A stretch of 59,868 nt of DNA, the filler included, from Platydemus manokwari (lineage: Eukaryota): the NCBI GenBank assembly GCA_037951405.1. It is 6 parts of 6 records of this genome, joined end to end, with 100 filler letters (N's around TTAATTAATTAA, not from the genome) between each part and the next. Parts side by side here need not be neighbours in the genome. Positions count along the whole stretch, not along the records: positions 19,699 to 29,965 come from JBBMOY011151771.1; 5 more parts are not named here. One strand, given 5' to 3'. Made by a program: the position numbers and the translations under genes. Position 1 is the first letter of the stretch. Every line of letters begins with the position of its first letter. Below the pieces are notes generated by a model. The model did no database searches. It was given only the letters and a program-made list of their open reading frames with translations, and was not told the origin of the DNA. This document shows, piece by piece, positions 1-59,868 of this stretch.

Positions 1-206
1 AGTAGTAGTATTACTATTATTATTATGGTGATTATAGAAACACTATTATTACAATGTTTATTATTACCCATTTTTATTAACAATTCATCTTAGAGACCTA
101 AAAGATTTGTATTATATAAATTTCTCAGAAATTCCAAACATTGACAACATTCATTTCAATCTTTATAATTTAATTTATTCTGTAAATCATTTAAATTATG
201 ATTCAG

Positions 207-1105
207 GATGTGTAGAAATACTTCCTCATTTCATTCGTTGGACCGATCCAGTCTCAATTATTCTAGTTGTCTTTTCCTGTGTCGGAATTCTCGTCACTAT
301 AACAATAGTAGTGATATTTATTAAATTTAATGACACCCCAGTAGTCAAATCTTCTACTAGAGAGCTCATGTATATTATTTTAGCAGGAATTACGCTCTCC
401 TATCTGACCACATTTCCCTTTTTGTATAAACCGACAATTATTAGTTGCTTTTTCACGAGAATTATGCCTGGAATTTCATTTTCTTTGATCTATGGATCGT
501 TGGTGACAAAAACTAATCGAATATATCGCGTTCTTTCATCATCGAAGAAGAAAATTGTATATCGATCAAGGCGATTTTTAACTATTCGAGCACAGCTTGT
601 TATTGTGTGTTTATTAAATATCATAGAAATCATAGTCATCGGTTTGACGATGTGGTGGGAACCACCTAATATTAAGAAATATTTCAAAACTTGGAACAAA
701 CCTCAACTAATCTGTAATACGACTATGCTTGCATTATTGTATACTCTATCGTTCAATGGTGTCCTCATTGGTTTATGTACTTACTATGCCTTCAAAACAC
801 GGAATTTACCGGAAAGCTTTAATGAAGCTAAACTTATTGGCTTTACCATGTATACAACATGTGTAATTTGGGCTGGATTCACTGTAATCTACCTTAGTAC
901 CGATTTCAAAGTGATTTCACTTTGTTTAGCAATTGACTTGTCCTCAACTATTTTGATCTCAATACTTTTCTTACCAAAAATATTTATCATGCTCTTTAAG
1001 CCCGAGAGAAATGAGAGATCAGCTTTCACCACAACTTCAAGAATAAGTTGTTTCATTGGTTCTCGGTGCCTACAGAATCGTGTAGAGAAAAGGTTATTAA
1101 AATAG
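207..1105 (+). CDS. GRM1/5-like: Terminal coding exon (end of Cys-rich domain, 7TM, short C-tail) of a class C GPCR: metabotropic glutamate receptor, group I-like
   Basis: Motifs TPVVKSSTRELMYIILAGI, KTNRIYRVLSSSKKKI, KTRNLPESFNEAKLIGFTMYTTCVIW and KPERNERSAFTT match mGluR1/5. The first ~33 codons of the called ORF look intronic. Acceptor ttcAG at 205-206 gives a phase-1 G|GA-TGT (Gly-Cys) junction. AATAAA at 1182-1187. The upstream Venus-flytrap exons are outside the window. Confidence 0.95.
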
Positions 1106-1936
1106 CTTATATTTTGTAATTACTGGTTTGAATCATTATATTTATAATGTTTAATGTCACCGTTGTTAATATAAGATTTATAATAAACATTTTTTTTCAT
1201 AAATAGAGAACATAGTATCATTGTTAGTCTGTGTCAATGCAGCATCGAAGTCTTTCGCTTTGCTGACCAAACTAAGTATAGTAGCTGGTTATTCGTTAAT
1301 GAGTAGTATGTTTCATTTTCATGCTTTAAAATTTACAGCTAATCGCTTCAGTGACAATCAATACCGTTAAATTTCGGTAGCTATTCATTCAATTATGGTT
1401 AAAATTCATCCCACTATTATTATATGTTCTAGTTCCCATTTTCGCTACGACTTCAACTTGGATTGCCAATCATTCTTCTTCTGTAAACCCTACTTGAACT
1501 CATACCGATTTGATATTCATCTATTTAGCTCACATTTCTGCTTACAACTTCTGCAAAACTAGGTTACTAAGCGACAGAGTTCGGCATATTGTAAAATTTA
1601 TTATAAATTTTCCTAATAGTTATGAAGGCACAAAGGCTTATTTCATTGATGGACAAGTTCCGGAGTCATTTCTACTTGCTATTATCGAAGGGAATCTCGT
1701 GGTTTGGTTTACCAATTAAGTAAAAATAATGAATATTCCCAATGAGTCTATATTTAAAAAATAATATTGGCATTTGGTGTAGAAGTAACAAGGTAAAGTT
1801 TATGCATTTTAAAGTCGTCTATTCTCATTTGTATATAGAAACGACTTTCCTGATTTTAATCAGACAAATTAATTATTTTGTCACCCATAAATATAGATTA
1901 TTCATTCCATTTAAAAATGTATTATCAAAAAATTAG

Positions 1937-2225
1937 AAAACAAGACGGTGAATTTAGTGTCGATCACACAATGAACTCAGTAAATGAGATGTCGCAAATT
2001 GAAAATAACGGTTCAAAATCCATTGGCAATTATCGGCCGGTCATCAACAATAAAGAAGAGTTATTAAGTAAGCATGAACCAGATTTGATGAAAGATTCTT
2101 TTAATATTTTGAATCACATTTTGAATGAGAATGACGATTTGAATGAGACTCAAATCAAACTGTTACATTTCGTGAAGGAAAATTGGAAAAGAGATAACAT
2201 TGATATAAACAATCTTGGAGCTTGA
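1937..2225 (+). CDS. Probable terminal exon of a hypothetical protein (acidic/Asn-rich)
   Basis: Open for ~95 codons with protein-like composition after a ttAG acceptor at 1935-1936. No domain recognised; upstream exons unresolved. Confidence 0.35.
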
Positions 2226-3515
2226 ACGGGGATATCTCCAACTCATGGTTTTTTGCGAATTACTTCAATTAAATTCCTTATTATTATGATTATTATTGTT
2301 ATTGTTATTCGCTATATTGATAAAATTTGACTTTCGGATCTGAATAACTTCATAAGATTTGATTTTATTATTATTAGATATTATCATTATTCATTTATAT
2401 TTTATTTCGTTTTTATTTTAGTGATTTATATTAGCATTGGGTGTACAAGGTATTATTTATATTTGTTGCTGGCGTGATTTATAAAGCTTATCCTTTACTA
2501 CTTATTAAATATTTTCATATTAAATTAATTTGATAATCTTGTATGGAATGTTTTGCGTTTATTGCTCGTTCCAATCATCATTTTTATCATAATCCATGAA
2601 TCTTTCACGCAATTTTAACGTGTAAAGAAAATTTATTACTTTAATTTAAGTTGCGGTCAAACTTAGATTTCACCATACTGTTCTTGATTATTTAAAAAAT
2701 GGTGCAATACTAGCAATGTTGTAATTTATAGTTTAATGACTAATAATCGGGTTTCATTATTCATCAAAGCGATAAAGAAAAGATATTTCGAGTTGAAAAT
2801 TGGAGGAAATAATCCACATTGACAGAGTCTGTTTTCCTTTAAATTAATTAATTAATTGTAATCCTGACATCTCATTGTTGGGTCGAATAAGGTTTCAAAA
2901 AAACAAAATTAAGTTTTTTAAATGTTTTCAAATTTTTCAAATAAAATGAAAAAATTTCTCATACTGTTGATTGTAGCTTAAAATGGTATTTAAAATAATA
3001 TTTTCTGAGAAGTTTAAATAATATAGATCTCGATCATAATAATTTTAAAACTAATAAATTTAAAATTCGATAAACAACTACATAAATATAAATGTTTTAA
3101 TTAATTGGTTGTTTCAAAAGTCTTTAAATTTTTTATAAATGCGAATATTTGAAATTAAGCTTCTTAATAATCCTCAAAAAATCTGATTATGACAATCCTA
3201 AGAAAACAAATTTTTAAATCAAATTGGAAAGATAAATATTTTTTTAAAGACTCTGCAACTTGGTCTTTAAGTGAGACCTATTAATCACCACACAATTTCT
3301 GCATTTGTTGCTTATTCCAATTTTGAATACAAATGATAGTGTTTTACAAGATAGTGGAATAAATAAATTTATTATTATTATAAAATACACGATTAAAATG
3401 TGTGATTCGAAAAGGAATCCCAAATCATGTAAATTGACATTTATTAATTCTCTAAACAATGTGGAGAATATATTATATAATATCTATAGATATATTTATA
3501 AATGAAAATATCATC

Positions 3516-5144
3516 TCAATTCGATAACGGACAATCACTATCATCAGAATAAGCTTGGTCTGAAATAATGTCAAAAGCAGTCGAAGCAGTAAAATCCCCA
3601 GTATTGGACGTACTACTAATTGAAGGATTGGCATTCATAAAGTTTTCATTACAATCCATTTGTAATATATTCCCATCACTATCACCATTCATTGATGGTT
3701 GAACACCGTGTTTGTTAGGAAAAAGATATTCATCGTAATTGTTCGTCAAAACTGATAATTTTTCGACCATCAAAACGATAACCTTTTCATAAATAATCTC
3801 CACTAATATTTCGATGATTTTATTTCTTGATTTAACAGACTGATTTTTCAGTTCGTTTGAGGATTTTTCTGAATATCTTTCGTACATCTTTGATCGAATT
3901 GATTTCTGACAGGAATTAGTCACGCTTCTATTCTGTAACGTATCAATGGGTTTATTTTTAAATTGTTTATTGATGAATGTAATCATAAATTCTTTTGTTT
4001 GGGTATCAGGACTTTTTATTGGTAACTTAGAATGGATCGTTGTAGTTTCATTGTTTTCTGGTCTTCTAACTACACAAATCGGACTGTTTTTTTTTCGTCT
4101 TTTTTTCCACATTTCGAGAAAATCTTTATATTCGTTTAATTTATTGTATGAAATTGCTTTGGTAGATGGAGGCTCCACTTTAATTGATGGTTCTGGCCTC
4201 AATATCGCTTTGGGTTTTGGTAAAGGTTTTTCCATGACTTTTAATTTACTAATCGATATTGGAGTAATTTTACGTTGTTGATTGGTCTTCGATTGAGATT
4301 TCGGAATATTATCTTTTGATTTATCAAACGGTCTAATCGAAAGAGGTCTCTCGAATTTCGTTTGAGACGAGTTCGATTGATAAAGTGACTTACTTTTCAT
4401 TGAGATTTTTAACTTGGAAGTAGACGACTCATTCATATAAGTTAGATAATGATTTTCAAACAACATTTGGATACAACGAAATGATAAATATGTCACAACA
4501 GGATGTATCGATATTGGTGTGTTTTGAATGATTTTTTTCAGATGAATGGCTTGTAAAAAATTCAAAGAATTTATTGAATTATTTTGAAAAGTGTTTATCA
4601 TTATAACTGATGTTTTAAAATAGAACATCAAAACAGTGTGATATACAGTTCTCATATAATTTTCCTTGGCTCTATGAAAGGGTTTACAGATCATGGTTGT
4701 ATAATTACTATTAACATTACTATTATTAGGGAAATTGGACAACTTCCGATTGGTGTCAACATTGGGAAAATGATTATCTAACTCCACGCTTAAAATCAAG
4801 TCTTCTTTCAAGTTGACTTTGCTTTCGGTTTCTATTAGAGAATTGAAAATGTTTTCCTTGTTTCGTGGTCTGTGATCGTAATTGACTAATAAACATTTTG
4901 TACAACGTCCACAACTGTTGGGATCGACATCGATGCGTCTTAAAGTATTGTAATTGTAACTGCTATTGTTAAATAATGATGTATCAAATTCCAGCGAATA
5001 ACTTGTACTATCCTTTGGTGGACTTTCTAGTGTCTCAGTTCTACAAGGTACCTTTTTAGCTAGAAAGCTGATATCAGTTTGGGTTTCTTTCAAACGGAAC
5101 GGCTTACAACATTGTAGCAAAGGTATATGAAAGAATTTCTTCAT
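3516..5144 (-). CDS. Hypothetical 542-aa protein (Ser/Lys/Asn-rich, probably largely disordered); may be a large terminal exon
   Basis: A 1.6 kb uninterrupted ORF is very unlikely by chance at this AT content. The ATG is directly preceded by tgtAG (possible acceptor). Contains KETQTD, CGRCTKC and a basic KKRRKK patch. Confidence 0.7.
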   Translation of the reverse strand: MKKFFHIPLLQCCKPFRLKETQTDISFLAKKVPCRTETLESPPKDSTSYSLEFDTSLFNNSSYNYNTLRRIDVDPNSCGRCTKCLLVNYDHRPRNKENIFNSLIETESKVNLKEDLILSVELDNHFPNVDTNRKLSNFPNNSNVNSNYTTMICKPFHRAKENYMRTVYHTVLMFYFKTSVIMINTFQNNSINSLNFLQAIHLKKIIQNTPISIHPVVTYLSFRCIQMLFENHYLTYMNESSTSKLKISMKSKSLYQSNSSQTKFERPLSIRPFDKSKDNIPKSQSKTNQQRKITPISISKLKVMEKPLPKPKAILRPEPSIKVEPPSTKAISYNKLNEYKDFLEMWKKRRKKNSPICVVRRPENNETTTIHSKLPIKSPDTQTKEFMITFINKQFKNKPIDTLQNRSVTNSCQKSIRSKMYERYSEKSSNELKNQSVKSRNKIIEILVEIIYEKVIVLMVEKLSVLTNNYDEYLFPNKHGVQPSMNGDSDGNILQMDCNENFMNANPSISSTSNTGDFTASTAFDIISDQAYSDDSDCPLSN

Positions 5145-5505
5145 CTACATTATACTACATCAATATAAATACCGATAATCATTATATATTAAATTTATAA
5201 ATAGGAAAATGTATGGGAAATCTGCTTATCCCAGTTTAGATATTTCTTTTAGAGCAGAGAAGTTAATTTAATCTATTAAATTTATTAGGCACCAGAAATT
5301 TACAGAAAAAATTTTTTTAATATGTAAAATACTTGTTAAAAAATAATAATATTTACACCTAAAACACTTATAAGCTTCAAGGCAAAGTTTAAATCATTAT
5401 TTAACGCGAATTATTTTAGCGTACACCTTTAATAAATTTGTTTAGAGGTAAATTAGAAAACGTAATTGATTTACTAATATTTATATTGGATTTATTTGTG
5501 TAAAG

Positions 5506-5620
5506 CAGGAGTGCGCAAACTAGGGGTCACGTCCGTTAAGAGAGACGTAAAACATTATATTTGGAGCGTCTAAAAATTTTTAATTCTAAATTTTTAATTT
5601 AAAAAGTTTGCGTATTTCTG
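5506..5620. mobile_element. 115-bp hAT (Buster/Charlie-type) MITE
   Basis: Imperfect 16-bp TIRs CAGGAGTGCGCAAACT / AGTTTGCGTATTTCTG. Perfect 8-bp TSD GTGTAAAG (5498-5505 and 5621-5628) with TA at positions 4-5, the Buster signature. Confidence 0.9.
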
Positions 5621-8600
5621 GTGTAAAGTTTAATAAGATGGTTTGTGACTTCAATTAATTATTTGCGTTAGGAACGAAACTAGAAAATTCATAACTTTAC
5701 AATAAATATCCATTAATCTCCAAATTACCCACACAATTAAAATGGTTAGTAGCTGATTTCCTGTCTTGTAATAGTTATTTTTCATTAACTTTTAAAATTG
5801 TTAAAAAAATAACAAAAAGTAGAGCATAAGATAATATTGCTTCGTTAGGATTTCAAAAAAATACACAAAAAAGAATGGCTTCATAAATATTTTTCTTCCA
5901 ACGATCACTAAATATTCTTTTCATAATAGATCAGACCGAGCTGTTTCAAATTTGGCTTGATTTATTGCTCTGGGTATTCAATTCAACAAACCAAACTTTT
6001 GAAATCGAGTTGGATAACTTGCGTTGTTGACGAATTTAGAATTATATAAAGAATTCTTAGATATTTATATTGATATTAATGTGTAGGTATATTGATTATT
6101 AGAAAATTGGTTGTAGGCTTTATACAAGGCATTATAAATTATGATAAGTAAGAATATTGATTGAAAGATATTGCTTGTTTGTACTGAGATAGTGCGATTC
6201 CCGACAATTAATAAAAGTCTATATAGTTTTTCAGCAAAATTTACAATTATTCCCACCTAAAGAAATGCATAATTATCATCAGATTGATAAATTGAGTGTC
6301 TAGATTTTATCACTTTACTTTTAATAGTTTGTAGCGTTAGTTATACAATTACTGGAATTATTAAAATCATTTATTAAGATCTAGTTGATTATGTTTCAGA
6401 TAATCCGATTATTTCGACAGAATTTGAGCTCATTATTAATAAAATATATTCAAAATAGGTTTAAATAATATCTGCCCTTATCAGAATTATAAAAACAAAA
6501 TCTAAAAATTCTAAATCTAAAATATATTGTTGGGTTCATAAAGAATCTGAGGTTGCAATCCGTATTGCAATTGACGCATACTAATCAGTGCCTTACAAGT
6601 GCCTACAAAACTCGATAAAACATTACATAAAACAATCTAAAACATGTCTTCGAACTAGCAGTTGCACATCTTTACATTAGTATTTATATTTGAGATTAGT
6701 GTGTAATTTTTGAATAACGTTTTAATTTCGGATTTATTGATTTTGTGAACTCGGGAATGGCCAATATCTCTGTGTGTTACTATATGGGTATATCCCTTTT
6801 TTGAATTATGATTCTCTATTTAGGTTAACTGTGATTGGTTGGTTGCTATGTCGTCATGATTATGTAACCATATATATATATATAATACACTACAAAAGGA
6901 TTAAAATAAATATTATGAAATTTATCTAATAAATCTAGTCACTACATTTGCTTTGAGTAGTTTATATAGTTGGGATGATGAAACCTCCACTAGTTGTAGC
7001 TGTTAAATTTAAAAAATCTCTTGTAATATACAGAGCATTATTTGGGTTCTATAATTGCGAAATTTTATAAATGACAGATGGTCCGGGATAAGCTTAAATG
7101 TCATTGAATTTGCGAAGTGCATTGAACTCGGTCAACCTTTTCTCTACAGGATGCTGGCAACTTGCCAAGTACTGCGTTAAATGGGTGTATTTTATTTGAA
7201 TGATGATAAAATTTGTCTGAAAATTGAAATGTAAAAATTTTTCGTTTTCCTGCATTAATCTAATGGATGCGTATGAAATATTTTATAATTATTGTCAAAT
7301 GTATGGATGACCAAAAGTGAGCTGTCATGAATACATGGTGTCACTTGAACGATATGAATTTATCACCTGTTGCATGTAAATTTGTTGCTTGTGGGAGAAG
7401 TAATAATCAAACTTTACACTGTCGAAATTCTGGACTTGATATATCCTCCCAAAAATGGAAACAAGAGCCTGCAGCCCACATTATAAAGTGTTGCACAATA
7501 GGACTGTATAAAGTGATTTGAAAATATAACACCTAGTTAGATCCTCTTCCTTAAATTTTAAGCAGTTAATTTTTTAAAGTTAAAATTTTTGAAGATACAT
7601 GGCATGAAAGTCTTAATCAAGCTGGTAAACATATTTACAAAATTAACTGTCATTTGACCTTGTCGATGTCATTATTATTAGATGATTAAGCTCTTGGGAT
7701 CTCAAAACTGAATAATAAATGTTAGCCGTAACTATTGAATAAAGCACGCATTGAAAATGAACAGCAAAGTCACGATATATATTAAAGCATTTGGCGAACA
7801 TTTTCGTTATTTTTTGCTGTTTCAATTTTTAAAATGTCCGTTGTTCTCAGTTTTATTGAAAATCAAAAATATAGTAAAGAAAGGAAAAATGCTTGTAGAG
7901 TTTAGATAATAGTTATCTAGAATGATGTATCATATATATTATATCGTGTCCAAGAAATAAGATGAATAATTTGCTTTACAACTATTTGGCCAAAAATCGT
8001 TTACGGATTGACCAGAGAACCATTGACCATCCAAAAGCATCAAATTACTTAGTATCGTTTTTAAGCAAAATATATCTTAATAGCAAAACTTTTGAACTTA
8101 TTCTGTGTCCAAGAGTCGATATTCGATTCCAAAACTTGTTAATTCAATAATAATTTCACTACATTATTCCACGAATAGGTCACTTTCCTGCACAATTACA
8201 TCCTTGATTATCGTTGATCAGATTTTGTGCATAAAATGATCGAAAGGGTTCTGAATTCTTACCCTTATTCTGTAGTGGATAGTTTGTTAGACCTCCAGCT
8301 GTTTTATATATTTTTTTAATTTAAAAATAATTTAAAAATATATTAGGTTGAATTTGATATTTAGATGTTTTAATCTACCGTTATTTAATTTATTCGCCAA
8401 CAAATGCATAATTTTATCAAATCTTTTCAATTATTCATATTAATCTTACGTTAAAGAAGTGATAAGGCTTGTATTGTTTGTTAGAAGGTTTCTGATTCAT
8501 TAACTTATCTAGACTCTAACATATAAGGTTATTATCAAATAGCATTGAAAATATAAATGCTAAACATAAATCAGACAAAAGAAAACAATAAAATATATTT

Positions 8601-9938
8601 GATTAATGTAAACAATTTTACAGCACTAGCAGTAATATCATCCTTTATTCTATATTTCTGTAATACAAATCTACTATTACCCTCTATATACCTAAATTAA
8701 TGACGAAAAGTTTATTATAAATATGTTAAATTATTATAATCGCGAGATTATTATAATCAATAAAATTTAAGCAGACTAACTTCAAAATGCAATTTTTAAA
8801 ACAATTGATTGACAAAACGGATTCCGTTAAATTATAATTGATGAACACAAAGATAAACAAGTGAAATAATAAGCAGATAATAAATATTAATGGCTAAAAA
8901 TTAAGAATAAATGAATGAAATAGAATTAAATTACATTTGACATTAAAACATGAAATAACAATTTCTAAGGTTAAATTAATTTAAATTTAGTAATTTGAAT
9001 TTCGAGTAACAGTTATCAGCTATTTCTGGTAACTGAAAATAAATAAACAGTATGCTTAGATCAACAGGAAGGGATGTGGGTAGTCGAAATAAATATATAA
9101 AGAGCTAGATAACTCTTTATTTTCGCCATTCGATCAGAAGCGACAGACAGGTAATACGCTTATTATTACAGTATTTAACACTACAACAATTGTAGCTGTA
9201 TGGAAGTGAAGTATTATCGTTAGCGCTAGTTATTAAAAGTATTGTATAGAATTGTGGTATTATCCAGGAGTAGATTCTGAGCTAAAGTATTCAGCAAGTA
9301 TTGTGACTTGTTTTACATAATATTAACCTAACTGTGTTCTTGTAATATTGATATTTGGTGTAAATTGTAATTAAAATATATCTTAAACGAAATGACGTAT
9401 TTTCTGTACTCAATGTGCACCGGAATTACAGTAGGAGTAGTGTAAGAAAATAAAACCGAGTTAAGTTAAAGTAGTGCTAGATTTAATATACTGTTATTTT
9501 AGCTACGTAGGTTTGCAACATATATTGAGGAATGGTGACTAAAGTACACATAGATAAGTACACTAATATAAACATTACTTAATTCTCTGATGGTTTCCTT
9601 TAAATGTGTTGTAAATTCTCAAATAATTATCAAATTCTCCAAGCTATTTTTGTCAATAAACAGATTACCTCTTCTTTTTGTAATAAATATTCAAGAGTGG
9701 TTTTCTCAAATAATTTTTAACAGAATTCTTCCCAGTATTTTTTGTGCTTGATTCGACTAAACTAAGTGGAGGTTTATATTACGGTAGAAGGTTAATCAAT
9801 ACTATCAAAGTCAATCTTCATATCAGTTGCATTTTGCTAAATCATCAAATTTTATTCAACCCCGATTCATAAACCAATAACCTGGGAAGTTAAAATGGAT
9901 ACCTAATTGATCCAGACAATTATTACTCTGAAAAATAT

Positions 9939-10020
9939 TAGTAGTATGATAGATCGGTATTTTAAACCATACCTAGAATCTTCAAAATACAGTTTAAAAT
10001 ATTGGTCTATCATACTACTA
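9939..10020 (+). repeat. Inverted repeat, 29-bp arms with a 24-nt loop
   Basis: TAGTAGTATGATAGATCGGTATTTTAAAC (9939-9967) versus GTTTAAAATATTGGTCTATCATACTACTA (9992-10020); 26/29 Watson-Crick pairs. Confidence 0.85.
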
Positions 10021-10543
10021 TCAAAATCTTAAAGTCAGTTCACCCTAAATTTATCAAAATTAATCTCTTTTAAGCTGACAATCGATAAAAGAAAATTACT
10101 ATAAAAATAGTATGTTTAATAAATGAACGAAAAAAAAGCGTGAAATGTGTAACAAGTTTTTTAAAAATATTCAAGGTTTAAGAAATCATGAGAAATATAA
10201 GCACATATTGACCAAATTAATAGGTATATTAATATCAATAATACAGAGGAACCAAATACCTCTACAGCAAATGAAGCTAGAAATTCTATGACAGATATTT
10301 ATAAAACTATTACTATTAAAAAGAAATCTATACTAAAGAAACAATCTAAAGATATATGTAGTCATGCTTTTAAAGAAAAAGCAACAATATTAGATTTTAT
10401 AAATAATCATATCATTATTAAATATGAAATTGTTAAAAAAGTATTAATACAGAGTGTTAGCCGCTTATAGTATTTAGAAACCACAAACTAAAATCAAAAC
10501 AAAAAAAGTCAAGACACAATCAATTCTATTTTAAATCCAAATA

Positions 10544-10643
10544 NNNNNNNNNNNNNNNNNNNNNNNNNNNNNNNNNNNNNNNNNNNNTTAATTAATTAAN
10601 NNNNNNNNNNNNNNNNNNNNNNNNNNNNNNNNNNNNNNNNNNN
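10544..10643. other. Artificial contig spacer N44-TTAATTAATTAA-N44
   Basis: Identical 100-nt block occurs five times; the 12-mer has stops in all six frames. Confidence 0.98.
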
Positions 10644-11358
10644 ATATTCACTGAAACTTGTGAATCTCGAAATGATTGCAATTATGTGAAGGCATTTTTC
10701 AATGAGAATCACGCATCAAAGGTAAGACAACTGTTTTTAATGTGAATATTGATTGATTATTTATATTTAGTTCATTACACCAACGCATACAAGATATCAG
10801 ATATTGAAAGACATAACTGTGATTGGAAATTCTAGTCCGGGTTACTCATTTAACACAGCAAAACATAGTCAAATAGAATCCGTTACCAATGCTTATGAAA
10901 AAAATTTGACTTCTTTTGCAGTTGCACAATACAAATCAAGCCGATTACTTGTGTGGGGTTATAGGAATTTTGTATTGAGTCTTATAAACTACAACTCAGA
11001 TAATCAATTATTGGCTAATAATATAGTAACATATCTAACAAATGGAAAATGCACGAGTTATTATAATTGTTATCATTCCATTGATGACTTTAATGATCAT
11101 ATTGGGATTAACAATCTTGTATTCGGTATTACTGATTCATCAATATTTGATGTTGATGTGGTAATGAGAAATGCGATGTTGTATAATTGGAGATTCATTG
11201 TTGGTGTAGAAGATTTTAAAATTACAAAAGAAACTGGCGCGATGAAATTATTGAAGTTGTTTGGATTTTGTATTGGATACCGTAGCCGTTTTTCACAATG
11301 GACGATATCATTTAATATTTGTCCCCTACCGAACCAAGTTAAAAATAATTGTGATTGA
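10644..11358 (+). CDS. PAN + TCAF-N-like family, copy A (5' end cut by contig edge); exons <10644-10721 and 10771-11358
   Basis: Exon 1 end IFTETCESRNDCNYVKAFFNENHASK, 49-nt GTAAGA...TTAG intron (10722-10770), exon 2 FITPTHTRYQILKD...AVAQYKSSRLL...CTSYYNCYHSID open to the stop. Clearly paralogous to copies B and C. Confidence 0.8.
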
Positions 11359-11680
11359 AAAATTGAAAACATTTTATTTATCCCTTTATTCATCTTGTCA
11401 CAGTGAATATTGTGATAATCAATTTATCAATGAATTCATTTGAATGAACCATATCAGTTGTTTGAGTGTGATTATTTAGATTTAGTTGGCTTCATTTAAT
11501 ATTGAAAATAATGGCGATTGAAAATTTTAAAAGATTTTATTTAATTTTTTATTCATCATGTCGCCAGAATATTGTGATAAACAATTTATCAATCAATTCA
11601 CTGGAATAAATCATTTAAATCATTTGAATGTGGTTATTAACATTAAGTTATCTTGTTTTGATATTTTAAAGTAAATTATT
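11353..11680 (+). repeat. Diverged tandem duplication (~163-bp unit) just 3' of copy A
   Basis: GATTGAAAATT...TTATTCATC.TGTC...GAATATTGTGATAA.CAATTTATCAAT.AATTCA recurs at ~11353 and ~11516. Confidence 0.75.
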
Positions 11681-12089
11681 TATCATTATTTAGCATTTAT
11701 TATTTCTGTTTTCATCCTGTAAAATATATTTTAATTATATCTATTTTTAAAAAAGAAAATAAAAAATAAAAAGAAATTTATTGAAATTTATTTTTTTATT
11801 TTTCGAAATTAATCAACATTTTAACATTAAATTGTCAACCAAACTGAATTTTAAAATCCATTATTAAGTATAATATATAAGTATAATATATTGTATCGAA
11901 TAATCAAAACGATTATAGCCTAATAATAAATAATTTTTCATTTCTTAAACACACCAGTAATTTTTTAGATCACCAACCCAGCATTCTATGCAATCATAAC
12001 AATATTTAAACAATAAAAAGAAATTTTTTATTATTTGGAAACAATTATCACTCCTAACTTTTTGGTACCCAGACTGAAACCATACCAAC

Positions 12090-13350
12090 ATGGAACATAT
12101 AGCTAAATAGAAATATGAGACAATGGAGAATTATTCAAATGAAATTGCTGCTGACAAATAATTCAAGAATATTTCGAAAGGTGGAACAGTGAGTTTGATC
12201 AGAAATATAACAATTCCCTACTAATATTCCCGATTGTTTTCAAGATTTTATTATTTTAGGTCACCATTTTTATATAAAATTGAAGTCGATAAATAATTTA
12301 AAATTAACTGATAGTCATATATTAGTACATGCTAGAAAGAATTTTTTGTTTTAAAAACAGCACACCCTACGAAATATAAATTGTTTCACTACCTCTTATG
12401 ACTTTTTCGAGAAACAAAACGAGTTATAATAAAATAATGATGTGCATGAAAAACTCATAATATAATATCATTTTTTTAAATGATTATCTATGTTTCTGAC
12501 ATCAATAATAGAATTAATGCCATGAAACAAAATAAATGAAATGAGGCTTAAGAAAATCAATATTCAAAAATTTTATTAAAAAAATGTCACTGAATTTTTT
12601 CAATCACTTCTAAAACTTGTTATTCTCAATCAGAATATTCAACATTCAGCAGCAGAAGTAAATTGAATTTTAATAGTCATATTAAATGAACAACATTTTC
12701 AAAATATTAAAATCATATTAGGAAAACCGGGGTATATTGAACCTGAAATTTTTACTCCTTAAATTTTTGTAAAGTCTTTTACATTCGCAATAGAAATAAA
12801 ATAATTAAATTACAAGGATTTTCAAATGTTAAAAATAAATAATACAGAATTTTTTATTAGAAAATCATGGCAGAAACATTACTTTGAATTGAACAATGTG
12901 ATTCAAATTATCTCACAATACGTGCTTGGTTCTCAATGAAAATACCTTCACAAATTGCAGTCTTTTCAAGGCTCACAAGCTTGAATGTATCCGTAGAAAT
13001 CACAGAGAATATTTTTCTCATTAAAATAAAATTTATCACACCATTAGACATTGACTGGCACAAAAAGAAATATTTCTCGTAATGATTTTTGTCATTGATT
13101 TGAATATCAAAGACGATTTGACTACAATAAAGATAATTGAGACTGTTTTAGAAACAATTGAAAGAAATGTTTTATTATTTGGAAAAAGTTACGACTCTTC
13201 AATTTTTCATATCCAGACAAACACCATATCAAGATTCAATTCCGTGACTAGTTAAGAAGAAATATGAGACAGTGGAGGGTTATTCAAATGAAATTGCTAC
13301 TGACAAATATTTGACTAATATGTCAAGATATAAAGCAGTAGCACACCAAA
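12090..13350 (+). pseudogene. Decayed coding-like sequence of unknown family with an internal duplication
   Basis: An ~85-bp block (KYETMENYSNEIAADK / KYETVEGYSNEIATDK) occurs at ~12100 and ~13250; between them are stop-interrupted protein-like frames. Confidence 0.35.
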
Positions 13351-14999
13351 GAGAATAATCGTTTCTATTTACTTTTCTAGAAATTATGTGTGTTATTTTT
13401 GATAATATTTGGTTTCGATAAATATTTAGAATAGTAATGATATTCTAAAATTGGTCTCAAATAAACAAGTAAGAAACAATATTTGAAGGCAGTGCATCCG
13501 ATTAAAAATCGATTCATATTTATCAGGATTAACCCAAATTATCTGAATGTACAAGATCCAGATTACTTATTCATTTATTTTAAAATGTTTTTTACAGAAA
13601 TCTATTTCTTTATAAGATATAAACAATGTGAATTATTCTCTAAAATCATCAATGCTGTAAAGAATATTTGATTTGATGAAAAACAAATACAGCATAACAC
13701 AGTTCATTCGACACAATCACTCATTTTTTCAATGCAAAATGTAAACAATTTTAATATTTTGACGAAATTCACTTGTCAATTCATTTCCGAATCTCAACTT
13801 TATTATAATTTTAAATGAAAAAAAACGAATAAATATAATAATAAATTTATACAAATATCAGAATCATCTCCTGTCAATTTTATAATAAAAAATCGAGAAA
13901 AAATAATAACAACGGAATTGAAATTTTACAAATTATATATTTTAGTTTTCTAAAGAGAATTCTAAATGAAAAAAATAAATTAAAATAAATTAAATAGGAA
14001 CAATTAATCTCCTTAATTAAAAATACTTTATTATATTTAAATTTATATCGATTTCAATTTGATTTTTGAATATCCATTTATTCTATTTTTCTCCTTTGTT
14101 AAAAAAAATTAAAAAGAACTAGAATTCTGTGAACAATTTCTCAAAAAAACTACAGTTGTAATGCACCACACCATCTTCAAATTAAATTTGAATCTAATTT
14201 CAAAATTATTCGAAAAAATTCCAAAATAATACGTATCAGGCGAAGTATAATTATTGTTTTCTTTTACCAAATATAATAAATTATTTTAAATATTTTATCA
14301 ATTATATTTCATTTAGTTTTATATATAATTTTAGTAATTTTTAAAATTCATGTTAAGTGAGACGAAATCCTAAAAAAGAAAGAGTTTCGCTTTCGGAAAT
14401 CTTTGTTTTAGCACGTTAGATAATTTCATGCCTAGACAATCATAAACCATGGCCATTAACCAATCATAATTGAAATAGGTGGGAAATGATAATTGGATAA
14501 ACGGACACAAGCACACAGTAACACGTGCATATGGATTGACCAATCTTAGTATATATTAAATGCAATTAGCCAAATAGTAACATGGAAAAGTAAAGATGTA
14601 ATCAAACCCTGATACAAAAAAGACAAAAAATGCACACAAATGTTGAATATAAATACCTATTCAAGATAATCAGCTGTTATCTGAAAACCATGTTTTTATT
14701 TCGTATTTTTGAGACATTGTATTTAGTCTTAGAGTCGTACTAATTGGTACGTGTTTCAGTTGAAAGTCATCTTTTGATTGAATTTTCGTGTAATTTTGTG
14801 AGTTGTATTGATTGGTACGTGAATTAGAAATTAAGCTTACAACCTTTGATTTTTTGAGTCGGTAATTATTTGCTTGTTCAGAATTTGTTGAGCTTGATAT
14901 TGAACAAAAATCCAGATAATTATACCTGTTCAGGTCAATGGCAAGTCCATCATCAGATCCGATCAATTACCCAAATAGATTTTGCTGTGTCAGAAACTC

Positions 15000-15700
15000 C
15001 CAGTCAACAAGTAGAAACGAGATTCAAGAGACTTCATAGAATTTATGACGGACTATTTCATGCATGTCCCTGCTCACGTATGGACAGAAAGAACAATAAT
15101 TTAGAAACTATGCCGTTACTTAAAATGTGAAGTAAGAGAAGTCTACATTCAGATCAACCGAATAAATAATAATTTGTGGTCGGTTTGTGAAAGATGCGCT
15201 ATCAGAGAAATTAATTAAAGGAGACGCCGGTTATATTATTAGATGAAACATTTGGAAATTTATCGTACTACTTGTTAACTATAGCAGAAAAGGCATTCGC
15301 ATTGAAATCCGAATGGCCATCACAAACTTGAAAAGTAGTTGAAGAACAATTTTTAAAAATAGGTCATCACCACATGAGTACAGCACTTAATCTCGTCGAT
15401 TACACAAACTACAATAATCTCATCAAAAAGTCTATGAGGGTTGAAAAAGATATCTGTATCTATAATTCATCAACCCTTTGCAGATATTTTTAAGATGGGT
15501 AAGAACATCGAAACGTCAATCTTCTGTCAACGACTTTCCATGGAAGCAGCACTAAGCTCATCAGTTCAAAGTTACAGTTGCAAATCTCAAAGTAAATCCA
15601 CTTATACAATTCTCAAAAAAAATACCGACTTTTACCAGAAAAATTGGCCATCTTGCGAGAGACTGAAAAACAAGAATCTTTACAAAATCACCGTAACAAG
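15000..15700 (+). mobile_element. Decayed Ty3/Gypsy gag
   Basis: Frames EFMTDYFMHVPAHVWTERTII*KLCRYLKCEVREVY and zinc-knuckle remnant RKIGHLARD* (~15638-15667); many stops and frameshifts. Confidence 0.6.
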
Positions 15701-15993
15701 ACATTGTTAACACTTAATGTCATATCACATGCTTCTCCTTCGGTAATTTCGGACATTCTGTCTACAAAACACCAATAGATTTCAGCAACCGTATCCTAAA
15801 AAGAAAGTGAGCTTTTGAAAAAGCAATCTTGAGTAAATTTGACACAATCTGAATCACAAAATCTATGAAAATCAAAAACATTAATTATGACAAATAACCT
15901 GAAACAATGGATTGTAAGAATAAGTGATGGAGAAGGACTTAAATGATAAATAAACTAAACTAATTGTTGAGATGGATAAATGAATAAGGGTAT

Positions 15994-16211
15994 TGTTAGG
16001 ATCACCCACTCATCAGGTTACATAACATATACAAAACTCTAACCTCATAACATATACAAACCTCTAACCTATTAAGGAGTTACATAACATAACATAATTC
16101 ATAAATCTCTGACTATGAACTGCACAAAACAATAGAGCAACATAGCATAGCAGAGTGGAGACCAAATCAATTGAAGCAGTAATGAAAGCCGAATATTACT
16201 AGCAAATAACA
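15994..16211 (+). mobile_element. Candidate LTR (possibly the 3' LTR of the adjacent gag relic)
   Basis: TGTTA...TAACA termini, preceded by purine-rich GAATAAGGG; internal 25-bp tandem duplication CATAACATATACAAA(A/C)CTCTAACCT. Confidence 0.4.
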
Positions 16212-17399
16212 TTTGGACAATGATTTTTTAATTTTTATGTGTTATTCTTATGAAAAATTATTATTGAAAATAATGTTGGAGTAAAAATTGTAATATTATA
16301 TGAATTGTTGATTAGCAACAATAATTGATTAGCAATAATAAAGGTGTGAAATTATGACATCATTTGTGGGATGATAATCAATTTATTAGAGGCAAAAGAG
16401 GAAGAAATTAAAACAAAGTTGTAATAATAAATAAAGTATAATAAATAATAAAAATAGAAGTGAAAATTACACGAGGAAAATAGACTATATTAAAAATACA
16501 TAAATGAAAATAAGAACATTTTTAAAACTACAAAAATAAACATTCGAATAAATAAAGAGAATCCAAAGTTATTAATGACCATTCCTGTAAATACAAGACA
16601 TTATCATGTGGCCGTGAAATGAGAAGTAGAAATCGACTGTCGAAAAGCGTAAGAATAATTCCATGTACACCACGAACTCAGTACAAATAAATTAATCACT
16701 ACTGTCTTTTGAAGATTACACACCGGGATTATTCTTAGTTTATTATTGTAGGTAAGGATTATATACGAGGAACTGGATTGAAATTGATCAGTTTGAGAAT
16801 TAAGATTAATGTCTATATTTAAGTGGTTTTTCATTTCATTATAGTAACAACGTTTTAAGTTAATATTGATTGAATTCCTTCGCTTTGGATTTTTCAACTA
16901 CTAGCTTTCGCAGCGTATTAAGCTTTGTAAAATAAAGTTGTGTTACTTTTGTTTTGATAAATAATATTTATAATAGCCACAGTCTTGTGAGTAATTTAGA
17001 TTAATCATAACTATTTGAGTATAGGACAACGTTTGATACAACAGAGAATCGTAACCAATTTAACATATATTTTAAATTTAGAAGTTTTCAATACTCAGTC
17101 ATTTCGCAAATAATTTGAAATCAAGGAACGATATTTCAGCTTTAGCATCCTTTAAATAAATTGTGTAATAATCCCATTCTAATAACTTGGTGTTCAAAAC
17201 CGTTATTTAATCTCCTTAGGATCAGTAATAAAATCAAGAAAAGCAATAATTAGCATAATAAAACAAAAACAAACTTTAAATTTATTTAAACGATTTATGT
17301 CATTAACATTTGCAGACAATATTTACGTGAAAAACTTAACTAATTCACTAATCAATTATTTAAACAAATATAACGTGTTTGTTTATTTTACCAGGTTAC

Positions 17400-18705
17400 T
17401 AGCCTCCTCTTAAGACCCGCTCCATCTTTCAGCCACTCTTATTGTCTTTATATTATCTCATAAGGAAATGGAATCCCCACTGGTCTCTCTAACTTGAATC
17501 CATTAATTCGAAAGCGATTTTTATACTGGTATCCATTCTTTTTTCCTCTTATGGGGATTTAGCAAGTTGTTGGTATCATTGAAGAGATCCCTCCTGTTTA
17601 TCCAGTATAAGTGTATTATAGAACATCTTCAACTTGTTTTTAATTCTAGAAAGTGAAAGTTTATTCTCGAATTCCGTGCTATTTAAAGTTCTTTCACCAC
17701 TTAGAAATCTGAATATCTCCAATATTTTGGCATTTATATACTGTGCTTCCTTGTTAACTGCATTATAAACGATTTTATTCGTATTTGAGTTAAATTTCTG
17801 GTTCTTGGTTACTCTATTTTTGTTCAATCGTGTCTCGTTGATTTTAGACCATTCATCTGTGTTGTTACGATTCTCTCATTTTCTGTATTTTAAATTGCAA
17901 TCGTATTATGACAAAGACTTCATTCATGTTTGAAATTGAGAGATGATTGGTTTCCATGTTGAGTTCAAGAATACAAGGGCTTTGTGATCGGTTCTCGGGA
18001 TGAATTTCTTCTCGTACAAGTATGCCCAGCAGTTACCTCCTGATAACACAGTATCCGTATCGAATGCAAATATCTTATTTTCTTTTGGGTAATCAAAAAA
18101 TAGAACTTCGAAGAGTGCCGACTTTAGCTTCAAAAAATACGTTTGACACTATTCTCATTGTTGTTGTTCCATATATTCCGTATAATTCTTGATGAATCAC
18201 GTGTAATAGTTTGTCAGCTCTTAAAGCAATTGGAGTTTGGTCGTACACTGTGGTACTGAGACATCTCTTATCTGTTCGATTTTGTTATAAATGGTCTGTT
18301 AGCCCTTGGTAATTACTGTGTGGCCTAGAAACCTCACTTCATATTTGATTAGCGTGCATTGCTTAGGATTCACTTTCAGATCCGACTCTTGAATTCGTCG
18401 AAACACGGCTTCCAATAGATCATTATGCTCTTGGTGAGTTTTTCAGTATATCAGCACATCACCAAAATATACCACAACGTCTTTAAAGATTAATCTATTC
18501 CTTAGTTTATGCATTGACCTTTGAAAGATTCATTAGATAGTTCAAACGGGAGTCTGTTGAAACAGTATTGTCCGGTTCTTGTGCTAAAAGCTATGCAATC
18601 TTGGGACTTCGAACTAAGTTGGACTTGATAATTAGCCTGTCTCATGTCTATCAAAGAGAAATATTTAATATCCACCAAATAGTCTAGGTATTGATGGATG
18701 TTTAT
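17400..18705 (-). mobile_element. Decayed Ty3/Gypsy pol (RT and RNase H)
   Basis: Minus-strand KYFSLIDMRQANYQV...IAFSTRTGQYCFNRLPF...VVVYFGDVLIY (mutated YxDD)...LKVNPKQC...VRFLGH, then YLYEKKFIPRTDHKALVFL. Confidence 0.9.
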
Positions 18706-19598
18706 AAAAACTGTTTATCAAGAAGAATATCAAATGTTATATCATAGATTTACAAATGGTTTCTCAAAAAAAGGTAATATGAAAATATTTGAAGACCAGG
18801 ATAGATTTCATAAAGACTGAAGTACTACAGAAATCTGTAAACACTATGCAGCAATGTTGTTGCCCCCAGAAAAAGTAATATATCAATAAACATTACTTCA
18901 AAATTTAATTAAATTATAAATCAGTCATATTTAAATAAAATTAAAATGAATTTAATAATTTTCTATGATTGTGTTACAAAGAGAAAACTGGAAAAAATAT
19001 CTGCTATTACACAAGAATAATTTAATTTTTTCGTAAATAAACAATGGAATTAAAATTATAAATATATGGCATTCGACTAAGAAAAATATAATAAATACTT
19101 ACTACTTATGTACACTGCAAATTACTAAAAACTGTACATTGTTTGATAAAATTCCAGCATATTTATCAATTTGTTTTATATCTGTTTCATTTAACTGTCA
19201 TAAAAAATCAATATTTACTTCAGAATTATTTAATGAGGAACTATGAGCTTTACATTTAAACTCTTGAATCAAATGTGAATTATAATTAAAACTATATACA
19301 TAATGATAATATATAAGAATAATAGATACTACTGATAATAGATATTAGTAATATATTTTATAACCAATAAATAATTTCAGTAAATGCAATCTAAAACAAG
19401 CAATTCGATAGTTTTATTGCCAATATGTTTCTTTAAACAATTAATCCAAATTAATAAATCATCCAGCAACTAAATATTTAGATTAATAGCGTAGGGTATC
19501 AGGATTATATAAATAACAATCAACTTGTAATTGTGTATTCCAAAGTCAATAAAAAGAAAAGGAAATGTGTTTAAAAAGCGTGTAATTTAAAGTACTCA

Positions 19599-19698
19599 NN
19601 NNNNNNNNNNNNNNNNNNNNNNNNNNNNNNNNNNNNNNNNNNTTAATTAATTAANNNNNNNNNNNNNNNNNNNNNNNNNNNNNNNNNNNNNNNNNNNN
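19599..19698. other. Artificial contig spacer
   Basis: N44-TTAATTAATTAA-N44. Confidence 0.98.
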
Positions 19699-19934
19699 AC
19701 CGACCTGGTTAAATAAAGGAAGTGAGCAAAAGACATTGGTATCCATGTTTAACTTAAAATTTAACTCTCTCTCTTTCTCTCTTTCTCTCTAAATATATAA
19801 AACAAATTAAATAAAATAATATCTTAGTGTAGAAAAAAATTATTGATAAAGTTTTAAGATTGACTATAAAATATATAACCGTCATTATTTTTTATTGACC
19901 GAAACCCTTTAAAATCAATTATTCGACTATTTTA

Positions 19935-20803
19935 TCAAATTGTGATCGGTTTACAGATATTTTCTGTAATCGTCCAATCTGTGCAGTCACTCTTGTCAGT
20001 TATGTTGATTCCGTAATGGTTGACCAGCTGTTCTATGTGTTCCGATATTGGAAAATCCCAGAACGTACCAGCAACAATGAAATTCCAGTTTTTGGTGCGA
20101 AAATAATTCATTAAATCATTTGTATCAAATTGTGAATATTGTGAAATACCGAAAACAAAATTTGAATTTTGGATGTGATTCTTATATTTTTCAATACCGT
20201 GATAACACTTTGAATAATCGATACATGTTCCTTTAGTTAAATATTTTAAAAATCTGTTCCGAAAGGCACCGAAACTGTTGTTTTCATCAAGAACCATTTC
20301 CATTTTTGGAAGAGCTATTAGTCTACTATTCATATATGAACCAGTTGCCATAATGATCTTATTTCTATGGCCCTTAAGGATTGGAATAGCTTGAGTTTCG
20401 TCTATAATAGTAAATATAGATGGATATCCTTTACCAAATTTATAATTTATTCCACTCAATAATTGAAACGCTGCACCACTGGTATATTCTTGGTACTATA
20501 ATATTAATAAGATGTCCTGAAAATAAAATATAACTCACTAATTTTTTGTGACGATTATTGATATGCACCGTTACATTCTGACATGCAGTATTAGATGGGC
20601 ATATTTCCGGAATATAAGTGACACATTGATTTAGTTCCATCGTAGTTATATCCTTTGCAATCAGCCAATGCACCGCATTTCCATGGGCATATATATGACT
20701 TCATTCTTGTAGATTCTATAGGCTTGAAAACACATGTTTTTATAATATCATATGATTGAGCATTACTATAAGTAAATAGTACAATAAAACACCAGTAAAA
20801 CAT
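19935..20803 (-). CDS. PAN + TCAF-N-like family, copy B (full length, one frameshift at ~20608); exons 20803-20539 and 20495-19935
   Basis: Signal-peptide-like MFYWCFIVLFTYSNA; PAN/Apple pattern CPWKCGALADCKGYNYDGTKSMCHLY; frame change to EICPSNTACQNVTVHINNRHKKL; 43-nt GTGAGT...TATAG intron (20538-20496); intact exon 2 YQEYTSGAAFQLLSGINY...ENICKPITI. Confidence 0.8.
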
Positions 20804-23800
20804 TGCAAATGAAAAAATAAAAAACTGTCATGATTCATAAATGAATTTTTATTTTAATCATATTTCATTGGCTATTTGTGTTTATGGAATAATTTGGGAA
20901 AATCTATAATTCTATAATTATTACAATTTAAAAATATTGTGCGTTCGTTATTAATAAAAAAGGTTTCAAACACATTAATATTAGTCATTACTATGCTTTA
21001 TATCAATAGCCATCATTTATCTTAGAAAAATTGATTAATTTCTAAAAATGCTCAAAATAAATTTAATGATTAATTCTGATAAACTAATATAGCTAGATAA
21101 TATTGGAAATTTTTTAAAAATCTTATAAACAATGTGGTTTTTCAAACTTTAATAATTTTTTGGGCATAAGTTAAGAAAAAGGGTCCTTTGACCTACTTTC
21201 GTTATAATGAATTTTCGCGCACGATACAATTTTATAACTTAATTTTTATATATAATTGCTATGTTTGATTTATTCTTGTCATTCAGATAATATCTCATTT
21301 TTAAGATGTGTAATAGTGACAAAAACCAAGCTCCCATTCTAATCACAACACTTCTATATAATTATTTGAGCTTTTAATTTTAAATTTTTATAATTATAAA
21401 TGGAGCTAGTTAATTAATTACAGACATGTTCAATAATATCATTTTTTATTTTTATAAAATAATTGTAAAAATTGAGAATATATCACAAATTGCTTCTAAT
21501 TTTAAAAAAGGGTCCTCATAATTTTCAATAAATTGCAATTCGACCTACTTTTTATTTTTTTCTTTTGTTTTTATTTAATACTTGATTTCAAACAACTAAA
21601 ATTCTTCTTAAGTGCTTAAATAAAAAACTCAAAATGTTTTTAAAGAATATAATTAAATAAACTATATAGAATTTTGCAATACACTCAATATATTTTAAAT
21701 TTCATTTTAGGACTCTTTTAAAGTCTATTTTTGTGGTGGAATTAAATAGCGCTTTTACGAATATAATGTATAATTTAATAATCAATAAACTAATCAACAT
21801 AAACAATGTTTTTAGACATCGAACTGTTCATCTTTGCAAGGAAAATATATTTAAAATTTAGGGAGGCTGACTAAATGTTTAGCATATTTAATTCTAATTT
21901 TAACTTACACATTAATTGATTTATGTGTTATTATTATTTTTAAATATCGACATTTTGCATCATCTCTTTGTGATGTGGGTGTATTGTGAACATGACATTG
22001 AATTTGGATCCCACTTTTGCTTTTTAAAGAATAAGCACATTTTCTGTAAAAATATCGATCATAAATGGAATAAATAAAGATAAATTTGAACAATGTATTC
22101 TTCATAATCTTACCAGTTTCTATTTGAACTTAATTTGTCAATTCGCGTTAAAAATTTATATTTGGTTTTAGTCAGACTACAGTAATTGTTGGTATAACAA
22201 TTATCAGTTGCACTATGTCGCTCAATGGATTATAAAATATATATAATTCATTGGAGAAGATTCGTTCTCTATACAATATTTAAAAATATCTTCATAACAT
22301 GAGTTGTTAGAAATTTCGAGCTGAATGGATTTGATATTGATAATTATAAAATGCAAAAGTTAAGATGGGTTAAACAAGTAAAAGACCTCAGAGGTTATTT
22401 AAACTCTCTCAAAGTAATTTAAATAATAAACTATAATTTTCATATATATAACTTTACAGGTCCACATCTTCGATGACATGATATGGATTGATTTTGTAAG
22501 AAATCGATTTAACTTAAACATTAACTTCTCACAAAAAGAGTAAAAATGTTCCTAGATTAAGAAAAGGAAATCATTTTTAGATTATGTGAATACAGCAAAT
22601 TTTGGCGATAGAAAGGAATATTGATCTAGATAATGGATTTTATATTAATTTTACCTTTATTATAACTGCGGTACGAACAATTTATCAAAAACTCTAGCAA
22701 ATAATTACAAAAGTTTTTATACAGTATATCATACAGTCTTAAATGATATTTCTTTGATGACAACACCTGCATATGGCATATGAACTCTTGTAACTCTGTA
22801 TTCATAATTTTTTTTGTAATTTTACTACTTATAAACCGAAATAAATATTTGATTAAACTAGTAATGAAAAATAAAGTTATAATCAATCAAGAACAGGTAA
22901 AAACACCAGGAAAAATAGTTTTTCTGATCATTTAAGATTAAAATAAAACATTTCTTATAGATAGATAACCAAGAGAGGAGGATTAAAATCTCAAATGATA
23001 TAAGTCAATGAATTTAGAAGATGTAAGTCAAATTTAATATCAAGTAAAAAACAAAACTACAATTTATCCAGAATGAAAATTACATCGAATAAAATCTCTA
23101 AGAATGGTAAATTGAACTGAAGGTATAAATACTGATACAGAATAACGCAGAAAATAAATTTGGAGCTGTGAATAAAATTTATTATAACTCAAGGAAGATT
23201 TACAAAAACCATACACTTCTATTTAGAGAAAACGTTGAGGAGATGCTTGGCAAAACAAACAGATTTAAACGAACTATTTGTACTAGAGTCAAAGCAGTTC
23301 TCTCAAACAAATTTCCTAATAAACTACCAGGATATATAAATAGTTGAATATTCTGAGAATAATAAAATAATCAAGTAAAAATATAAAAAAGATTACTGAC
23401 CATCACATCTTTGTTTTCTGTCAAATATTCTTTTACACTACTTATGGAATCCTACTAGCCTGTGCTAATTAATATTTGGTGTGACGTATCAAGATAATTC
23501 AACTAGAGTAAACTCTGACGATTTTTTAATTTCGATAATTGATTAAAATTAGAAGAATGGCGATTCCACCAATGATCTGATCCCAATCATATTAATAGGT
23601 TTTGTGTATAATTCGGATAAAAATAATAATGATGGAGCAATAAAATAATGAAGCAATGATCCTAATACTTTTATTATAATACGAAATTATCAAATGTGCA
23701 ATGTGAGGAATTTAAAATATATTAATGTTGTGCCCTGAAGAAAATGAACTACCGAAGTAGGGAACTAGGTCCCGCCCTATTTCGGACAATAAACTAAAGA

Positions 23801-24511
23801 AATGAGTTTAGATATTGCAATCGGTTTTGCAAATTAAGCCCTGCAAACCTTATCGAGCCTTGCAAGGAGATGATCAATTTGACATTAATGAAATTTACCG
23901 TTGGTATTATATTATCCAAAAGTTGAATGAATTGAAAACGCTTTGAACTTGCTCAATAGATATGGTAAATTCCAATGTTATTCCGACGATTGGGTGACGA
24001 AATCTCAAGGTTTGATGGGTTAAGATTATCCCAAATATTGATAAAGATAATTGAAGAATTTCCCGTTCGGGTAAAGATTGTTCCAATAATCGACTGAAGT
24101 AGAATAATTGTTCGCGTACTGAGCGATGATTAAATTCTGTTACAAGTTTTTAAGCTGACTTGCGGAGTCGAATTTTGCTCAGAATTTTATGTGTATTTTT
24201 CCAATTTTGGGCTGGGTTTATATACTCACATTTCTTATGGGAGTGATTACAAATTTCTCCGATAGTGATTTATTAATTTTCCTTAGTGATTAAACGTTAC
24301 TAGTGCTTTAACTTTAGAAATATATTAAATCGTCATGGTAACGTGAATTAAATTTTTGAAATACCATAGAAACACAAATTTGAAATTTTCCGAATTAATT
24401 TTAGGAGTTGACGATTCATATTATTGATGTGGATTGAATATACCAAACAATATACGTGGGGGCAATTTTGAGTCATGCATTCCTTTTTATATTTTGTTTG
24501 GGTCTACCGGG

Positions 24512-24848
24512 TGTAGAATATAACAGTTCTCGTTAATAACCTGACTTTAAAGACAAAACAAATTTGAACAAAGTTTTATTTCAATAACAATATACAACCT
24601 TAATTTACACCGACAAGGGCCTAGCCCCTATTACAGTTTCATCAAATAAAATAAATCACTTACCAGGTCAGCTTCCAGGCTGGAATAGTGGCCGAGGGAA
24701 TACTCCTGGCCGTGACTACAATTGCCTGCGTGCGTAAACGGATTACTGAAGCTCAACGCAATCTTTTTATACAATTAACGATTTATACAATTAACATTTG
24801 CAGCGTAATTTCCTACCACCGAGTTGACATGCGCAGTCAACTTCTACA
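24512..24848 (-). mobile_element. Solo LTR-like element (337 bp)
   Basis: Terminal inverted TGTAGAA...TTCTACA; minus-strand TATAAAAAG and AATAAA; GC-richer than the flanks. No TSD seen. Confidence 0.55.
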
Positions 24849-26498
24849 TTTATATCAATATCACCAGATATTGTTAAATAATTTCCTTCTAAGAAGTTTG
24901 GCTTCTTAATATTTATTTTAATTCAATATAACAAAGCATATTTTTCGAATAATAATTTTAAATTCTTTATTTATTCGAATTATTATTTATTAATTATTTT
25001 TCTCACTAATAATTCTATTTTAAAATTATTTAAAATTATATGTATATTTAGGATTAATTAATTACATTTCTATACCGAACATTATCAATCTTCTAATTGA
25101 ACAAGAGGGTTTGTTTGGTTTGGTTTGTTATATTTTACTGGTTCTAGGGGTTTCAACAACCGGTATGATGACCAAGCTGCTGGAAAATAATTTGATTTTA
25201 AATTAATAATTGAGCACAGAGGAGACTGAGTTGCTCTGGGCCTGAAAATAATGAGGCGGTTATAAAAACCTGCTAATAATTTATGATAACACAATGACTG
25301 AAGATTCAAATGGTTGATATTATACGTTACAGTGACAATCTGCAATAAATTACTATAATACGATAATATATAGTCTGCGGTATGAATTCGATTTTACGCT
25401 TTTTAATGACAATCTTTAATAAATTACTATAATGTGATAGCCTATAGTCTCGTGGTATATCAATGATAAATGCGTCTCTATCTATAATGATTATTCAAAA
25501 TAGCAATACAAAGTTTCAAAGTCTTTATTAATTTAGGAAACAGAAAGGTTAACAATTAATATTAAAAGTGAACACCAAAAATGTTTCAAAATGCCCCGTA
25601 CCTCGTCTCAGCGATTAACAGGAAAATCCGCGCAACGGACGAAGATGTTAAATTAAATAATACGGTAGAAGTTATTATCGACAAAGCTAATTATTGAATA
25701 ACAAAGTTAATAATAGCTAACGTTAAAATTAATTATTGATTATTACAATAATTATCATGAATGAGCGTTTTTAAGAAATGAATAAAAAACGTAATCTAAA
25801 AAAATTGCTTACTCCTGAATCTCGAATAAAAATGAATCCCGGAAATAATAGTCCAATAATGCAATGAATGATATATGTCCACGTATTCACACAAATAACT
25901 GATGACTTTTCTCTCATAATTTTTCTCATTTTGGTTTAGTTTAACGAATTTGGCTCACTTTGATTAATTATTTTCTCACAATTTATTTAATCAATTATTT
26001 TCCCGTGCATATTCTAATTGATCTAGTTTAACCTTATTTTATATCTTTCATATTTTTTATTATGTTTTATTTATTTTATTTTATTTTAATTTTATTATTA
26101 AATTATTTATTTATTCTTTATTTAACTATTTATTTATTCTTTTTCATTTTATTATTAACACCACCGAATTTGTTCACCTCGTTCATATACATGAATCTTA
26201 TAACAAATATTCATTTCATTTATGACAAAACGATTACACTGACCCTTTTAACAAAATAATAAAAAATGATTCATAATAGTAAAAATTACACTAACTGTTT
26301 ATTATTGATATCAAAACTGTTAAAAGCAATTCATAATAGCAAAAATCAGTTTATAGTTATTGATGAAGCAATTATTGATGAAGCTGCATTGTCCTCAAGC
26401 GTGCTTCTTTTGATCAGTCCATACGATGTTTTGGTATGGTAATGTGCTATGATATATGTAATGTTTTAATATGTAGGGTGCTAAAATATTTAGTCCAG

Positions 26499-26575
26499 TA
26501 TGTACAAAAATGTTTGATCTCTATATGTCAGGGGATGTATGTACAAAAATGTTTGATCGCTATATGTCAGGGGGT
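26499..26575 (+). repeat. Tandem duplication, ~39-bp unit x2
   Basis: TATGTACAAAAATGTTTGATC(T/G)CTATATGTCAGGGG twice. Confidence 0.85.
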
Positions 26576-26949
26576 TTACCCAACATCATTTCTATCACCC
26601 TTAGTACCATAAATATTTATTTTAAAATTATTATTCTTCTCAAATTTTTTAATCTCATTAATAGGTATTGGAAATGTTATTCCATCTAAATTTAATTTAT
26701 CAAAATGTTTTGTATAACGACTTAGTCTATTTTGATCTTTATTGGGTTGATATAAATGAGCTAATATTGAATATATGAAACATTTGTTATCATAATTTTC
26801 TACATTTACTGTTATTACTTCTAAAAGGTATATAATTACTTCTGGATAACAAATTTATCTTTGAAATGTTTATTTTTGTTATTATGGAGGATGTTATTAT
26901 GGACCAGTTCAGTCATAGAAGCTTATATAAGATATAAACTCCCAAATTC

Positions 26950-29536
26950 TTCTAAGATTATCTTAATTAAACCACAGCCAGAAGTTGCTATCTTAAATAT
27001 GGACTTTGAAACTTTTTATAACTCGTTCCCGTTTAATTATCTTGCCTCCTGGGAAATCGCTGTTTGGCTGATTCATTGGAATTACCAACATTGGATCCTC
27101 TACATTATAGACACAAATAAATCGGCCTCCTTTTTATTGACCATGCTACGTTTTTTATTAACAATTCCCAAAAGCAACTGTGGCAAACCTTAGATAATTT
27201 ATTTATTAATTTAAATGCAATTACGTCCAATATTAAAATCAATCATAGTTTACTAACTGACCTCCTCAAACAATTAAATAATACGAACTGTGGGCTTTTC
27301 GTAATACAACATAAATAAGACTACGCAGCTCATTCATCAATATTTCATTCCCCTGCATATCCAGATCTCCGTATCGATATTATTAAAAATATTAATTATT
27401 TAATTAAATTTAAATATTTTAAGTTAAATAATACCATTACATCATTTAATATAATTTACCCCATTTTAGTTGACGCAATTAAATTAATGGAAACCGATAA
27501 CCGTAATCTAACCGAAATAATCTTCTATCAAATAATCAAAAAGCTATTTTAGCTTCGGACGGTTGCGCAGAGCATAATGCGTACTTATTTTTATTAACCG
27601 AGTTTGCGGCACATAAAAATATAGACCTCCATTTTTGTTGGATAGATTTCAGCGAGGCATTTCCAAGTATCCCCATGAGTTAATTTGGTTTACACTAGAT
27701 AAGATGAGATGCAATATTCACTATATTAATATTTTTTTATTCATGTCGTCATCTCACTACTGCTTTAATTCAATTGCATAGGGGAATTAAGCAAGGATGC
27801 TCTTTATCAATGACTCTTTTTTTGTTTATCTATAGATTTTCTATTAACTAGTTCTTCTGAACTAGATAACCCACTATTGACTCATGATTTACCATTTTTT
27901 ACCCTTGCTTATGCCGACAATATAGTAATTATAGCTAACTCTGGTGAAAACTTAGAATATAGACGTAATCATATTTATCACCTCTCCGATTCTAATTAAT
28001 GCCCCAAAATGTGGTTATTTCACAAATAACCTCGCAAATAGGGTAGATTTAAAATTAGAGAGTGATTCAATCCCATTAGTTGATAGTAATAACATGTACA
28101 AATATTTGAGAGTCCCATTTGGATCACCAAAACGTACCCCTATCTCTAATACCCTAAACGGCATTATTACTGACTTTGAACATATAGTTAATTCACGATT
28201 GCACCCATCACAAAAATTTCAGTCATATAATACATTTTTGCATTCACCTCTGCTTTTTATTTTAGAATTCAACAAGTTGAAAACTACAGAACTTGATTTC
28301 CACACACTAGATCACAATCCTTTGATAAAAACTTAGATATCTCTCCAGGGAAATATTGCGAATGAATGGCTCGAAATCTACCAATATACCTTTTTTTCGC
28401 ACCACGCAAACTCGGTAGTTTAGGTTTAACTAGAGCACTGCTGGAATATTATATTCAATCTATAGTTTGTTGTTTCCGTTACTTAACCAGCCTAGATAAC
28501 CCTTTTAGAGTTTTTATAATTAAGCATCTTTTATATATAGTTAATACATGATTGGGGTCATCTCACCCAAACAATTTAGATACTGCACTTTCATGGTTAA
28601 GTGACAATATTTTATCCATTAAAAATCCGTCATCAACATGGTTCACTAAAATTAGATTTTCAATTAGAAAATTAAGAAAATTTAAAATTAATATAAATTT
28701 TATTAATAAAGAATCACAAATTCATATCACGATGACCACTGGTTATGATCTAACTTATTTCTTTTCAGTAGATAATAAACACAGGTTATCAGATATCCTC
28801 CATGACGTGGTATAAATGTTATACTATAATGAATGGAAATCTCTCAAAAAACAAGGCCGTCTAGTTCAATGCTTCTCCGCATCACATAGGTCAGAAAAAC
28901 CCTTAAATAACTGGCATTTGTAACCGGAGGTCTGGATATTCACACATTGGGCTAGAAATAATTTATTATTATGAAATTTCACACCATATTTTATTAAATC
29001 TAATAAATCTATCTATTGTAGGAAATGTAATGTCGAACCCGAAACCGCTGTCCACATTTTCATTCATTGCTCCGTAGTCCCAGGGAAATCTAGCAAACGC
29101 CACGCAATGATACTTGACATTATAGGTAAGTATTTACAATCACTCGGGATCGACACAGATATCGACTCTACCCCAGTTGAAGTTAATTCTAAATTAAGAC
29201 CCGATTTAATCATTAGAAATAATTCTAAAAAGCAAACCTTTATTTTTGATTTAAAAATTCCATTTGATATGAATACAAACTTCGATTTGCATAGGTCCCT
29301 TAATTATGATAAATATAAATAGACTAACTAACAGACATAAGACAGCACTTGATGTACTAAATGTAGCAGTCTTTAGCTCCTGGGACCCACATAATGACAG
29401 GTTTTAAAATTACTTGGTCTTGATAACAATAGAATTAATTTCCTCTCTTCGTTAATAATCTCAGCTTTACTTAAAGACGCCTACACTACATATATTGCCC
29501 ATACGAAAGAAGGCAGGCCAAGACCAACACAATAAG
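26950..29536 (+). mobile_element. Decayed RLE-type non-LTR retrotransposon (NeSL/Utopia/R2-like): RT, CCHC finger, restriction-like endonuclease
   Basis: In order: QKAILASDGCAEHNA, CWIDFSEAFPSIP, GIKQGCSLS, LAYADNIVI, YKYLRVP, KLGSLGL, CRKCNVEPETAVHIFIHC...KRHAMIL, RPDLIIRN...IFDLKIPFD...KYK. Many stops and frameshifts. Confidence 0.9.
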
Positions 29537-29649
29537 TACATTCGCCTTATTAATATCTAATAAAATTTATTAATTACCCATTGTATCTCATATTCTATAA
29601 TTGTTTAATAATTCTCATTGTTTGATAATCATAATCTTATTAGTTTCCT

Positions 29650-29965
29650 TAATCATTTCAAAATCATTCATTATCATAACGTAGAACCATTTATTTCTCA
29701 TTATCATAAATCATTTATTATCGTAATCATATTTTAAAAATCATTCATTATTATAATTATAATGACCATAAATCATTCATTATTATAATTATAATGACCA
29801 TAAATCATTCATTATCATTTAAAATCATTCATATCTCATAATCATAAATCATTCATAATCGTAATTTAAAAATTATTTATTCTCATTATCATAAATCATT
29901 TATTATCATAGTCATAAGTTAAAATCATTATCATACTCATAAACTGAAAATCTTGAATTATCATA
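29650..29965. repeat. Degenerate AT-rich minisatellite (AAATCATTCATTATCAT-like core) running into the contig end
   Basis: About ten variants of AAATCATT(C/T)ATT; includes an exact ~32-bp unit AAATCATTCATTATTATAATTATAATGACCAT twice. Confidence 0.75.
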
Positions 29966-30065
29966 NNNNNNNNNNNNNNNNNNNNNNNNNNNNNNNNNNN
30001 NNNNNNNNNTTAATTAATTAANNNNNNNNNNNNNNNNNNNNNNNNNNNNNNNNNNNNNNNNNNNN
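29966..30065. other. Artificial contig spacer
   Basis: N44-TTAATTAATTAA-N44. Confidence 0.98.
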
Positions 30066-30259
30066 TATAATTTAATTCAAATTTCAAAATTTTTGAATTT
30101 TTTTCATAAGATATAACATCATTATCTTTTTTATCACATACTTACAATTCCTTATTTGTTAATTTTCTCTTTTATAACTTGAGATTGAAATTTTAAAATT
30201 ACTATACTTTACGTCGTGTATTAACATTCAATCACAAATAAACTCTATCATTAATAAAC

Positions 30260-30354
30260 ACTATCATCCAACTAACAATTTCCAAAACAATATTTTCAAT
30301 TAACTTTTAGATAATTGAAAATATTGTTTTTGAAATTGTTAGTTTGATGATAGT
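30260..30354. repeat. Long inverted repeat, 43-bp arms with a 9-nt loop
   Basis: ACTATCATCCAACTAACAATTTCCAAAACAATATTTTCAATTA versus TAATTGAAAATATTGTTTTTGAAATTGTTAGTTTGATGATAGT; 2 mismatches. Confidence 0.9.
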
Positions 30355-31699
30355 TAGTTAGATAACTCCACTTAAACGACGATAAGCTTCATTTCATAAA
30401 CTTTATTAAATGTATTTTCTTTTCAATACATACTCAAGATTAAGGCACATTCACTAGAATCACAATAAATTGCCATATAAACAATTAATTAATCAATAAT
30501 AGTTTTGCCCAATCATTTTTCTTAGCGTTAAAATTTTCATATTATTATGGAATAATTTCTAAAAGTTACTTAAAGATATATTAAATAATCTATATTATAT
30601 AATTTTTTAGAATTTTACTTCACATATTATCTCACATATTTGATATTTATTTTTTAAGGTTAACCAGCAGAAATCATTAATTACATCGAGTACATCCAGC
30701 AAGGCTAGTTAACATTCAAGCACTATTGAATATCTTCAAGTTGCGAAATATGTCTTTTTTTTTACTAATCACTCACTACCAGCACTATTTCCAGCTACAA
30801 AACATTCAATCACATTTCGTATCTGCCAATGCCTAAAATTATATGCAACATTAAGTTTTCAACTATTTAAATTTATTTCTTATTTCAATCTTTTTACAAA
30901 TAAACTCAAAATACCACCTATTACCGAATTGGAAATTACCACAGAACTTCAACTAACTAATAAACTTATTTTACAAAACACTTAAATCGTTCTCCAGGCA
31001 TTTCTGCTCCAAATGTTTATTTTAACTTAACGCATTTCATAAACCATATTTATGATGCTACTTAGACAACTATTTCACAACAATAGGTTATTTCCATTAA
31101 CCCCAGACTTTTACAGCTCTACTATGTTTATATAAATAGAAATTATCTTTAAATATCTCCAATGTTTCTTTCAACTAACTCACAATCTAAAATTCAATAT
31201 AACAAAATAATTTTTATTTAACTTAAAATAATAACATTCAGTAAAATCCCTCAATTATTTATTTATTTTTACCACTCAAGCTAAAAATAGTTTTTATTGA
31301 ATTTTCATAATGAGCTTTGCAACAAAGTTATTGATTATTTAAAATAAGGTGTGTTTATATTGAATAATTTTTTCGGCAAGATTTTGTTAAATCTATTATT
31401 TTTTATTGTAAAATTTATTTTCTAATTTTTATTTTATATACATGTGTTATTCTGTTTTTATTTATACTTCGTTCATTTTATTACATCATATTAGATATAC
31501 TGTTTATTACTAATTTTTATAATTTTCAAAAAATATACGTTTAAGTTTGCCAAAGTGTTTACACTTTGGTTTCGGTTTGAATAATTCCAACCTCGTGATA
31601 ATTATCGTCTCGCTTGGAAGAAAATTAAAAAGATCCAAGCTTATCAGAACGGGGCATTCTCTGTATATTTTAGTAAATTTGTTAAAGATTTTTTTGTTT

Positions 31700-32900
31700 T
31701 TCAAATTTATTATAAAAATTACAATTGCAAGGATCGTATGCAACATGTTAAGATTTATTGAACTGATGATTCAAAGCTTCTTTCGCTTAATTTGTGATAA
31801 TGGATCTACTCCAAGCATTTTCTTTACTAGATCATCTAATCATATCATCATACTAATCATACCAAATGGTTGATAGATACCCATCAACAATGCGTACATT
31901 TGCACTCTTGTTGGCCAAATATCGGGAGCTATTGTTGGATTATAATTAGTTCTATTATCAGATCTGGCAACTATTTCTAGAGACAAAAAAAAATATTACT
32001 CGAATAAATTTTCGACAATAAATAACATTCTCGTGTACTACAAGCTCAAAATGATTTTCGCTTTCCATTTATCATTTAATGCAATGTTGATACATCTAAG
32101 TATTAAATTAAACAACTTGTTTTCATGTATGAAAGCCAATTTCTCGCCAGTTGTCATCGTTTAAGATTTCATCTATGGTGGGTAATCAATCTAGGTCTCC
32201 AATGCCCATAACCTCTTCTATTCTTATTCCTATTGGCTCAGCCTTTCCTTTAATTTGTAGACAACTATTATTTTTCCTTGCACAATTCCCTAAATCTTAC
32301 TTGGCCAATTCTTTATCTTCTTGGTCTGATAAATCATTGTATCCAAAACCGTTTTATTTATATTATAATCCTTAATTTCTGCTTTTGGACAATGCTGGGC
32401 TCAAATAGAACGTTGTTCTTATCGTCTGCCATCTCTATCCGCGTTGTGTGTGGTTCTCCAAAGAAATCCATTACAATTTTCACGTCTAACAAGATGATAC
32501 ATTTTCGTTCTTTCTCTGTTGTGAGGTTACTTAGGATAAAACCGTCTGTCATCTGCAATGGTAGGGATTTCTCCGCTACCAAAGATATTATTGGAAATTC
32601 TGCGAACCAAAATCCGGCTACTATCATTCGCTGTTCAATAGCAAATGCGGTTGGCAGGTCAAAGACGCTTATTATTGCACTCTGATGTTTTTAATATGGT
32701 AGCCTTCCACTTGTGAGATGTATTCGTATTTAATCGTAGTTTTAATGAAGAGAGGAACTCTACTTTTTATTCTTCTGCTACTATTTTCACAGACAGTTTT
32801 GGGGACACTGTATTTTTCATGATACGATGCGTTTCTAGGGAGTTATTTATCAAAACTTCCACTAGTCTAAATCTGGCTTGTGCAATAGTGTGTATTATGA
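31700..32900 (-). pseudogene. Decayed, apparently intronless ORF of unknown origin
   Basis: Consecutive long protein-like minus-strand frames (QARFRLVEVLINNSLETHR...; HQSAIISVFDLPTAFAIEQRMIVAGFWF...; PTIAPDIWPTRVQMYALLMGIYQPFGM) broken by stops and frameshifts; GC-richer than the flanks. Confidence 0.5.
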
Positions 32901-33289
32901 AGAGTTTTTGCTCTTAGTGGGGTTTGTAAAAGAAAAATTTCGGGTTAAACAGAATAAATATATCGTTTATAACAAAAGCTGAAAAAAGGTGTACATTTTA
33001 AAGTTTTCATTTATTATTATTTTCTTGTTATTTTTTCCTAAAGTATTTTTAAAAATTGATTTTGAGAGCGAAAAGAAATGAATGGTTAATTTTAAAAAAT
33101 AAAATATTAAATAAAAACCAAATAAAAATAAATTATCAAATACAAATTATTGATCACATTTATTCTAAAATATCAGCTAAAATATTGATTTACACGATGT
33201 TCATTTCTAAATGGTGACTGATTAAATCAATAAAATGATGTTGAAAATCTTTAAAAGTGTTCATTTGAAATTATAGTGTTCGATTTGTA

Positions 33290-34160
33290 TTTTTGGTAAA
33301 CAAATATTTCCTGTTACCTTCCAGTATTGAAAACTATGTTGTTTTAATACAAAATCGCATTAATTTCGAAACACTAGTTGTAGCATTAATTTTAGGATTC
33401 CTACAAGCAAAAGTAAACCACCAATTGCATTACAGTGCGTTCCTTGTTAACACATCAATATCGAATATTGTTGAATCAGTATTGATAAATGCGAAATTGT
33501 ACACCCCAATATAGTCATTGAAGTCTTTAATCGAATGATAGCAGCTATAGTAATCGGTGCATTTCCTATCAGTTAAATGTGTCATCATATTGTTGACCAA
33601 TAATTGATTATCGAAACTGTAGTCTTTCACATGCAACACAAAATCTAAAGAACCTACACAATTAATCGACTAGATTTGTATTGTGCTACTGCTGAAATGA
33701 ATTTATTTATTTTCAATGGTATACCCAATGTTTTGTATTTGACTATCTTTTGTGATACTAGAATGGATGTAACATATTTCAGAACAACATTTGTGTGTTT
33801 CACTATTTGAGAACCAGCATGTGCTGATGTAATGAACTGTATATAAATCATCAATCATTATATTGACATTTAATGAAATGATTTCACTTTTAATGTATGA
33901 TTGTCATTAGAAAATGCCTTCATATAATTACAATAATTTCGAGGTATACAAGTTTTTTTGAATTTGTAGAAATTGCATTGCAACTTTTTGTAGTCGAAAC
34001 GGAATATTTCACAATGAATGACAATACATTGAAAAACACTATTGGAGATATCTCTTACACTGATTGTAGTTTGTAGGTTGAATACGCAAACCATTTTACC
34101 ATCAAATTTGACTTGGCATTGAATAAATGTTAAACTGGAAATGATTAAAATAATTGTCAT
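33290..34160 (-). pseudogene. PAN + TCAF-N-like family, copy C (pseudogene); exon 1 34160-33888, exon 2 33836 to ~33290
   Basis: Signal-like MTIILIISSLTFIQC; PAN-like CEIFRFDYKKLQCNFY; 51-nt GT...ACAG intron at the same position as in A and B; AVAQYKSSRLIV and CTDYYSCYHSIKDFND nearly match copy A. One-nt deletion at ~33655, compensating frameshifts around 33700-33765, premature stop at 33430. Confidence 0.85.
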
Positions 34161-34227
34161 TTTTTAAAATGATATTTTAATTTTTGTATAACTTTATATA
34201 ATTGTCTTTGTTTACTCAGCTGTTTCT

Positions 34228-35573
34228 ATGGATATTACTAACGTCGGTTATGCCAGCAAATGCTCATTTACATTGTTACAAAGAATTACATTGTTGTAGT
34301 TTATTCTAAATATTCTAATAATGAATACCAAAAAGTAGACGAATTTCCCACAATCCACGTCTCTTTAAGAAAAATCTATCGTGCGAGAACTACTTCTTAA
34401 CAAGCTTGAATTATAACGGAAAATCTGCTACTCGTGATGATTGAGCTATTTAAACCAGATCAAAAGATCATTGAGTTCCGTAACCCCAATGTATTCTTGC
34501 CAAATTCATTTCATCTCATGCCATATAATGAGATCAAAAAGTCAATTATATTTACTTGGAAGCCAGTAGAAGTAACAAGCGAGAAAGAAAAATATCACAC
34601 CGTCTTTATCGATATAAAAACAGCAATTGACTATATTGGAAAAAATCACCCAGTTTGGATTAGTCTGAGGAACTATTGGGGTAATATAGTCATTGAACAC
34701 AAGTGCTGTCCGCGGGCAGAAAATAAACATTATAATGTGGAAAACAAGTTAAAAGCCTTGGATATCGATGTGTCACACGTCATGGGAATTAGGGACCTTA
34801 AAGGGTCGGATGCCTTAAACGAATTACTACAGAAGGAATCGATAAGTCAAATCTGTCGATCGCAGAAATAAATTTTCATTTAATAAAGTCATCAGGCAGA
34901 TTAACCAAAATGACGGCATCAATTCCCCAATGGAACGATTTTAATTCATGATAATAATTTAGTTTGATTAAATTTAGTTTATTTAGGATAAAGTTGGACA
35001 AATTAAATTATTTAGAATGGAAATAAATTAATAAAATTTATTTTCCACGTCGCTACCAAAAAATATTAATTTTTAAACCCATATTTTCCCCTAAAATCGG
35101 CCGCATTCATGTAAAATTCATATTACCCTATATATATATATCGTTAATCGTATATTCTTCCTATTTATCGAGCTGATCTCGGAAAAAACTCTGAAGAAAA
35201 GGATATTAACCCAGTAGCTCGAAGGGTAACTGTTGGTCCAACATCTTCTTCATTGAATTGCACATCAAGTTTAATGCCAGCGTTTAAGTGTATAAAAGTA
35301 GTTGTATAAAATCAATGTGTATCGTAGTAATTTATATTCATTATTAATAATTGCATATGATTATCATATAAGTAGTAATTTATAGCCCAAAATTGTATAA
35401 AAGTAGTAATTAATGTATAATTGTAATGGATATTACTAACGTCGGTTATGCCAGCAAATGCTCATTTACATTGTTACAAAGAATTACATTGTTGTAGTTT
35501 ATTCTAAATATTCTAATAATGAATACCAAAAAGTAGACGAATTTCCCATAATCCACGTCTCTTTAAGAAAAAT
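34228..35573 (+). repeat. 148-bp direct repeat (34228-34375 and 35426-35573)
   Basis: ATGGATATTACTAACGTCGG...CTCTTTAAGAAAAAT; one mismatch seen (CCCACAAT/CCCATAAT). Confidence 0.95.
34434..34871 (+). CDS. Hypothetical 145-aa ORF, possibly the 3' part of a longer disrupted gene
   Basis: Open 145 codons with globular-like composition; no family recognised. Confidence 0.4.
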   Translation: MMIELFKPDQKIIEFRNPNVFLPNSFHLMPYNEIKKSIIFTWKPVEVTSEKEKYHTVFIDIKTAIDYIGKNHPVWISLRNYWGNIVIEHKCCPRAENKHYNVENKLKALDIDVSHVMGIRDLKGSDALNELLQKESISQICRSQK

Positions 35574-35601
35574 TGTATAAAAGTAGTAATTAATGTATAA
35601 T

Positions 35602-36005
35602 TGTAATAACAATAAAAGTTCATAACCCAAATATTGACTTTTGAATTTCCAGTTGGTATAAGGTGTCACTAATTCACAATGTATGTACATCATTATCATT
35701 CACTACCGATTTTGGGATCAAATTAATTATTATGAAATAAATTAATAAGAGAGACTGATAATAAGAGTGAGGAGACAAGAACAGAAAACAAGAAATAAGA
35801 ATAAAATAATAATATCGATTTCTACGTCAATACGCTTATCTCCATGTAAGTCGTGATCGTCGAGGCGAATAAGCATCAAAACTGATAAGGTCAAGATATT
35901 ACCTGAGGGTCAAGACTGACTCAGAGTGCTGATTAAGACGTAGATTTCTATCAATCAAAAAGAATAATAATAAGAATAAAACTAGAGTGACCCCAAAACG
36001 TGACA
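35602..36005 (-). mobile_element. Solo LTR-like dispersed repeat, copy 1
   Basis: Minus strand TGTCACGTTTTGGGGTCACTCT...TATTACA; homologous to 51248-51637 (shared GTCTTGACCCTCAGGTA, TTCGCCTCGACGATC, CGTAGAAATCGAT). Confidence 0.7.
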
Positions 36006-37872
36006 GTATCATAAAGTTTTGTGATTCATATATTCCAAGTCCAAATTAAAATTTATTTAGATTTAAGAGACATGGTTTTAACAAATGTGAAAATTTCCAC
36101 AAGACTAACATTTTACTTGATTTTAAATATATTACAGTATCTTGCAACGAAGATTTTGATATAGGTCTTGATCTACAATTTTATGAAATGTGGCCTCTAC
36201 TACCGTATTTAAAGCAGGTTTTATTTTATCTATTTTATGATTCGTTTCGTCTATAATAATTTTTTTGAGTATTATCGAGAATTCTCTGATTTCTTTAGTT
36301 ATTTAGATAATGACCAAATTATTGACACTTAAATGATGTAACTGATCACTGTTTTTAAAAATTGATTTTCGGTGACTTTTCTTATTTGTACTGGTCAATC
36401 TGCCTTGTGTCTAAAAGTTTTCTACAAAGTTGACAAGTAAAATGCAGATTTTTTAAAAAAAATTGTGTTTATGAGAATAATTTTTGTTCAATAATGCCTC
36501 CTATGTCTACGCTAATGTGTTGTTTGGAAACGTCTTTTATTTCGATCAATTCTACGATGTTTCTACGGTAAATTTGGTCATATGATACTAGCTGCTCTTT
36601 TTAAATAGAGGGATAATATTTGTATCATCGTTAGTTTTGCCCATCCATATACAGAAGCGTACATGTAGTAATTAGTCATAAAATCGATTTTATACGACCG
36701 TCTTCATATTACTCAAGTGGATATCTACTAGTGGCAAAATCTACTAGGCTCCTTGTCCAACGACTCGAATAGGAATTTGATGTACTAGAATAGGCTAGGA
36801 TCTGATTCGGATTTTCTTGATCTACGTTCATACTGCAATTTGTAGCTTTTTTGTCCCAAAGTTGAGATAAAAAAATTGTTACGATTGTTAGTGGTTACCA
36901 AAATTATAATTGAACATCACAATAGTTTGCAAAAATTAAATAGTCAATAAACACTGTCAAAATCACACTCAATACTCAATGAACAATCAATACAAAGAGA
37001 GATCAGTACCCGAAAGTTAAATAGTGACAAAGATAAATACCATAAAAATAAGAGTTACCGTCTAAATAGATTGGCAGTTGCTCTTGAAATTCATTTCTTT
37101 TTAAAGGATTATCGTGTGTGTTCACATGCTGTCTCAATAGTTTAATTTTAGTTTGATTGACCGGTTTCACACACCGGTTTATTAGCAAATTTTCTTGGTT
37201 ATTCCATGTCATTGGCGCATTTTGATGTTTGGTGGCGTACGGAGTTCTAAAAATGAATTTATATATAGAGGGAAATTGATTGCCTATTTGTACGTGCTCC
37301 TGTCTAGCCTGTTTACATTTGTTTTGAGGGTTATTTCCATGGTTTCCGTGTATATCTCCTACCTAACATCATTATGGTTTAAGATCAAACTTATTTAAAG
37401 TGGGCCACGCGTCCTTTTCCCTTAAACTTCAATCGTTATTTTATGAATATATCGCTGTTTGCCACATATAACTTTGGAAAACATGAGACTAAGTTCACGA
37501 ATGGCGGAATTTTCTGACTCAAATATTTCGTACAGCAATGATTTAAACACAAATAAATAAAGATCAGGATGTAGATAGGTTTACAAATATATGGTTATTT
37601 TTGCATAAATATCATCGTTGTAACATTTCTATTATAATATTATCAATGCAAATATTCCAATTTTATTCACGAATTTATTATTTTTATATAAGCTTCGTTT
37701 TAATACATCAAATTTTAATTATTTTTGGTTCATATTGATTTTAAGATAGTTTTTAAAACTTGATTTTAATATTTGAGTATTATGTTTAAGATAATTTGTG
37801 ATTCGAATTATTAATTACAATTAAATTTGTTTTAGCTCAAATTGAATAGATTAAAATTATAACATAAAATCA

Positions 37873-38082
37873 ATGGCCGAATCTCAATATAATAGGAAAG
37901 CACTAGAGGAAGTGATTAAATTGGCCGACGAAAAGATTAATAGTGTTGAAGATTATTTTCTCAAACAAGAGGATACGTTTAATGATTTTATTAAAGGAAG
38001 TGATGATACAATGAAAGATTTAAATGTCTATTTTAACAGTTTACAGAAGCAGTTAGAAAAATGGAAAAGTGTTTATTTGCAA
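37873..38082 (+). CDS. Probable first coding exon of a coiled-coil protein
   Basis: ATG in aaatcaATGG context after an acceptor-like tttAG; helical, charged MAESQYNRKALEEVIKLADEKINSVEDYF...; ends at a possible donor CAA|GTATTT. Downstream exons not resolved. Confidence 0.45.
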
Positions 38083-39720
38083 GTATTTCATTAAATGTTG
38101 AATATTCTATCATCTATTCAATTGTTGCTATAATTGTTTAAATTATAGATAATATTTTGATTTGAATTTAGAATTGACTTATTAAACTGTATCATTTATT
38201 TAATTAATTGATGAATACAACATTTGGAAAAAAGCGATTGAAAGAAAATGATAAAATGCATTTGAATTTCTCAGTAAATCAAATAATAAAATAGTTTTAT
38301 CATTAAATAATAAATACTTGATTATTATGCAGACCTACCTGCTTAAGTCAGATTAAATTGGTATGCCACAATTCATACTACTTATTTCAAATAAATTGTT
38401 TTTACCTTATTGCTTGTTTATAGATGATTTAATGTAGACTACAAATTAATAAGAGTTCATTTCTTCTCGTTATTGTAGTAGTTTGTATGTAGTTTAGCCA
38501 ATTCTGGATGACCGGATAGTTACAAAGTTTCTGGCATAGAGGATTGGTACATAAATCAAAATATGAAGGAATATAAAAAACAAAACCGTTAAGTTATAAT
38601 CGTTTCTTTTTCAAGAAAATCCATAATTGATCTCTACTTCTTCGAAAATTTTGTAATAAATATTTCAAATCCCTCTTTAAATTTAAAGTGTAATCCTCTC
38701 AGACTTCTATTAAAATTACGTATTGACAGTGAATGTACATAATATGTAGAAAAATGTCAATATATATGCACGGACATGTTACGATCAATAGGTACGACTT
38801 AAGCTACAAAATTTGCATGAATTATAAAAGTAAAAATCCTGATTTTGAAAGTAGTACGGCATACACATAAATCCAAGATATCCAAATCGTATCAAAGCAG
38901 GCTTGACGGTATTATATTTTTGAATATAATGATTGACCTTTAACAATTAGTATTGTATAGTTGATATGTTGTAAATGCAATTCTACATGGCGTGATAATG
39001 ATCAGTAATTACGTATCAATGCTTCCAAAAAGTATGACCATTAATGGTGAATTGAATGAAACAAAATGATTTGCATTGACAAGGCTTCTACCAACTTTAA
39101 TTTTAAACACTTGATTCATTTTACTTTTAATAGAATCAATTTCTTATTATTCGGAATAGAAAAACAAAATATTTTTAATTTGATAAGTATATATTTATGA
39201 AGAATATAACAGCTATCATGTTTGGATAAAATAACAGATAACTTTACCAAGATAACATTTATAATCCCATAAAATCGTTTTATTATTAAAAATTACTCTA
39301 TTGAAAATATTGTTATACTTCAGAATTAAAACAATCTCAATGATATTTTTTGTAAAATATTGAAAATAATAAAGAAACTATTCTAATATTATATGATTCA
39401 ATGCTGAGTCAATCGCACTTATAATATATACTGTTTCTTGAATGTATACGAAGCTAAAAACAAGGATAACTAAAATATGTTAGTTACCATATTTTAAAAT
39501 GTTAGATAGAATTTTAGTTGACTTTTTAATGACTATTGTTATAATGTAATTTGAAATCAACCATATATCTCAATATAATCTTATAAAGATTAATATGTCA
39601 GCTAGAAAACTAAATTTCATCATCTTTATTTTAGATAACTAATATTTTCTCTTATGTTTTCTTCGGTTTTGATAATCGAATTTATTCATGAAGGCAAATA
39701 AAATACCCAACAATCGATCA

Positions 39721-39820
39721 NNNNNNNNNNNNNNNNNNNNNNNNNNNNNNNNNNNNNNNNNNNNTTAATTAATTAANNNNNNNNNNNNNNNNNNNNNNNN
39801 NNNNNNNNNNNNNNNNNNNN
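39721..39820. other. Artificial contig spacer
   Basis: N44-TTAATTAATTAA-N44. Confidence 0.98.
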
Positions 39821-42800
39821 TACCATCTATTTGTGTCTACGTCCTCCAATCATCAATTTCTATATAATAATAAAAATAGAAAAAATATTTATTATTTCTT
39901 GGCTAATTCGATGAAAGAGCATTTGTAAATATATTTATTGCTGATTTTGGACATGAGCTATTGCGTGCAATCACAATATGTTTTCTTGTAATAAAAGAAT
40001 GTCATTTGTGGAACGGGTAGCAATAGTTTATCGATAATAAAAATATGTAATATCCTTATGGAACGAATCCAGAATTTTTAAAGTAAATAAATTCTCTTAT
40101 TTTACTGATCGGAAAAATAGGAATAAAAATGTAAAATTGTAATACAAACTGAATATATTAAAATTAGGGAAGTGAAAAATAAATCTATAAAAGCCTGGTT
40201 TTTAATCCACTTTAATTCAAGATTTAAAATCAATATTTTTATCCTGGGCCAAATTAAAATCTAAACACACTGAATTAAGAATAAGTCACGTCTAGAAGAG
40301 TTCTTGACAATTTTATTTAAAATTTTACAACTACTTGTATCTTTAATAATAATAAAAATTATTATTATTATCTTTATTATTATTATTATATTTATAAACA
40401 TAATATTATTAATATAACTTTATAAATAAAAATATATGATTTGTCTATTCATGAAGTCGGTAAAGATAAATAATCGAATGAGCAAAGATCTCATTTCGGC
40501 AAAAATGAATGAAAAAGTTTTGTTTCTGCGTGTACAGTTTGAGAAATTGTTCTACTTTCCTCTGTGACGAGGATAATCGGGAAAGAATTAAGGTCAATAA
40601 ACGATGCGTAGGATTAGTAGAGTGAAATTAATTTATTACATCGCTTAAATGATTATATTAATTGCAGACAGACATTTTTATATCGCAGATTTTAACAGAA
40701 CATTTTTTCTCTCTAATATAATTAATCTAATAATTCACAAACGAAATCAACGCATTCATTCTCCTTCAATGTGCCTTCAATGACGTTGCCTAATGACGAA
40801 TCTCAGTGCATTATCATTTTTACTGAATTTGATTTTTTGTTTTTAATCACAACAATGAGTTTGTTGTCCGACCATACAAACGGGTACACTTTGCAAATAC
40901 GAGTCGCATTTAATTTGTCGACGACATCCAGATCATTTAGAGGGGACAATTAATTCGTAACGAAATTACGTTTCAAAATTCAATGTGTTTCTCCAATTTG
41001 TAATTATCGAGAATTATCTTGTGACGAGTGAACACGTTTGAGATGAGTTCAATGGGTTGAAGAGTAATTGTTTTGTGAGTCCTATTTGACCGTTTCTGTC
41101 CCGAATAGTTACAGATAGTTTATAACGATTATATCAATGACTCTTGTTATTACATACCAACATGATTATTACAGAATGAAGAATGGTTGACATCTTTCCT
41201 GATAGGATAGTGGTGAAAGAAAAATATATAAAACCTATCTTGACAGAGACTGATGGATCATCTTATTAGTCCTTAAGCATTTTTCCTATTTCTAGTTACA
41301 ATAAATATTTCAATTAATAAGTCAAATGAATGTTCTTCATATCTGTAAATAGACTCTTCTGAATGTTGTTTTATCTTGATTCCCACTTTTTACAAACATT
41401 ATGACAGTAAATAGCTTTATTGGTAGAATTGAACATTCTTTGTTTTTACTTTACTGACGAACCAATGAGATTCTCTCACCAAGGTCGTAATCTACTGACG
41501 TGATAATATATTCAATTCAAAAGATCATTAACACCATTAATCTATCTTCTATTGATGTCAACAATCAATGATGCGAACACTTATTACCATCTCAACCGTG
41601 TCGCAAGCTTACTCATCAGATAAATAAATGCAATTAAAAATTCCCATTCTATTTCAAAAACTTTCACAACAAAGCTTTTTATGATTTAATTCACAGAACA
41701 TATATAAAAATCTAGATCAAACCGTTCGACACAGGCAATTTACTGTTAACGAGTACAGATAAAATTTTACAGGACAATAAATGAAACTAGTTTGTTAAGA
41801 GAGATTTAGAGACAAAACCCTATGTAAAATGCCATCCAGGCAAACTCATTAATAATAACACGGAGAAGAGCAGAGCAGAATGAGGAAGGAATTTCTGCGG
41901 AAATACATAGAAATAAAACAATGTACCATAAACAAAGCGCTATTATTATATTGGTCTGCTTCGTCTTGAATAACTCTCTATTTAAATATAGATTTGTAAA
42001 CATGTGTTTTCGAATAAATAGCTTCTTGAATTTTACAAACAGTGATTTATTTTAGTGACATAGTTGGTTGTATACTCACAATTATCATTTTATTCTATTG
42101 AAATTCCAGCTTGGTGTGGCAGATATTCTTATGGTCAATGCAACAGACCGATTCTTTAAGTCTGCTATTTTATCATATCAATTGAATTGAAATATTAATA
42201 AGGAATGTCGGTAAAATATTACTACGCTATTGTTAAAAGATTTTCAGATTATTTATGTATTCATTTCGTTACGGAGATTATTAACATCCACAAATAATAA
42301 TAGTAAAATATCAATACAATATCAATACATATATCAGTAGTAACAGCAAACATAAATATTCTCATAAAATTATTAGATTGATTTGAATAAAATATCATTT
42401 TTTAAAAATGATAAGCTGGATGAACATAAATTTACAGGAAATTCTTTAAAAAATATTTACCAATAAATGTATTTGTATTCTGGATAAATAACTCCCATTC
42501 AATATATAGAATGAGAAATAATTTTTACTTTGTAAAACCTAGATTTTTAATAATAAAAATTGCTTTTCTTATATTAGGGGTAAATGATACCCTTCAACAG
42601 AGTTATTAAATTGATATTCTTTGATTTGAATTCTTTTGTGTTATCAAAGGTCCACAATATTAATCATTTCAGATTTTTGTGAACACTTTGTCGTTTAAAA
42701 ATTTTTAAAAATTTATTTTAATAATTGTGTATGGGTTCGAATTTGGTACTCCCAGCATGGTCTATTATCGACGTAACGGCTTCTTGGATGCAACAGCTTT

Positions 42801-44889
42801 GAAATAATACTAGTATACAACGTTCGAGTTGTAACTTATTATTTACTAAAACATTTTAGCAAATGACCAGTCCTCGTTAATAAGAACGAAACAAGAAACA
42901 TTAATGGATTTGATATAAATCTTGATCATTCAATCAATAGTACGGGATAAAGTGAGGAATTTCATTAAACATATTCGTTTGTCATCTGCTATAAAATAAA
43001 ATATCGTATAAGCCAAAATTATCCGTATTATTCATTCAAACAAACCATCTAATTTTTTGATTGGCTAATTTAGGATTATTAAATAATGGTTTACCTTATG
43101 GTTCAACAAAGGTTATTCTTTTAATTTTATACAAGATGTTATTTATTAGGTGACCTGAAATGAAATTGTAATGGCTTTACGCATTCTCCGAATTAAATTT
43201 TCCTGCACATTAACAATATAACAATGGAATGAGATGTCACGCGATCATTTAAGGAATTTTTGTGATATGGAGATGACCAGTTGTTCAGTTATCCCATTAA
43301 GGGATTCTTCAATAGATGAATCAATAATATTATTTTGACGTGATTTGTAAAAGTGAAAAAATATGAATGCAAATGGCATTAATATCCGAGGCATATGAGC
43401 TGTGAAAATCATAATTCAGGTATTGGAAATGAAATAGCTCGGACTACATTGATATTTGTTTCTGGAATATCATTTAATTATTTGTATCCATGCTTACAAA
43501 ACCTGGCATCCATTAATATCAAGGGAATTTTATTCGATCAAATATTTTCCCCCAGTTCTTCTCGATAATTAGAGTAAAGTGAGAAGCTTCATTCCAATAA
43601 TCCCCAACAACATCGCATTTCTAGAAATACTCGGAATAACATTTATCAGGCTGCCTGGAGAATTTATTTGGCCCAGAAATTAAGTCTTTGTTTTTGTTAA
43701 TATTTTAGAAATCCGGACAAGCTACATTTATTATGACAAATAATGGTTGCGATAAATAAATTTCATATTACTAATAATAATAATAATAATAATATTTATC
43801 AAACCATAAATATTTATTAATAATTATTATTGTTGTTAATAATATATTATCATAAATCAACTCACATTGTCTTGTAAATGAGGCTTCATCAGAATTTTCG
43901 TCGAGAGCATTTACAATAAAATATACAAAACAATGTTAGAAATGATAGTATTGTTCCCAGTGAGTGTGTCAAACTCATTAATGAAACTAGCTCGCATTGG
44001 CATCATTCTATTCCTAACGATACTACATTGAGTATCTACTTCGAGGCCGGATAGGTTATGATATTTGCTAATGCATACAAACTCAGCTTCAAAACAAATA
44101 TGCAGAAAGGTGTTCGATCATTACTCAGGGTGTGGCTTTGTGAAAGACAGTAGAGGGAGTAGTTCAAACAAAAAATTGTTGAAAAACGCATACAAACTAC
44201 GAACGAATTTTCATTTCTCTAAAGTATGCGCGCATGATCCAACAGTTCAACTTTGGAATAAACTATGACTGGGTACAAGTTGAATGGGTTATCAATTTGC
44301 ATTTACTTAGCTTCAGTATTGTCGACCGATGGAAAACAAGTGTTGGCACTCATTTGAATAAACCTTCCATTCAAACAAGCCATTGGGAATTATATTTTGG
44401 CGAGGTTCCTTGTTTATGAAACATCATATAATGTAAGGTGTTATTGTGGGGTGATGTTATAACTGATTTTGATGTACGCTCAGAGCTTTGACATAACTAA
44501 ATATCTGAGATTTGTTTATTCAGTTTAGTTAAACAAAACAAAAATCAAATATCCAATCAAAGATAGTATACATTGTATTCAGGAGGGCATGTTGTATGCG
44601 ATTGTGCATTCCCCCCCAATATATTCCTTATAATTGATAATTTTGTCATGGGCATACATACTATGGTAAGCTCATATTATATGTGTATCGGGATTAAAAT
44701 GAAACATTTCGACTCCATAATTATAAAATATTATGAAAAAATTGGCCCATGATAATTGCTTGAGCTAAAATGAAGATAAAACATTGGAGTCAAGTGATTG
44801 ATTGTTTTAGTATGATTTCGAGAAAGTCTGAAGATGACATTTATGAGAAGCATTTCTGGGACTAATTATAGATTCAAAAGAATTAAAAG

Positions 44890-45480
44890 ACTCCTTTTTA
44901 ATTAGAACAACAGTTATTTTCTCGATGTGAATCTAATGATCTCAAAACTCTCCAAGCAGCAAGCAGAATTATTATATTTGAGATTAAAAGTGTGGAATCT
45001 ATTTTGCAAAGATGCACATAAGATGATTTTAAGGAATTTTTATTTAAATGTGGTATTGGTTTCAGTAATTATGTTGTATCTTATAAAACCGGTTTATCAT
45101 TTATTATTCTGAAGAGTGATGATTATTGGTAGATTCTTTTAATATCAATTTTAAAGCTGTACTTTTACACACTGGCGCGTATAATATGAAGTTATAAAAC
45201 TTCTCGATAAAATTAGCCATCAATAGAAAATTTATGAAATTTGTGTGATTCACCTATCAGTTGCAGATCCAGGAAAAAATGTAATTGTCATTGGTTTATA
45301 TTATATTAGGAATAATGAGAAATTTGATTAACTGAGTGGATCAAAATGGGCCTGGATTTCCATATCTGGAAAAGAAATTTGATAATATTAGTGAAGTAAA
45401 AAAGAATTATTTAAGGACCAAAATTTCTCATCAGTATTGAGTAACACTGAAAAGACATCATGGATAGCTATTGGAGTTTA
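44890..45480 (+). mobile_element. Decayed DNA transposase, Chapaev3 (CMC)-like
   Basis: Ordered remnants KLSKQQAELLYLRLKVWNL, EE**LLVDSFNINFKAVLLHTG, LLDKISHQ*KI, VDQNGPGFPYLEKKFDNISEVK and NTEKTSW match recalled motifs (LSKEKAELLGSRL..WNL; EWRLFIDSS..SLKAVLLHNG; GF.YL..KF..ISEAK). Superfamily name is from memory. Confidence 0.75.
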
Positions 45481-48400
45481 GTGATTATATGCGGTTATTA
45501 ACTTTTTTATTTTTTGGTTTGATAGGAGCTTCGATAGCGAGTATGAGGTCCACACTGTGTGAAAAACTAGTTATATAAGGGTCTCATGTTAATTTAGTTT
45601 GTGTAGAACTTATTTGACTGAGTACAACAATATCGTTACTAAATAAAACCAAATTATAATTCCGTTTAAATTAAAATTCAACTTAAATGGCGAATACAAA
45701 CTGAACTCTTGATAATATTATAATTATTATTTGATCTAAAATTGAGAAAAATTAAATTACAATATTTAACACGAAAAACTAACAAAACAATTTTTAGCTG
45801 ACAATATTCAATACACCGCGAAAGTGAATTACTGGAAATCCGAAGCGGGCGGAGAAGATATAGGAAGTGTAATGACAGTTCATATTTAAATGTGAGTTAA
45901 TTAATGAACATATGAATGATAATATTATAAAAAATTATAACAATCTTACGCCGAGGAATTGACAAGGCTGTTATTTAAATTTCCTCGGCGACTGCCGAAA
46001 TTCTGTCTCTCGTTAAATCAATTATCGATTAATTCGGCTACTGAATAATTTTCGTTTATAGATTTGCTTCGCTAAGATTTTTAGTATGTTGATTGCAGTG
46101 ATTATAGTGCTGGTTAATTGTTAGTTGTGTCTGGCTGTTGTGTTTCATCGACTTCTCGATCGGTTATTTATACTTGATCAGCTATGCATATGGTTGTTTC
46201 AATTATGAAGATTTTTCACATTTTTTGTTCGTCATTTGATATTACAATGCTTCTTAATTATCTCTATTAATTAATTATTTTATATTTATTTTTATTTATT
46301 TTATTTATACCTATAAAAATAATAAACAATAATCATCAATCATTAATTAAATTATTAATCAATACAGGATAAAAAGTGATAAAACAATAATAATTTTTTA
46401 TACATAAAAAATCAATAAAATAATACAAAAATTTAATTATTTTCGAAGTCAGAAATGTAAAACTGGGTGTTTCAAAAATTGATCAAATCAAATTTATTTA
46501 ATTACTTATTTATTTATTTATTTCTACAACTTCATTTTCCCATATTAAGAGATTCAGTTCACTTTATGATTATCCTGCTCTAATCGAATAGTTATCAAAA
46601 ATACGAATCGTTTTGGTAACCTGAAATCGAAACACTTATCAGTCTTAATATTTTCGAACAAAAAATTGTAGATAATTAAAAACTTCGTGAATTAGTTAAA
46701 TTAAATTTATTCTACTACATAGATAGAGGAGTGGATTGCGTGTGGAATATTAAAAAAAATAAACTTCGCTTTAGTTTATTACATACGAAAATAACAATAT
46801 AATCTGGCAAAATAAATAATTTTCGATCGTCAAACTTTTCAACTCAATACAATCGCAACAAACGAAATCATAAAAATATACAGAATTGAAAGAGAAAAAT
46901 AATCCTTAAAGAAAACATCTAAAATATCTACTGTTAATGTTTACAAAACCAAGATCCCAATCCACATTGTTAACATTGGCGATAAACAAATATTGACAAC
47001 CCCTTTCATGTCAAGCGCTCTGTTTTTGTTGTTGTGCTGAATCTGAGGTAAATATTAACTGTGATATATTTATATGAATTCATATATTAATATTTATGGT
47101 GAGAATTTTCATTAAATGAACACGAAATCCCCAATGCAAATGTAAGAATAAAATACAAAAGCGCTCAATGACAAATGTAAGTTCATAGACCTCATAAAAT
47201 AATTAATAGTGTGGGATAATTTGTAAGATTATATTTTTACAACACCAATCCATTGGGACAAACGGACGAGAAACGTCTGCAGTTGTGTTCTATTATTGAA
47301 AAAGCTCATAACTGAATATCCATGAATGAATCACGACTTTGTCCCAAGCTAGAATTTCATTTCTCTTCTGGATTGAATTGTTCTGCAATCATGCAGTTGA
47401 GTTCAGTTCTGTTTCACGAGTTACTTATTGAAGTTTCTACAAATTCAATGTCATTCTAAGAATTCAGGTTTTTTCTAAAAATTTCGAATAGATTGTCGAG
47501 AGATGAGAAAAGGTTAATGGACATAACTTCAACATTTTACCTTTGCTTACTAGAATTTCAGTAAAATCAATTCTGTAATTATATACTTAGAGCTAGTTAG
47601 AGATGTCAGTACTCTAAAGAATTAGAAGATACCTTGTAACTGTTCTTCGTAATGCGATTATAATTCAGTTAGAGGAGGAGTTGTGCTCCCCTATTTCAAA
47701 AAGGAAATAATAATAAAATATTATTTATTTTCACTCGATATTTTTCGATTGTCACACAAATTCATTTGTTGTCTAATAGATTTGTCGTTCAAATTTAATT
47801 TATATTTATGACAAAACCACAATAATAAAACAATCAAAAATAATTCTCATTTATATTTCTTTGACATATTTTTCCAAAGAACATTTGAACAGGTTACTTT
47901 TTCAATTTATGGTGGCGTCAACTTTCACGAGTAATATTGAGAATTTTTGACATAGAACAGTGAATAAAAAGTTGTTATTAACAGATTAGCACTGTTTTGG
48001 CCACACATGTATAAAAACAAAAAAATCTCTTGAAATTAAGATTGAATTACGAGCGAACTTTAAAAATATATTCGGGGTTACAAAGATAACAAAGAACCAT
48101 TTGTTAATTCAATGGTGCTGTATTCGCATTATATACATAGTTCCATATCTTTTTACAATACATAATTCTTAATCAATTTCTCCACACTAAGTAACGCCTC
48201 AAAAAATTCTCATTATATTATTCGAAAAATTCTGACAAATTTTCTGTAACAATATACCTAAGAATGAAATCTTCTTATGGTTATTGAAATTCAAACTAAA
48301 TTGGAATCGGTGAACTCTTAATACAATTCTCATAGTGGCCAATTCTTGTTGGTTTATTTAATTTTATTCTCATTTTAAGTGCGAAATCTAAATTATATAT

Positions 48401-50019
48401 CATTTGCTTTGTTCGTAATTTTAATCTTATAAATAAACAGATAATTTAGGATTTTGTTTAAATTTCTTATCTCAAAGGTCGAGCAGGTTTTTAATTAATT
48501 GCTCTCGGTTTTAAAGAGGTTATATTTTAGTAGTAAATTAATTCTAGATTATTTCGATCTTTTCAGATGAGTTTTGCGATAAATTTGAGTTAATGCCAAC
48601 TTTCATTTTAATAATTAATTATTTCGCAAAAATTATTTTAGAAAAAGTCGACGTCACAACAATATGATTGTCAAAATCAAATTCACAAAATTCGTAAAGC
48701 AACACTTGTCTAGGACGTCATGTTGATGGCTTTGAAGATTCTCATCAAATTGATGAAAATTTCCACAAGTCTAAACCACTTCGAATTGACATGGAGTTCA
48801 TTAAATTATCCATTAATCATCGCTTGGAAAAGTGGTTCCCAAGTTTTGACCTTGGTTTTGTGCCAATATGTTGACTTAAGTTTTGAATACTTTTTTGAAA
48901 TATCAGCAAATAGAAATTATATGTGATAAATTGTGTGTTTCGGTTTTTTTTAATCTCGAATTTAGTAATTGCAACACAACTTTATAAACGATGAGTTGAA
49001 GTAAAGAGTCAATTGTAATTAAAATACATGGTTATGATGACTTTATATTGTTATTATATGCGCTTTCCAACAATCAAAAAGGATTTGAAAGATTTAGCAC
49101 GAGTTGACATATTGGCAGATGGACTTGACCTGGTGTTTATAATTCCCGACGCGAAAATAAAACCTGAAAATAGAACCGAATTCATTAAATAAAAAATAAT
49201 AAAGAAAACAAGCAGACTCCAACCTGGATCTGAAATCCATGTTGAAACCCAAAAATTACCTCTAATAGATGAGATTACTCTCGATGTCGAAGAGAAATTT
49301 CTAAAAATATTGATCTGTTAGCCTTTTATAAACCCTCGTCATTCTTCAAGATTCCATCTCTCTCGTGCGTTTGGATTGATTATAAGCATATATGTCGATT
49401 ATTAATGAAAATTATTTAAAAAATCTGACTCAACTAGAGCCATTGTTAATTAATTATAACAATTAAAATACTTTTCATGAATCGATATATTAGAGTGAAA
49501 ACCAAAATCATTTCTGTATCGCTGGTCTTATTAAAGAGCTTCCATAAATTAAATCGTCAGATTTTTAATCGATCTACTTGAACTCACATTTAAAGTGTGA
49601 GAATTTTTAAAAAATTAATTTAAAAAAACGAGATTATAAAAATTATTAAGATTTTTAAAACAACCAATCATCTTCAAATATATCAGATATAAAATCATGG
49701 TGTCTGACATTGCTTAAAATTCTCTGAAGATATCATTTTTAATTATTAAGTTAGCCATTAAATTTGTTGGACTATTTGTGGATTGAACATATATTTTTTA
49801 TCCTTTAAATGAATAAGTTTCTACAAACAAAGTCAAAATATTTTCTAATAACTGGATGTCTCAAAATTGAATTACTCCTAGGTTTCTTTTTCAATAACTC
49901 AAAACTTTCCTGTTTTATTTTCCATTTTGATTATGCTTAATTCCAGAATAATGTATTAATATGGTGGACGATATGTGATAAATGTTGTATAAATTTGACA
50001 TTATAATCTCCTAATTTTA

Positions 50020-50430
50020 TCAATATTTTTTGGTGTCAGAAGGTTTTGTACTTTATTTTCTTGTGGCTTATTCATGATGTTGGATTGTGGGCTCTATTTA
50101 TTGATAGGTTTGGAGCTTGTGTTGGTGATAATTCTAAGAAGGTAGTTGGATAATGTACAATAAGGCAAATGAGTTTTATTTTGAGATATGGTTTTTATTA
50201 TTTATGCTTTCTTTATTTTATGATTCATGCTATTTTTAAGTCTATGTTTTTTATTTTTGTTGGGAATTTGATGGGGTATTCGTTGCATTATAAAGTTATT
50301 AGTCATTTTGGAAGAGTGTTGATTTGCCTAGTCCTATTTTGTTATTTTTAATTCGACTTTTATTCTTTTTTCATTATTTGGGTTTGGCTGGCTTTTGTAT
50401 AAAAGAGATTGTTGTTGGTTAAGTTTTATA
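50020..50430 (+). pseudogene. nad5: NUMT: nuclear fragment of mitochondrial NADH dehydrogenase subunit 5
   Basis: LVSEGFVL (cf. LVTAGV), SKKVVG*CTMSQMSF (cf. KKIVALSTLSQLGF; needs AGG=Ser), MIHAIFKSMFFIFVG (cf. THAFFKALLFLCVG), LAGFCMKE (cf. LSGFYSKD). T/G-skewed strand; in-frame TAA. Confidence 0.85.
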
Positions 50431-50442
50431 GGTTTCACTTAC

Positions 50443-50600
50443 ATTTGTTTTCTGGCCCAACTATTTACTTAAAACAATTAATTTACATTGAAAAATATTT
50501 GTATAACATTTGCATACCAGTACGTATAAAACGTGTATTAATTTTTATTGTATTAATTTTTATTTAATTTTGCATGTATTTTTATGATTTTACTTCTCTT
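50443..50600 (+). repeat. Dispersed repeat (~155 bp), second copy at ~51645-51804
   Basis: TTCTGGCCCAACTA.TTACTTAAAACAAT...CAGTACGTATAAAA.GTGTATTAATTTTTATTGTATT...TTTTACTTCTCTT on two contigs, with several substitutions. Confidence 0.85.
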
Positions 50601-50700
50601 NNNNNNNNNNNNNNNNNNNNNNNNNNNNNNNNNNNNNNNNNNNNTTAATTAATTAANNNNNNNNNNNNNNNNNNNNNNNNNNNNNNNNNNNNNNNNNNNN
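50601..50700. other. Artificial contig spacer
   Basis: N44-TTAATTAATTAA-N44. Confidence 0.98.
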
Positions 50701-51247
50701 TTTATTCCATTAGGTTTTTTGTGAAATTGATCTTGAATATTACATATAAATGAAAAATGTTATTCCCTTATTTTACGTATAAAAGGTATCACAAATATTC
50801 CATTTGTGCTATTTTATTAAAGTATTTCTCAAGGACGGGCGAAGTAACTTGTAAAAAAGAAATTTCCACAACACTGATACAGCTTCACAATATTATGAGA
50901 TAAGAATTTTATCCAGAACTTTGTTTTCGAGCACTTGTTTTTTATTGTATGTATACATGTGAGTATATTGCTCTTCTATGCGTTATACAGAAATTTTTTT
51001 GTACATCTGTGGAGAGTCGGATTAATTCAACTAGAAAATTTGGTTAACTAATACAAAATTGGATTTATTGGATTGATTACAACCTAAAAGGCATCTTTTG
51101 CCATTATTCTATAATAAATATTTGTTAAATTAAATTTTTAATAAAAAATATCGATGATTAATGATTAAATTTAAAAGCTTTTTCTCTTTTTCTAATCAAG
51201 ATTAAAATTGCGTCGGTAAGGAATCACCCAGTTTTCATTAACAAATG

Positions 51248-51637
51248 TGTTACGTTTTGGGGTCACTCTCTTATTATTATCTATTATTATTCTTTTCAAT
51301 TGATCGATATCTACATCTTATCAGTACTCTGAGTTCGTCTTGACCCTCAGGTAGTCATATGGAGTATATGCTTTGATGTTATTTCGCCTCGACGATCGTG
51401 ACTTATATGATGATAAGCGGATAAGCGTAGAAATCGATTTTATTTTGGTAATTACCTCTTATTGTACTATTCATAGTGTTGATTTTGATGTTATTGATTC
51501 TTACTATCAGTCTCATTTAATAATGCACCAGAATAACTTTAAAATGTGACGAATGACAATGAAATTTATGTATAATGAAATTGTGATGTCCTAGGCAAAT
51601 TGGCAGATTTAAAACCCAACTCAATGTTCGTATTACA
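51248..51637 (+). mobile_element. Solo LTR-like dispersed repeat, copy 2
   Basis: TGTTACGTTTTGGGGTCACTCT...TATTACA; TG..CA ends; homologous to the reverse complement of 35602-36005. Confidence 0.7.
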
Positions 51638-54600
51638 ATGATTTATTTGTTGGGGTTCTGGCCCAACTAGTTACTTAAAACAATAATTTACATTGAAAAA
51701 TATGTGTATAACATCTGCACGACAGTACGTATAAAATGTGTATTAATTTTTATTGTATTAATTTTTATTTAATATGCATGTATTTTTATGATTTTACTTC
51801 TCTTGGATTTTTGAGAAACAACTACTCTGAAATATTGATATTTATAATAATTATTATTTATATATATGTAAAATTATTATACCAATAAAATTACCAATAT
51901 CAAATCCAGCGATTCCTAAAAATAATAAGTTAATTTATAAAATATTAATACGAAATAAGTTATCGCGCACTAACAGTGACAAATAAATTGTCATCTGTTT
52001 CTGCGCATGAAAATTCTATAGCAGAATAAAATAATATCACTCGATTGAATTTAATCGAGAGATATTTTCTCTGCCTAATAAATTTATTCAGAGAGAATTT
52101 CTCTCATCAGTGAATAAATTCTATCGATAAAATAATAAATATTCACTGGCATTAAATTTAATCGCAGACAATATCTGCTACTGATTCACTGCTATATAAG
52201 GCAGTGATTTCAATCAACACTGCCATAATATTCACGGACATAGTTTTCGACACCACTACGCTGCTATTATTTTCGCTGCCACAATTCCATAGACGACTTT
52301 ACATCAATTGGAGAAGAATCATCATTCAAATATCCATTCGACGCACTGAAGAAGATCATCAGGTACTGAAGATCAAATTTCCCTTTATATGCCCGGCATT
52401 TGCTGGAAGACCCAAAGTAAGGCCGTACCTATAAAATACCAATCTATATTATATATAGTATCTTGTATCTCATACTATAGAGTTTGTTGCTCAAACATCT
52501 TTAGTATTCGGTTTTACTTCAAGAGAAGGACGTATTAACCACTATCATCTTGAAATTGTAAGCCATCTTGAAAACATATTGGTGTATAGTGTAGTTTTAA
52601 AATCAATTTTTTTAGTTTAATATTTTATGTTTGTTAATTAGTATTGGTGTCATATTTAATAAATATTTGTAGCATTAAAGCTTTAATTTTCTTAATCATA
52701 TAGGGATCATAAATCATAGTTCGTAATTATTGTAAAGAAATATAGTTAATAGTTTAAAAGGGTTTAATTATTTTTGAGACTGATTGATAAAATAGTAAAA
52801 TATATCGCTACTGCCACACCTATTCTCATCATACAATAAGGTTGTGCGAGGTGAAAGAAAAACAATATAAGGTAAATTACGCCAGTGGCCTTAATCAAGA
52901 ACTCATAGGGACTGATTAAGACGGTAGTGATATCAAATAGGATTAAGCTTATTAAAACAAATAATTCAAAAAGACCCGAACGTAAAATATATATGTATAG
53001 ATCTAATAACCCCAAACTACAAAAAAAATTTTAAAAATTTTAAAAAGCTTTAAAAATTTTTTAAGTTCGATTATTTATAAAACATGTCTAACTAGATCAA
53101 ATTACTATTTATTGAAAATTAGCACTGACCATTTTTTAACATTCGAAGTAAATTGTTAGATACTCTAAAATTTCACAATTATTTTATATAAACAACTGAT
53201 ATTAAGTCATTAAATAAGTTTGTTTGTAATTAACTCGATTCATATTTTTCAAAAAATAAATTTCAAAATTCAAAAATTCATAAAGAATAATTGTAATTAG
53301 AATAGGAAATTGGTTTACAAATCTATTTATTTCCTATTCGACATCATAAGATATAAGATATCAACTGAACTATATAAATAAAACAACTTTAACGTAATGA
53401 TGAAATACTTCTAAAATAAAAATGAATTTCTAAAAATGTTATTGTTATTTAATATTGATTGATTTCTTGATATCTTCCTATCTCAAAATCGATGTGTGAC
53501 AATCTCACTCCAATATAAATATAAACATTGATAATTAAAGTATTACTCTATATTTCATTGATGATGATCTTTATTGAAAGTCTTGTTTCCAAACTTAATT
53601 TATCAACATTTCACTATGAATCATTCTAAGCACTTTGTGGAACCAGATAATAGAGAATTTTTAACTCAAAACTTTTAAACGTTAGTAAATTTTGATTTTC
53701 CTAAAGAATTTACCTGTTTTTTAAACTTTTTGATCTGAAATTCCATTTGGTGTTAAAATATGATAAAAATATTATTATAGATAAATTTTGGAATTAAATA
53801 ATGAATAAAAAATGTTACATTAAAGTTAGGTCAAAAGATTATCTTTATCTAAACCAAGTTTTCTAATAATAATTAATTACAATTTAAAAGGGTAAATAAA
53901 TATTTTGACTTTTCCCATAGTTGATGATTTTAAATATTTACATTCTTTAGGGTTTTTTATGAACTAGTTTTTTCTTGTTTATCCGCATCAAATTATTTAA
54001 TTAAATGTATTTCAATACAAAGCGCAGGTTTTATACAATGACATTTTACTTAGTAAAAACTTGATCGAATTAATTATTTTAATTATAATTTATTTATGAT
54101 CATAAAAATTTTTATTTCTTTTAATGGACTAAAAAGGAATCTTAATTTTTTTGTCTTTGACGGGAAATACTTAATATTATATTTCGGTTAAATTTTAGAA
54201 TGGTCAATTTTTTTATGTAAAATATTTAATAAATTATTTTTAACATATCATTAAAATTTATTAATTTCAGACTTTTAGTTGGGGAATGTCAAATGAAAAG
54301 TGAATACTCTATGATATTTGTTGTATGATTAAGTTTATTCAACAAAGCTCTTTGGATATTGAGATAAAAAACGTAATGTTTTATAGATGTAATAACACTG
54401 ATTGATATAAATTGTTGTCCAGCTTTGAATTGAATCCAAAAAGTATCGATACTCGAAAATGTCAAAATCCGAAAAACTATTGTCTATTTCATTCACTATG
54501 CTGTAACTATACAGAGACCATGAATCAATAACTATTTTTCTTATAATCTGCTTTTATTATTAAACTAATAATATTATTTATATTTTTGTATAAAATAGTT

Positions 54601-55429
54601 TTATTATTTGGTCATCCTATGTTAATTTATTTTATTATCTCTTATCTTTGTTTTCATAAAATTAACTTATCTCTGTTTGGTTTTGTAATATTATTATTTC
54701 CATAGTGTTTATGTACTGGATCATTATTTATCCCTGGTTATTGTTATCAAATGAATTCTAAGAGTTTTATCACTGCTCTGTGTAACAATATACAATTTTA
54801 TCCACTTTTTAACGAAATTAATTTTGTTCCATTTTCTGGAGAATAACCAAAAAATTTGATGTTTATGGTATTCACCTTTAGTATATTTTACGATATATTA
54901 TTGGTGTATATGCTGTTTATAGCTAAATGGGTACTGAATTAAAACAACATTAAATAATATTTATTTGAGTGAAGCAATAAATTTAAAGTACAAAATCCAT
55001 TCAAAGGGTTGCATGGTACTTACGCACTTTTTCAACTTAAACAGAAAAACTTAGCGCCAAATAATTTCAACATGGTCGATAACTAATAATTTTAAACAAT
55101 TTTTTTAATTTTATGTGATATTTTTGAACTATTTATCCAAATTGATAATACATACCTCATATAAGAATTATAATTAATTAGATATAATTATCATTATTAA
55201 TTAATTATCTGATTAAGTTGTGGCCATCCATTATAATTGTGGATTTAGAATTTATCGAATTATAAATTAAATTTTATTATAGTTTCGAAGTCAGCCGGGT
55301 TTTGTCTTGACATCAAAAATGCGTCAAAATTTATTGTCTATCGGCGCTTAAAAACGTCGTCGGAGATTGTGTGATTAGCCACGATATAGTAATTCTGGTT
55401 TTGTTTTAATTGATGAATTGATATATAAA

Positions 55430-57700
55430 TTAGTATATAAACAGATAGCCAATATTTGTCCCTAGTCCGAGATACTGATGAGGGCCATGCAAGGCCAAAA
55501 CAGGACACCATGATTTCACAAAACCACCATCTTCGTCAATGGAGCTATTATTCTTGATGGCATCGAGGAATCAACGCGTCCTATATATTTCTAAAAGGAA
55601 TATAACAGAATATATCTCTAAATATGGAATGAATGTTTATTATGCAGAATAAAGGACATTCGTTTAGAGAATGTCATTTAGCCAGAAAGCCTAGTTTTAA
55701 TAGTTCGAGAAAAATACTATGCATCAATGACGAGGAAGATGAATCCGATATTCAAACCGAAAGGGAAACAAGTAATTGTGTTAGCTCATTCTCTATGGAG
55801 GAGAAAAAATTGGCATCAACTTCCTGTGCCTATCTCGTCAGTGGGGTTGAGTCAACAACAGAGATGTAATAGAAGTAAAGAAGACAGACGGCATGATGAA
55901 GAAGAAGCACTCAAAGATGTATCATTAAGCAGATAATATACAGTGGAGTAAAATTTAGTGCAACGGAACACATTTTGAAATGTTATGGGATTCTGGCGCA
56001 TTGATAACAATAATGAATAAGAGAAAATGGGGCGTATAGGAGAGCCGTAAATTAAAAATTCTGATGTTCGATTGACTGGTGTATTCTCCAATACAGACAA
56101 ATCGTGTCTAAGGAAAATAAGAATCCCAACATCAAAATTCTAGTAAAGCAGATCATTGTGGTAAAATAAATTTCACCAGGATTTATCGGAGGAGTTTATA
56201 TGGCGTAGAGATGTGGAATACTTCGTGCAGGAATAGAATCAATTGATGCCATTGATGTGAGAAAGAAATGTAGATAGCAAGACAGAATAAAATCGGTATT
56301 GAAGAATATTGTTGATGAGAATGATATTTCATTGAATAGGTATATTAAAGAAAAAGGCTGAATTTTTAAGACATCTCGGTTCGGTTTAGGAATAACATAT
56401 TTGATGAATCACGAGACCCCAATAAAAAAGAGACGTTGTACAAAATTCTGGACGGCAGCCAATAAATTTAGAAACCAAAATTCAAGAATTGATAGAAAAT
56501 CTTCTTGAAAGTAATGTCATAACGCCTTAAAAGAGTCTTTGGAACTCTCTTTTGATGGTGGTTCCATTGAAAGATGAATAGATCAGGATGTGTTTACATT
56601 AAGATTATTGCCTCATTTTAAGCATAATTTACTGGAAAAGAAATTTTTGACTCACTTTAATCACAAGGTGTTGATATATATGAAGTCAATTCAGTAGTAA
56701 AGAAGAGCAAATATTTTAACGGTATAGAGAAATATGAATTATTTGAAGATATAGTAGTGTATAACGATAATGGAAAGAAGCGAATTGTTGTGTCAGAGTC
56801 TCATTCGCAGAAACTAAATAGATATCTTCATGAGAAGATGTGTTATATCGGTTATAGGAAATTGGTAGATTTCATTCAAAAGATTTACTTCTGGCCAAAT
56901 ATGTCATGAAGCATTGAACACAAAGTACAGGATTGCGATATTTGTGCAAAACAGAAAGTATGCACTAAGGATAGACTAAAGAAAATATGATTTCAAGGGA
57001 AAAGTTTGGTCCTCTGAAACACATCGTTGTTGATACTGCGCACTTCGGGGAATTTATGACTAAAATCAAGTATCTGTTGGTTACTATAGATAGATTCAGC
57101 AAAATCAGTAAGCTTGATGCCACTAATTCGACAAAATGAGATCAGTGTTCTAAGTCTATCATCGATGATTGGAGGATGGTGTTCCAAAATCAATGCTCAC
57201 TGATCGGTGTAGAGAATTCGAGAGAAGGTAAATGAAGGAACTATCTATACGTATTGAAATAATACAAGAACCCAATGCCGGGCCAATGGGTTAGCCGAAA
57301 GAAATATTAGGCCGGTTCGAGATATGGTGGTGACAAATTGGATTTGGATAAATTGATAATTCGGATAGAATTTATCATCGCTTCAACATATCAGAACTCA
57401 ATTCGACATTCCTCTTTTGAAATATTGTTTAGACGACGAATTAATATGCATGGCTCACCACTAAATGAACAAGTCATCATGACCAGATCATCAGCTAAAT
57501 AAGTAGTCACAAAATAAAGGTAAGTGGATGCTAAAAACAGAGGTCGTAGAATTTTCGCGGTTGAAGAAGTTTTAGAGAAGAAAAACACACAGTATAAAGA
57601 ATAACGGAGATCATTATGAAGGTCCTCACAAAATTTTGAAAAATTTAACCCACGTCAAATGCTTCTTAATTTCCAGGGACACCCAAAACCTCAAAAAGAA
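55430..57700 (+). mobile_element. Internally deleted, decayed Ty3/Gypsy element (gag knuckle, protease, RT start, integrase)
   Basis: CLLC/KGHSFREC knuckle (~55635-55675), MLWDSGA protease motif (~55980), SLWNSLLMVVP..IRMC RT start (~56535-56595), LHEKMCYIGY...FWPNMS...CDICAKQK integrase zinc finger, NGLAERNIR, YEGPHKI. Order PR-RT-INT. Confidence 0.9.
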
Positions 57701-59796
57701 AGGAGAGGGAACTTAGATAAATCTTCGATTTTTTTAAATATTCAAGAAAATGCGTGTGACTTTTAAAACAATAAATTTTGATGGAAACCAATGATGTTTT
57801 AAATATATTAATTATTCAAAACCCATTTAAACAGTCTGAGTTCTGAATTTCATTACTTGAATGGTCAAAAATCCTACTTTCTAAAATAGTTTTGAATTAT
57901 ATACGTAGATAAAATAAAAGCCAAATAAGACCGGCAGCAAATACTGAAAACACAGACTACAGATAGTTGTTTATTGAATTACTACCAATTGTTCTCGTAC
58001 TTATACAAAAATTCAAATGTAACAACCTGATGAATGAAGAGTTCGCGCACTTGTTGATTTATAAGTAGATAAACTTATAATCAAAGAATAAATCAGTCTT
58101 GGAAAACGGTTGTAAGGGTATCATTTCTCCAAACTTTAACCTTTTGATCTTCTATAATAATCTTTTAACAAATATGCTTGTATTCGTTTCACAGCGCATT
58201 TATCAGATGGAAAAGAACCGAATAAGACCCTAATCATTTGTAAAATTTAACAAAATATTTTCGAAGAATTTAGAATCTTGGAGTATTAGTTTCTTGTTTT
58301 TATGTCTCATGAGTGCAAGAATTGCTAAGATAATTCTACTTTGCTTTTAATACAATTCAAAATGCGAATGCTTAATGAAAAATTTACCATAATCGACCAA
58401 AATAAACTTTTACACAAAATAAATTTGTCAAATGAACTCATTGTTAATTAAGTTACGTACTAATTAAATTCATCACTACTTTTATATTGACATTTCAAAT
58501 GATAACCTTTTATTCTAAAAATATGACTTCCTTCATGTTTTCTTGGACATTTAAATCCGTAACGGTAATTGTATTAATTAATTGTGTCAAGTATACTTTG
58601 CTGAACTTTCTATCTTTATATATAAATTATAAATTATAACATTTACTTTAAACATGATTTGAAATTTGTATTTCGTTAGACTCACAAATCATTCATAATG
58701 AAATATTGTAATAAATATCTCATGTAAAGAACAATAAACACCGTAATTAGAATAGAAACGATGTTAACCAATCACAGACTAAAAGTTATTTAAATATACA
58801 ATAAGATGTTTAATAGCTTGAGTATTTTTAAATTTGTATTCATCTGTATATGAAACTTTGAAAATCATTTTACTATGGTTTTTAGATATTATTTATCTAC
58901 TAATATTTAATAAGCAACTTGGAATTAATATATAATTCATAACCGAAATTTTATTGTCAACGTTTATGTTATGTTTCATGTAAATATCATACTTTATTTC
59001 ATAATTAATAATAGAAGCTAAATGACCATCAATATCAGGCTTCCTGTAATGAGTCTCGAATTATGTTAGTTATTTGTATTTTCCATGCAATTTGATTAAA
59101 TATAATTAGAGTTGAACAAATAACTGTTAAATTTAATATAGGTTAATCATTAAAAATAAGAATAAACGAAAAGCAATTATTCTTCACGATCCCGCAATAT
59201 AACAGTAATAATAATTCATGGAAAAATTAGGTTCAACACAAAAATGTTTCTATAAATTAATCGGTAATTGTTGGCCACAATTTGAAATAACCTGATAATT
59301 ATTTTAAAATTACAATATCACGCTCTCCATTATGAACCGATACAGTTAAGCTCTTATAACAAGTTAACGAGGCTATCACACAAGATTGGATCAGCATCTG
59401 AAAGTCAAAGACAGAATAGAAAATAAACGAAAACTCTGAAAATCACGTAAAAGTCAAGAATAAAACACATGTTACCGACCAAACAAGACTTGCCGTTACT
59501 AATGGAACTCAACCTCTTATATAGACCTATTTCGTGTTGGTTTGATGTCTCTGAGCTTCGTTTTTTATTTGCTCCATTCGCTGGCACACAGATTTACTTG
59601 TAATTTTCCTTGCATCACTTATATCATTGGCTGATATTTGATTTTGATGCCATATGCTTGTTGAGCGTTAACTTCTAAATATGGATTATTATTAGAAAGA
59701 ATCTTATGGGCGGATGGATTACGTGTTTATCGGATCTGTGAGTGCCATATCTTTTTTGGGAGTTATGTCTTTGGTTTGCGATCTCTTGAGATTTTT

Positions 59797-59823
59797 AACT
59801 CTTTCTCTCTCTCTATCTGTTTC

Positions 59824-59868
<45 letters not shown>
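59797..59868. repeat. (TC)n microsatellite
   Basis: Imperfect then perfect TC dinucleotide run to the window end; a shorter one lies at ~19765-19790. Confidence 0.95.

Follow-up and report, generated by a model that had tools for sequence, protein, structure and literature searches.

A two-exon gene on the minus strand of the window (the whole stretch of 59,868 nucleotides of DNA that was analysed) very probably belongs to a family whose members combine a PAN/Apple-like module with a domain of the TCAF_N / IMPa_N_2 fold. The gene lies at 20803..19935 in window coordinates. Its relatives apparently form a small, unannotated eukaryotic family of secreted PAN + TCAF_N-fold proteins without a peptidase. 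The domain combination is a new one for the TCAF_N / IMPa_N_2 fold, and the sequence family is missed by current profile libraries. The locus would be a single member of a multigene family that is small and diverges fast, in a eukaryote with AT-rich DNA and very short introns. An intact member would measure ~270-290 residues and consist of a signal peptide, a disulfide-bonded PAN/Apple-like module and a 180-residue alpha/beta domain. The copy in the window is itself probably a young pseudogene. As an explanation of the whole locus, we favour on balance the combination of this architecture and fold with pseudogene status of the window copy and a binding function of the family.

A spliced gene had been proposed here in an initial annotation of the same DNA, and the reading was borne out: a 43-nt phase-0 intron separates exon 1 from an exon 2 of 186 codons. 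The features of the locus, in window coordinates, are as follows.

20803-20801, minus strand: start codon ATG, which opens the 70-codon frame a
20759..20803, minus strand: predicted signal peptide of 15 residues including the start, from hydrophobicity and small residues at -3/-1 (S-N-A before Q)
20609..20758, minus strand: first part of the PAN/Apple-like domain in frame a, with C24, C40, C44, C50 and C62 (Pfam PAN_1)
20603..20611, minus strand: frame break from frame a to frame b, located by alignment with intact homologues
20539..20607, minus strand: last part of the PAN/Apple-like domain in frame b, EICPSNTACQNVTVHINNRHKKL, assigned by homologue alignment
20593-20591, minus strand: TAA, the end of exon 1 frame a, read from the sequence
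20538..20496, minus strand: intron of 43 nt, GTGAGT...TATAG, GT-AG, phase 0, read from the sequence
20495..19938, minus strand: exon 2, 186 open codons for a 186-residue domain with the predicted TCAF_N / IMPa_N_2 fold
19937-19935, minus strand: stop codon TGA, with a TAA immediately after it, read from the sequence
19891..19896, minus strand: AATAAA, candidate polyadenylation signal 39 nt 3' of the stop, proposed from the sequence

At the local base composition, an open frame of 186 codons would occur by chance with a probability of ~6e-8. The sequence piece that carries the gene (19699-29965) is AT-rich, with 21-33% GC, and the source has ~28% GC. All searches were run exon by exon and piece by piece rather than on a spliced, frame-corrected protein. 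None of the RNA runs checked for the locus contains it. A shorter intron of 22 nt, ending at the internal TTTTCAG (20517), was considered and rejected, as it is too short and the frame downstream of it stops after six codons. An imperfect (CT)n microsatellite is found at 19765-19790, ~145 nt downstream of the stop codon of the gene.

The hydrophobic N-terminus reported in the initial annotation was recovered, and it resembles a signal peptide in the window copy as well as in four homologues. The signal-peptide call is heuristic, with hydrophobicity and the -3/-1 rule as its only criteria. In the window the highest Kyte-Doolittle mean over 9 residues is 2.36, and in the homologues it is 2.8-3.1. 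Hydrophobicity reaches its maximum within the first 13 residues in the window, P0002, L003, L006 and P0029 (2.4-3.1), and the hydrophobic core is followed by a small-residue end in all of them, namely SNA in the window, VAG in P0002, LNA in L003, SNA in L006 and SFG in P0029. We infer that the family members are secreted.

Directly after the predicted signal peptide comes a cysteine-rich module of ~70 residues, the PAN/Apple domain that had been suggested for exon 1. When the suggested Pfam check was run, the frame-a piece of the window matched PF00024 PAN_1 with 22.9 bits (gathering cut-off 21.4) over HMM positions 13-57 of 76. Exon 1 of L004 also scored above the cut-off (22.2 bits), and PAN_1 was the best match below the cut-off in L003 (19.1 bits), P0002 (17.6) and P0029 (14.9). 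The frame-a piece can be aligned with the intact exon 1 of L003, P0002, L004 and P0029; the frame-b stretch EICPSNTACQNVTVHINNRHKKL aligns with EICQSNTSCFNVTIFINSRYNNL of L003 and with the equivalent stretches of P0002, L004, L005 and L006. Seven cysteines occupy conserved positions in the window, P0002 and L003. The same layout is seen in L006, and P0029 lacks some of these cysteines. A PAN_1 match above the cut-off is a feature in common with other PAN/Apple proteins, such as those with the plasminogen/HGF N domain and the nematode and apicomplexan PAN-module proteins. The present family differs from them in having a single PAN module that is followed by a TCAF_N-fold domain, a combination that turned up nowhere else in any search result here.

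Exon 1 of the window copy is interrupted by a shift of frame. The last family-consistent codon of frame a is TCC (20611-20609), ending ...CHLYS, and the first of frame b is GAA (20607-20605), starting EICPSNTACQNV...; the family-conserved continuation EICPSNTACQNVTVHINNRHKKL is shifted by one base and runs to 20539. The break is unique to the window copy, since L001, L003, L004, L005 and L006 all read through this point. A Logan contig of the public run X1 (depth 11.4) spans 19829-20816 without a single difference or gap, and no second allele or indel form at the break was seen in the contigs of run X1. As the homologues read through and the X1 contig is identical with no second allele, the break is most likely real. 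The X1 contig was assembled independently by Logan, but the run may be the source data of the assembly, so that this confirmation of the frameshift is not fully independent. The initial annotation had corrected the frame to obtain a complete protein. The break that it corrected stands, and the very need for the correction means that the window copy itself is broken. This copy would give only a truncated product of 70 residues. Exon 2 is still open and keeps 22/22 of the residues that do not vary in the six relatives closest to it, so any inactivation would be recent, and the copy is best described as a probable, recently inactivated pseudogene. It is rather unlikely that the copy is functional and that the break stems from faulty sequencing or assembly, or from one of two alleles at a heterozygous position. 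The intact splice sites, the fully open 186 codons of exon 2 (chance ~6e-8) and the retention of all 22 invariant residues would fit a working gene, but the X1 contig is identical over 19829-20816 at a depth of 11.4 with no second indel form, and the break site is not a long homopolymer.

An intron that bypasses the frame break was also considered and rejected, because the homologues read straight through the stretch and it holds conserved cysteines. A ciliate code, in which TAA is read as sense, was discarded as well, as frame a past the TAA does not match the family.

A Pfam search of exon 2 gave no match. Exhaustive phmmer against 1.84 billion cluster representatives gave 31 matches at E<=1e-3, 29 of them genuine; P0014 and P0030 are tandem-repeat proteins and were set aside as spurious. 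The closest relative has an E value of 2.4e-41 (45% identity) and the next 1.8e-36, and exon 2 relatives were found at E 2.4e-41 to 1e-10. All genuine relatives are unnamed and no longer than 311 residues. Their sources are two ENA metagenome assemblies, a Logan run, a JGI metagenome and a single UniParc entry. The initial annotation had regarded the architecture of the protein as possibly undescribed, and in agreement with this no named or annotated relative was found among the phmmer matches and their cluster records. A word-index homologue search gave 0 matches with exon 2, 2 with the alignment and only the query itself with P0029.

Alignment of 27 family members (A1) revealed the conserved motifs LTxGxCxxYxxCY, NW(H/N)F, G(T)FW, YGI and NIC. 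The CxxYxxCYH pair, which reads TCIDYSKCYH in the window and had been put forward earlier as conserved, is indeed kept, with both cysteines present in at least 90% of the 27 aligned members. Exon 2 of the window has four cysteines, at residues 91, 97, 171 and 181. Aromatic residues are conserved in the family at Y94, Y98, Y104, W137, F139, W146 and Y161, and the invariant and near-invariant residues of A1 are mostly Cys, Trp and Gly. The cysteine of YGIC co-occurs with an extra cysteine ~10 residues past NIC in most members that have YGIC, and branches with YGI[KNTFE] have neither the YGIC cysteine nor the post-NIC cysteine. The window copy has N at the position following YGI and a cysteine at residue 171 instead. 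This pattern in the aligned sequences suggests that the YGIC and post-NIC cysteines may form an optional disulfide that defines subfamilies.

The layout of a signal-peptide-like start, a PAN-like module and the domain was observed in every relative with enough upstream sequence. These are L001 (P0002), L003 (P0003), L005 (P0006), L006 (P0021), which represents a divergent branch, and the protein P0029. In L004 (P0007) the sequence breaks off within exon 1, with the end of the PAN exon visible. A phase-0 GT-AG intron occurs at the same position in L001 (48 nt), L003 (59 nt), L004 (41 nt), L005 (44 nt) and L006 (48 nt). P0002, a 311-residue 'ORF', is the gene on DNA contig L001 read through its in-frame 48-nt GT-AG intron. 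Reading this intron (L001 437-484) as coding gives the P0002 residues VMPFHCHAVYQCLSFQ, a gene-calling artefact. Among the contigs listed for run X1, three more match 20057-20093, the stretch that codes for NW(N/H)FI..GTFW, with 3 mismatches, and one more matches 20432-20476 with 4 mismatches. Hence, paralogues exist in the same sample.

The second domain had been taken for a TCAF-N-like one by the initial annotation, and structure prediction with a fold search on exon 2 had been proposed as the check. These gave the predicted answer, namely TCAF_N clusters and the N-terminal domain of Pseudomonas aeruginosa IMPa. AF2 reached a pLDDT of only 31 on the single sequence of exon 2; with the 27-sequence A1 the pLDDT was 85.5 and the pTM 0.84, and the five models ranged from 81.8 to 85.5. 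Foldseek against the PDB returned five significant matches, all of them P. aeruginosa IMPa chains (E ~1e-5). VIA-align placed the model on IMPa residues 85-296 with Z 12.0-12.1 and an rmsd of 3.4 A over 172-174 aligned residues, at 7-8% identity; the next best match had Z 3.4. In an exhaustive alignment against 48,161 PDB representatives, IMPa scored Z 12.0 and the next best 3.3.

A similar result was obtained with the ESM Atlas. Among the best ten matches listed, the first eight had TM 0.69-0.73 and all carry TCAF_N or IMPa_N_2. They include chordate TCAF2-like proteins and TCAF homologues, bacterial M60-like peptidases, an archaeal He_PIG + TCAF_N protein and IMPa-type metalloproteases. The TCAF_N matches superposed with an rmsd of 3.2-3.9 A over 165-178 residues, and 89-100% of the cluster members carry PF27016. 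The ninth match was an ArsP_1 permease-family cluster (TM 0.70) and the tenth a viral SAP/AAA cluster (TM 0.40). A language-model search with the window domain placed a TCAF_N cluster at rank 24 with a score of 0.90, a weak match. The same search with the homologue P0001 returned no TCAF_N cluster, and the Atlas model of P0001 was poor.

No likeness was found at the sequence level. Neither TCAF_N nor IMPa_N_2 was matched by any of the 27 members in hmmscan at E<=1, with a Pfam copy that may not include PF27016. The family PF18650 predates PF27016. IMPa was not found when the profile of A1 was searched against PDB sequences at E<=10, and there was no TCAF protein among the exon 2 matches from the 1.84 billion representatives searched with phmmer. 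The predicted structures thus support a relationship of exon 2 to TCAF_N / IMPa_N_2 at the fold level, not at the sequence level. The claim that an M60 peptidase is missing proved correct: the frame ends right after the domain, at the TGA 19937-19935, and exon 2 is without an HExxH motif. The homologues end at the same point as the reading frame of the window.

It is improbable that the domain is an unrelated lineage-specific module whose likeness to TCAF_N / IMPa_N_2 arose by convergence on a widespread alpha/beta sandwich or was produced by the modelling. Such a reading would account for the lack of profile or sequence similarity in the Pfam, phmmer and PDB profile searches and for the 7-8% identity in the structural alignments, and the AF2 model does rest on 27 sequences only. 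However, the IMPa match extends over 172-174 of the 186 residues, and in the exhaustive PDB search IMPa is alone at Z 12, with a background of 3.3. In addition, all eight independent Atlas cluster sets with TM ~0.7 are TCAF_N or IMPa_N_2, and the five AF2 models agree. A shared fold is the reading that we retain. The domain is also very unlikely to be an enzyme, for instance a GATase1-like hydrolase. The GATase1-like fold, which the initial annotation had allowed as an alternative outcome, was not sustained: apart from IMPa, nothing lay above Z 3.3 in the exhaustive PDB search, and this holds for GATase1, DJ-1 and any other hydrolase fold. An enzyme would be in keeping with the three-layer alpha/beta fold, with conserved polar residues in A1 (T87, N179 and the H in NWHF and CYH) and with DUF2194 as a weak language-model neighbour, but no nucleophile-His-acid set can be recognised among the conserved residues, Cys, Trp and Gly make up most of the invariant and near-invariant ones, and the one solved structure that shows this fold is an accessory domain without catalytic function. 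The least likely of all is a TCAF-like channel regulator inside the cell whose peptidase part has been lost, a reading for which the fold in common with the N-terminus of chordate TRPM8 channel-associated factors could be cited. Against it stand the hydrophobic, cleavable-looking N-terminus of the window copy and four homologues, the PAN module with 6-7 cysteines that precedes the domain, and the conserved cysteines within the domain itself, all of which point to the secretory pathway.

Compared with known systems, the secreted PAN + TCAF_N-fold family is closest in structure to IMPa (PA0572), the M60-like O-glycopeptidase of P. aeruginosa (PF18650; PDB 5KDV, 5KDW, 5KDX and 7JTV), with which the fold is common to essentially the whole domain. 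An exosite in the N-terminal domain of IMPa, with an aromatic ligand-binding pocket, binds O-glycopeptide. IMPa is extracellular, and the predicted features of the present family fit an extracellular location too. The bacterial IMPa is ~900 residues long, and helical, M60-like_N and Peptidase_M60 domains come after the domain in question, whereas in the present family the domain is C-terminal, lies behind a PAN module and has no peptidase; the two share 7-8% identity and no HMM match. One report describes an IMPa crystal structure with ligand bound at the exosite in the N-terminal domain PF18650 (PMC10550946).

TCAF_N (PF27016) is the N-terminal domain of TCAF1/TCAF2 (FAM115) and of many bacterial M60-like peptidases, and its predicted structures match that of exon 2 with TM 0.69-0.73. 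The bacterial TCAF_N-like clusters of the Atlas belong to Planctomycetota, Verrucomicrobiota and Bacteroidota. In TCAFs the domain is followed by M60-like_N and Peptidase_M60, whereas the present family ends after it, and its conserved cysteines within the domain suggest disulfides, a further difference from TCAFs. We know of no TCAF with a signal peptide or a PAN module. Peptidase-less TCAF_N proteins, which comprise the archaeal He_PIG + TCAF_N proteins of Thermoplasmatota and short TCAF_N-only clusters, resemble the present family in lacking the M60 peptidase, and in the archaeal proteins the fold is likewise joined to other extracellular binding or Ig-like modules. They differ in the partner, which is He_PIG and not PAN, in the domain of life and in the sequence family.

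With regard to function, the exon 2 domain would share its fold with the accessory domain at the N-terminus of M60-like peptidases. Taken together, the predicted signal peptide, the PAN module, the conserved cysteines and the lack of a peptidase suggest a secreted, non-catalytic binder, in which two tandem recognition modules would bind glycoprotein or mucin-like ligands. The conserved cysteines are in keeping with a location outside the cell. A role in (glyco)protein binding is offered tentatively and is possible rather than probable, as it extends to this family what is known of a bacterial enzyme with 7-8% identity to it. We consider it slightly more doubtful that the TCAF_N / IMPa_N_2 fold is an autonomous extracellular (glyco)peptide recognition module, which, when paired with PAN and freed of the peptidase, would constitute a new secreted lectin-like or mucin-binding class. 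On that reading, the expansion and quick divergence of the family would be those of molecules acting on food, mucus, cuticle or microbes.

Little is established about what TCAF_N itself does; it is familiar as an accessory unit of M60-like peptidases and of the TRPM8-associated factors of vertebrates. A stand-alone copy of the fold behind a PAN module, on a predicted secreted protein, supports the view of a self-sufficient binding domain. The family offers a small, simple protein for testing what the TCAF_N fold binds.

Some other features were recorded on the same piece. A stretch on the plus strand at 27640-29220 is what we take, from its motifs, to be a decayed non-LTR retrotransposon, with two reading frames (0 and 2) and many stops. 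It carries RT-like motifs, IDFSEAFPSI (27642-27671), GIKQGCSLS (27783-27809) and AYADNIVII (27907-27933), and a C-terminal CxxC...H...C knuckle at 29017-29070; a Pfam search of the ORF pieces from 27640-29220 gave no match. At the right end of the piece, 29698-29943 is an AT-rich tandem array with nested periods of 17, 23, 32 and 47 nt. A separate 39-nt unit is repeated in 1.9 copies at 26498-26573, with 97% identity.
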